Positions 1 through 64,000 of a stretch of 64,000 nucleotides of DNA are shown piece after piece. The notes below the pieces were generated by a model. That model worked only from the letters and a program-made list of their open reading frames with translations, made no database searches and was not told the DNA's origin. Origin of the DNA: Cetorhinus maximus (taxonomy: Eukaryota); NCBI RefSeq assembly GCF_964194155.1, contig NC_135899.1, forward strand, positions 10,788,001 to 10,852,000, in the 5' to 3' direction. A program made the translations under genes and the position numbers. Every line of letters begins with the position of its first letter. Position 1 is the first letter of the stretch.

Positions 1-545
1 TACCCTTTTTAGATTCAAAGTGGGATGACCTCACATTTACCTGTATTGCAATCCATTTGCCAATTTTTCAATTCGTTTAATTTGTCAATCTCTTTGTAAT
101 TTTATGCTTCCATCATTCCTGCTTATAATGCTGACTATCTTAGTGTCAACAGAAAGTTTGGATACGTGGCTTTCTATCCCACTTAAGTCATTAATAAACT
201 GGGTAAATAGGTGAGACCCCAACATAGATACTTGCAGGACTAGTCACATTCTGCCAGCTAGAGTACCTGTTCATTGTCCCTATGTTCTGTATCCTGCTGT
301 TCAGCCAATTTCCTTAACCAGGTAAATAATTTGCCTTCAGTTCCATTGGTTTCAACTTTAGCTAAATCTTTTATGAGGGACCTTATCAAATGTCTTCTGG
401 ATGTCCATATAAATAACGTCTAAAGACATTCCCCTGCCATCGGTTTAGTCGCCGCTTCAAAAAATGCAATGAGTTTCACCAGGCTTGACCTACCTTTTAC
501 AAATCCACATTCAGCTGAAAATTTTCAAGTTGTTTAGTCACCCTA
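1..545 (-). mobile_element. CR1-type LINE RT fragment (degenerate)
   Basis: Reverse strand reads as decayed CR1 ORF2 (ttgataaggtccctcata = FDKVPH; RT and QMQYR-like region). Confidence 0.65.
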
Positions 546-2269
546 TCCTTATCTATAAATCTAGTCTAGAATGGATACCCAGATACTGCCTTCAACCACC
601 CCAATGAAGGGGACTACATACTGAGGGGTTGGTGATAAAAGGATCAACCTTACTATTCATTGCCATAAATGCAAATAATCTGAGTTGAAGTTGCGTGGTT
701 AATCGATATTTATCTTGGAAATAGAAACTTCAACTTGTGTTCAAGTAAAATCCTCTGCAGCTCAGGGATTATGATACATTTAATTAGCAAGGGCATCTGA
801 ATGTTTTAACCTTTTTGATTAAAGCTGATTTACATCTACTACACTATTCTTTGTACGAATCAAAATGTAATCATATGGTGGTTTAGATAGGACATCAGTG
901 ATGTATCAATAAAAGAATCATCCCAAATTGCTGTGTCAGACTGTATATTTGTCAAGGAGTGGTCAACTGATTAACCAGTTAACTCAATCATGGGTCGTTG
1001 TTTTAAAGCAGTTAATTTGGTTTTTATGCAACTGCTAATACATTTTAATGGCCACAACTCCACTTCGGTATTAACCTTTTCATATGCCTGGTAAGCTTTC
1101 AACCAGTGGTCTTTGAACTGAGGTTATATAAAGTTAAAAGATTAAATTAAAAGGTTATTGAGGTTAAATAAGGTTAAAAATTAGGCTGCGCCCGATAAAC
1201 TCGTCTTTTTGCAGATAGGTAAAGCACTCAAAGTTCTTTCCCGAGATCCTCCGGGGTTGCAGGTTAGGGCGGTGCTGTTTTATGTTGTTGCTGTAATCCA
1301 GAGATGTTCTTTGATATGTGTCGTAACTTCACCATTCTCTCACCCCTAACTCATCGATGTATTTCTGGCACTTCACTCCATTTGTGTAATGGATGCGCCT
1401 ACAACATCAATTTTTTTGTAATTCATTCCGACGGAAATGGGCATATCTGGAGAGGCCAGCTTTTATAGTCCCTCCCTAGTTGACCTTGAGAATGTAGTAG
1501 TGTATGGTGGAGCTGCTCCAATAGTGCTGTTAAGTAGGGAAGTCCAGGATTGAGAGTTTACATACTCTACAATTAATTTGCATTCTGAATCTTCCCATTC
1601 TGCTTCCTGCAAAGGCATGATCCATTTCGCTCATTTACTCCTTCACCTATTCCTGCTTTGCTGACTATATGTTGTGCACCAGGCACTATATATTCCACAC
1701 AGCAACTGTGCAGCTGGAAGTGTGGACGGTGCCCGGCGTGATCTCTGCTGAAACCCTCCTGCAACGACAGGATTTAGGCTAGTCTTGTCTGATACCATGG
1801 CAGACCATGTTAAAAATTCCTGTTGATACCAATGGACCCTTTGCAACTTCATAGGCCACCACTGACCTGGGATTTATCCTCTGCTGATTTTATAATACCG
1901 GAGGTGGGGCAAACCCTGGCTAAGCTATTCTCTGGCAGGTTCAACCAACAAGGAATAGAGGGGTGCAGCAGCAAGTTTCCATCCATATATTCTCCACATC
2001 CACTGAAAAAAGTCATTAGGTATGAGCAGAACAGCTGAGCCTGAAAGCACAATAGTGACTTAATACGACATACCTTAGATTCAATAACTTCACAAGGCTT
2101 GGGAAGGTAAAGGGGAGAACTGCAATAGCCTCACAATTATTCTTTGTACTGTAACATTGCAGGTGTCATATTTTCAAACACCAAACCCTACCTGCTTTCA
2201 CCATTTGTCAATTCTCCAAAGTGTGGGTAAATGTTCAGCTACATCTTCAGCCTCATACCAATGATGAAA

Positions 2270-3450
2270 GGCTTTAGTTACATAGACATTTGATAAAGTG
2301 CTACATCAAAGGTTATTGTGGAAAGTAAAAGTTCATGGTGTCGGTGATAACATATTAGCCTTGATAGAAGATTGGATGGCTGGCTGGCTGGCAGAAAAAA
2401 GAGCATGCATAAATGAGTTTGTCTGATTGGTAGGATGTGACCAGTGGAATCCCACAGGTGTCTGTGCTGGGGCCTCAACTTGTTACAATTTACATCAATG
2501 ACTTAGGTGAGGGAAGCAAAGGCATGGCAGCTAAATTTGCAGGCAGCACAAAGATAGGTAGGAAATTATGTCGTGAAAAAGACATGAGGAGTCTGCAGAC
2601 AGATATAGGTAGGTTGACTGACTGACCAAAAATCTTGCAGATGAAGTGTAACATGGGAAAATGTGAAGTTGTTAACTTTGGCAGGAAGAATAAAAAGGCA
2701 GAGTATTACCAAAACGGAGAACAACTGTGGAATTCCGTGGTGCAGCGGGATCTAGGTGTTCTCGTGCATGAGTCACAAAAAGTTAGTATTCAGGTACAGC
2801 ATGAAATCAAGAAGGCTAAGAATGCAGCACCTTTATTACGGAAGGATATGAACATAAAAGTAAGGATGATATGCTTCAGTTATACGGGGCACTGGTGAGA
2901 CCGCATCTCGAATGCTGTGTGCAGTTTTGGTCTCCTTATTTAAGGAACGATGTAAATGATTTAGGAGGTGGTTCAGAGGAGGTTTACTAGATTGATAGCT
3001 GGAATGAGCGTGTTTTCTAATGAGGAAAGGTTGGACAGGCTGGACTCGTTGCCACCGGAGCTTGGAAGAGTGACGGGTGACTTGTTTGAAGTATGTAAGA
3101 TCCTGAATGGTCTTGACAAGGTGGACGTGGAAAGGATGTTTCCTCTTGTAGGTGAGTCCAGAACTAGGGGTAACTGCTTTAAAGATAGGGGTTGCCTTTA
3201 TAGGACAGACGCAAAGAAATTTTTTTTCCTCCGAGGCTTGTGAGATTTTGGAACTCCCTGGCTCAGAAGGCAGTGGAAGAAGGATCATTGAATATTTTTA
3301 AGGCAGAGGTAGATATATTCTTGTTAAACAAGGGAATCAAGGGTTATCGGGGGTAGATAGGGATGTAGAACTTGAAATACAAACAAATCAGCCATGATCT
3401 TATTGAATGGCGAAGCAGGCTCGAGGGTCCGAATTGCCTACTGCTGCTTT
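2270..3450 (+). mobile_element. CR1 LINE 3' portion (RT C-terminus plus 3'UTR)
   Basis: ORFs TSGIPQVSVLGPQLVTIYINDL, QMKCNMGKCEVVNFGRKN, VQRRFTRLIAGM; tail gccatgatcttattgaatggcg..gggtccgaattgcctactgctgct. Confidence 0.9.
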
Positions 3451-3979
3451 TTCATATGTTCTTAGAAACATGAAATGTTTCTCCATGGAAGAGAGCAGAA
3501 TAAGAGGAGATTTGGTGGAGGTGTTCAAAATCAGGAAGGGTTTTGATAGGAGTAAATAAGGAGAAAGTATCTCCAATGGTAGAGTACAGAGATTGAAGGT
3601 AATTGGTGAATTCCGGACATTCTACATTCACAAACAGCATTGATCCAGAAGAGCCCATTCACACTGCTTGGTGGAATGATAGGAACAGTCTTAATGATCC
3701 TGCTCTCCAACAGCACAGTAGGTCAAGCGTATTTGCCATGATGACTGCTTTCTAAGAAGTTTCATATTAACTATGCGTCAGAGACACGTTCCCACTGTCA
3801 AACTCCAACCTAAATAGTAATTTTCCCTCAAAGCAAACAACTATTATTTTGTTAAACTTGCAATAGAACAAATTTGACACAATTACTTTAACAGCAAGAT
3901 ATCTTCTGGTCCACATGGGTTAACATTCATCTGCAAAACATCCAATTTGGTGAGGGCAGCTGCACAGGAAATTTGGCAG

Positions 3980-3985
3980 TTTATT
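3980..3985 (-). terminator. Candidate polyadenylation signal of FKBPL
   Basis: tttatt on plus = AATAAA on minus, ~540 nt downstream of the FKBPL stop. Confidence 0.4.
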
Positions 3986-4519
3986 TAAAAACTTACACAC
4001 AACATTACAGGTGCCACAGTTTGAAATGTCAAAATCTGAGTTTTCATATAATCAGGAGCCAGAAATTTCCAAGCTCTTGGCAATATGCAAATTTCTCTCA
4101 TCACATTGCAATCAAACTCTGGCTCGCCTTAGTGCTGACCCAGTCGAGTTAATGCAGCATGTAATGAATGACAGTTACGGTTAGCAGCTAAAACTCACCG
4201 CAGTCTTCAGGTATCCAGACTACCCACAATCAAAGTCACAGGAAATCACCCAGTTTTCATTATATTCAGAACTGTGTGGATGACTAACAATTAATTTGAT
4301 ATTATAATCATGAATAAACTTGTGGAATGAGCTGCCTGGATCTCTTGCGATATCATTTTATAGCAGTTATAACCCCAAGGTATAGTACCAATACTGAAAT
4401 ATCCTTTAACACGTACATTTTGTTAGGCCAAAACATGGCGTTTTCCTGTGGTCAAGTGCTATTTTGTCAATGAAAAACGTTGCTGCGATTTGATTATTTA
4501 TCCAAGTGTGTACAAACAT

Positions 4520-5464
4520 TCAGATGAACAGCTTACTCATTGCCTTGCCCATTTTTTCGTTTTGAGCTTTGACCTGCTCATTAAGAACTCTGAGTTGCTG
4601 TGCCGCAGCAGAGTTTCCCGGCTCCAATTTCAGCACTCTCCTCAAATCGCCTTTGGCTTTGTCAAATTCATTAATGGAGGCATAGGCCTGACCCCTTCGG
4701 TACAGACACTTCATGGAGTCAGGGTCGATCTCCAGTGCCTTTGAGCAGTTCTGGATGACATTTCTGTACTGCTTCTGTTTTATCTGGCAGGCAGCCAGGT
4801 TCGAGTACAATGCCTTTCTAGTCTGGTCGTACTCCTCTCCCTTCTCGAGAGGGACGTCATATTTCGCTGTCACCAGCAGCCTCAGTGATTTTGCGTACCG
4901 CAGAGCAGCTCCAAAGAGATTCCCACTTTTAAAATATTCTGTGCCTTTGGCTTTGTGTTGCATGGCCACCTGCCACTTTTCCTCAAATCCCATTTGCCAG
5001 GAGTCCTGGTGGAGGGTGAACTCTTCCAGTTTCACAGTCAATCTCAGTTTTTTCCCACGGTCTGTGAATATCTCCGCCAATCCCAGAGCCAGGAGTATCT
5101 CACACTGCTCTCCCAGCAGCATCGTTTCAACACATTTCTCGATTATTTGTGCAAACTGGGTATCGCTTTCCCCAAGAATCATCTCAACTGATCGATTGAT
5201 CCCATTCTGGAAATGTGTCGCTGTGTCAAAATTGCAGGAGGGTTCTACTTCCACACAAACACGACACTTAGAGCCTTCTTTAGGTTTGTCGAGGCCACTA
5301 CCCCTCTGTAGAATTTTCTTCACAAAGGAACCATCTGGGCACGCCAAAGTAAAAGGTTCAGGATTAGTCCACTCTTTAGAGGGAGTATTTGGATTTCTAG
5401 CTTCTTCTGGTCCATCACTCTGATTGGTGACCTCCAAGGTCTCACTCAATTGGCTTGCAGCCAT
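4520..5464 (-). CDS. FKBPL: FK506-binding protein-like (degenerate PPIase-like domain plus TPR repeats), single coding exon, 314 aa
   Basis: CPDGSFVKKILQRGSGLDKPKEGSKCRV, IIEKCVETM, DSWQM, TPR motifs GTEYFKSGN..AALRY, LYSNLAACQ, KCLYRRGQA, EPGNSAA, C-term MSKLFI, all matching recalled vertebrate FKBPL. Acceptor aaacttgcag| lies at 5581/5580 upstream of the ATG. Confidence 0.93.
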   Translation of the reverse strand: MAASQLSETLEVTNQSDGPEEARNPNTPSKEWTNPEPFTLACPDGSFVKKILQRGSGLDKPKEGSKCRVCVEVEPSCNFDTATHFQNGINRSVEMILGESDTQFAQIIEKCVETMLLGEQCEILLALGLAEIFTDRGKKLRLTVKLEEFTLHQDSWQMGFEEKWQVAMQHKAKGTEYFKSGNLFGAALRYAKSLRLLVTAKYDVPLEKGEEYDQTRKALYSNLAACQIKQKQYRNVIQNCSKALEIDPDSMKCLYRRGQAYASINEFDKAKGDLRRVLKLEPGNSAAAQQLRVLNEQVKAQNEKMGKAMSKLFI

Positions 5465-5964
5465 TATTCCTCAATTTGAATGATCATTCCCACCTCACTG
5501 AGGCACAGTTGGTGCATAAAAATCTGACTGAGGTAATGGTTCCCAAGTCACGTACAGAAATCGACTCACTCAGTAATCATCTGCAAGTTTATTTTTGAAA
5601 AATAAAATACCAAAGATTATATGAGCATTCAAAATTAAGTTCACAATTTTTCCTTATAGTGCCTGATACTTGGTGATGTTCGCTTTTTAAAAAAAAGGTG
5701 CCATAAGCCATGTTGTACCACTCCCAAATAGCCACTCTTCATGCTAGTCTAAGGTACTGCAGTTAAATGTATTACCAGAGATGTCACAGCCTGATGTGTG
5801 CGTGTTTGTCTCACACCCTTTTCACAATGTCTAGCAATCAAGTGAAGAACCCTAGTTGATTTTACATTTCCTTAAGGACCAATAGCCACTGCAACAACAG
5901 CAAACTCATCACAAGGAATGTGACCTGTACAACTTAATTCCACAGCGTGCAGCACATTAATAAT

Positions 5965-6100
5965 CAGAACAGTTCTGGAAGGTTACACACCCAAAACACT
6001 AACTCCATTTCTTTCTCCACAGATGCTGCCGACCTGCTGAATATTCCCAGGATTTTCTGTTTTTATTTCAGATTTCCAGCATACGTGGTATTTCATTTTT
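5965..6100 (+). mobile_element. Penelope-like element 3' terminal repeat fragment
   Basis: ctccacagatgctgccgacctgctgaatattcccaggattttctgtttttatttcagatttccagcat, the same tail that follows the Penelope ORF end at 12420-12960. Confidence 0.65.
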
Positions 6101-6920
6101 GTAATTGTGGTAAATGGTTGTTTTACAAGTTGGAGGATGGTAGACAGTGGTCTTCCCCAAGGTTCTATGCTAGAACCACTTTTATTTTTCGCTGTATATA
6201 ATAACTTGCATATTAGAACACAGTAAAATTTCAAAATTTGATGATACCAAACTGGAGGTGTGGCTGACAATGAGGATGATGCAGGGCATAGACTAGCAAA
6301 ATGGGCAGACAAGTCGCAGATGGAATTTAATACAGAGAAGTGTAAGTTGATGCATTTTGGCAGAAGGGATAGGGAGAGGCAATACAGACTTAATGGCACA
6401 GTCTAAAGAGAGTACAGAAACAGGGTGAGGATGGGGGAGGTTCATGTGCATAGATCTTTGAAGCTGGCAGGACATAATGAGTTAGTAGTTAACAAAACAT
6501 ATGCGTTCTTGAGGTTCATAAATAGACTTATTGAGTACAAAAGCAGGCAAATTGTGCTGACCATTCATAAAGCTCCAGTTAGGACATAACTACAGTATTT
6601 CATCCAGCCCTGGTCACCACTTTAGGACGGTTTTGAGGGTTCTTGAGAGGGTGCTTGAGAGGGTGCAGAGGAGATTTTCAGGATGGGTCCAGGGATGAGG
6701 GATATTAGCTACACATTAGATTGGAGAAGCTGGAAATGTTGTTCTAGGAGTAAAGAATATTGAGGACAGATTTGATAGAGGTGTACAAGACTATGACAGG
6801 TTTAGATAAAGTAGGCAAAGAAAAGCTGTTCCCATTGTCTAATCATACAAGGTCTAGGGTACACGAATTTAAGGTTTTGGGAAAGAGATTTAGGGAAAAT
6901 GTGAGGACAACTTTTTTTAT
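6100..6920 (+). mobile_element. CR1 LINE fragment
   Basis: Decayed PQGSML/KFDDT/QMEFNTEKCKLMHFG, LERVQRR and DLIEVYK motifs. Confidence 0.85.
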
Positions 6921-6944
6921 TTATGCAGTGTGTGATAATGATAA

Positions 6945-8720
6945 GTTACATATTTATATAACATTTAACATAATGAAATGTCCCAAGTCACTTTAAGAAG
7001 CATTATAGAACAAAGTATGAGAATGAGCCAAGGAAGGAGCTATTAGATCACATGACCAAAAGTATAGTCAAAGAGATACTCTTAAAGAGGAAAGTGAGGT
7101 AGTGTGATGGAAAGGCGTTGGGAGAGAGTTCCAGAGCATACAGCCTAGGCAATTGATGGCCTATGCTCAACGGTACAACAATTACATTTTTGAATGCTCA
7201 AGGAGCCAGAATTAGGGGAGCACAGATATCTTGCAGTGGGGCTGGAGGGGATCACAGACACAGGCAAGGCAAGGACATGAAGGGATTTGTAAACAGGGAT
7301 GAGAATTTTAAAATCAAGGTGTTGCTTGATTGAGACACAATGCAGATCAGTGAGCACAGGGGTGAAAGAGGAACAGGACTTTCTGCGAGTTAAGACATGG
7401 TTAGCAGAGTTTTGGATGACCTCAAGTTTACAGCGGGTAGAATGTGCGTGACCAGCAAGGAGTGCTTTGGAATAATCAAGTCTTGAGGTAATGAAGGCAT
7501 GGATGAAGGTTTCAACACAACATAAGCTAAAGCAGGGGCAAAGTCTAGCAGCGTTACATAGATGGAAACAGGCAGTCTTCATGATTAAATGAATGAGGTC
7601 AAAAGCTCATCTCGGGGTCAAGTGTGGCACCAAGGTTGCAAACAGATTGGTTCAATCTGAGACTGTTGCCAGGGAAAGGGATGAAGTTGGCAGCTAGGAA
7701 ACATAGTTTGGAGTGCAGACTAAAAACGATGGTTCCAGCCTTCCCATTATTTACTTGGAGGAAATTTCTGCTTATCCAGTACTGATGTTAGATAAGCAGT
7801 CTGATAATTTAGCAATAGTGGGGGAGTCGAGAGAGAGAGGTAGCGCTGAGGAAGAGCTGGGCATTGTAGATGTTAAAACTAACGCCGAGATAATATCGCC
7901 GAGGGGCAGCACATAGATGAAAAATAGGAAGGGCCAAGCATAGGTTCTTGGAGGACACCAGAGGTAACAGTGTGGAAGCATCAGAAGAAGTCATTGCAAG
8001 TGAACCTATGACTATGATTAGATAGCTAAGAATAGAACCAGATGAGAGCAGTAGCACCCAGCTGGATGATAGAGGAGGTGTTGGAAAAGGATGGTGTGGT
8101 CAACCATGTCAAAGGTGGCAAACAGATCGAGAAGGACGAGGAGGAAATGTTTACCTTTATCACTGTCACATAGGGTGCCAGTTGTGACTTTGATAGCTGT
8201 TTTGATACCTGTGGCAGGGACAGAAACCTGATTAGAGGGATTGAAACATGGCATTCCAGAAAAGATTTGAATGCATTTGGTAGGCGACAACACATTCAAG
8301 TACTTTGGATAGGGAAAGGAGGTTGGAGATGGTATGGTAGTTTACAAAGACGATAGTTTACAAATGTTTTTTTTTGAGGAGCGGGGTTATTACTGCAGAT
8401 TTAAAGGAGAGAGGAACAACACATGAAGAGAGAGAACTCCTAACAATATCAGCTAAGTGGAGGACAAGAGGGAACACTGGGTGGTCAGCAGTTTAGTGGG
8501 AATAGAATTAAGGGAGCAGGAGGTGGATCTTCTGGACAAAATGAGCTCAGGGAGGGCATGTGGGCAGGTAGGAAAGAAACTAGAGAATGATGTGAGTTCA
8601 GGGCCTGGACAAGGGGAGCCTTAGAGCAAGTTTGGCCAAGTGGGCTAGTGGAAGGGAGAAATGCAGGCAAAGGTAGCTGATTGGGTAGTCTGAATGACCT
8701 TGATCTAAAAGACAAAGAAG
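6945..8720 (-). mobile_element. L2-clade LINE (degenerate ORF2 plus 3' end)
   Basis: FHLCNAARL..ETFIHAFITSRLDYSKALLAG and LLVLLDLFATFDMVDHTIL are L2-type RT motifs. Confidence 0.85.
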
Positions 8721-9215
8721 TCAATGAGCCCCTTGTAATTATTGTTTGAATGGTGATTACTTGGAACTAGCTGCTTATGCTGGAAGCAGAGGCGATGAAT
8801 GATTTCAAATGGAAACTGGATGAACACTTGAGGGAAATAAATTTGCAGGGCTGCAGGTTTAGAGTCATGGAATGGGACTGCCTGAATTGCTCTACAGGGA
8901 GCTGGCATGGTCTCAATGGGCTGAATGGCCTCTTTCTGTGCAATGATGCTGTGCTATGCTTCTCCCATTCCTGTTGCGCACCTACAGTCTGATAACTCCT
9001 CTACTGTTTTACAGAGGTGGGAATTCCCACTCAACGGAAATACCAGCAGGGACCCATAATTTAATGGGTCAGAAATGTAATCAAGATTTGTGATAGGATA
9101 ATTTCTGATACCAGGGAGATGGCAATGTCTGTACATTCTGCGGAGGTATCTGGGGACAATACACTACTGTGTAGGTAAGGCTGGGCCTCTCAGCACATGC
9201 TACTTCAAACACATT

Positions 9216-11885
9216 GGGAGGTGATGGCATAGTAGTATTGTCACTTGACTAGTAATCCAGAGGCCCAGGGTAATGCTCTGGAGGCCCGGGTTTGAATTCA
9301 ATAAAAATCTGGAATTAAAAGTCTAATGATGACCATGAAACCATTCTCGATTGTCATAAAAACCCATCTGATTCACTACTGTACTTTAGGAAAGGAAATC
9401 TGCCGTCCTTACCTGGTCTGGCCTACATGAGACTCCAGAACCACAGCAATGCGGTTGACTCTTAAATGACCTCTGAAATGGCTTTAACAAGCCACTCAGT
9501 TGTATCAAACTCCTCAAAATAGGAATGAAACTGGACGGATCACCTGGCATCGACTAGGAACCGGGAATGACAATGGCAAACTCAGCCCAGTCGACCCTGC
9601 AAAATCCTCCTTACTAACATCTGGGGGGGCTAGTGCCAAAATTGGGAGAGCTGTCTTACAGACTAATCAAGCAACACCTGGACATAGTCATACTCACAGA
9701 ATCATATCTTAGATAATGTCCCAGGCACCACCATCACCATCCCTGGGTATGTCCTGTCCCACCAGCAGTCAGGAGGGAGTTGCCCTGGTGAAGTCTTGTG
9801 GCATCAGGTCAAACACAGGCAAGGAAACCTCCTGCTCATTACCACATACCACCCTCCCTCAACTGATGAATTAGTGTTCCTCCACGTTGAAAACCACTTG
9901 GAGGAAGCACTGGGGGGTGAGGCGGGGGGGTGAGGTGGGGGGGGGGGGCGCGCAGAATATACTCTGGATGGGGGACTTCTATATCCATCACCAAGAATGT
10001 CTAGTTAGCACCATTACTGAACCGAGCTGGCCAAGTCCTAAAGGACAAAGCTACTAGACAGAGTCTGCGGCAGGTGATGAGGGAACCTACAAGAGGGAAA
10101 AACACGTGTCTGTCCATGACAGTATTGGTAGGAGTGACCGACACACAGTCAATGTGCAGACGAAGTCCCGCCTTCATATTGAGGCAACCCTCCACTGTGT
10201 GGCACTACCACCATGCTAAATGGGATAGATTTCGAACAAATCTAACAGCTCAAGACTGGGCATCTATGAGGCGCTGTGGGCCATCAGCAGCAGAAGAATT
10301 GTATTCGAACATAATCTGTAACCTCATGGCCTGGCATATCCCCCACTCTACCATTACCATCAAGCCAGGAGATTAACCCTGGTTCAATGAAGAGTGCTGG
10401 AGCATGCCAAGAGCAGCACCAGGCATACCTAAAAATGAGGTGTCAACCTGATGAAGCTATAATACAGGACTGCTTGCGTGCCAAATGGCATAAGCAGCAA
10501 GTGATTGACAGAGCTAAGCAGTCCCACAACCAACAGATCAAAAATAAGCTCTGCAGTCCTGCCACATCCAGCTGTGAATGGTGGTGGACAATTAAACAAC
10601 TAACTGGAAGAAGAGGCTCCACAAATATCCCCATCCTCAATGCTGAGGGAGCCCAGCACATCAGTGCAAAAGATAAGGCTGAAGCATTCGCAATAACATT
10701 CAGCCAGCAGTGACAAGTGGATGATCTATCTCTGCTTCCTCCAGAGGTCCCCAGCATCACAGATGCCAGTCTTCAGACAATTCGATTCACTCCATATGAT
10801 ATCAGCAAATGGCCGAAGGCACTGGATAGTGCAAAGGCTGTGGGCCCTGACAATATTCCGGCAATAGTACTGAAGACTTGTGCTCCAGAACTTGCTGCGC
10901 CCCTAGCCAAGCTGTTCCAGTACAACTACAACATTGGCATCTGCCCGGCTATGTGGAAAATTTCCCAGTTATATCCTGTGTACAAAAAGCAGGACAAATC
11001 CAACCTGGCCAACTACTGCCCCATCAGTCTACTCTCGATCATCAGCAAAGTGATGAAGGAGTGTTTGACAGTGTAAACAAGTGACACTTGCTCAGCAATA
11101 ACTGCTCACTGATGCCCAGTTTGGGTTTGCCAGGGCCAGTCAGACTCATTACAGCCTTGATTCAAACATGGACAAAAGAGCTGAACTCCCGAGGTGAGGT
11201 GAGGTGAGAGTGACTGCCCTTGACATCAAGGCCATATTTGACTGAGTGTGGCATTAAGGAGCCCTAGCAAAACTGGAGTCAACAGGAATCAGGGGGAAAA
11301 CTCTCCGCTGGTTAGAGTCAAATCTAGCACAAAAGAAGATAGTTGTGATTGTTGGAGGTCGGTCACCTGAGCTCTAAGGCATCACTGCAGGAGTTCCACA
11401 GGGTAGTGTCCTTGGCCCAACCATCTTCAGCTGCTTCATCAATGACCTTCCTTCCATCATAAGGTCAGAGGTGGGAATGTTTGCTGATGATTGCACAATG
11501 TTCACCACCATTCGCAACTGCTCAGATACTGAAGCAGTTCATGTCCAGATGCAGCAAGACCTGGACAATATCCAGGCTTGGGCTGACAAGTGCCAAGCAA
11601 TGACCATCTCCAACAAGAGAGAATCTAACCCTGACATTCAAAGGCATCACCAAATCCCCCACTATCAATATCCTGATTATCATTGACCAGAAACTGAACT
11701 TGACTAGCCATATAAATACTGTGGCTACAAGAGCAGGTCAGAGGCTAGGAATCCCACGACGGGTAACTCACCTCCTGACTCCCCAAAGCCTTTCCCAACA
11801 TCTACAAGGCACAAGTCAGGAGTGTGATGGAATACTCCACACTTGACTGAATGAGTGCAGCTCCCACAACACTCAAGAAGCTTAA
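9216..11885 (+). mobile_element. Non-LTR retrotransposon (APE endonuclease plus RT) with tRNA-like 5' head, 3' end interrupted
   Basis: A-box tggcatagtag, anticodon arm gact-agt-aatccag, B-box gggtttgaattc. Then YHPP/MGDF endonuclease motifs, KAVGPDNIP, ANYCPISLLS, GVPQGSVLGP and MFADD RT motifs, with many stops. Confidence 0.85.
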
Positions 11886-12419
11886 AATATAGAAAATGTA
11901 TCGCACAGGAGGTGGCCATTCAGCCTATTGTATTCGTGCCAGCCGACAAAGAGCTCTCCAGCCCAAATCCCACATTCTAGTTCTTGGTTACAACACCTCA
12001 AGTGTGGATCTAAGTATTTTTAAATGCAATGAAGGTTCCTGCCTCTACCACCCTTTTAGGCGGTGAGTTCCAGGCCCCCACCACCTTCTAGTGAAAAAAT
12101 TATTCAACTCCCCTCTAATCCTTCTAACAATTGCTTTAAATCTGTGCCTTGTTGGTTATTGACCTCTCTGCTGAGGAAAATCAGTCCTTCCTATCCACTC
12201 TATCAAGACCCTGATAATTTTGTACACTTCAATTAAATCTCCTGTCGTCAGGCTAGGACTGTGTAAAAAGCTAGGCCGCACCTAGAGTCTTATAGGAAGG
12301 ATCACACTGGAGAAGGTACAGAGGGGATTTGCAAGGGTTTTGCCAGGAATGAAGAATTTGAGCTGTAAAGAAAGATTGGATAAGCTGGATTGTTTGGAGC
12401 AGTGTTGGCTGCCTCCCTG

Positions 12420-12960
12420 ATCTTACTTTACAGAAGGCACTTTACAGCCTTCCGGACTGAATATCGAGTTCAACAACTTTAGATCATGAACTCTCTCCTC
12501 CATCCCCACCCCCTCTCCAATCCCCCTTTTTCCAATAATTTATATATATTTTTCTTTTCCCACCTATTTCCATTATTTTAAAATGTATTTCCATCCATTG
12601 TTTTATCTCTACCTTTTAGCCCATTCTCCCCCACCACCACCACTAGGGCTATCTGTACCTTGCTCGTCCTGCTTTCTACCCTTAATGTCACCATTAGCAC
12701 ATTTCTTAGCTAATATCACCACCATCAACACCTCTTTGTCCTTTTGCCTATGACATCTTTTGGCAATCTCCACCTATCACTGGCCCTCTATCCAGCTCTA
12801 CCTGTTCCACCGCCCCCTTAAACCAGCTTATATTTCACCTCTTTTCTATTTTTCCTTAGTTCTAATGAAGAGTCTTTCTGACTCGAAAGGTTAACTGTAT
12901 TCCTCTCCGCAGATGCTGTCAGACCTGCTGAGTTTTTCCACGTACTTTTGTTTTTGTCCC
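12420..12960 (+). mobile_element. Penelope-like element 3' end (GIY-YIG ORF C-terminus plus terminal repeat)
   Basis: ggcactttacagccttccggactgaatatcgagttcaacaactttagatcatga = GTLQPSGLNIEFNNFRS*, typical of PLE ORF ends; followed by a pyrimidine-rich UTR and a degenerate hammerhead core at 12858-12897. Confidence 0.8.
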
Positions 12961-13410
12961 TGATCTTATATTCTACATCTCAGCTAATAAAGGCAAAAAC
13001 CCATATGGCTTCTCGATCTCCTTATCTATCTTATCTGCTATTTTCCCTCTATTTCTCTACACTTCTTGGTATCCTACCATTTATCGTGCGTCTCTTTGCC
13101 TTGTTTGTGTTCCACAAATGTCTTACCTCGCACTTCTGAAGGGAAGTGTTTCAAACCATGCTTCCCTGACCCAAGCAGCGCTCAATAACCCTACTGGGTG
13201 TCAAAACTGGAAAAACTTTCTGCTACCTATTAGTGACGTATTTTGACTGGACAACAGGAACTTAAGCCCTTCGTCTCCAAAAGCCATTTGATCTTAAAAC
13301 ATCAATACTGAAAATGAACTAATTATACTTCAGAAGCCCTAATTCTTGAAAACAGTGCAACTTAATGTGTCATGATTGCAACAAAGCAGAATAAAACAAT
13401 TGATACTTAC

Positions 13411-13526
13411 ACAAGCAGTAATGAGGAATTGGACTTCTTCCTTGCTTACTTGCTTTACAAGTTCATATCCATCAGCTGCCAATGTATCCACCATTGTGTG
13501 AGATCAGCAGAATACAACAGGATTGG
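13411..13526 (-). other. FKBPL: Predicted non-coding 5'UTR exon of FKBPL
   Basis: Unique sequence bounded by acceptor cccttatag| and donor |gtaagt on the minus strand, between the promoter and the coding exon. Confidence 0.45.
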
Positions 13527-13839
13527 CTATAAGGGTGCACTACATTTATTCACAAAAAAAATGGCATTAATATTTAGAAGCAATGCACATTCAGAAAGTT
13601 AAGCACAATGTTGTGAAAAAATTCTCGCTTTTGAAACTAAAAAAAAAATCTGCTTCAAAAAAATACAGTAGTTACCCTAAAATTTGAAACAAAAAATGAT
13701 ACTTTTCATGAAAGCAAAATACCAATAATTTTCATTTTGGATAACTATCCTGAAGGATACTTCTAAACTTCCAATATGTCAGCCATCCGTAACTCTGTCT
13801 CCCTAAGTTATGTAACCAATCTATCACTATTCATTTATT

Positions 13840-14460
13840 TCGAGAGGACTAGAATATAAAAGCAGGGATGTGCTGCTGAGGCTTTATAAGGCTCTGGTCA
13901 GACCACATTTAGAATATTGAGAGCAATTTTGGGCCCCGTATCTTAGGAAGGATGTGCTGACCCTGGAGAGGGTCCAGAGGAGGTTCACGAGAATTATCCC
14001 AGGAATGAAAGGCTTAACATATGAGGAACATTTGAGGACTCTGGGTCTATACTCGATGGAGTTTAGAAGGATGAGGGGGGATCTGATTGAAACTTACAGA
14101 ATACTGAAAGGCCTGGATAGAGTGGACGTGGGGAAGATGTTTCCATTAGTAGGAGAGACTAGGGCCCGAGGGCACAGCCTCAAAGTAAAGGGAAGACCTT
14201 TTAGAACAGAGATGAGGAGAAACTTCTTTAGCCAGAGAGTGGTGAATCTATGGAATTCATTGCCACAGAAGGCTGTGGAGGCCAGGTCATTGAGTGTATT
14301 TAAGACCGAGATAGATAGGTTCTTGATTGGTAAGGGGATCAAAGGTTACGGGGAGAAGGTGGGAGAATGGGGTTGAGAAACTTATCAGCCATGATTGAAT
14401 GGCGGAGCAGACTCAATGGGCCGAATGGCCTAATTTCTGCTCCTATGTCTTATGGTCTTA
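13840..14460 (+). mobile_element. Young 5'-truncated CR1 LINE
   Basis: Open 140-aa ORF2 C-terminus (LERVQRRFTRIIPGMKGL..RRMRGDLIETYRIL..FFSQRVVNLWNSLP) and intact 3' tail ending tatgtcttatggtctta. Confidence 0.95.
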
Positions 14461-14559
14461 TCACTAATCATTTCCTTTGCAATTTTCACCTCTCCCACCC
14501 TCTCCAATCCTTGTTGCTCCCTTGGTGAATGTGGTCCTCTCCCACTTCAATGCCTCTCT

Positions 14560-15160
14560 CCTCAGTCATAACCTCCCTGAACCCTTCCAGATGAATAATC
14601 ACACTCCCATCAACAATAACTCTCCCCTCTCATCAGCAGTTCCCCCTCAGTAATAATTCACCGTCACCTCAATAATAATCCACCAGTAATAAACCCCCAC
14701 GGAAAAAAATTCCCCATCTTCTCAGTATATATAATTCCCCTTTCCTGCTCAGTAATTACCCTCTCTCTCCCCTCAGTAATAATCCACCACACTCAATAAT
14801 AATCCCCACTTACTCCCACTCAGTAAAAATCCCCCTTTCACCTCAGTAATTAAGTCCTCTCTCCCCTCAAGTAATAATCCGCCTAATAATCACCCTTTTG
14901 TCTCATAAATAATGCTCCCTCCCTACACTCTAATTTTCTATCCCCGCACACTCAGTAACAATAACCACCCTCAGTAATAATCTCCTCGCCCCTCAGTAAT
15001 AACCCCACCTCCCTCCCCCCTCAGTAATAACCCCACCTCCCTCCCCCCTCAGTAATAACCCCACCTCCCTCCCCCCTCAGTAATAACCCCACCTCCCTCC
15101 CCCCTCAGTAATAGCCCACCTCTCGTCCCTCAGTAATAGTCCCCCTCTGCACTCAATAAA
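14560..15160. repeat. 28-bp minisatellite (ctcagtaataaccccacctccctccccc), perfect at 14992-15110, degenerate upstream
   Basis: Direct tandem copies visible; located in the predicted FKBPL intron 1. Confidence 0.85.
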
Positions 15161-15208
15161 AACTGACATCCCTCCCCCGCGTATCCAGGGTTTAGAAAGC
15201 AGCCTTAC

Positions 15209-15360
15209 AGTCCCCCCCCCCCCAACCTCCCCAGCCTCCCGGGGTATGCCGGCGGCTCGCTCTCCGCCTACCCCGCGCGAGCGACGGTTGAAGATTCAAA
15301 AACAAACCCCCCTCCCGATCGCTAGCTCCCTTCCCTCATCCACCAACCGTCAGCGGACCC
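15209..15360 (-). other. FKBPL: Predicted first (non-coding) exon of FKBPL
   Basis: CpG-rich segment ending in donor gact|gtaagg at 15209/15208; the TSS position is approximate. Confidence 0.5.
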
Positions 15361-15364
15361 CAAC

Positions 15365-15425
15365 ATCCGGAGGCGTGCCGACGTCACTTCCTTAGCAACA
15401 GCCCTTTGGTTGCCTGGGCGGCTAA
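15365..15425. promoter_or_regulatory. CpG-island core promoter with overlapping CRE-ETS motif and RFX-like sites
   Basis: gacgtcacttcc (15380-15391; GGAAGTGACGTC on minus), cttagcaac and gttgcctgggcggc, within the CpG-dense patch 15230-15430. Confidence 0.65.
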
Positions 15426-16529
15426 TGGCCGACCTTTTTTTCTCACTTTCACTCTCTTTCTCTCACTCCCTTAGCATGACTGAGTTACCTGTCAGGAATC
15501 CAGCTGACCAAGAGATGATGGCCCCCAATTTGGGAGTGAAGCGAAAGGAAGCCAAACCAATCAAATTGAAATGTTGTTCCTGGGGCCAACTGTGCCCTCG
15601 AGTGCCCGTCGCTCGTGGTTGGTTTGCCCATCCCCTCTCTCAGGGGAACCCTGGGCACAAGCAGAGCCAGGGAGGGGACACTGGCAGTCGCACTGAGCGA
15701 CCCCCTCCACCACGCCCTGCCTGGACCTGTTAGTGGCCACCTTGACCAGGCCAGGCCCAGGAAGAGCAGACCAAGGAGGAGGCCATACAGCTGCCAGCTC
15801 CCCTCCTCCACACTGGGAGGGCAGGGATGGGCAAAGATGAGGAGTGGGGGAGCTGAAGTGCAGCCAGAAACTCAAGAGCAGCTCATTCAAATGGTGCGAC
15901 ACCGTGGTCTGAGGAAAAAAACGATGAGAAAGGAGGAAAGAAAGGAGCTCAACAAATGATGAAGGCGCAATGGCTCGACTTTCGACTCAGCAGCCCTGGA
16001 AAACCTGAAGCCGACAGCCAAGCTGATAATAGTTCAGTTACCTCGGTGTCAAATAGAGGTTCTACTGATGTTGTTAAGGCACCTTCTTACAAATGGCCAC
16101 TGGCAAAGAGCACATTTCAAGCTGTGGCTCCACTCAGTGATCCTGCCTCTTGTCTGCTAATTTCTACAGAGAATAAGGACATGGCGGAGAACACTTAATG
16201 CAAACTGGAAAGGAGAGTCCAAAAGGTAAAAAACACACTGCTGTTGAACTGTATCCCCAGGTCAAGCTCACAGGCAATCAGTTACTTTGGAAGGTGTTAC
16301 CAAAGCAAAATACTGTGGATGCTGGCAATCTGAAATAAAAGCAGAAAATGCTGGAAAGACTCAGCAGGTCAGGCACCATTTGTAGAGTGGGAGAAACATT
16401 TCAGAAATGTTTCAGGTCAATGAATTTTCATGCCAGAAGATCTTTCGATGCTGCAGTGGGATCTTCAGCCAGTCATTTGTATCTAGACGCATAAAACAAG
16501 ACTCAGGTCTCATGTTTGCCATGAGTAGT

Positions 16530-16840
16530 ACGTTCATTGGTTTCACAGCCTCAGGGCATCCCAAAGTGCTTTACACCCAATAAAGTACTTTTGAAGTGTA
16601 AACACGGGTGCAATTAGGGAAATGCGGCAACCAATTTGCACAAGTAAGCTCCCACAGGCAGAAATTAGATAATGGCCAGATTATCATTTTTTTAATGATG
16701 TTGATTGAGTGATAAATATTGCCAGAACACCATCGAAAACTTACCTGCTCTTCTGAATAGTGGAATCTTTTACATTGGCCTGAGAGGGCAGACAAGGCCT
16801 CAGTTTAACATTTCATCCAAAAATGCAGCACTCCCTCAAC
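16530..16840 (-). mobile_element. DeuSINE-type (SacSINE1-like) SINE fragment
   Basis: Reverse complement matches the SINE at 42115-42545 (gagggagtgctgca..ttaaactgaggcc..aagcactttgggatg). Confidence 0.7.
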
Positions 16841-17597
16841 CACAGAAGTGTCATCTTTCACATGACACAAATGATGCTAACACACCTCGGGTTACTCTGC
16901 AAGAACCCTGACTGCTGCCCTGTTTGACCCTTTCCATTCCAATCTGTTACATTCGCCTAAAGGTTCTTGTGCGGCAATGAAAGAGCTGCTACACTATTAT
17001 TTCCATCCAAAGAGAACAAGGCAGTCACCATCTGACCTAAGCTTCAGAGTCAGTACGCAGGTTGGGGAGTGCCACCAGGGACCTGATGTTCCTCCCAGGA
17101 AGAGGAAGAGAAGGGTGTCCATTTAGAGGGAACTAATGTGCAGATAGCTGATCAGAGGTAAACTCCCTGATTGACAACTCGTTTTGGTATGGGACAGCTT
17201 TTGACACCACTGTGGGTGCTGGTGGCCCAAGCTTTGGGTCCACATGAGCAGATCCCTCCACATACCCCAGAACCCATCACCACAGGATGCAATGCAGAAG
17301 ACCAGGTGACTATCCACATCCGCCCATCTTCAGGCAATTGGCAGCCCAAATTCAAAGGCTGCTAGGTAACAGTAAGTAAAGTCAACCCAAATATATGTAA
17401 GGTGAAAACGTCAGCTTAATTGCGGGAAACCTATCCTGCTTAAACCATTCCATTTTCCCAGAGGTTATTATCTTAACAAATAAAAGCTGCTATAATTTCC
17501 ATTCAAAGTGAGCTAGAGTACAAACAGAACAATGGATCCAGATCCATCAATTCTAATCCTACAAGGGACCAGGGCTAATAGGCCTAAGAGAAAGTGT

Positions 17598-17960
17598 TGT
17601 AGGACAAATGCCAGTCAGAGTCCGAAGTTGCTTAAAGCGAGGAAATATTTATTTTAAGCATAGAAGGAAAAGATTCAAGCTGCAGAATCTCTCAAATTTC
17701 AGTTACAATAACATACATTTTTACACAATACAGCTACAGCTAACTGGGCATGTTTTGTCTGAAAGCTAGTGGGAAAGTACAAGATGTAAGAAAAACATAA
17801 CAGCTCAAGCTTATCGGCTACAGTGACTTCATCTCTAACAAAACACATCTAGAAAAGACAAGCCAGGTGTGTGAGCTAAGAGTTATGGAAAAATACAGCA
17901 AAGGACACAGCTTTCACAAGCATAACTCATAGTAATTTCATTAACCCTTTATTTCCCACA
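17598..17960 (-). mobile_element. Putative solo LTR
   Basis: TG...CA termini, AATAAA on minus, co-linear similarity to 32251-32668; TSD not resolved. Confidence 0.55.
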
Positions 17961-18157
17961 TTGGACAGCATGCACATTATAATACTGGAAATGACAGACG
18001 AGTGGTGGCCACATCCTGACCCTTGAACGTGACATGATATGAAGCTACTAGCTCGACCGACTTAACAACCTCAGTCGCTTTCCATTGAATATGTTTGCAG
18101 CCTGACACTCCGTCAATTGGTATCAAGAAAGAAAGTAAAGAGAGGCCCTGGTTCTGT

Positions 18158-18290
18158 TAAAAGCAAAATACTGCAGATGCTGGAAATCTGAAACAAAAAC
18201 AAAAATTGCTGATAAAACTCAGCAGGTCTGACAGCATCTGTGGAGAGAAAGACAGAGTTAACGTTTCGAGTCCATATGACTCTTCATACA
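18158..18290 (-). mobile_element. Penelope-like terminal repeat fragment
   Basis: Reverse complement of the PLE tail including gaagagtcatatggactcgaaacgttaactc. Confidence 0.75.
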
Positions 18291-18664
18291 AGTTATACGT
18301 ATTGCCAGAGGAAAAATTATTCTTGCTGACCCTTGGCCTTATCAAAGGTACAGGTGAGTCACCGTACTAACTTATCCATCTAGGTAGTCATCAGAAAAAT
18401 CACTGTTGTTGCAACCGTCGATTTCTCTGCATGGTTGGTACATCATTTGTTTCAGACTGCTTTTCACACCATTTATAAAGCTTAGTATCCGGGTGTATAT
18501 TACATATTTACTTTGACTATTAACAGAACCAGGGACAAAAACAAAAATTGCAGGAAAAACTCAGCAGGTCTGACAGCATGTGGCTCTAGAAATATGGGCG
18601 GTAGAATCAATTGGTGCTTGGGAGGGGCAAATGCATAAGGAATATCACCTCTACATACCTTTGA

Positions 18665-19340
18665 AATCATAGAATCATAAAGTGCTTCAGCTCTGATGAA
18701 AGCTATTGGGGCCATGGAGACTGTGTCGGCTCTTTCGGCAAGCATTACAGTTAGGTCCTCTCTCCCCACTCACCCCTTTTCCCCTTTCTCCTTCAAGATT
18801 TTATCCAATTCCTTTTGTGAGAGCTACTGACGAATCAGTATCCACCACCCTGTCAGGCAGTCCATTATAAATCCTAACGACTCGTTGTGTAAAAAAGTTT
18901 CTCCATTCTTGTCGCTGAACTCTGTGCCCTATGGCTTTTGATCCTTCAGCCATAGGAAGCAATTTCTCTTTGTTTGCTCAATCTAAACCCTTCAAACTTT
19001 TAATTACTACTTCCAAATTTCCTCTTAGCCTTCTCAACTCTAAGGAGATCAATTGCAGCTTCTGCAGTCAATCCACATTGTTATACTTCCTCATTCCTGC
19101 AACCATTCTGGTAAATCTCTTATGTACCTTCACCAATCCTTCCTAAAGTGCGGTGCCCAGAATGGGGCACAGGGCTGCAGCTGAGGCCAAAATAATGTTT
19201 TATATCGGTTTAGCACAACATCCTGGCTTTTTGTACTTTATTCATCCATTTGTAAAGCCCAGGAAGCACTCTGCCCCATATGCTTTTTTAACTGGTATTG
19301 TTAACTTGTATTGCCGACTTCAAAGATTTGTGTACAAAAC
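18665..19340 (-). mobile_element. Old CR1 LINE 3' fragment
   Basis: Reverse CR1 3'UTR (atcatagaatcata..) and decayed ORF2 C-terminus. Confidence 0.65.
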
Positions 19341-20289
19341 ACTCCCAGTGTCACTGATCGAGCACCACCGCCGCCCCCCCCCCCCCAACTTTAAAGTTGT
19401 ATCATTTAGCTCTATATCAAATAAATGAAACATAGATAGTCTCACACCTGGCAGGATGTTTATTGATCAAAGTTACCTTGGTATGTCGACATGATCTGTT
19501 AGAAACAAATAAACTGGCATGTTGGTTTGTTTGGAATAAGGAAGCCAAATTCCACCATGTCTACAATGAGATGGCATCCAAGACAACAGAACCTAGTTAT
19601 GTTGGACGGGGATGCTACTGTGTCACTGTGGCCATTTGTGAGTATGGACCCCTCAACTGCCCTGGTCAAGCCACTTCTCTTGCTGGATTGAACCAACCCA
19701 GGTTATAAAGATAGATCATGAGGTCCTGATACCGGTGTCATCTAGCCTCATAGTGCACAGCGATATTCCTTCAGACACTGACAATTTGTTGATTCAACAT
19801 GAGTATCCAATCGCCCTGACCTCCAGCCTTCCAGCACTTAATAGAATAAGCCATGATCTCAGCTACATCAGGAAAATCAGAATTTGAGAACAGATATTGA
19901 GAGGTTTGGGTTAAGAAGGAAACAATGGCAGCAGTTGAGTAACATCTCAATACACCCATGGATAATTACTTTGTTATTTGCTGCTGCCAATTATCAGAAA
20001 CTTAACAAGCCCCAACAAAACGAAAGAGGAAAACAAGGATCCAGGTCAGCTGAGAGCTGTCCCCAGGGTAACATGCAGGAGAGCTCCTGGCTGATTATCA
20101 ACAAATGAGATAAAGCCAAAGGGACTTGTTGAGCAATGCATACATGTCATGCGTGTTTATAGAAATGTAAAAACTGGTGGGAGAGTCAGGGTGATCTAAG
20201 GCAAAGGCAGAAAGAAAGATTGGGGGTCAAAGTGGAAAACTGATCCAGAGTGGTTTCACTCAGTTTCAAAAGGAGGGACTATTCCAGGG

Positions 20290-20635
20290 AATGTGGTGGT
20301 GTATGTCACTGGACTCATAATCCAGAGGACCAGGCTAATGTTCTGATGACATGGGTTCAAATCCCACAACAGCAGCTGGTGGAATTTAAATTCAATTAAT
20401 AAAATCTTGAATTGAAAGTTAGCCTCAGTAATGGTGACCATGACAACCATCATTGATTGCCGCAATGTCCTTTATCCTTACCTGGTCTGGTCTACATGTG
20501 ACTCCAGACCCACAGCAATGTGGTTGACTCTGAAATGGCCAAGCAAGCCATTCAATTCAAGATAAATTAAGGATGGGCAGCAAATTCTGGCCTTTCCAGC
20601 AATGCCCGGGATCCATGAAAGAATAAATTTTAAAA
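20290..20635 (+). mobile_element. tRNA-derived SINE (head shared with LINE at 9216, plus that LINE's 3' tail)
   Basis: gtcactggactcataatccagag..gggttcaaatcccac..aagccattcaattcaag..ggatgggcagcaaattctggcc..catgaaagaataaa; related copies at ~21425-21750, 35065-35480 and 46630-46925. Confidence 0.8.
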
Positions 20636-22276
20636 ATGCTGATTATTGCAGCTTGGCGATCCTCCCATCAAGCCCTGCCAGGTTAATATGCCCTTGTGGC
20701 ACGTTAGCTTTTGATATACCAGTTAAGCTGATGGATATTGTATTCCATTCGGGAAGAACCATTAAGAACCAGATACTTTCAAATAACAGGAAGCCTACAT
20801 ATTTTCGAGGACAAAAGCAAACCTACAGAATTGGAGGTCGAGGAGATTAGGATGGTATGAAAACAACCCACCTTGAATGGGAGCACGTCAGCAGTTCGAT
20901 GCAATAATTACTAACTCGGAGATAAGTACATCACAAGGCAGCTGAATAATATAAACACACAGTTCCACCCGCCCCACCCCCCACAACCTTGCAAAGGTTA
21001 GCGGCCTTGGCTCAGTCAAAATTCCATAGCCTAGTGACGGAGGCTGAGCTTAATCAACTTGAAGTCTGCGGACAACCAGGTTGCATTAATTGCTTATCAT
21101 TTAATGTAAGGCTATAGACGAGGTGTATAGAACAACACTCAAATATTTCTATAATATTTATATATATTTGTTGTTTAAAACCATTCAGACCTGAATCAAG
21201 CAGAAGTTAATTTTGGAAGACTGATAGCCTTTCATTGCAACTATGAGAAGAAATTCCGTAAGTACCCATCACTGGTTTCCCTTGCAGACCATTCTAATGA
21301 ACAAGCACCACCTGGAGGGGAGGGGGGGATTCATGTCAACTTTGGCTGGTAGTATAAAAACAGGCAATATCATATCAACTGCTCTTTGTGTACCTCTCCT
21401 TAGACTCCAATGGGAGCTAAAAGGATATGGTATTATCATGGTTATGTTGCTGAATTGGTAATCTGAAGGCATGATGTCAAATCCCACTACTGCAGAGAGG
21501 GAAATTAAATCCAGTTAATTCAATAAAACCTGGAATTAAAAAACTAGTATCTGTAATGAGACTATGAACCAACTGGATTACTGTAAAAACCCCATTAATC
21601 CACCTGCTGTTCTTACCTAGTCTGTCCACTAGGTGACTCCAAGTGCACAGCAATGACTGACTCGGTCATCTTAAAGGAGGCCACGACATTTTTAAGTGCA
21701 ATGAAGCATAAATGCTGATCTTACCAGCAACATCTCATGATTGGATAAAATAGAAATCAGGAGGGTGGTATAAAAGGGCTGAAAACCCAACATCACCCAT
21801 AAAATTATCACCAAAAGTCAAAATTATTCCTCCCAGCTCACTGCACCTTCAAAATCTGGCCAGATCAGTACCCTTCAGAGTGCCTGCTAGAGACTTACAA
21901 ATCCCAATAGCGAACATAAGAAAAAAGGGTAGACGAGGTTACATCTCCACCTATAAGAAAAACTGGATAATTGCACCTATTGGTCTGTATGTCTGCTGCT
22001 CAAGGGACATTGTGTGTATCCAAGATTTGGCCGAACACGTCAAAAACATTCCGACCCTTCCCCCTTCTCTCCTTTGTATGAGCATTCAAATCTGACACAA
22101 AATATGGTTGTAACATAATCCTTTTATTGTGTTCGACCAAATCTGGCATTTTGTTGGAAGTTCTTCACCAGATGTCAACTTGGTTACTTTTTGGGCTTTT
22201 AACTAATCATCCTGACCCTATCCTATTACTGTCTTAAGTCCATTGCATTGACAACAATAAATCAATAAGCACGAAT

Positions 22277-22307
<31 letters not shown>

Positions 22308-22744
22308 TTTTTAGCAGAAGCTAAAGGATACAGTTAGCTATATTGTATCCCGACACCTTAACCCCTAAGGCACCCTGGGAGTGAACAACTTTAAGTATTA
22401 TAAGCCATTTAATGCATAAAAATAAAGCAAAAACCTTAATTATATGGGATTAACCCAATTCCTAATCCTATATACGTTTATAGGGTATCTCACAGTTTCC
22501 TTTCAGGGTGGTGAAATCACTTCCTGATTCCCTCACTTATAATTCAACAACCCCACCACTTTTTATTATTTGTACCACTGTATTAAGTTTCTAACTATCC
22601 TTCAAACCTACTAAACACTAATCTACATTGTTACCATCTGGACAGTGGTAGATGTGGACCTCATGGACCTCACCAGTGCTGTTTCCCCTGAATTGTACAC
22701 ACCTTGCCACCAGAATTGAGCTCCTAACACTTGGGACTTCATTT

Positions 22745-24280
22745 GTAATTTTTAAAAATTCATTCATTCATTGCCCGTCCTTAATTGCCCTTGAGAAGGT
22801 GGTGGTGAGCTGCCTTCTTGAACCACTGCAGTCTATGTGGTGTAGGTACTGTTACGAAGGGAGTTCCAGGATTTTGACCCAGCGATAGTTCAGCTGTTTA
22901 GTCCATGTTTGAAACAAGGCCATAATGAGGTCAGGAGCCTGAGTGGCCCTGGCAGAACCCAAACTGAGCATCACTAAGCAGGTTATTGCGAAGCAAGTGC
23001 CGCTTGATAGCCGCTTGACGCCTTGCATCACTTTACAGATAGTCCAAGAGTAGACTGATGGGTGGTAATTGGCTGGGTTGGATTTGTCCTCCTTTTGGGT
23101 ACAGGACATAGCTGGGCAATTTTCCAATTTGCCGGGTAGATGCCAGTGTTGTAGGGAGTTCTCTGTTTTCTTTTTACTTAATATATTAACTACTCATGGT
23201 GCATCATTCTTTTACAATCAAAATGTACATCCCCCCATAAGGCCCAGAATTAAGGAATGGTTACAGCACAGAAGGAGCCATTCAGCCCATCATGTCCATG
23301 CCTCTCTCAAGAGCAATTCACCTAGTGCCACTTCCCAGACTTTTCCCTGTGGCCCTGTAAATCTTTCCTCTTCAGATAATGATCTTTTGAAAGCCCTGAC
23401 TGAATCTGAAGTGATGTTCGCTCATGATTGCACAATGTTCAGGACTATTCGCGACTGAAGTAGTCCATGTCCAAAGCAATATCCTGGACAATATCCAGGC
23501 TTGGGCTGACAAGTGACAAGTAACATTTGTGCAACACAAATGCCAGACATTGACCATTTCCAACAAAAGAGAATCTAACCATCATCCCTTGACATTCAAT
23601 AGCATTACCATTGCTGGATCCCCTGCTATCAACATCCTCAGAGTTTCCATTGACCAGAAGCTGAACTGGACTAGCCATATAAATATTGTGACTACAACAG
23701 CAGGTCAGAGGCTAGGAATCCTGCAGTGAGTAACTCACCTCTTGACTTCGCAAAGCCTGTCCACCATCTACAAGGCACAAGTCAGGAGTTTGATGGAATA
23801 CTCTCCACTTGCCTGCATGAGTGCAACTCCAACAACACTCAAGAAGCTTAACACCATCCAGGACAAGGCAGCCCACTTGATTGGCACCCCATCCATGAAC
23901 ATTCGCTCCCTCCAACACCGGCACACAGCAGCAACAGTGTGTAACACCTACAAGAGGCACTGCAGGAACTCACCAAGGCTCCTCAGATGGCACCTTCCAA
24001 ATCCACGACCACTACCATCTAGAAGAACAAGGGCAGCACATACATGGGAACACCACCACCTGGAAGTTCCCCTCCAAGCCACTCACCATCCTGACTTGGA
24101 AATAAATCGCCATTCTTTCACTGTCGCTGGGTCAAAATCCTGGAACTCCCTCCTTAACACCACATGGACTGCAGTGTTTCAAGAAGGCAGCTCACCACTA
24201 CTTTCCCAAGGGCAGTTAGGGATGGGCAATAAATGCTGGCCTAGCTAGCGATGCCCACATCCCATGAATAAATTTTTAAC
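22745..24280. mobile_element. Two fragments of the APE-RT LINE family (22745-23155 minus; 23400-24280 plus with 3' tail)
   Basis: KEDKSNPANYHP on minus; MFAHDCTMF and STIYKAQVRSLMEYSPLA on plus; tail gggatgggcaataaatgctggcc..catgaataaa. Confidence 0.85.
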
Positions 24281-24834
24281 ATCCTTTTATTCCTCTCTCC
24301 GTCATTTACTTATCCCACTTTCCCTTAAATGCATTTTTGCCATTCACCTCAATTGTTCCATGTGGCCGCTAGTTCCACATTCAAACCATTCTTGGGGGAA
24401 AGAAGTTTCTCCTGAATTCCCTTTTGGATTTATTTGGCAGTTAATTGTCAGTCATCAGTTAACTGGTGCATTCTCCATGGCAATGACTCTACCAATCAGA
24501 GTCCATTTGCCAACGAATCCACACTCTCTTCTCATGCAGTATAAATTGTTGTTCCCTTTACATTTGGTATTCTTGTGAATTGTCCTAATGAGCTCAAGAC
24601 AAAAAGCTTCGATAACATGAGTCTTTTTTCTACAATGCTCAAGTACTGTACTACCAAATACAAAGGGTCAAACAATTTTTAGTTCTGAAGCAGTGTAACA
24701 TGAGGGCAGGATATAGATTTAAAGAGACAGTACACACAACACCAAAGAAAAATTGTTGCTGCAATCCTTTTTACTCAAAACAATCTCAACCTCTGATATT
24801 TGCAACGGGTTTCCAATTTCTTTCCCTTTCTGGA

Positions 24835-25042
24835 ATTTAGCCATAGTCCACAAGGATCATAGACACCTCTCCCCATCAGAGGGAGGTAATTGGTTAGATA
24901 GCTAGAAGGGTACCACTTCACATCAAGTCGGGTAAGGCAAGTAGAGCAGGCCTCCAATAACTATCACTGCTGGTACAGAGATGGAACCAGTATTGTTGGC
25001 ATCATTCTGCACTGCATTCTAGCCAACTGAGCTAACTGGCTC
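24835..25042 (-). mobile_element. Old tRNA-derived SINE fragment
   Basis: Minus strand begins gccagttagctcagttggctaga...ggttccatctc, a decayed tRNA-Ile-like head. Confidence 0.5.
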
Positions 25043-25959
25043 CCCCCATATTTCCTTTTCGAAACCCGTTCTTACTCTCCACAAAACCCAACAAAGAAAT
25101 TTCTGTTTTATAGTCTTTGCTTGCTGCAAAAGGGCTAGTTGTCTCTTTTCACTCTCATTTTCAAAACTGACCTTATTTTTTACAGAAACTTTATATGCTC
25201 CTGAACAAGACACTTCAGAGAATTTGGTCAACAATTTTACCTTTCAATTACTGAATTTCCTTCTCCAGTGCTTCTATTTATAACTCTTCCTGCTTAACAA
25301 TACTCATAAGCAGACGCTTCCATTGTTTCAACAGGATTTTACTCAGTTCCAGACTGTCATTTTTCAACAAGAATTTTCTTATATGTAAATATATCACATC
25401 ATTAGTCCCCTCATGGAATTGATCCACAGAGTTCAACAGCTTCCATACCCCTTCTATGCAAAGAAGTTTTATTATCTACCGGCCTATGCCAATGACCTCT
25501 TGCTCTTCTAAACAGCTGTTTTCTGTCCATTGCAGGCATGTGCTCCTCAATTCCCTTAAACTCATTTTTATTTTAATTTGCATTGTGTAATCCATTAATC
25601 TCCTTGGCTAGTCTCATAATCTCGTGTACCAGTCCTCTAGCATTTTCTATTTCCTGTTCCTGTCAGCCAAAACTCTGATGCCCACTGACTAGGGGCCCAT
25701 AAAAATCTTGACATTTCCTTCAAAATGTGTAGAGCCAGGATTAAAAGGAGACCTCTTCACACATCATTCCAGTGCTTGCTGACTTACGTCAGCTCCTTGT
25801 TAAGCAATGCCTCGATTTTAAAATTCTCATCCGTGTTTTCAAATCCCTCCATGACTTTGTTCCCCCAGCCACCATGGCCACCCACTACCCCCCCCCCCAC
25901 CCCCACCCTACCGCCCCCCCCACCCCCCACCATCTCTGTAATCTCTATCCCCACAACCC

Positions 25960-26190
25960 TTCAAGTTTCTCATGTCCTGGATAACTACATTTGCAGGAAG
26001 TGTCATCAGCTGCAGCAGCTGGAGCTCCAAGTTTTGGAACTTGAGCAGCAGCTAGTGTCACTGCAGAGCATTCGCGAGTTTGAACATTTTGTTGATGGCA
26101 CATTTCTAGATGTGGTCACCCCACAGCTCAAGGGCACAGAGGTGGGGAGGGAATGGATGACTGCCAGGAAGTCAAGGAGGACTTTTCTAG
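25960..26190 (+). mobile_element. CR1 ORF1 N-terminal fragment (zinc-finger/leucine-zipper)
   Basis: VLDNYICRKCHQLQQLELQVLELEQQLVSLQSIRE. Confidence 0.7.
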
Positions 26191-26229
26191 GCCATCCTGT
26201 TTTCTGTGCAGCAGTCCTGGGCTGGAAGC

Positions 26230-28765
26230 ACTGAGAGGTGTATACACGGCTGCACTTTAAATGTGGCGCCTGGTGTGATGAAGCAGCGAGGTGACAGTGC
26301 AATGACACTGCAGTGCATCTTGTAGATGGTACACTCTGCTGCTACTGTGCGTCGGTGGAGGGAATGAATGTTCATGGATGGGGTACCAATCAAGTAGGCT
26401 GCTTTGTCCTGAATGGTGTCGAGCTTCTTGAGTGTTGTTGTTGGAGTTGCACTCATGATTGTGTTGATTGGGGGATTCAGTGATGGTAATGCCATTGAAC
26501 GTCAAGGGACAATAGTTAGAATTCTCTCTTGTTGGAGATTGTCATTGCCTGGCACTTGTGTGGTGCAAATGTTTGTTACTTGCCATTTGTCAGCCCAAGC
26601 CTGGATATTGACCAGGTCTTGCTGCATTTGGCCATGGACTGCTTCAGTATCTGAGGAGTCGTGAATGGTGCTGAACATTGTGCAATCATCAGCAAACATC
26701 CCCACTTCTGTCCTTATGATGGAAGGAAGGTCATTGATGAAGCAGCTGAAGATGGTTGGGCTGAGGACACTACCCTGAGAAACTTCTGCAGTGATGTCCT
26801 GGAGCTGAGGTGATTGACCTCCAACAACCACAACCATCTTCCTTTGTGTTAGGTATGACTCCAACCAGCAGAGAGTTTTCCCCCTGATTCCCATTGACTC
26901 CAGTTTTTCTAGGGCTCCTTGATGCCGCACTTGGTCAAATGCTGCCTTGATCTTAAGGGCAGTCACTCTCACCTCACCTTAGGAGTTCAGCATTCTTGTC
27001 CATGTTTGAACCAAGGCTGTAATGAAGTCAGGAGCTGAGTGGCCCTGGTGGAACCCAAACTGAGCGCCAGTGAACAGGTTATTGCAAAGCAAGTGCCGCT
27101 TGATAGCACTGTTGATGATCTGTTTCATCACTTTATTGATGATCAAGAGTAGACTGATGAGGCAGTAATTGGCCAGGTTGAATATGTCCTGGTTTTTGCA
27201 TACAGGACATACCTGGGCAATTTTCCACATAGCCGGGTAGATGCCAGTGTTGCAGCTCTGCTCTGGAACAGCCTGGCTATGGGTGCCGCAAGTTCTGGAG
27301 CACAAGCCTTCGGTACTATTGCTGGAATATTATCAGGGCCCATAGCCTTTGCACTATCCAGTGCCTTTAGCTGTTTCTTGATATTATATGGAGTGAATTG
27401 AATTGGCTGAAGACTGGAATCTGTAATGGTGGGGACCTTCACAGGAGGCCAAGATGGATCATCCACTCGGCACTTCTGGCTGAAGATTGTAGCAAATGCT
27501 TCAGCCTTATCTTTTGCACTGATGTGCTGGCCTCCCCCATCATTGAGGATGGGGATGGTTGTGAAGCCTCCTCCTCTAGTAAGTTGTTTAATTGTCTGCC
27601 TCCATTCATGACTGGATGTGGCAGGACTGAAGAGCTTAGTTCTGATCCATTGCTTAACTCTGTCCATCACTTGCTGGTTATGCTGTTTAGCACACAAGTC
27701 GTCCTGTGTTATAGCTTCACCAGGCTGACACCTCATTTTTAGGGATGCCTGGTGTTGCTCCTGCTCCATGCCCTCCTGCACTCTTCATTGAACCAGGGTT
27801 GATCCCCTTGCTTGATGGTAATGGTAGAGTGGGGGATATGCCAGGCCATGAGGTTACAGATTGTGCTCGAGTACAATTCTGCTGCTGCTGTTGATGGCCC
27901 ACAGCGCCTCATGGATGCCCAGTCTTGGGTTGCTAGATCTGTTTGAAATCTATCCCATTTAGCACGCTGGTAGTGCCACACAACGCGATGGAGAGTATCC
28001 TCAACGTGAAGGCGGGACTTCATCTCTCCAACAACTGCGCATGTTCACATGGTCACTCCTACCGATACTGTCATGGGCAGATCCACCTGTGGCAGGCAGA
28101 TTGGTAAGGATGAGGTCGAGTGTGTTTTCCCTCTTGGTTCCCTCAGCAACTGCCACAGACCCAGTCGAGCAGCTATGCCCTTTAGAACTTGGCCAGTAGG
28201 GATGCTACCGAGCCACTCTTGGTGATGGATACTCAAGTTCCCCGCGTTCTGCACCCTCAGTGCTTCCTCCAAATGGTGTTCAACATAGGCTAGTCTGTGA
28301 GACAGCTCTCCCAATTTTGGCACTAGTTAGTAAGGAGGACTTTGCAGGGTTGACAGGGCTGAGTTTGCCGCTGTTGTTTCCAGTGCCTAGGTCAATGCTG
28401 AGTGGTCTGTCCGGTTTCATTCCTATTTTGAGACTTTGTAGTGGTTTGATACAACTGAGTGGCTTGCTAGGGCATTTCAGAGTGCATTTAAAAGTCAACA
28501 ACATTGCTGTGGTTCTGGAATCGCATGTAGGTCAGACCAGGCAAGGACAGCAGATTTCCTTCCGTAAAGGGTATTAGTGAACCAGATGGGTTTTTACAGC
28601 AATCGAGAATGGTTTCTTGATCATCATTAGACTTTTATTTCCAGATTTTTAGTGAATTCAAATTCCATCAACTGCCATGGTGGGATTCAAAACTGGGTAC
28701 CCAGGGCATTACCCTGGGTCTTTGGATTACCAGTCTAGGGACAGTACCACTACCCCATTGCTTCC
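26230..28765 (-). mobile_element. Second near-full APE-RT LINE copy with tRNA-like head
   Basis: Head at 28680-28765 (ggtagtggtactgtccctagactggtaatcc..ttttgaatcccacc) continues into KAMGPDNIP, ALKIKAAFDQV, QGSVLSPTIF, GMFADD. Confidence 0.88.
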
Positions 28766-28879
28766 CCCCGGGGCGGAGGGTTTGGGACGATATAGCATGA
28801 GAATCTGCCATTGAGGCCGGCGGGTAAAAAGTCGTTTTCCCTGCGTGCTACCGCACTTATTGCAAATCTAGGATGATTC

Positions 28880-29420
28880 CACCCACTCCCACAGACACAC
28901 ACACACATTCACTCTCTCCCTCCCACTCCCACACACGCTCACTCTCACTCCCACACACGTGCACACACAGACACACACACTCTACACTCACTCTCTCTCT
29001 CACTCCCAAACACACGCGCACACACACTCTCACTCACACACACAAACACTCACTCTCTCACTCAAAAGCACATACACTCTCTCACTCCCATACATGCACA
29101 CGCACACACACACACACACACACACGCATACTTTCTCTCTCTCTCTCACTTCCACACACACACATGCACTCACTCTCTCACTACCTTCCTACACACACAC
29201 AAACTCATACCCTCTCATTCCCACACACACTTTCTCTCTCACTCTCGCTGACACACGCATACACATGCACTNNNNNNNNNNNNNNNNNNNNNNNNNNNNN
29301 NNNNNNNNNNNNNNNNNNNNNNNNNNNNNNNNNNNNNNNNNNNNNNNNNNNNNNNNNNNNNNNNNNNNNNNNNNNNNNNNNNNNNNNNNNNNNNNNNNNN
29401 NNNNNNNNNACACACTCAAT
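28880..29420. repeat. (CA)n/(CT)n microsatellite spanning an assembly gap (N 29272-29409)
   Basis: Seen directly. Confidence 0.95.
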
Positions 29421-29499
29421 CTCCCACAAACAGCAGTCAGGCTCTTCCCCTGCCCACCCTTTGACCTGGGGCTCCGCAGCTTCTCGTTCCCAGGCCTCG

Positions 29500-29880
29500 C
29501 AGCCAGCCTCCCCTCCTTGGGACACCGGCACTGCACTCCCCAGCACTCTGCTCAGCGGCACTCTGTTCCTCGGGTCCAAATCCCCAGCACTCTGCTCCCG
29601 GGGTCCCACTCCCTGGCACTCTGCTTCCTGGGTCCCACTCTCCGGCACTCTGTTTCCCAGGTTCCATTCCCCCGCACTCTGGTCCCGTGGCCCTACTCCC
29701 TAGCACTCTGCTTCCCGGTACTCCGTTCCCCGGGTCCCGTTCCCTGCCACTCGGCTCCCCAGGCCCCACTCACTGGCACTCCATTCCCCAGCACTCAGTC
29801 CCCCAGCTTTTTGCTCCCCGGCACTCTGCTTCCCGGGCCCTGGTTGGAGGCATCAGCGTGGCATTCCAGAGCACTCCGAC
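29500..29880. repeat. Degenerate GC-rich tandem repeat (ggcactct..ccc)
   Basis: Recurring gcactctg..tccc..gggtcc units. Confidence 0.6.
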
Positions 29881-30820
29881 AGCACTACACCAGTGGTAGT
29901 GTCCCTACATATGAGCCAGAAGTCCCAGGCCCACATCCCACTCCAGCTCTTGATGGCCACTGAAGGTGTGTTCATATTCTGGACAAACAGGTTGATTATC
30001 AACCTATAAATCCTTCTGATACAACTATGACAGGCGGTAAGAGTGGGAGAGCTTCCTGGTCAGCCACACATGATGTGGAGTGGCCATATCTGCTGGCAAC
30101 CTGTTCCAGGAAAGAACTAGCCATGGATACACACATAAGCATGTGATTTGTCTGCCTCAGGTATCACAAAGCACAGGAAATGATGAAGTCTATAACTAAG
30201 TTACAAACTATGATTATTTGTATTGTCATCACAATTTGGCACCTGGTACCACGGCGATTTTTCAAAGAACCAATTATCTATCTATCGATAATACCAGGTG
30301 CCAACCTATTTACCATTTTGTCTTGACCCTGTTTCCCACTTCCTTCTTGGGTTTATTGCATTGACCATAAAAAGTCAACAAGCATGAATCACACATCTGG
30401 CATTATCAGCAGGAGCTAAGCAGCATGGGGGATGTGAGGAAGAGTTTTTTTTACGCAACAAATGGTAATGAGCTGTAACTCACTGCCTACAAAGGTGGTG
30501 GAACCAGAGGTGATGAATGATTTTTTTTAAAAATGGCTGGACACTTGAGGGAAATAAATTTGCAGGGCTATGGGGATAGAGCCGGGGAATGGGACAGATT
30601 GAGCTGCTCTGCAGAGAGCCGGCACAGACTGGGCTGAATGGCCTCCTGCTGTGTCATAACGACTCTAAATTGTACTCTGATGCCTTAATCCCTAAAGTAA
30701 CATTGGAATGAACAACTTTAACCAATTTAAATCATTTCCAGCTACAGCACAAATCCATGTAAAAATATAAACTAAAAAAATTTAATCAGATGAGATTAAG
30801 TCAAATATTAATCCTACATT

Positions 30821-31018
30821 AAAGCAAAATACTGCGGATGCTGGAAATCTGAAATAAAACAGAAAATGCTGGAAAAACTCAGCAGGCCTGACAGCATCTG
30901 TGGAGAGAGAAACAGAGTTAACGTTTCGAGTCTGTATGACCCTTCTTCAGAGCTCCGTTTCTCTCTCCACAGATGTTGTCAGACCTGCTGAGTTTTTCCA
31001 GCATTTTCTGTTCTTGTT
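30821..31018. mobile_element. Palindromic Penelope-derived element (inverted terminal-repeat halves) with 10-bp TSD
   Basis: Left arm cagaaaatgctggaaaaactcagcagg..gagagaaac is the reverse complement of the right arm; aatcctacat at 30810-30819 and 31022-31031. Confidence 0.8.
30915..30955 (-). ncRNA. Minimal type-I hammerhead ribozyme-like motif (PLE type)
   Basis: GAGCU-CUGAAGA-A-GGGUC(auaca)GACUC-GAAA-C-GUU-AACUC: intact core, 5-bp stem II, palindromic stem III, one mismatch in stem I. Confidence 0.6.
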
Positions 31019-32250
31019 ATCAATCCTACATATATTTGTATTTAGGGAACTTTACGTTCCACTGGTATGACTAAAGTTGATAAGCTATATTTGAACCCTA
31101 GAGGCAGCGATGAGTGATGTAGCTAAATCAGGCACATGGGAGTATTATTCTCTCTACAGCAGCCTTAAAGTAAACAGTATTGGACTCAAGCCTAAATGTA
31201 GCTTGGAAATGCCTGGCACAATAGAACAGCAAATGAGTCTTATAAGGAAATTCACTATGTTGATGTACATTTAAAAAGCTGTTCCATGGCATCGCTTTCA
31301 TTACATTGCTGATGAATACAGCAGATTAAATTCTATTACGTTCCGATAATTTATTTGTCAAATGCTTTGTCCCCTACAGAACTAGCATATAGAATTACAT
31401 TTTTGTATACTCATTCATGGGATGTAGGCAGAGCTGGCAAGGCCAGCATTTATTGATTTATTACCCATCCCTAATTGCCTTTGATAAGGTGGTGGTGAGC
31501 TGCACTCTTGAACCACTGCAGTCCGTGTGGGGTAGGCACACCCTCAGTACTGTTAGGGAGGGAGTTCCAGGACTTTTACCCAGCGACAGTGAAGGAACAG
31601 CGATATAGTTCCAAATCAGGATGGTGAGTGACTTCGAGGGGAACTAGCCTATCAATATATCCTTCTATTACAAGCATGTACAGCAAGCAGCTAGGAAGGA
31701 AAATGATATATTAACCTTTATTGCAAGGGGATTAGAGTATAAAAGTAAGGAAGTCTTGTTGAAATTTTACAGGGCTTTGGTGAGACCACACCTGGAGAAC
31801 TGTGTACACGTTTTGTCTGTTTAACTAAGGAAGGATATACATTTTTTATTCATTCATGGGATGTGGGCTTCACTGGCTGGGCCAGCATTTATTGCCCTAG
31901 TTGCCCTTGAGAGGGTGCTGATGAGCTTCCTTCTTGAACCGCTGCAGTCCATGAGGTGTAGGTACATCCACCGAGCTGTTAGGAAGGGAGTTCCAGGATT
32001 TTGACCCAGCAACAGTGAAGGAACTACGATATATTTCCAAGTCAGGATCGTGAGTGGGCTGAAGGGGAACTTCCTGCTTCACAGGAGATGCAACAAAGTT
32101 TCACTAGATTGATTTCTGAAATGATACAGCCATCTTTAGAGGTGGAGATAAAGTAGAAGTGGCCTATATTCTCTGGAGTTCAGAAAAATGAGAAGCAAGC
32201 TCACTGAAATGTATAAAATTCTTAGAGGAGTTGACTGTGTTGACAGGAGT

Positions 32251-32668
32251 TGTGAATAAAAACCACTCAGAGTCTGGAGTAAGCCAAAAGTAGGAATTTT
32301 ATTACAAGCATGCAGGGGAATGCTTCAAAAAGCAGTGATTGTGATTTGGATTTATACATAATACAGCTTCAGCCAGCTGCATGACCCAGCGTGATTTGTC
32401 TGTTCATGGCCTTCATGTGTCACTGGTAAACACATCCTATCATATTCTCGCAGACAAGCGGGCTAGTGGGACAGTACAAAATGTACAAAGAAGCCCAGAA
32501 AAACAGTTCAGGTTTGTCAGCTACAGTGATTTCATCTCCAGCAAAACACATCTTGAAAAACAGGCCAGGTGTGTAAGCTAAGGGTTACGGGGGGGAAAAA
32601 GGAACAGGTTTCACATGTATAACTCACTTCTCACTCATCGTAATCACATTAACCCTTCATTCGCCACA
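32251..32668 (-). mobile_element. Putative solo LTR inserted in a CR1 fragment
   Basis: TG...CA termini, AATAAA and TATAAA on minus; shares blocks with 17598-17960 (gctagtggga, gctacagtga, aaaacacatct, gccaggtgtgt, cattaaccct). Confidence 0.55.
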
Positions 32669-32686
32669 GCACAAGGCAAATGCTGC

Positions 32687-32906
32687 AAGAACAAAAACAG
32701 AAAATGTTGGAAAAACTCAGCAGGTCTGACAGCATCTGTGGAGAGAGGAACAGAGTTAACGTTTGGAGCTCTGAAGAAGGGTCATAGGGACTGGAAACAT
32801 TCACTCCCTTTCTCTCTCCACAGATGCTGTCAGACCTGCTGAGTTTTTCCAGCATTTTCTGTTTTTGTTTCAGATTTCCAGCATCTGCAGTATTTTGATT
32901 TTATCT
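32687..32906. mobile_element. Palindromic Penelope-derived element with 9-bp TSD
   Basis: Inverted arms around ctgaagaagggtcatagggactggaaac (32771-32798); aaatgctgc at 32678-32686 and 32907-32915. Confidence 0.8.
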
Positions 32907-33477
32907 AAATGCTGCCAAGTTTATTTTCCCTGCCTGGAGAATTTAGTCATGGGTGGCGAGGAGGGGGTGGGGGTGGGGATCACAGTCTCGGACCAAGGGG
33001 CAGGCCACTTATGACTGAGATGAGAAGTGATTTCTTCACTCGGAGGGTTGTGGATCTTTGGAATTCTCTACCCCAGGGAGCTGTGGATGCTGAGTCAAAG
33101 ATTGTACTTAAAATTGGGATTTCTAGACACTAAGGGAATCAAGGGATTTGGGGACAGGGCAGGGAAGCGTAGTCAAGGTAGAAAATCAGCCATAATCTTA
33201 CAGAATAGTGGAGCAGGTTTTGGGGGCTGGAATGGCTACTTCTGCTAGTATTTCCTACATTCCTGTATGCCTTTCTCCCCCAAATATTGACCTAGCCTCA
33301 CCTTAAATGTATCTCTGCTAGTCGTCTCAACTGCTTCTCTTGGTTGCATATTTGCTCGCCGAATAACAAATCCAAAAATTTGCAGGACCAATCGTATCAC
33401 CACCTCCCTCCCCTCCCACGAAATAGGACAATGTGGATGAAAATATGAAACTGCAAACTCTGAATTCTCATTCACAG

Positions 33478-34270
33478 GTTGGGCGTCAGCAATTAAAGGA
33501 AAGCTCCCTCAGAATCTCCCCAGTGGCTCATTAACCACACTCACCACCTACGGTGCAGCTGAGACTCACTAAGGCAAGGTAAGTCACAAGTTCCACCCCA
33601 GTCGGAGGGAAGGGAGAAAGAGGGTTAAAATTACCTTAGACCCCCTGGTATAAGAAGGAGGTCGGTGGATGAGGGAGGGAGGGGGTGGGGGGTGGAGTGG
33701 ACTTCATTCAGGACCCGACTACCCAAGTGATTCACTATGAAAGAGAAGTAGAGATTGTCCGAACGACAATTGGGGAAAGGCAGCTCCGTTCCCTCTTACT
33801 GACTTTACCTAGTCATGGAGGAAAGGATTGCTCCGGGCAAACGGGGCTTTAGAGTCGCAAAATTACCTTGAGTGGCAATAAGGCGGACGAATTGTCAGTG
33901 GTATCAGTAGTTGGACAATAATTTTGCTATTTCAGGCGATGGGTCAAAAGCTGCAGTGAAACTGGTACCCAGTCTCCCCAGAAATCAAAACGCCTTTCAC
34001 CCTGAAAGTCATCTCTTCCGACATTTGAAACAAAAAAAAAGGCCTCTTGAAGGACTTGCTGTGCGACAAAAATGACTGTTCATACCGAGAGATGCTGTGC
34101 TGAAGGTGAGTTTTAAACCACCTGTTTACCTGTCATTCTATGTCAAGAACGTTAACTAAAGAGTTGCCAATCTCTGTTTTTGTCTCCGGCAAGATCCAGA
34201 AATCGACACAGTAAAGGTGAAAACGAAAAATAGTTTGAGATTTTCCGAACAAGTCGCACCGAACATGCAG
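33478..34270 (+). other. Candidate 5' exons of the GT6 gene (33478-33578; 33936-34105; exon ending ATGCAG at 34270)
   Basis: Good acceptor/donor pairs (ttcacag|..aag|gtaagt; tttcag|..aag|gtgagt) in a unique CpG-enriched region. ATG CAG|gtaacc (34265-34270) would join the 38679 exon in frame. Confidence 0.4.
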
Positions 34271-35789
34271 GTAACCACCTTGTCATGGGCTATAATACAT
34301 TTCCCTATATTTCGTACTGAAAAATGATGTTTCCTAGTTAAAGATTTATCTGTTGAAAGCTTCGGCCGAGCGTACATTTGTTACACGTCCGAATCCTGTG
34401 CCATAAACTAGGTTGGGATCACAAACTCCACCAAATGCCATTTCTCCAAATTCACCCTTAGGAGAGGCAAATGCAGTCAGGTTCATGCACTGTGTTGATG
34501 TTTCCTGGTGAGATGTAACGGCAGATCGAGGGGAGTTGGCTGACTTCGCCTGGGTTCTCTTTTTCTTCTTTGAGGGTTGCGAAGATTGCTGTCAAGAAGT
34601 AATTGCGAAACCGTAACTTGAGCAAGCCGCTCGTTGAGTTTTACACCGAGTACAAGCAACAAACCTGCAATCAGGAGATTGTTGCTTCTTAGAAAACTAT
34701 ATAATTGGCAATGAGTGCTGCCAATGTAAGTGCGGGGCCCAGGTGCTTTAAAACATTGCACAAGGCTTACCAGGAAGTGAGTTATGAAATATATATTCGA
34801 GGGTGGGGGAGTGGGGACTGTACTGGCGAAGTATGTGCAGGACAATGCAAACCTGGGAGTGAGTTACAAGCCACAATCTGATCAAGAAGATCAGACGAAT
34901 TTACATGCAGATTAACGGACGCTCAAACAAATTACAGGATGGGATTTGGTTGAAGTTTTTCGATGGTTTACTGGATTTCAGGCAGTGAGTTGTAGACTGG
35001 AATCTAATTGAGGAATTCTACGTGTAAAAGATTGAACCTGGAAATAAGCGCCAGGAGCTTGGGGGAGACAGTGCTGTAGTGGCGGTGACACTGAATTTGT
35101 AATCCAGAGGCCAAAGTGGGTGCATACATTCAAATCCCACCTATACGAGTGAAATACAAATCTAATTGATTAAAAATCTAGAACTGAAAGCTAGTCTCAG
35201 TAATGGTGATCATAAACGTATGGTCGATTGTGGTAAAAACCCATCTGGTTCACTAATACCCTTGAGAGAAGGAGATCTGCCGTCCTTTGCTGGTACAGCT
35301 AACATGTGACTTGAGACCCACAGCAATGTGGTTAACTCTCAACTGCCTTCTGAAATAGCTCAGAAAGCTGCTACAGCATGGAATGCAGTGGTTCAAGAAG
35401 ATGGCTTGTTACCACTGCCTCATGGACAACAAATGCTGGCTTTGCCAGTGATGCCCACATGCCATGAAAGAGTTAAAAAAAATCAGCCTTATGGAATTCG
35501 TCAGATGGTACATGTAAGCTGTCATACTGTCACACATGTTACATTGGGAAGGGTAAGGTGCAGAATGGTCTCTGTCACCTGAATTGTTCTTTGTGACATT
35601 ACCTGACACATAATCAGGGGACATAGATTTAAGGTTTTGGGCAAGAGATGCAGCATACGTGGAAGAAATATTTTATGCAACAAGTGGTAGAGACCTGGAA
35701 ATCGCTCTCAGGTGGATGGCTACTTCTTTGAAGAAGAGCAGAAGGTTCCCCTTGGTGGCCCCGTACCACGGGCAAGTGAGCATAGAAAT

Positions 35790-37625
35790 AGAAGAATAGG
35801 ACAGGTGAATAAGTTGCTGGACAGATAGTGCAGGACGGAGGGTTTTAGACTCTTGGGACATTAGGATCAGTTCTGGGGAGATGGGACCTGTACAGACTGG
35901 ACAGGTAAAACCTTAACAGAGCTGTGACCAATTTCCTTGCGGGGTGATTTGCTGATGCTATTGGGGAGGGCTTAAATTAACTTGGTAGGGGTGTGGGAAC
36001 CAGGAGGTAATTCTAGAGATGGATACCAAGTGCAAAGAATATTGGGAGAGACAGATAGTACTAGAGTAGGAATGCAAGAGGGAATGAAATAAAGTCTAAA
36101 TTATGGTTACAGCGCATATGTGTGAATGTGCAAAGTGTGGTAAATAAGATCAGTGAGTTGCAGATGCAGATACACATGGAAATATGATGTTGTAGCAATA
36201 CCAGAGACCCAGCTCAAAGAAGGGCAGGACTTGGTATTAAGTATTCTTGGATACAAGATGTTCAAGAAAAATAGGAAAGGAAGGAAAGGAGGAGGGCTGG
36301 CAGTAATGATTAAGGAGAATATTGCAGTGCTGGAGACAGAGGATGGGTCAAGCACTCAGCTCCAGACCTCATTACAGCCTTGGTGCAAGCATGGACAAAA
36401 GAGCTGAACTCCAGAGGTGAGGTGAAGTGACTGCCCTTGAGGAGGACTGGGGCCAATTAGGGACCAAAAAGGGGATTTACGCACAGAGGCAGGGGTATGG
36501 CTGAGATATTAATTAAATGAATACTTTGCATCTGTCTTTACCAAGGATGAAGATGAAGAAGATGCTGCATGGCAAATGAGGAGATAGTTCGGCTACTTGA
36601 AGGGTTTAAAATTGATCAGGAGGAGGTTTTGGATAGTCTGCCTATACTTAAAGTTTAATAAGGCACCAGGACCAGATGGGACGCATCCAACGATACTGAA
36701 GGAAGTGAGAATGGAAATTGTGGAGGCACTAGCCATAATTTTCTAGTCTTCCTTAGACTCAGGGGTGCTGCTAGAGGATTGGGGAATTGCAAAGAGACAA
36801 CGTAAATTAAATGGTACAATTCTAAAGAGGGACCTGCGTGTATAGGTGTATAAATCATTGAAAGTTGCAGGAAGATTGAGAGAGCAGTGAGAGCAAGCAG
36901 CATCCTGGGTTTTATCAAATGGGGCATAGAGTACAAAAGCAAGGAGGTTATGCTAAACCTGTACAAAGTACTGAAGCACTGGTTCAACCCCAGCTGGAGT
37001 ATTATGCCCAGTTCTGGGCATTGCACTTTAGGAGAGGTCTGAAAGCATTAGAAAGGGTGCAGAAGAGATTCACAGGAATGGGTCCAGGGATGAGGAACTT
37101 CAGTTATGTAAAAAGACTGGAGAAGTCGGGGCTCTTTTCTTCAGAGAAAAGAAAGTTGAGAGGAGATTTGATAGAGATATTCAAGATCATGAGGAGTCTG
37201 GACAGAGCAGATAGGGAGAAAATGTTCCCATTGGTGGAAGCATCGAGAACCAGAGGGCACAGATTTAAGGTAATTGGTAAAAGAAGCAATGTTGACAAGA
37301 GGAAAAACATTTTCACACAGCAAGTGGTTAGGATCCGGATTACACTGCCTGAGAGTGTGGTGGGAGCAGGGTCAATGTAGGCTTTCAAAAGGGAATTGGA
37401 TCATTATCTCAAAAAGAAAAACTTGCACAGCCACAGGGAAAAGGCAGAGGAATAGCACTTGGTGAATTGTTCCTTCAGAGGGCTAGCACAGACATGATGG
37501 GCCAAATGGTGTATGCACAGCCACAGGGAAAAGGCAAAGGAATAGCACTGGGTGAATTGTTCCTTCAGAGGGCTAGCACGGACATGATGAGCCAAATGGT
37601 GTATGCTGTAACCATTCTGCGATTT
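35790..37625 (+). mobile_element. Fragmented CR1 LINE (ORF1 end, ORF2 pieces, 3'UTR with a 90-bp tandem duplication at ~37425-37604)
   Basis: FWGRWDLY-like ORF1 end, YDVVAIPETQL endonuclease start, LEYYAQFWALHFRRGLKALERVQKRFT. Confidence 0.85.
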
Positions 37626-38678
37626 TATGATAATAAACACAACACTGGTTACAGAGAGGAAGATGGTAAAAATGAAAAGACACATATTCCTCAGAGTAGT
37701 TAAAAAAAAAGGCAGTATGGAGGATAAGTATGATTCAAGGGGACCAAGATGTTATTTCATTCATGAGAGATGACATCTGAAGGCAGGTTGTTGGAAATTA
37801 GAAGGCAAAACTCTAGCATTTGTGCGTGTGACAGACAACATTGGTGTATTGGCCGATATTGGTCTCTTAACCAATGTCACTAAGAAAATTTGGATTATCT
37901 AGTCATTACCACGTTGCTGTTTGAAGGAACTCGCTGGGTTTAAATGGGATGCAGCATTTCATACGTTGGATCGGTGATGACATTTCCAAAGTACTTCTTT
38001 GTCGGTATAGTGATTTGGGACTGCTTGAGGTCATGAAAGCTGCAATATATAAAAGTAAATCTTTCTTTATTTCAAGCAACCATTTTTGACTTAAAAAGAA
38101 AACACTGCGGATGCTGGAAATCTGAAATAAAACAGAAAATGCTGGAAAATCTCAGGTTTTTATTTATTATAAACTATTTCAAGTGCCCCTCATACTCCAC
38201 ATGTATTGTTCTATTACAAGAACTGGTTCAGAATGAGTGTGTTCACTTAAGTCATGTGCTCAAGTCTCTGGAATCGGCGCATTCTAGCCTTGATATTTTA
38301 CTGTACATTCTCATCTCAGTTCATGGTAATTCATTCTCAGCCTGTGTTTGGTGAGTGACATTCACATCTCTGAGCCAGCAGATTGTGGGTTCAAATCCCT
38401 CTCCAGAGATTTGAACCAATGATCCAGGCTGACACTTCCAGAGCCGTACTGAGAGTGTGCGGCACTGTTGGAGGCACTGTCCTTTGGATATGATTTTAAA
38501 CTGAGACACTGCTATCACAAACCTTTTAACCCTGAATTTTATTAAGGGGGCTGATGAACAAAAATCACTCTCCATCCCAGGTAAAGGCATTGCTATAAGA
38601 AGACTGGTGTCAGTTGATTATCGGTCAATCCACCTCAAGTACGAACTGTAGTTAAACTAAAAATATTCTTACTTCCAG

Positions 38679-38776
38679 GTCAGGTTGGATATCAACAAAC
38701 AAATGCTCTTTGCTGCGCTGTTGTGTATGGCAGTTCTGTCACTGGTGTACATTTCCTATCATTCTCACAGATTAAT
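38679..38776 (+). CDS. A3GALT2: GT6 glycosyltransferase exon encoding the type II signal-anchor
   Basis: acttccag|GTC.. reads VRLDINKQMLFAALLCMAVLSLVYISYHSHRL; phase-2 donor at|gtaagt; internal ATG at 38703. Confidence 0.75.
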
Positions 38777-38999
38777 GTAAGTAGCATTTTAAACAGAATT
38801 TCTTTCCCTTTATTCCTTGTTTGTTGAAACTTGACACTGAACAGTTCTCCAGGTTCAAAACATTTGTGTGAAAGGCTCTAAAGACACACAGGAGTCAGAC
38901 CCTCAGCTCATGGTCTCGGCAGAATGTAAGCTTGCAAAGTGAACTTCAGTACAGACCATGCAGAGGAATCGGTTGAGCATTGTTACTGGGCAAAGAAGT

Positions 39000-40400
39000 C
39001 TGTGGACCAACACTCATGTCAGTCCAGAATGAACTGTGACAGGTAACACTCAAATCAGCACAGTGTGGGACCAGGACAGGTACACTCACCTCGGTCCACA
39101 GTGAGTCAGACAGGTAACATTCACCTCAGACTACAGTGAGACCAGAAGAGGTAATAATCACCTCAGTCCACAGTGAAACTGGGACAGGTAACACTCAACT
39201 CAGACCAGTGTGAGACCAGGACAGGTACACTCAACTCAGTCCACAGTGAGAAAAGGACAGGTAACACTCAGTCCACAGTGCGATTGGGACAGCTAATATT
39301 CACCTCAGACAACAGTGAGACCAGGACAGATAACACTCACCTCAGTCCACAGTGAGACTGGGACAGATAACACTCACCTCAGTCCACAGTGAGATCAGAC
39401 AGGTAACACTCACCTCAGTCCACAGTGAGACTGCAACAGGTAACACTCACCTCAGTCCACAGTGAGACCAGGACAGGTAACATTCACCTCATTCCACAGT
39501 GACACCGGGACAGATAACACTCACCTCAGTCCACAGTGAGATCAGACAGGTAACACTCACCTCAGTCCACAGTGAGACTGCAACAGGTAACACTCACCTC
39601 AGTCCACAGTGAGACCAGGACAGGTAACACTCACCTCAGCCCACAGTGAGACTGCAACAGGTAACGCTCACCTCAGCCCACAGTGAGATCAGACAGGTAA
39701 CACTCACCCCAGTCCACAGTGAGACCAGAACAGATAACATTCACCTCAGTCCACAGTGAGACCAGAACAGGTAACACTCACCTCAGCCCACAGTGAGACT
39801 GCAACAGGTAACACTCACCTCAGTCCACAGTGAGATCAGACAGGTAACACCCACCCCAGTCCACAGTGAGACCAGGACAGGTAACATTCACCTCATTCCA
39901 CAGTGACACCGGGACGGATAACACTCACCTCAGTCAAAAGTGAGAATAGACAGGCAACACTCACCTCAGTCAAAAGTGAGAATAGACAGGCAACACTCAC
40001 CTCAGTCTACAGTGATATAGGGACAGGTAACACTCACCTCAGTCCACAGTGAGATTGGGACGGGTAACACTCACCTCAGTCCACAGTGAGACTGGGACAG
40101 GTAACACTCACCTCAGTCCACAGTGAGACTGGGACAGGTAACACTCACCTCCGTCCACAGTGAAACCGGGACAAGTAACACTCACCTCAGTCCACAGTGA
40201 GACTAGGACAGGTAACACTCACCTCAGTCCAAAGTGAGATTGGGACAGGTAACGCTCACCTCAGTCCACAGTGAAACTGGGACAGGTAACATTCACCTCA
40301 ATCTACAATGAGCCTAGGACAGATAACACTCACCTTAGTCCATGGTGAGAATCGGATAGATAACGCTCACCTCAGTCCACTGTGAGATTGTGTCAGGCAA
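39000..40400. repeat. 37-bp minisatellite (acaggtaacactcacctcagtccacagtgagactggg), roughly 35-38 copies
   Basis: Period measured from 40081 to 40118. Confidence 0.95.
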
Positions 40401-40697
40401 TGCCTCAGATTCTCTGATCTTTGACATCGGTTTGTCTTTTCTCACCTTTGTTATTCCCAGTGTAAATGAGATCCAGACCCTTGCATGTCTTGGGAACAGA
40501 TCACGTGTATAGGTTCTCTGATCAGCCTCAGTCTATTCCCAGCTGTTCCGTTCTCATATCCACCCAGCCAACTCATCCTGAGCTGTCAAGTGCTTATCTT
40601 AACTTCATGCCCCGATAGTATTAATAAGATTTCAGCATGTTCATTCAAGGCCACCTGTTCTTCATCTTATTTCCTTTTCTCTCCTCACAACCCTTAG

Positions 40698-40781
40698 GAC
40701 ACAGGTTGCCAAGGAGGAATTAAAGTTTAGATGGAGGAAACATAATGTCCGCTCAGAGCTTCTATCCTGGTTCAATTCCAG
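40698..40781 (+). CDS. A3GALT2: GT6 stem exon (84 nt, phase 2/2)
   Basis: Long pyrimidine tract plus ttag|; TQVAKEELKFRWRKHNVRSELLSWFNS (cf. LSDWFNP stem motif of alpha-1,3-GalT); ag|gtatgt donor; in frame with both neighbours. Confidence 0.8.
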
Positions 40782-40859
40782 GTATGTCATGGATTGTATT
40801 CCTAATCTACTGCCCACTATAGAATAATGCACAACATAGCAAGTCTCTGTCATGAACAA

Positions 40860-41880
40860 ATCCAGACAAACACATGTAATGTTCCCCAGGAGTCAGTGTT
40901 GGGTCTCTTGCTCTTCCTAATATATATTAAGGACCTGGACCTTGGTGTACAAGGCACAATTTCAAATTTTTTGGATGATACAGAACTTGGAAGCATTGTG
41001 AACTGTGGGGAGGATAGTATTGAACTTCAAAAGGACATAGACAAGTTGGAATGGGCTGACAAGTGACAGATGAAGTTCAATCCGGAAAACTATGAAGTGA
41101 CCCATTTTGGCAGGAAGAGCATGGAGAGACAATATAAAATAAAGGATGCGATTGTAAGGGGGCTGCAGAAGCAGAGGAACCTGGACGTATATGTACCTAA
41201 GTCACTGAAGGTGGCAGCACAGGTTGAGAGAGTAGTTAATAAAGCATACAGTATCCTAAGCTTTATTAATAGGGGCAGAGAGTACAAGAGCAAGGGGGCT
41301 ATATTGAAATTGTATAAGACACTAGTTCAGCCTCAACTGTAATATTGCATCCCGTTCTGGGCACAGCACTTTAGGAAAGTTATGAAGGCACTAGAGAGAG
41401 TGCAGGAAAGTTTCAAGAGAATAGTTCCAGGGGTGAGGAACTTCAGCTGTGAAGTTAGATTGGAGAATCTGGGGCGGTTTAACTCGGAGAAGAGAAGGTT
41501 GAGAAGAGATTTGATGGAGGTATTCAAAACCATGGGAGGTCTGGACAGAGTAGATGGGAAAAGACTGTTTCCCTTGTGAAACGATTGAGAACCAGAGGGC
41601 ACAGGGTTGAAATAAGTGGTAATAGAAGCCAAAGGGACTTGAGAGAAAGCAATTTCACGTAATAAGTGGTTGGGTTCTGGAATGCGCTGCCTGAAAGTGT
41701 GGTGGTTTTGAGGCATTCAAAAGGGAATTAGACTGTTACCTGAAAAGGAAAAATTACAGGGTTACGGGGAGAAGGAGTGGGAATTAGACCAGGTAAATTA
41801 CTCATTGGGAAGGCCAGTGCAGACTGACAGGCTGAATGGCCTCCTTCTGCACCATAATAATTCAGTGATTCTGTGTTTCT
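40860..41880 (+). mobile_element. CR1 LINE 3' portion
   Basis: VPQESVLGLLLFLIYIKDLD, ISNFLDDT, KALERVQ, plus 3'UTR. Confidence 0.9.
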
Positions 41881-42114
41881 TAAATATTAAGCAAGTGAAG
41901 GGAAGTGATATGAATGATTTAGGAAAGGAGGGGGGAATCAAAGGAGTTCCAAGCAGATCCAGGGACCTCCAACTTGCTGAAGCCTGAGACTGAAAGACAT
42001 CATCCATTCGCCTCTTAATTGGAAGGGTATGGTAGATTCCCAACTTGTTGCACAAACATAAAACTGTCTGTGTTAATCAGCTGCCCATTGTAGAGATCAC
42101 TCAATATTAATGCC

Positions 42115-42545
42115 ATCTTTCACCTCTGTGTCTTGGGTTCGAGTCCCAGCCCAGGACTTAGCACAGAATCCAGGCTAACACTCCCAGTGCAGTACTGAGG
42201 GAGTGCTGCACTGTTGGAGGTGCCACCTTTGGATGAAATTTTAAACTGGTCCTCCACCTGCTCTCTCAGGTAGACATAAAAGACCCCATGGCATTTATTA
42301 GAAGCAGTGTAGCAGAGTTTCCCCCAGGGTCTTAGCCAATATTTATCTCTCAATCTACATCACTGAAAATGAATTATGTGCAATATGTCAAATGGCTGCT
42401 TGCGAGATCTTGTTGTGCAGAATTTGGCTGCTGGGCTTCCTACACTACAACAGTAACTACAGTTCAGAAGTATTCCATTGGCTATGAAGTGCTTTGGGAC
42501 CTCTTAAGTTCAAGAAAGGTGATATATAAATGTAAATCTTTTTAT
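42115..42545 (+). mobile_element. DeuSINE-type (SacSINE1-like) SINE
   Basis: B-box gggttcgagtccc, cagtgcagtactgagggagtgctgcactgttggaggtgcc body, L2-like tail gaaaggtgatatataaatgtaaatctt; partial copies at ~37860-38070, 38350-38520 and 46520-46625. Confidence 0.75.
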
Positions 42546-42719
42546 CCCCTCACTTGCATTGAAATCCATGCTTAAGTTCCATTAGTATCAGTGGTAATGA
42601 ACATTAGATCTTTCTATAACTGTTAGCAGCACTTACTTTATGCAGGGATGGCAAATTCAAAATCCACTCTAAGTGACCTGAGTGTGATGTCTATTTATTA
42701 GAAAGCTTTATGCAAAATA

Positions 42720-44360
42720 TATGAACTCCATTAGGGAAGGAATCCTGGTTAATATAGTTGAGGCTCATAGAATAGAAAGGTCAGTGACAACTTGTATAAC
42801 AAATGGGTTTAAAGATAGAAAACGAGTTGTGGTAAGTGGTTATTTTTCAGACTGGAGGGTGGGAGACAGTCGTGTTCCCCAAGGGTCATTGCTAAGAACA
42901 CTGCTTTTTTGATATGTATCAAAGTATATATAAATGACTTGGATTTTGGAATATTGAGTAACATTTCAAAACTTGCCAATGAGACAAGGCACAAGTCAGG
43001 AGTGCAATGGAATTCTCTCCAATTGCCTGGAAGAGTGCAGCTCCAACAACACTCAAGAAGCTCAAAATCATCTAGGACAAAGCAATCCACTTGATTGGCA
43101 CCCAATCCACCAACTTAAACATTTACTCCCTCCACCACTGAAGCACAGTGGCAGCAGTGTGTACCAGCTACAAGATGTACTGCAGCAACTCATCAAGCCT
43201 TAGACAGTACTTTCCAAACCTGTGACCTCTACTACCTAGAAGGACAAGGGCAGGAGATGCACGGGGACACAACCACCTGAAAGTTCCCCTCCAAGCCACT
43301 CACCATCCTAACTTCACTGTCGCTGGGTCAAAATCCTGGAACTGTCTTCTTAACAGCACTGTTGGTGTACCAACGCTACATGGACTTCAGCGGTTCAAGA
43401 AAGTGGATCACCACCACCTTCTCAAGGGCATTTAGGGATGGGCAACAAATGCTGGGCTAGCCAGCGACACCCATATCCCGTGAAAGAATAAATTTAAAAA
43501 TATAAAATTTGGAGGTGTGACAAACAATGAGGATGATGCAAATCAACTGCAACAGGACATAGATAGGCTAGCAGAATGGACAGACAAGTGGCAGATGGAA
43601 TTTAATATAGAGCAATGTGAGGTGATGCATTTTGGCGGGAGGGATAGGGAAAGGCAGTATAGACTTAATGGCACAGTTCTAAAGAGTGTGCAGGGAGTGG
43701 GAGACCTGGAGGTCCACGTATACAGATCCTTGAAGGCGGCAGAGTAGTTAGTAAAGCATACAGCATCTTGGGCTTTGAAAGTAGAGGTATTGAAAAAAGG
43801 GGAAGTTTTGATGAAGCTTTTTAAAACTCTAGTCAGGCCAGGACTAGAATATTGTGCCCAGTTCTGGTCACCACACTTTAGGAAGAATGTGAGGATCCTT
43901 GAGAGGGTGCAGAGGAGATTTACCTGAATGGTTCAAGGGATGGGGGCTGTTGTTTACAAGGTTAAGTTGGAGAAGCCAGGATTGTTCTCCTTGGAGCAAA
44001 GAAAATTGAGGGGAGATTTGAACAATGTGTACAAGAATAAGACAGGTTTAGATAAGGCAGACAAAGAAAGGCTGTTCCCATTAGCTGATGTAAAGACAAG
44101 ATGTAAAGTTTTGGGAAAAAGTTGCAGTGGGTGATTTGAGGAAGAATTTTTTTTACGTAGCGAGGGGTAAAGCCCTGGAACTCGGTGACTACAATGATGA
44201 TTGATTTCAAATGGAAATTGGATGGACATTTAAGGAAAATAGACTTGCAGAGCTATGGGATAGAGCGAGGGGATGTGACTGACAGGATTGCCTCATGGAG
44301 AGCCAGAAAGGACTTGATGGGCCGAATGGGTCATCATGTCTCTGTAACACTCTGACTATT
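42720..44360 (+). mobile_element. CR1 LINE interrupted by the 3' end (~42985-43495) of the APE-RT LINE family
   Basis: CR1 ..ISKLANET breaks into acaaggcacaagtcagg..gaataaa and resumes at aaaatttggaggtg..QLQQDIDRLAEWTDKWQMEFN. Confidence 0.85.
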
Positions 44361-44589
44361 TTCCTCAGGCTTCAATAAGCTATCGATAAAGTCTAACTTA
44401 CAGAAATGGCACCTTTCTCAGTCACATAGCCATGTGCTTCCACGTTCTAACTCATAAGTCAAGACCACAGCAAGTGCACCCTTTGGTCACTGCTTAGAGA
44501 TCAGAAGTAGGAACGCTGACTGACTTTTTTTCAAATTTTGCTTTTGCCCAGCCCAAGAGGCAATTATTGGGCAATTGTAGCATGCTGAT

Positions 44590-46150
44590 AACCTGCCCGA
44601 ATCTCATCAGGTAAACGTTCACATTCCGATAGTCTGCCCAAGTCCCATCAGGTAAACTGTTAACATCCCGATAGCCTGCTGAATCCCATCAGGTAAACTG
44701 TTCACATCCCAATAGCCTGCCCGAATCCCATCAGGTAAACTGTTCACATCCCAATAGCCTGCCCAAATGCCATCAGGTAAATTGTTCACATCCCGATAGC
44801 CTGCCCAAATGCCATCAGGTAAATTGTTCACATCCCGATAGCCTGCCCAAATCCCATCAGGTAAATTGTTCACATCCCGATAGCCTGCCCAAATCCCATC
44901 AGGTAAATTGTTCACATCCCGATAGCCTGCCCGAATCCCGTCAGGTAAATTGTTCACATCCCAATAGCCTGCCCAAATCCCATCAGGTAAATTGTTCACA
45001 TCCCGATAGCCTGCCCGAATCCCGTCAGGTAAATTGTTCACATCCCAATAGCCTGCCCAAATCCCATCAGGTAAATTGTTCACATCCCGATAGCCTGCCC
45101 GAATCCCGTCAGGTAAACTGTTCACATCCCAATAGCCTGCCCAAATGCCATCAGGTAAATTGTTCACATCCTGATGGCCTTCCCGAATCCAATCAGGTAA
45201 ACTGTTCACATTCAGATAGCCTTCCTGAATCCCGTCAGTTAAATATTCACATCCCGATAGCCTACCCGAATCCCGTCAGGTAAATATTCACATCCCGATA
45301 GCCTACCCGAATCCCGTCAGGTGAATGTTCACATCCCGATAGTCTGCCCGAATTCCGTCAGGTAAATATTCACATCCCGATAGCCTGTCTGAATCCCGTC
45401 AGGTAAATATTCACATCCCGATAGCCTACCCGAATCCCGTCAGGTAAATATTCACATCCCGATAGTCTGCCTGAATCCCGTCAGGTGAATGTTCACATCC
45501 CGATAGTCTGCCCGAATTCCGTCAGGTAAATATTCACATCCCGATAGCCTGTCTGAATCCGGTCAGGTAAATATTCACATCCCGATAGCCTGCCCGAATC
45601 CTGTCAGGTAAATATTCACATCCCGATAGTCTGCCTGAATCCCGTCAGCTGAATGTTCACATCCCGATAGTCTGCCCGAATCCTGTCAGGTAAATGTTAA
45701 TATCCCGATAGCCTGCCCGAATCCCGTCAGGTAAATGTTAATATCCCGATAGCCTGCCCGAATCCTGTCAGGTAAATGTTAATATCCCGATAGCCTGCCC
45801 GAATCCTGTCAGGTAAATGTTAATATCCCGATAGCCTGCCCGAATCCTGTCAGCTGAATGTTCACATCCCGATAGCCTGCCCAAATCCCATCAGGTAAAT
45901 TGTTCACATCCCGATAGCCTGCCCGAATCCCGTCAGGTGAATGTTAACATCCCGATAGCCTGCCCGAATCCCGTCAAGTAAATGTTAACATCCCGATAGC
46001 CTGCCCGAATCCTGTCAGGTAAATATTCACATCCCAATAGCCTTCCTGAATCCTTTCAGGTGAATGTTAACATCCCGATAGCCTGCCCGAATCCTGTCAG
46101 GTAAATATTCACATCCCGATAGCCTGCCCGAATCTCATCAGGTATGTTCA
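44590..46150. repeat. 42-bp CpG-rich minisatellite (cacatcccgatagcctgcccgaatcccgtcaggtaaattgtt), roughly 37 copies
   Basis: Period measured from 44821 to 44863. Confidence 0.95.
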
Positions 46151-46949
46151 CATTGCTGCACTCGGTAACTCCCCAAGCCTTACCTCACCTTTGAGCTAAG
46201 ATTATTTCGCACACATAGAATTTACAACACAGAAACTGGCCATCAGCCATAATGATGCACATGAGTCTCCTCCCACCCTACCTCATTGTACACCCATCAA
46301 CATATGCTTCTATTCTTTTCTCCATCATGTGTTTATCTACCTTTCTCTTAAATGCATCTATGGTATTCACCTCATGCACTCCCTGTGGTGGTGGTGGTGG
46401 TGGGGTGGGCCGGTGTGGGGGGCAGTGGGTTCCACATTTCTACCACTCTCTGGGTAAAAAAAGTTTCTCCTGAACTCCCTATTGGAATTAATAGTGACTA
46501 GCTTGTATGCATGAAAGCTGTGGGTCAGTGGGTAGCACACTTGCGTCTAAGGTTCTGGGTTCAACTCCCATTCCATGGCTTGAGCACAAAAATCAAGGTC
46601 AAAACTAGAGTGCAGCACTGAGAGAGTATTCCAGAGACCCAGGATAATATTCTGGGGACCTGGGTTCAATTCCCACCCTACCAGATGGTGAAATTTGAAT
46701 CCAATAAAAATCTAGAATTGAAATTCAAATGATGACCACAAAGCCATTGCTGATTGTCATAAAAACCCATCTGGTTCACTAGGAAATCTGCCATCCATAC
46801 TTGGTCTGGCCTACATGTGACTCCAGATCCACAGCAATGTGGTTGACCCTGAACAAGGGTATTAGGGATGAGCAATAAATGCTGGCCTAGCCAGTGACGC
46901 CCACAGCCCATGAATGAATAAAAAAAGATATGCAGTCCAGAAGCATGTC

Positions 46950-49900
46950 ATTCAGAGCAACCTGTCCATGCTAATGTTTATGTTCCACTCAAGCCTCCTT
47001 CCTTTCCCAATATGTATTCCCATGTATTTATGATATGATCCTTGCCAATCTCTGCATCCTCTCCAGTGCTTCTATATCCCTACAATATGATGGCCAGAAC
47101 AGCACACAGAAGTCTAAATGTGGTCTAACCAAAATTCATACAGGTTTAGTGCAATTTCCCAACTTTTCAATTCTATCCTCTAGAAGTAAAACCTGTTTTG
47201 CTTCAGTTATGGCTTTGCTCAGCTATAGTGTAAGTTTTAATTATTGGTGTGTTTGTATGCTTTCTTCCTCTACCCCACCTAGACTTGCACCTCCTGAGAA
47301 ATATTTTTCTTACCAAAAGGTACTACCACACATTTAACTGTTTTGAACTTCATTTGTCAATTATTTTCCCATTCTGCAAGTTTATTAATGTTCTCCTGTA
47401 TTTTGTTGCAGACCTCCTCAGTATTAACTATCTCTGCCCAATTGGTGTCATCTACAAATTTATAAACTCTGTTTTGGATTCCAAAGTCCAAATCGTTAAC
47501 GTAAATTGTGAACAGTAGTGGTCCCAGCACTGATCCTCGTGGAACATCACTTCCCACCTTCTGCCACTCTGATTAACTACCTTTTACTCCCACTCTCTGC
47601 TTTCTGTGTTGAAGCCAGCTAGCAATCCACATTCTGCCGCTTATCCCCATACTCCACATTCTCTGATGTTATCCATTAATCTATTATGGGATACATTATC
47701 TAAGGACTCTTGAAAATCAAGATAAATTGTGTTTTAATTCTTTCATGGGATGTTGGCATTGGTGGCTAGGCCAGCATTTTTATTGCCCAATTCTAATTCC
47801 CCTGCAGATGGTGGAGTTGCCTCCTTGAACCGTTGCAGTCCATGTGGCGTAGGTACATCCACAGTGCGGTTAGGGAGGCAGTTCCAGGATTTTGACCCAG
47901 TGACAGTCAAGAAACGGTGATATACTTCCGAGTTAGGACAGTGTGTGGTTTAGAGAGGAACTTGCAGATGGTGGTGTTCCCATGGATCTACCGCCCTTGT
48001 CTTTCTAGGTGATAGAGGTCACGGGTTTTGAAGGAGCCTTGATGAGTTCCTGCAATGCACCTCCTAATAGTACACAATGCTGCCACTGTGCGATGTTGAC
48101 GGAGGGAGTGGATGTTGGAGGTAGTGGATAGGGTGCCATTCAAACGGGCTGCTTTGTCCTGAATGCTGTCAAGCTTCTTGAGTGTTGTGGGAGCTGCACT
48201 CATCCAGGCAAGCAGAGAGTATTCCATTAAACTCCTGACTTGTACCTTTGTAGATGGTGGACAGGCTTTGGGGAGTCAGGAGCTGAGTTACTCTCTGCAG
48301 AATTCGCAGCCTCAGACCTGCTCTTGTAAATAATTGTATTTATATGGCTGGTCCATTTTAAATTCTGATCAATGGTAACCCCCCAGGATGTTCTTAGTGA
48401 GGGACTCAGCAAAGATAATGCCAGTGAATCAGTCAAGGGGAGAATACTGCATTCTTTCTCATGGATTCGCTCATGCCCTGCTCATAGGACACTCTCCAAA
48501 AATTCAGTCTAGTGAACATTCCTTGCACCTCCTCTAAAGAAAGTATATATTTCTTTAGGTGAGGACTCCAAAACTGTACACTGTCCTCCAGGTGTGGTTT
48601 CAGCAAGGTCCTATAATGTTGCTGACAGTATTCTTTATTTTTATACTCCCAACCTTTTCAAATAGAAACAAGACAAGAGTTACCAGGCTTTGGGGAGTCA
48701 GGAGCTGAGTTGCTCACTGCAGAATTCCCAGCCTCTGACATGGTCTTGTAGCCACAGTATTTATATGGCTAGTCCAGTTCAATTTCTGGTCAATGATAAC
48801 CCCCAGGATGTTGATAGTGAGTGATCCAGTGATGGTAATGCCATTGAATGTCATGGGGAAATGGTTAGATTCCCTCCTGTTGGAGATGGTCAGTGTCTGA
48901 CACTTGTGTGGTGTATGTGTTACTTGCCACTTGTCAGCTCAAGCCTGGATATTGTCCAGGTCTTGCTGCATTTGGACATGGACTGCTTCAGTATCTGAGG
49001 AACCACGACTGGTGCTGAACATTGTGCAAACATCATCGAACATCCCCATTTCAGACATTATGATGGAGAGAAGCTTATTGATGAAGCATCCAAAGATGGT
49101 TGAGCTTAGGATGCTACCCTGAGGAACTCCTGCAGTGATGTCCTGAGGCTGCGATGATTGATGCCCAACAACCACACCATCTTCCTTTGTGCTCAGTCTG
49201 GCTCCAACCAGTGAAGAGCTTTCCAGTTTTGCTAGGGCTCCTTGATGCTATACTCGGTCAAATGAGGCCATGGGGCAGGGGGAGGGAGCTGTGGTGGCGG
49301 AAAGAAATGGTTAGAAAAACAGCAGATTTCCTTCCCTAAAGGATATTAGTGAACCTGATGGGTTTTTACAACAATTGACAATGGTACTGAGAGTAGTTTT
49401 TTAAGTCCAGATTTATTAACTGAATTTAAATTCCACCAGCTGCTGTGCTGGGATTCGAACCTAAGTCTCCAGAGCATTAGCCTGGGCCTTTGGATTACTC
49501 ATCTGGTAACATTTGTACTCTGCCACCACCTTCCCCTATTATTATATAATTACAGCTACTGCATAATTGTCTACTTTCTCTGTTACCTCCTCAAAAAAAA
49601 ATCAATAAGATTGGTCAAGCGAGCTTTTCTCTTTTGAAATTCATGCTGGCAATTCACTATTACATTTCTCATTTCTTTCCTTTTTTAAGGATTACTATTA
49701 CATTGTTTTTCAGAATTACATTAACAATCTGCCAGTCCTTTGGCACTACACATTTTCTAAAGAATTATTAAATGTGAGCAATAATGTCTCTGCTATCTCT
49801 TCCCTAAATTCTTTTAAAATTTGTGGATACGGTCCATCCAGACCAGGGGTTTTATCCTCCTTGAGTTTGTTTAGTTAATTCAATACACCCCCTTTTTATT

Positions 49901-51100
49901 TTAAATTCACTTACCCCATTTTTAAAAATTGATCCATTCATGGGACCTGGGCATCGCTAGATAGGCCAGCATTTATTGTCCATCCCTAATTGCCCTTGAG
50001 AAGGTGGTGGTGAGCTGCTTTCTTAAACCACTGCAGTCCATGTGATGTAGGTACAGCCACAGTGCTGTTAGGAAGGGAGCTCCAGGAATTTGACCCAGCA
50101 ACAGTGAAGGAACGAAAATATAGTTCCAAGTCAAGAGGGTGTATGGCTGACAGGGAACTTGCAGGCGGTGGTGTTCACATGCATATGCTGTCCTTGTCCT
50201 TCTAGGCGGTAGAGGTTGTGGGTTTGGCTGATGCTGTTCAAGGAGCCTTGGTAAGGTGCTGCTTTGCATCTTGTGGTTGCTACACATTGCTGCCACTGTG
50301 TGTCGGTGGTGGAGAGAGTAAATGTTGAAGGTGGTGGATGGGGTGTCCGTCAAGTGGGCTGTTTTGTCCTGGATGGCGTTGGGCTTCTTGAGTGTTGGTG
50401 GAGCTGCACTCTTCCAGGCAAGTGGAGAGTATTTCATGATACTCCTGACTTGTGCCTTGTAGATGGTGGACAAGGCTTTGGGGAGTCAGGGGGTAAGTTA
50501 CACACCGCAGGATTCCAAGCCTTTGACCTGCTCTTGTAGCCGCAGTATTTATATGACTGGCCAATTCAGTTTCTGGTCAGGATGCAGATAATGAGGGATT
50601 CAGCAATGGTAATGCCATTGAATGTCAAGGGAAGATGGTTAGATTCTCTCTTGTTGGAGATGCTCGTTGCCTTGCATCTGTGTGGTGTGAATGTTACTTG
50701 CCACTTACCAGTCCAAGCTGGAATGTTGTCCAAGTCTTGCTATATACCGCTTCAGTATCTGAGGAGTCATGAATGGTGCTAAACATTGCACAATCATCAC
50801 TGAACACCCCACTTCTGACCTTATGATGGAAGGAAGGTCATTGATGAAGCAGCTGAATGGTTGGACCTAGGACACTACCCTGAGGAACTCCTGCAGTGAT
50901 GTCCTGGAACTGAAATGATTGACCTCCAAAAACCACAACCGTCTTCCTTTGTGCTCGGTTTGACTCCAATCAGCAGTCATTGACTTCAGCCCTGATTCCC
51001 ATTGACTTCAGTTTTGCTTGGGTTCCTTAATGTCAAATACGTGCTTGATGTCAGGGGCAGTCACTCTCACCTCACCTCACCTCTTGAGTTCAGCTCTTTT
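46950..51100 (-). mobile_element. Nested minus-strand CR1 and APE-RT LINE fragments (47735-48445, 48680-49530 with tRNA-like head, 49930-51100)
   Basis: VPRGSVLGPLLFTIYVNDLD (CR1); AGVPQGSILSSTIF and STIYKAQVRSIMKYSPLAW (APE-RT family). Confidence 0.8.
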
Positions 51101-51909
51101 GCAGGGCCAACAACAAAAATCATGGGTACTTGTGCTTCTCTTGTTTCTGGGCTCCTTATTCCCCCGGACCACCCACTTCAACCCTTCCCCTCAATCATGC
51201 ATGCTATTTTTTTCTCCCTCTCAAGATTCAACGATCAATTTTCTTTTATCGAGCATGATGAGCTTGAATCATAGCCTCCATGTTTCAAATGTTTGCAATT
51301 TTTATTCATCCATTACTGACTGTCATGCGAGTGTGGCTCAGTTTTTACCACAAGTGAATGTGTCATAAGAGTCTTTTTTTTAACAAGTGTATCTAAGATA
51401 CCAATTGGACTGAAAATTGACAGAATATGAAGAGACAAACTGAAATCGGGAAATTATATTTGAAACAAAATTTAGCTTTCAAAATTTGAGGAGAAAGGAG
51501 TGACACCGGGATAAAAAAATAAGCATTGAAATAAAAGTGAATCAATTGTATCTGAAGGAAAATGCCTTTTCTGGCTTACATGACAGCAAATGAATCAATA
51601 TCATCAAAATTAATGTTTCTTGCCAATTCATTCCCAATAATTAAAATTGTTAAATCAATTAATCAACTGTCAGCAAACCAGTCCAGCATCTGTGCTGAAA
51701 TCTGCCAACCTTTGAGGGACCCTCTGATAAGCACATATTTAAATATCCGTCAAAGGAAATTGTAAAGGCTCATGGTCAACAAGATTTTGGGTCTTAATTT
51801 TTGTTGCTTTCTGTGAAGATTGCCAAAATAAGATTACCGACAAAAACACAAACACTGGGGTGTGGGAATGTTTATTGCCCATTCCTGATTGCCCTTGAGA
51901 AGTTGGTAG

Positions 51910-52165
51910 TGTCAAAGAATAAATACAGCAAATGTATACTCAGGAAAGAGTACAATTTATTAAGCGCTGAACCGTACAATGGTCATTGGGAGCAGATCAC
52001 AATGGACATAAGGTACAAGTTAAGCATAGTCAGGATTGTTAACATTTCATGTCTTCCTCCTTCTTGTCCGTGGTGGGTTTCGGTAGGCTACGGGACAACT
52101 GGCTATTTTCTTAGCTTACTTCCTATTACCTCTCTACTTCCTATCCTGTAATATTTTCTTTCTCA
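51910..52165 (-). repeat. 3' LTR (internally deleted, 256 bp)
   Basis: Matches both ends of 57408-58548 with a junction near 52005; preceded on minus by PPT aaaaggggagac (52166-52177). Confidence 0.92.
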
Positions 52166-52198
52166 GTCTCCCCTTTTGTGCTTTGTAGCACAATCCCC

Positions 52199-54256
52199 TT
52201 AGTCCCTTCCCAGTAGTGCCATTTGCCTTCTATACTTGTCCTTTTCCCATTTGTTGATCCTCCTTCTAAGCTGGCAGGCTAAAATAATCAGGATTACAAT
52301 TATCAAGGCCTGAATAACCAGGGCATGGGAGAGAATTCTCAGCCATGGATGTACGTTTACATTCATACCCCAGTTCCAAATTTGTGACACAGCAGAGTTC
52401 TCCTTTAATAGTTCATTAGCTATGTCTTGATCAGTCTGAATCTTCTGTTTGATGGCTTTCCATTTTTGAATTATGTTGCGTGTTTCTTTTAACAGTAGTT
52501 CCCAATCAGCTCCAATCGGAGGGAGTGTAGGCAAAACAGGAGGTGCAAACTCACGTATTGTGGCATCATTGTCCGTGCGCTGTATTGTTGCATCAACTTG
52601 TAGATTAGTGTCCTTTGGTATAGGTTCCAGGGTGTCAGTTCCGAAGACTACTTGCTCTTTAGGGTTTTTAATTATTACATTATAGTCTGGCAAGGTGCAG
52701 ACGTTGTCCCGTACAGTGTAAGTTAGGTTAGTGGTTACAACATAATAGTGGGTTGAGTTGAGTGTTTTTCCAAAATATGAGCCATTATGTTTAGTCGGGT
52801 TGACATATATCAAACAATTATTCCAATGGTTTAAACCGCATGCCCATTCAGTTATGGTGGCGTAGTCTGGACACAACCAGATATCGTCTGCCTGATGGTA
52901 TTGTTCCCGTTGCAATCCTTTCATTGAGTTATTCATTATCACTGCCCACTTTGGGGCTTCTGGGACTGTCAACCACACCCTTTCCTTTACCCAGCCCACG
53001 TTTTCAACCCGATATAGTCGGGATCTCAACGTATCATCTTTGGTTTTAGGTATGTGTAGAACCATACCCAGGATTATTGTTTCCTCCTTTTTTTTGTTGC
53101 TGCTCTTAAGGTGTGGGATGCAGGTGGCTAGAGAGACGTCTTGGACATCAACATTTGCTAGGGATGACCCTAGCACCCATTTTCGTAACGTCTCTTCCCC
53201 TATCCAATCTGGCATCTGGTGATTTTTAAGCTGCAACAAGTTTTTATCTACTTGGGCCAGAACCCAAGACCCGTATAAAGTGTATACAGCATCCCTTGTT
53301 TCATTCTTTTCTTCACCCTCTTCTCTGTCAATCAGGGCATTTATCGTGTTAGTTACTGGTTTCAGGCGTTTCAAACCTTCCTGGATAAGGACAGTCAGCT
53401 GTTCACTAGTCTGGGCTGTGTCTTCCTGATCATTATACCCTTCCTGGGCTATCTGCTTCATGTGGGCCTTTAGTTTGTCAATTTCTGTTTGCAGAGTTCC
53501 TATATCTAAGTTATTTATTGTGGCTGTTCCTGCCGCATAACCTATTCCTGCAACTTCCAAGATCCCTCTCCTTTCTCGTCTTTTTTTCCCATATCCTCCT
53601 TTTGCGTTGTTTCTGAGTAGGGTTTACAGTGGCAGTGCTCACCAATTGCTCCTTTTCAACTTCTAGTTTCAACCCTGTTTGGCTAACTTCCTCTCTTAAC
53701 AGTTTGGTATGCAGGTTTCTCAGCCCATTAGGGCACCATTCTGGCATATTTAGTCTCGTCAGATTTACTGTTACTTTCTCATGGATGTATCCTGGCACAA
53801 TAATCATTCCTTCCTTTTCTGGGATTATTACTAGCCCTGTGTTTAGTGGTATTACTTCTGACCCATTCTCGAGGCATTCTGGGGGTGCCATAGTAGTTGT
53901 TTCTATTGGGGTAGGTGAAGTAGTTAAAGATGCAGTTGGGGCCAAAGTTGTTGACTGGGGCACATAGGGTGGGTCAGGGCAACTTTCTCCATTGATTATT
54001 TTGATTTTACCATCGAGGCAGCACTCAATCTTTGTTAGATCAATCTTTCCCCCTACTGCAGGTTGGAAAGTGCAATTCCAACAACTACCATTGTGGTTAC
54101 TAGTACATGTAGAATTGCCAAAAGAGTGGAGTACCCGCACTGTTGATTCTTACATGTACACTCGTTTTTATCACCCCCACATTGTTCGACTAGGTTGACC
54201 CCTTGTCCCTGCCCATTCTTTACTAACCCCACCACAAACAGACACAAGAGTAGCAT
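52199..54256 (-). pseudogene. env: Retroviral env (~685 aa reconstructed; two compensating 1-nt frameshifts, no stops)
   Basis: Signal peptide MLLLCLFVVGLV; Cys-rich plus Thr/Pro-rich short SU; furin sites RKRR and RERR; fusion peptide GILEVAGIGYAAGTA; heptad; 453-aa open TM subunit with anchor ALVIQALIIVILIILAC. Confidence 0.88.
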
Positions 54257-54327
54257 GATTACTTACAGTTTCTTATGATTTACTTAACGGTGTTCAAACT
54301 CAATTAGCTTTCCTCTGGAGCTGGTAC

Positions 54328-55669
54328 TCACTTGCAGTGAAAGGCGTGTGTCCAGGTAGGTTTTCCTTCACACTTTACCGCTGTTCTGGTTGTCAGTAGC
54401 ACTTGATAGGGTCCTTCCCATCTGGGTTTAAGGAAATCTTTCCTTTTGTGTACTTTCACAAGGACCCACTCTCCTGGTTCTAGCATATGGCACTGGAAAT
54501 CTCCTGGTTTATTTTGTGATTCTTTTACCTGTGCATGAATAGATCTCAATTGTTTGGTTAATGCTTGACAATACCGTGTCCATTTATCATCTGCCTCATG
54601 TTGATCAAAGGGTTTGGTTAGCCAGGTGGGGTTAAATCCTACCCTCATAGGGCTGCCCATTATTATTTCATGTGGGCTCAATTTCACCTCTGAGTGTGGT
54701 ATAGAACGCATACTCATTAGAGCTATGGGTAAAACTTCTGGCCATTTTAAGCCAGTTTCCTCACAAAGTTTGGTCAATTTATTCTTCAGTGTGCCATTGT
54801 TTCTTTCCCCTATTCCAGATGCTTGTGGGTGGTGGGGGGCAATGCAAGTTTTTGTTTAATACCCAAAGCCTTACATATCTCTTGCATAATTTTTCCTGTA
54901 AAATGTGTTCCTCTGTCACTATCTATACTTTCTGGTAGGCCAAATCTGCAGATTATTTCCTTAAGCAGTATTTTCGCTACCGTCATAGCATCCGCCTTAC
55001 GTGCAGGGAAAGCTTCAATCCATTTAGAGAAGGTACCTATTATAACTAGCACATACTCATATCCTAATGCCATAGGTAACTGTAAAAAATCAATTTGTAT
55101 ATTTACAGAAGGTCCACAGGGACCTATTTTAACAGCAGACTGAGTAGGTTCGCTCCTGCCAGCGTTGTTTTTGGCAAATGGCACACCTTTGGCAGAGGTT
55201 AGCTGACATTTGCACAAAACCAGGGGCATACCATGTGTTTCGGATGGTCTCAATATCCCCCCTTTGCTTGCGTGTGTCACACCGTGAGCAATTTTTGCTA
55301 AATAAGGTAACTTTTGTCTGGGGGCCACAGGTCTGCCATCTGTGGATCGCCAAAGACCATCCGAATCTTTGTGACATCCCTTAAGGATCCATGACTTACG
55401 TTCTTTGTAAGGGACAGATTCTTGTAGGGTCACAAGTTCCGATAGTAAACTAGGGAGTTTGTTTTCTGTCCTGTTTGGGAGACACAATGCCTCGGGAAGT
55501 GGGACGGCAGCAGCATTTTAGAAGCTAGGTCAGTGCACTCAATACCCTTGGAGATGTTGTCTTTGTTTCCTGTATGGGCCTGACATTTAATAACTGCAAC
55601 CTTGGAGGGAAGTTGGATAGCGGTTAGTAAGTCTTGCACTAGCTTACCATGTCGAATAGGGGTACCCAA
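54328..55669 (-). pseudogene. pol: pol remnant: RNase H C-terminus plus integrase (frameshifted)
   Basis: GTPIRHGKLVQDLL..VAVIKCQAHT; HGVTH..CQRCAIC zinc finger; IQIDF, IDSDRGTHFTG, GIGERNNGTLK (DDE); PRWEGPYQVLLTT. Confidence 0.92.
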
Positions 55670-55689
55670 GCGCAGTTAAGTGCTGCTTC

Positions 55690-57144
55690 ACTTCCCGGGC
55701 TCTCCCAGCATTGAGCTTTTTCTGTACTCAAAGGGGCACGCTGTCCCACGTGTGGACATTCGTTTTTCCAATATCCTGTTTCTCCACAGTTAAAGCAGGC
55801 ACCTCTTCCCGGGGTTGCCTCCACCCCCTCATCCTTTCCCTCTGCCTCTGCCCTTTCGTCTTTCCCCAAAATTGTTTCCCTGCAATTGGCCAAGTTGCAG
55901 AGCAATCAGTCTTCCCTCCAATTGTTCTTTCCTTTATTCTAGGCAGCTTTGGCAGTGTGAGGCAACAGCTACCAGCTCTGTGAGGGGTTTGGTTTGCCAC
56001 CCTATACAGATGCTCTTGAGCTGATTTTGGATTTTGGGCAAAAGCCCTCCCACAAAGGTGGCTGCAACCACCTTTGGGGCCATATCTCTGGGCTTGGTGA
56101 TCCCAGAGTGAGATTCCAATGAGATAAAAGATTCTAATCCTTCGCTTTAAAATATCTGCACGAGATTCATTCTTTTCCTGCTTACACTTTTGGATTTTGG
56201 ACCAATCAGCCCTTTTGGGGCATACTACATGTACTGCATCAATCAGTCATCCCTTAAAGTTGTCCAGGGCTTCAGTGCGACCTGGATCATCTTCGGGCCA
56301 CTGGACTGCTTCGAGCAGCCTTTTCTGTACCTCGCTGGGTGCTATCACTCTGAACAATTGCAGCACATCCAACCAATTGGGATTATAACACTGCATTACT
56401 GTTAGAAGTTCTTCAGTAAATTTCTCTAGCTGTTCTCTAATAGGGGGAAAATCCTTAGCTAAATTTCTCAAATCCCCTGGGATCCATGGGGCATGGCCCA
56501 TTACCAGTTTCCCATTTGCACCAGGCAGCTCTCTAAGAGGAGCTTGCATGTGCATTACTGGTTCTGCCTTTGCTCGTTGACCTCTAGTTTTTACTGGGAA
56601 AAAGTTTCATCTCCCAGGTGAGGGGTTTTCAAATATGTCTTTAGGCTTTTGTTTGGTAGGCCCCTCTTAATTGAGGACAACCAATCTGTCAGATCTGATT
56701 TATGAGAGGAACTATCTTCCTCAGTTGTTCCTGATGGGAGTAGAGGATACAAGGGTGCTGTTGGCACTCTGGCACTAATAGTCTTGTTAGCTTTCTTTAG
56801 AGTTTTTACTTCTCTCAGGAGCTTATTATGTGAGTCTTGGAGTCCTCTAAATCTGGAGTCTGCCTGTTTTTTACTGGCTTCTTGGTACCAATCATAATAA
56901 GCGTCCCACTGGTCTTGTTTAACTTTACCGCCTCCACCCTCCAGCGCTTTTCTTAAAGGTACTAATTTATCCATATCCCAAGTGCCTTCCATTGGGAATT
57001 GCTTCTTGGGATCATCTCTAGTTATCCAATTCCATTTTTTTCAAAAATTTGCAAATTATTTTTACCATAATTTTGATACATATAATAAGCCAGCGTTCCC
57101 TTTGGCGGGACCGGAACATCCCCTTTGGGTGTGGATCCGCCCAT
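55690..57144 (-). pseudogene. gag: gag (frameshifted)
   Basis: MGGSTPKG..PPKGTLAYYMYQNYG..KQFPMEGTWD matrix; PTAP and LYPLL late-domain-like motifs; PWIPGDLRNLAKDFP..YNPNWLDVLQL capsid; CFNCGETGYWKNEC knuckle (H to Y). Confidence 0.9.
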
Positions 57145-57382
57145 AGTGCACATCAACCTTTTTCCCTAGATCTAGAAACCTAGATACCTAAGTCGACTTT
57201 TAACTTTAGACAATATTGTCCTACCTTTACCCTTCGGGCCCTTTTCCTGCAGCAACCTGCAATACCTTCAAGATCGGATGACGTTGCCCCTCCTCCGGGA
57301 GTCCCCTTCAAGGCTTTCAGCTGTGGCAGTCTCCTTTTGACACCTCGCCTTCGAACTGGCTTCCCTTCAGAGTGGCGTAGTC

Positions 57383-57400
57383 ATTCAAGTCACGGCACCA
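57383..57400 (-). promoter_or_regulatory. Primer binding site, tRNA-His
   Basis: TGGTGCCGTGACTTGAAT versus the tRNA-His complement TGGTGCCGTGACTCGGAT (2 mismatches), 7 nt from the LTR end. Confidence 0.88.
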
Positions 57401-57407
57401 AGTTTAC

Positions 57408-58548
57408 TGTCAAAGAATAAATACAGCAAATGCAGGTTACTTCAGGAAAGAGTACAATTTATTAAGTGCTGAACCGCACAATGGCCATTGGGAGCAGATC
57501 ACAACAGATCTGCTAGAAGTTACAGTGTTCAACAAGCAGTATTTATACAGTGGCTCCAGCATATTCACACAGTGACAAAAACAAAAAACTACTGCGGATG
57601 CTGGAAATCCAAAACAAAAACAGAATTACCTGGAAAAACTCAGCAGGTCTGGCAGCATCAACGGAGAAGAAAAGAGTTGACGTTTCGAGTCCTCATGACC
57701 CTTCAGCAGGACTGAGTAAAGTTAGGAGAGGGGTGAAATATAAGCTGGTTTAAGGTGGGGCGGTGGTGGGGGCGGGGGGTGGGGGGGGAGAGAGAGAGTT
57801 GGGGGGCGCAGGGTGGTTGTAGGGACAAGCAAACAGTGATAGGAGCAGATAATTCACACAGTGATCCTATTAACTTGAGTGATCTTATTAACTTGCCCTT
57901 TATTCTCTTATAATTATATCTATGTTAGCTGATTGATTTTGCTTACCCATACAGTTTCTTGATTGTACATTATCTCTTCATTATCTAACAATGTACTATT
58001 CATTGCATGAGACAACATCTGATGCTTTTTATCTGAGTTATAATCATGTAACAATCAGGTAGTTATTCATCAACCATTATCAGTGCATGCAGTTATATCT
58101 CACAATAGGCAGGTAATCGGTAAGTTAACTAAATAATTACGTCAGATGCAAGACAGACAGTTTTCCAAAGACAGACAGTTTACAAGATATGTTGCATCAA
58201 ATTAGAACACAATCAACAGCCTACGAGTCATAGAATACAAAAAACAGGGAAGTAAAAAAAACAAGCTGGCCACCATACTTATGTAATTAATCACGCACAA
58301 AGTTCATTTTATTCTGGTTATGCCCCAAGAATACTTTCCTGGTTTTCACATAAAGCTTAAAATTTCATTTTAACATTTATCTGCACGCACATAAGGTACA
58401 AGTTAAACATAGTCAGGATTGTTAACATTTCAAGTCTTCCTCCTTCTTGTCCATGGTAGGTTTCGGTAGGCTATGGGACAACTGGCTATTTTCTTAGCTT
58501 ACTTCCTCTTACCTCTCTATTTCCTATCCTGTAATATTTTCTTTCTCA
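57408..58548 (-). repeat. 5' LTR (~850 bp plus a Penelope-like insertion)
   Basis: TATA (gtataaat, ~57541-57548) and AATAAA (~57458-57463) on minus; about 10 substitutions over the ~250 nt shared with the 3' LTR (manual count). Confidence 0.9.
57576..57851 (-). mobile_element. Penelope-like 3' fragment inserted in the 5' LTR, 13-bp TSD
   Basis: attcacacagtga at 57563-57575 and 57852-57864; hammerhead-like ctgctgaagggtcatgaggactcgaaacgtc on minus. Confidence 0.85.
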
Positions 58549-59241
58549 GTGGTGAGCTGCTTTGCTTGAACCAATGCAGTCCGCATGGCGTTGGTGCACC
58601 CACAGTGCTGTTCTATAGCTGTTTGATGCAGCTGAGTGGCTTGCTCGGCCACTTCAGAGGGCAGTTAAAAGTCAGCAACTTCCCTGCAGGTCTGGAGGCC
58701 AGACTGACTACAGCTTCCTTCCCTGAAGGATGTTAGTGAACCAGATGCTGTTTCATGATCATCATTACTAAGAGTAGCTTTTGAATTGCAGGTTTATTTA
58801 CTGAATTTAAAGTTCCCCAGCTGATGTGGTGGGGATTTAACCCCATGTCATTGGACCATTCATCCAAGCTTCTAGATTACTAGTCCAAGAACATTACAGT
58901 TATGCTACCATTCCCGCACCCAAGCAGTTGTGTTTTTGTCAGTAGCCTTATTTCACTAGTTTTGACGATCTTCACAGAAAAGAACAAAAAATAAAACCTA
59001 AAACCTTGCTGACCATGATCCTTTACAATTTCCTTTGACTGTTTGATATTGAAATATATGCTCATGCTGACATGCCTACTTTGAGGAAATTCGACACAAC
59101 TCAGACCCTTTCACTGTGACTCATTCTTTAGAATAAGTAGGAATCTGGGTTTAAGGCCATTGGACAGCATTGAGAGAAAGCATTGCTTGGTGAGGGCCCT
59201 TCCCTAGTGGGCAGCTGCTAACACCTTTGTTCTGTTTGAAG

Positions 59242-59379
59242 TGCCGTCACTGATCAGCAGACAATTACCTCCTGGAATGCCCCTATTATGTGGGAGGGCA
59301 CGTTTGACCCGGTGGAACGCGATGAATTCTACTTTAAAAGGAAGGCAGTGATTGGCCTGACCGTTTTTGCAATTGGACG
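59242..59379 (+). CDS. A3GALT2: GT6 penultimate exon (138 nt, phase 2/2)
   Basis: AVTDQQTITSWNAPIMWEGTFD..IGLTVFAIG(R); gaag| acceptor and cg|gtaaga donor. Confidence 0.93.
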
Positions 59380-59499
59380 GTAAGATAGAAAGAGAGATTT
59401 GCTGTCAGATTTGCATTTCCAACATCCTCTAATTTATCTAATTAATCCTCTAATTAATATAATAGTGGTTCAATGTGAAAGCTCACTGTATGGATTTAT

Positions 59500-60245
59500 A
59501 TCTAGTCCACGTTTCTGTATGAATCTTATACTAATTCCGGTGCCCCATTCTCTCCACATAGCCCTGTATCAACCCCAAACTAATCCCACTGCCCTCATAC
59601 TCCCCATAGCCCTGCATCATTGCCACACTAATCCCACTGCCCCACAATCTCCCCATAGCCATGTATCAATCCCAAACTAACCCAACTGTCCCACTCTCTC
59701 CCCATAGCACTGTATCAATCCCAAACTAATCACACTGCCCTCATACCCCCCATAACACTGCACAATTGCCACACTAATGCCACTGCCCTGCACTTTCGCC
59801 ATAGCCTTGTATCAGTCCCAAACTAATTCCAGTGCCCCACTCTCTCCACTTAGCCCTGAATCAATCTCAAACAAATTCCACTGTGCTCATACTCCCCATA
59901 GCCCTGAATCAATCCCAAACTAATCCCACTGCCCCACACTCTCCCCATAGCCATGTATCAATCCCAAACTAATCCCACTGCCCCACTCTCTCCCCATAGC
60001 ACTGTATCAATCCCAAACTAATTCCAGTGCCCAGTCTCTCATCATAGTCCTGTATAAATTCATACTAATCCCACTGCCCCACTCTCTCCCCATGGCCCCA
60101 TATAATATTCCAAAAATAATCCCAGTATCCTTTTCTCTCACCATAGCCCTGTACCAATTCCAAACTAATTCCAGTGTTATGCCCTCTCCTGATTCATATC
60201 TAGTCCACATTCCTGTATGAATCCTATACTAATTCCGGTGCCCCT
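59500..60245. repeat. ~49-bp minisatellite (ccccatagccctgtatcaatcccaaactaatcccactgccccactctct)
   Basis: Period 59894/59943/59992; the array is bracketed by a duplicated atatctagtccac..ccggtgcccc block. Confidence 0.85.
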
Positions 60246-60476
60246 CTCTCCTGTCCTGCAAATATTTATCCAGCTTTTCTTTAGTAGGTGCAATGACCGC
60301 TTCCTGTGGCAAAACACGTCATGCTGCCAGAACCCTCAAATTTCACCTGACCTCACTCCCTTGTGAGAATTTGAAATTGATGACCTCTCGTCAATGACGT
60401 CTCAAGCGGGATAAAAAAAATGAATGAGTGACCTTAGGATTTTAAATATTCTGACATTCATTGTCCTTTTCATCAG

Positions 60477-61161
60477 GTACCTTGACAGGTATCTGAAGGA
60501 CTTCTTGGAGTCGGCAGAGCAGCACTTCATGAAAGGACATCGGGTGATCTACTACGTGATGGTGGACGTTGCCAGCAAGGTCCCTGCCCTGAAGATGCCT
60601 TCTGAACGGACCATGATCGTGATCCAGGTTCCCAAGCAATCCCGCTGGCAGGACATCAGCATGATGCGGATGTACCAAATCAACGACCTCATCCAGGATC
60701 GGGTCCAGTTCCAGGTCACCTACCTCTTCTGCTTCGATGTCGACCAGGTGTTTGTGGGGCGCTTCGGGGTGGAGGCTTTGGCAGACTCAGTCGCTCAGAT
60801 CCATGCTGGCTTCTTCACTGCCGACCGAAACAAATTCACCTACGAGCGCAATCCGAAATCGGCAGCTTACATCGCACCAAACGAGGGAGATTTCTATTAC
60901 CACGCAGCTGTTTTCGGAGGGAGACCAGATCTGGTTTTGAACCTGACCAGGACCTGCCTGGAGGGGATCATCAGAGACAAAAGTAAAGAGATCGAGGCAA
61001 TCTGGCACGATGAGAGCCATTTGAATCGTTACTTTCTGGATCACAAACCCACCATGCTCTTATCTCCCGAGTATTGCTGGGACCTAACACCGGCCAAGTA
61101 TATCCGATATGTCAGACTGAAATGGATGCCCAAGGAATATAAGAAATTACGTGACAACTGA
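60477..61161 (+). CDS. A3GALT2: GT6 alpha-1,3-galactosyltransferase catalytic (last) exon; A3GALT2/GGTA1-like
   Basis: catcag| acceptor; YLDRYLKDFLESAEQHFM, RWQDISMMRM, DVD, EALADSVAQIH, GDFYYHAAVFGG, WHDESHLN, LSPEYCW, WMPKEYKKLR. GT6 membership is certain; exact orthology needs a tree. Confidence 0.85.
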
Positions 61162-62279
61162 ACGAGGGACGAGTCTCCTGAACCTTTCGTATTGCTGGAT
61201 TTTCATCGTTACGCTGGGACTATCTCTTGTTAACCACCAAAGTCAAATAATAATGTTCTTTCAAATCTTTGCAATTCTACACAATGAATTAGCAGCCTTT
61301 AATGCTGATAACAGGGGAAGGGGTAACTGATTGGGGGCCATTTATTCCATTCAGGGACGTGGTGGATGGAAGTGACACCATTCCTTGGACTGAAGGAGTT
61401 CTGCTCTGATACAGCTCAGTCAATCAGCTACACCAATATTGTGCCCAGCCTGTGCCTCGGCCAAATGGTGCCGTCGTCCATCTCACCACCCCCCACCCTC
61501 GACCCAGTCAGTGTTCAAAAACAGTCCCCTCCCCAGCACCCACCCCAAAATCCTGACAGTTACCAAAAGAAAATGGTCAAGATGGGTTCTGGAGAGGTAG
61601 TTAAATGAAGGCACACAATTAGGATATGAGAAAATGAATTAAAAGTTCTTTACTGGGAATGAAGACCCTCTTTCATAAACTATCCTTGAAGGATAATCTA
61701 TAACTTGCTTAAAAAGTTAACCAGTTGGTGGCTGAAAAGTGATTATTAACGGTTGTGGGGAATGAGTGGAATGGTGTACTTAGACTTGATCTGTGCTGAA
61801 AAGTGTAGGCTTTAATCATGTTTTGTTTTGAATCAGGATGAACTTTTCTACATTGCTGGGATTTTTTTCATTGTAGCTTTAGGAAATTGGAAACGGTTGT
61901 CATGGTAATAGACTCCGCCCACCTAGGTTCTTCCAAAGCCCATTAATAATCATACCCTTCCGATTTGCCAAATTGCAATGCCGAATGTGAAGAAGTGCTG
62001 AATTAGGATTTTGTTTTCTTTTGGGGTCAAAATATAATTTTAGTGGATAATTTTACCAACCACACTTCCCCCATGGAGACAGAAAGGAATCATAACTGAC
62101 AGATACATGCTGTGCAACGAACCTATTCCTGGGCTCTTCAGAAGAGCCACAATGGATTCTCTGGAATTTTTTTTTTCAAATTACAAACAGTCATAGTTTT
62201 TGGATTTATGCCAATACTAGTGGCCACAGTAGAAAGACCTCGCCAAGGCCCCATCTTGATAACGGTCTCCCCCTGTGCC

Positions 62280-62646
62280 TAGGGATGCCAACCCTTCAGG
62301 ACTGGCCTGGAGTCTCCAGGAATTGAAGATCAATCTCTAGGACACAGCCGTGTGCAACCCTGGAGAAAATATCATGGGGACAGTAAAAAAATGTTCTTTT
62401 TGTCATTTAATTTGAACATTTTTTTTTAACCAGATATAAAAAAAAATATTGAAAATGGGAAAAAAGGCTGATTGGCTGACAGTCAAGCATCATCCAATTG
62501 GGTAATGAGTCTTTTTGTTTTCCAGTTAGTATAGAAAGGCAGTGCATCACAAGGATGGATGCGTTGGCTGGCCCATGGCTGGAACGGAGGGGCAAGTCAT
62601 TTGATGAAACCTCCTGGAATACATTTAATTACAGTTGGCAATCCTA
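62280..62646. mobile_element. hAT-type MITE
   Basis: TIRs tagggatgccaac / gttggcaatccta; 8-bp TSD cctgtgcc / cctgtgtc. Confidence 0.8.
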
Positions 62647-63529
62647 CCTGTGTCCGTTTACAATCCTCCCTTCTGAATGAAGCAAGTCGCGCTGGCAACC
62701 TCTCCGAAGGGACTTTGAGGCTGTTTGCAAATTGACGACGAAGCCAAGTTGCCTCAGACAGCACAGGGGTCGAAGTCATTCCTACCGGTCACTACAGTGC
62801 TTTAACAAGGGCGAGTGCACTTGCCAGTGGGCTTGAGGTGGGGTATGCCATAGGCGATAAACAGCAGCAATTCATTTACTAGCAGAGCCTGTGGATATTA
62901 ATTGCAGGCTGAGGTTAAGTCAAATTAAACTGTGAATGATAAATGGACAGAAAGAAGTAAGGGTCAAGAAAGAAACTGTAAAGGGACTTGTAGTGATGCT
63001 GACACATGAAGCTTTGGTTAGTTCAACTCTGTTAACTTTCCTCTGTATCTTTACCTTCTGATTTCCATAACTGTATATAGGTACTTTTTTTTACATCATG
63101 TAATAGAATAATAATAATACTAAGAGAATAGGTGTACAATTATACCATGCACATTGTGGGTAGAGAACATTGCAACCCCCAACCCTCCCCCCACCACTCC
63201 TTCAAAGCCAAATTAGGATAAAGTTGAAAGTTCAAGAGTCACAAGGAAATGGGGAGAATGGACTAGGGGCAGCTGGGGTTACAACTGTATTGAATAGACT
63301 CAGAAGCACAGGCGCGATGAGCTGAATAGCCTTCTGTGCTGTATGCCTCTAATGTGGGGAACCTGATGAATCAATGCGCAAGCTATTAAAAGAAGCTCAA
63401 AAGAATAAATTGACAGACAGAGGTTGTTGTATCAGAACAAGGAGAGTCCCTGGTTTCAATAAATACAAGGCAGAAGGCTGAAAACAGGCAATGGATAAAG
63501 TACACATCGTAATTATTCAGAACGCCAAT

Positions 63530-64000
63530 GATTATTATCCAGGATGGTGTGTTGCCTCCCTGTTGCCAGGGTCAAGAATGTCATGGAAAAGTTGCAGGAC
63601 ATCCTTCGGGGGGAGGGGGATCAGCCAGAAGTAATGGTCCACATTGGTACCAATGACATAGGTAGGAAGAGGGATGAGGTCCTGAAAACAGATTTCAGGA
63701 GTTAGGAATGAAATTAAAAAGCAGCATCTTAGGATAACTCCCAGTGCCACGTGCTAGTGAGCGTAGGAATAGGAGGATTGATCAATTAAATACGTAGCTA
63801 GAGAACTGGTGCAGGAGAGAGGGCATCAGATTTTTCAGGCTTTGCGACCAGTTCTGGGGCAGGTGGGACCCATACAAGCTGGACGGGTTACATCTTAACA
63901 GGACTGGGACTGATATACTCGCAGGGAGATTTGCTAGTGCTGTTGGGGTGGATTTAAATTAGCTTGTCAGGGAGTTGGGAACCTGAGGGGTAGCCCAAAT
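63530..64000 (+). mobile_element. CR1 ORF1 esterase (SGNH-like) fragment
   Basis: VCCLPVARVK..VMVHIGTNDIGRK..FWGRWDPYKLDGLHLN. Confidence 0.85.

Follow-up and report, generated by a model that had tools for sequence, protein, structure and literature searches.

A dead class I endogenous retrovirus of Cetorhinus maximus with a predicted F-type envelope, likely exchanged with a SnRV-like lineage

The stretch of Cetorhinus maximus DNA analyzed here (64,000 nucleotides; hereafter, the window) carries a dead class I endogenous retrovirus without reverse transcriptase (RT). There is good reason to think that its envelope (Env), predicted to be of the F type, was exchanged by recombination with a lineage like snakehead retrovirus (SnRV) within the same group of hosts, and that the exchange was likely into class I, replacing a gamma-type env. 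As judged from its sequence, the provirus is chimeric, since the trees of pol and env conflict.

Proviral structure and the class I backbone

The provirus lies on the minus strand at positions 51910-58548 of the window, between LTRs that, as read from the sequence, begin with TG and end with CA (Table 1). The original prediction was right in recognizing a retrovirus, but the LTRs reach beyond the interval it had delimited. The LTRs differ at 11 of 253 aligned bases. The predicted target site duplication of 4 bp was found with one mismatch, and the rejoined flanks restore a host repeat, of which an intact copy lies at ~49972-50069 (families D17 and D14). The primer binding site (PBS) matches that of the WDSV reference (L105), which we take to be of the tRNA-His type, at 15 of 18 bases (17 of 18 for the sister copy L032), bearing out the histidine PBS first proposed.

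Table 1 Features of the provirus, in window coordinates
Feature	Position	Strand	Remarks
Target site duplication, left copy	51906..51909		GTAG; 1 mismatch to right copy
3' LTR	51910..52165	-	internal deletion relative to 5' LTR
Polypurine tract	52166..52178	-	read from sequence
env TM (F1-like), 456-aa open frame	52199..53569	-	fold taken from sister model
Furin-type cleavage site	53570..53584	-	
F2-like strand and helix of SU	53585..53890	-	one frameshift
Signal peptide, short cysteine-rich N-terminal SU module, and Pro/Thr linker	53891..54256	-	frameshifts
Integrase, class I type	54328..55340	-	one frameshift
RNase H, C-terminal remnant	55341..55660	-	
Junction of 2.15-kb protease-RT deletion	55658..55667	-	common to five sister copies
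gag (matrix, capsid, one zinc knuckle)	55668..57144	-	stops and frameshifts
PBS, WDSV (tRNA-His) type	57383..57400	-	7 bases past LTR end
5' LTR	57408..58548	-	later host-repeat insertion at ~57576-57852
Target site duplication, right copy	58549..58552		GTGG

Pfam searches of the window revealed rve (E 4e-15), MLVIN_C (E 3e-14), and zf-CCHC (E 8e-4), while Gag_p30 fell below the cut-off (E 0.003) and was matched at E 4e-9 in the sister copy L036. Three class I hallmarks are present: a Gag_p30-type capsid, an MLV-type integrase C-terminus, and the 4-bp duplication. Protease and RT are missing from the window, with ~2.15 kb gone at ~55660. The RT was placed via L036, a sister with RT such as the original prediction had proposed to seek, which has 75-80% nucleotide identity to the window. 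The L036 RT scored 261 bits on MLV/XMRV RT versus 41 on foamy Pol, and fell within the class I clade of gamma- and epsilonretroviruses with support of 100/100 and 100/97; the window integrase joined L036 at 100/100. The Pfam matches and the RT and integrase trees agree with the class I backbone earlier read from gag and the RNase H and integrase motifs. The first RT tree was built quickly and included long rows, whereas the careful tree left out L051, L090, L106, and 21 further rows, rows with fewer than 120 filled columns (L039, L070, and L052) having been dropped ahead of it. AU tests on RT rested on a quick tree, with no mixture model. Viral contigs scanned with the family B RT gave no match, and a scan with a mixed RT alignment gained no foamy record.

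Protease-RT is absent from 11 of 13 sisters, and the family therefore likely spread with a helper RT; the identical deletion junction was spanned at 6 places. Variants common to RT-less copies had pN/pS of 0.33 in TM and 0.04-0.30 in integrase and capsid, and singletons 0.48-1.03; the shared counts are small (11 synonymous and 13 non-synonymous in TM), and recombination with helpers could be their source. After the loss, the family would have continued to spread in particles, drawing its RT in trans from an intact relative.

Envelope anatomy and predicted fold

The original prediction described a short SU of ~230 aa and a very long TM of ~455 aa lacking the CKS-17/ISD and CX6CC motifs, and the counts agree closely. 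The SU spans 229 codons from the ATG at 54256 up to the furin site, although it is broken and spread over three frames; the TM is open for 456 aa, in which pattern checks found neither CX(5-7)CC nor ISD. Nor does the window show the other gamma-type Env marks sought, a TLV_coat match in Pfam and a short TM. In order, the TM comprises a fusion peptide, long helices, cysteine-bearing beta domains, a second heptad, a membrane helix near residue 416, and a short tail of ~22 aa, and its stop lies ~20 bases ahead of the polypurine tract, with no accessory frames 3' of env. The F2-like segment of SU is conserved in the Env family, WDSV, and SnRV. N-terminal of it is the cysteine-rich module, likely receptor-binding; in other copies a 1.25-kb module of another kind takes its place. 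A long region between integrase and Env core in sister copies was considered as an accessory gene, and this was dropped; it reads as a longer SU, because in L036 a signal peptide opens it and the frame continues into the Env core.

The Env is predicted to have an F-type (class Ib) fold like that of RSV and parainfluenza F. A profile built from 56 Env pieces (A1) had hPIV3 F as its best PDB sequence match (E 0.013, 217 columns). For structural comparison, a naturally open frame of L032, the Env of which is 90% identical, was modeled with AlphaFold (pLDDT 70, pTM 0.43). The top Foldseek matches of this model were RSV, hPIV3, henipavirus, and NDV F (E 1e-10), in keeping with the resemblance to F proteins first suggested, and VIA aligned it to 1ztm with Z 12.0 over 325 residues and an rmsd of 17.5. 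The L032 model was built on a shallow alignment, and its TM-scores to F are only ~0.3, with high rmsd. Both subunits fall in a nested F core, residues 16-426 of the predicted model lying on F 26-430. Beyond F, the fold matches included WEHV-1 (E 4e-7), WDSV (E 8e-5), and foamy virus 8rm1 (E 2e-6). One Env family member, L053, matched Pfam Fusion_gly at E 9e-5, and Atlas features of the homologue P0007 fell in Fusion_gly and Baculo_F clusters at 0.92. Modeled alone from its single sequence, the window TM gave a poor result (pLDDT 39). Single-sequence searches with it in Pfam and the PDB returned nothing useful, as did word-based protein searches with it and with alignment A1. Paramyxovirus and pneumovirus F are the closest structural matches, with an alignment covering both subunits, but share only 10-14% identity and differ from the window Env in its extra N-terminal module and retroviral setting.

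Furin would cut the Env precursor and leave the F2-like end of SU in the fusion core; receptor binding would fall to the swappable N-terminal module, and TM would refold to a six-helix bundle like that of paramyxovirus F. Env dN/dS between families is 0.09-0.24, a sign of past constraint only, with fusion activity and a trimer as putative features. The TM of the window is open while gag, integrase, and SU are broken, as would suit a host-domesticated gene. We consider this highly improbable, since TM is in a different reading frame from the signal peptide and SU, sisters hold chance open stretches as long or longer, and dN/dS to close sisters (0.33-0.67) is nearer neutral than that between families.

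Conflict between pol and env, and the source of the envelope

Two SnRV-like proviruses of the same genome carry an Env with 62% identity to that of the window: L068, with an LTR pair 96.5% identical, and its second copy L041, at 90-92%. The window Env is ~30% identical to the Env of family B, also on a SnRV-like backbone in this genome. In the Env tree, the class I families and L068/L041 formed a clade of 15 rows (100/100), the sister of which was family B, with its SnRV-like pol, together with catshark proteins (100/98 and 95/91). In contrast, the L068 RT was joined by family C (99/98) and, in the tree rooted on foamy virus, by SnRV and family B at 93/94, below star level. Congruent trees were rejected for both Env (clade of L068, L041, and family C; p-AU 4e-34) and RT (RT clade of the Env group; p-AU 2e-4). 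The separate phylogenies that the original prediction called for conflict, and of its proposed env capture between retroviral classes the incongruence stands, while the donor is not supported.

The trees are needed for this conclusion. The original prediction had read chimerism from the pairing of epsilon-like pol and non-gamma Env, which alone is no sign of it because the WDSV Env also matches the family. By hhalign, the Env profile matched WDSV Env at a probability of 93 over 428 columns and SnRV Env at 95 over 261 columns, indicating that both are likely of the same kind as the shark F-type Env. The gamma controls MLV and Xen1 scored 3.9 and 0.6, and the Env is non-gamma as first held. In reviews, the Env of epsilonretroviruses is left apart as a distinct, uncharacterized type (PMC3758190, PMC9967133).

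We regard the direction of the swap as likely from SnRV-like to class I, given the SnRV-like pol of family B, which belongs to the sister group of the Env clade. Among 20 near class I loci picked out of 131 RT matches, 18 match a gamma TM query and 11 show the ISD and CX6C motif; one has an F-type Env and one has neither. Within the Env clade, L068/L041 are weakly placed (53/27), with monophyly of the class I Envs not rejected (p-AU 0.096), and the Env of L068 could therefore be one recovered from class I. Class I carriers of the F-type Env do not form a single RT clade (p-AU 0.029), and one capture would therefore have to be combined with another transfer or with reversion to gamma Env.

The F-type Env might instead have been inherited in an epsilon-like lineage with WDSV/WEHV, with gamma Env invading the neighbors and L068/L041 receiving theirs from class I. 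The long profile match to WDSV Env and the common PBS type fit such descent, and Chen et al. take gamma Env on an epsilon-like pol as the recombinant state. Moreover, family C, the RT sisters of L068, have a far more distant Env, and the L068 line therefore did change Env. We nevertheless find inheritance unlikely, as the identity of the window Env is 15% to its WDSV counterpart versus ~30% to family B, a clade of class I Env with WDSV was rejected (p-AU 2.5e-4, with a long branch and L068/L041 held out), and the RTs of these families lie on a branch separate from WDSV/WEHV, a joint clade being rejected (p-AU 0.002). WDSV and WEHV-1 resemble the provirus in their class I pol, His-type PBS, and non-gamma Env, the part aligned in WDSV beginning at the F2-like strand, covering the furin site, and ending in the membrane-proximal region. 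The Env frame of WDSV, however, reaches 1229 aa owing to a long C-terminal part, and two accessory frames follow env. SnRV and elephant-shark CmiERV lineage I (PMC4422223) are also among the closest known systems. The SnRV-like proviruses of this genome (families B, C, and L068/L041) carry the nearest Envs, but the window gag-pol is class I and SnRV Env itself is only 13% identical.

The original prediction favored a foamy virus or lokiretrovirus as donor. Its by-eye foamy TM motifs are real, being exactly those aligned by hhalign to one foamy Env over 132 columns (probability 36, E 4e-4), and a wider foamy TM alignment gave a probability of 87.5 and E 4e-6 over 298 columns, 18% of aligned columns being identical. 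The homology of foamy Env is thus genuine, though distant, with a class Ib TM core in common. The free tree separates the two, although a joint clade is not rejected (p-AU 0.185), and the lokiretrovirus Env is F-like in published work, with the signal peptide, furin site, and Fusion_gly similarity (PMC7947760) also found here (L053 for the last). We nonetheless judge such a donor very unlikely, given far nearer Envs on SnRV-like backbones. The foamy Env profile scored no better on the window TM than on 20 shuffles, and Pfam Foamy_virus_ENV (PF03408) had no match in the window versus 1658 bits for the foamy control. Foamy Env was not among the 50 VIA matches listed for the L032 model, an absence that does not exclude it. 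Foamy Env, a class Ib fusogen, shares the TM core with cysteine motifs and the long TM subunit, but has a leader peptide, a receptor domain inserted between the subunits, and ~990 aa (PMC11468914). The window Env lacks this layout, having an ordinary signal peptide, ~685 codons, and a variable module that precedes the F2-like segment, an arrangement also seen in spike. For lokiretroviruses, the pol motifs differ, those of the present family being class I; the RT motifs of L036 and family B, compared by eye with the published alignment, are not of the loki type, the RT trees having no loki rows. A published loki screen listed 3 chondrichthyan genomes, with 0 positive. Family B was itself considered as loki-like for its coiled-coil Gag, and this was dropped, as its RT motifs match SnRV.

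Implications for retroviral envelope evolution

Env swapping is already well known, and the window copy is dead. XtERV-S and ERV-GTE likewise record env exchange between class I and class III/SnRV-related backbones (PMC10536682; bioRxiv 10.1101/2021.11.23.469661), but there a gamma-type Env moved, whereas here an F-type Env is shared and the direction is likely the reverse. In this one genome the F-type env occurs on both class I and SnRV-like backbones, and shark endogenous retroviruses give the alignment depth that ties the WDSV and SnRV Envs to F and foamy Env. These data bear on the four scenarios left open for the origin of retroviral Env (PMC7947760).

A tentative reading, which we find quite possible, makes the class Ib (F-type) fusogen the original envelope of retroviruses and no peculiarity of spumaviruses and lokiviruses. 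SnRV-like viruses would have retained it, and it would have entered class I backbones more than once, in WDSV/WEHV and in at least one shark lineage, carrying N-terminal receptor modules that can be swapped; the gamma- and beta-type Envs would have replaced it later. If so, orthoretroviruses would use both fusogen classes and the uncharacterized epsilonretrovirus Env would be explained; the account of fusogen classes in PMC11468914 places orthoretrovirus Env in class Ia, separate from F. Screens of fish genomes based on gamma Env overlook a whole envelope family.

Anatomy and surroundings of the provirus

The gag, RNase H remnant and integrase (IN) of the window's provirus carry stops and frameshifts together with class I Pfam marks, and a host repeat is restored when the flanks of the provirus are rejoined. 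The SU of 229 codons is spread over three frames; the TM of 456 aa is an open frame in which neither an ISD nor CX6CC was found. The usual spacing from LTR end to PBS is two bases, and the longer interval seen here is the same in the sister copies L032 and L036. Some 1.9 kb away from the 5' LTR lies an open frame that was assigned to glycosyltransferase family 6 (Pfam E 6e-99) and is presumably ABO/GBGT1-like; the provirus may lie inside or adjoining this gene. Between the two LTRs, 11 of 253 aligned bases are mismatched, and at the shark rate assumed in PMC4422223 (2.2e-10 per site and year) the insertion would date to about 100 million years ago; a higher rate would give a far more recent date.

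Positions of the provirus and of associated features
Sequence	Positions	Strand	Feature
Window	58548 to 51910	minus	Provirus: LTRs, polypurine tract, WDSV-type PBS, 4-bp duplication with one mismatch
Window	57401-57407		Seven bases between LTR end and PBS
Window	60424-61161	plus	Open frame, glycosyltransferase family 6
Window	59513-60270		Array of ~49-bp units, at least 13 copies
Window	53891-54256		N-terminal SU module
L032	6580-7856		N-terminal SU module unrelated to the window's; same fusion core
L036	2244-3250		N-terminal SU module unrelated to the window's; same fusion core
L051	351-2409 and 7647-9075		Worn pol (RT close to IN; not closest to any reference) and a distant F-type env
L035	9057-9999	minus	Second, distant F-type env remnant beside sister copy

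Predicted fold and relatives of the envelope

Single-sequence searches with the window TM returned nothing useful. A search of 1.84 billion representatives yielded 30 Env relatives, which were combined with genome pieces into an alignment of 56 rows (A1), and its best PDB sequence match was hPIV3 F (E 0.013). We then modelled the Env of L032, which is 90% identical to that of the window (pLDDT 70). In a structure search this model matched F of RSV, hPIV3, henipavirus, NDV and hMPV (E 1e-10 to 1e-6); foamy Env ranked 36th (E 2e-6), and VIA gave Z 12.0, 325 residues and rmsd 17.5, both subunits being covered. Among predicted viral structures, it matched lispivirus and baculovirus F-type proteins and the Env of WEHV-1 (4e-7), feline foamy virus (4e-5) and WDSV (8e-5). 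The TM-scores of the model matches were ~0.3, so the exact conformation is not firm. As judged from the modelled fold, the assignment of the Env family to F type is firm and the F-type envelope in the window appears real.

A reference set from viral contigs comprised 17 gamma/epsilon/SnRV-type and 17 foamy records, with L105, L104 and L107 labelled as WDSV, Xen1 and SnRV from RT motifs in a published alignment. The hhalign probabilities of A1 were 93.3 over 428 columns with WDSV Env, 94.9 over 261 columns with SnRV Env, 36.1 over 132 columns with a single foamy Env and 87.5 with a 15-row foamy alignment; the gamma controls gave 3.9 (MLV) and 0.6 (Xen1). One foamy Env scored equal to WDSV Env in hmmsearch, and therefore these distant matches cannot be ranked with confidence; foamy attachment to the window's Env clade was not rejected (p-AU 0.185). 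WDSV Env had no Pfam match, and that of SnRV Env was weak and confined to the membrane helix. The foamy source suggested in the original prediction was not upheld, the Env being tied to SnRV-like and epsilon viruses.

Nine of the ten Env homologues looked up were from sharks or rays and one was from a frog, which makes a shark the probable host. P0007 (739 aa, bamboo shark) and P0013 (723 aa, frog) are full-length open F-type Env frames grouped at 100/100. In the database protein P0029, which has a weak Baculo_F match (E 0.001), an F-box domain is fused to the C-terminal end of the Env family, probably as a gene-model artefact.

In PMC3758190 and PMC9967133, epsilon Env is called distinct and uncharacterised, with a gamma-Env ancestor proposed in the latter; the screen in bioRxiv 10.1101/2021.11.23.469661 covered gamma- and beta-type Env only, and epsilon Env is said there to be neither. 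In four further papers, loki Env is F-like, with none in 3 chondrichthyan genomes (PMC7947760); class Ia and Ib are defined (PMC11468914); WDSV was scored without a class I glycoprotein match using an RSV F probe (PMC12583693); and elephant shark ERVs are SnRV-like and epsilon-like by Pol only (PMC4422223). In the open literature searched, PMC13524379, PMC8672886, PMC5210030, PMC13709493, PMC10536682 and bioRxiv 10.64898/2026.05.06.723177 included, no paper was found that places the Env of WDSV, of SnRV or of shark class I elements in the F type; prior notice elsewhere, as in subscription journals or Repbase, is possible.

Descent of backbone and envelope

The chimera originally predicted is real: the pol and Env trees of the window's family conflict, and each gene forced onto the other gene's tree was rejected (p-AU 4e-34 and 2e-4). 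In RT trees, the sisters L036 and L067 fall in class I, adjoining turtle ERVs and away from WDSV/WEHV, and the window IN groups with L036. From 131 RT matches, 20 class I loci were sampled, and gamma TM queries matched in 18 of them. F-type Env is also carried by families B and C and by the provirus copies L068/L041, whose RTs group with SnRV at 93/94. The window Env is 62% identical to that of L068, 29-32% to B, 18-21% to C, 15% to WDSV and 13% to SnRV, and the RTs of L036 and L068 are 38-39% identical. L068 is one LTR-flanked provirus, of which a second copy exists. The exchange is old, because the synonymous distance between L068 and the window is near saturation (dS ~2, dN 0.19).

Since the backbones of the next Env relatives are SnRV-like and gamma Env is what near class I relatives carry, these sequence comparisons favour transfer of Env into class I. 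Weighing against this direction, the position of L068/L041 inside the Env clade is poorly supported, the class I carriers of F-type Env fail to form one RT clade (p-AU 0.029), and the foamy attachment mentioned above was not rejected.

Family B (L046-L050, L055-L058 and L063) consists of SnRV-like proviruses that carry F-type Env and whose Gag has a coiled-coil N-terminus, and the LTR pair of L049 is 98.6% alike. In L051, the pol is followed 5 kb downstream, on the same strand, by a distant F-type env; the two may belong to one gypsy- or loki-like element or stem from independent insertions.

Mosaic copies and proposed spread with helper RT

A TM piece had at least 79 matches within the same genome when 150 of the 646 candidates were scored, with identities near 80-92%, 60-65%, 45-55% and 23-33%, and 40 of the match places were taken as 10-kb loci. 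The copies are mosaics that variously combine either of two LTR types, either of two TM variants and one of two N-terminal SU modules that are unrelated to each other; each SU module is tied to one LTR type. The short SU module of the window had 12 matches. The long module is in part also 38-44% alike to the family C loci L061/L062, their core being only ~20% alike. In the window's family, the variable module is followed by a conserved F2-like segment and this directly by the furin site, a placement like that in spike but unlike the foamy Env arrangement described in PMC11468914.

Gag or IN is present in 13 close sisters, of which 11 have no protease-RT and two, L036 and L067, keep it but broken; the same deletion junction is spanned at six places, the window among them. 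Copies of other F-Env families (L039, L070, L090 and L041) have RT partly deleted, with IN and env still there. Among nine RT-less copies, the pN/pS of shared variants was 0.33 (TM), 0.30 and 0.04 (IN) and 0.20 (CA), and that of singletons 0.61, 1.03 and 0.49, and 0.48, respectively, from small counts. Amino-acid changes are thus depleted among the shared variants; helper recombination could give the same signal. We infer that the family would have spread in particles, with RT supplied by a helper.
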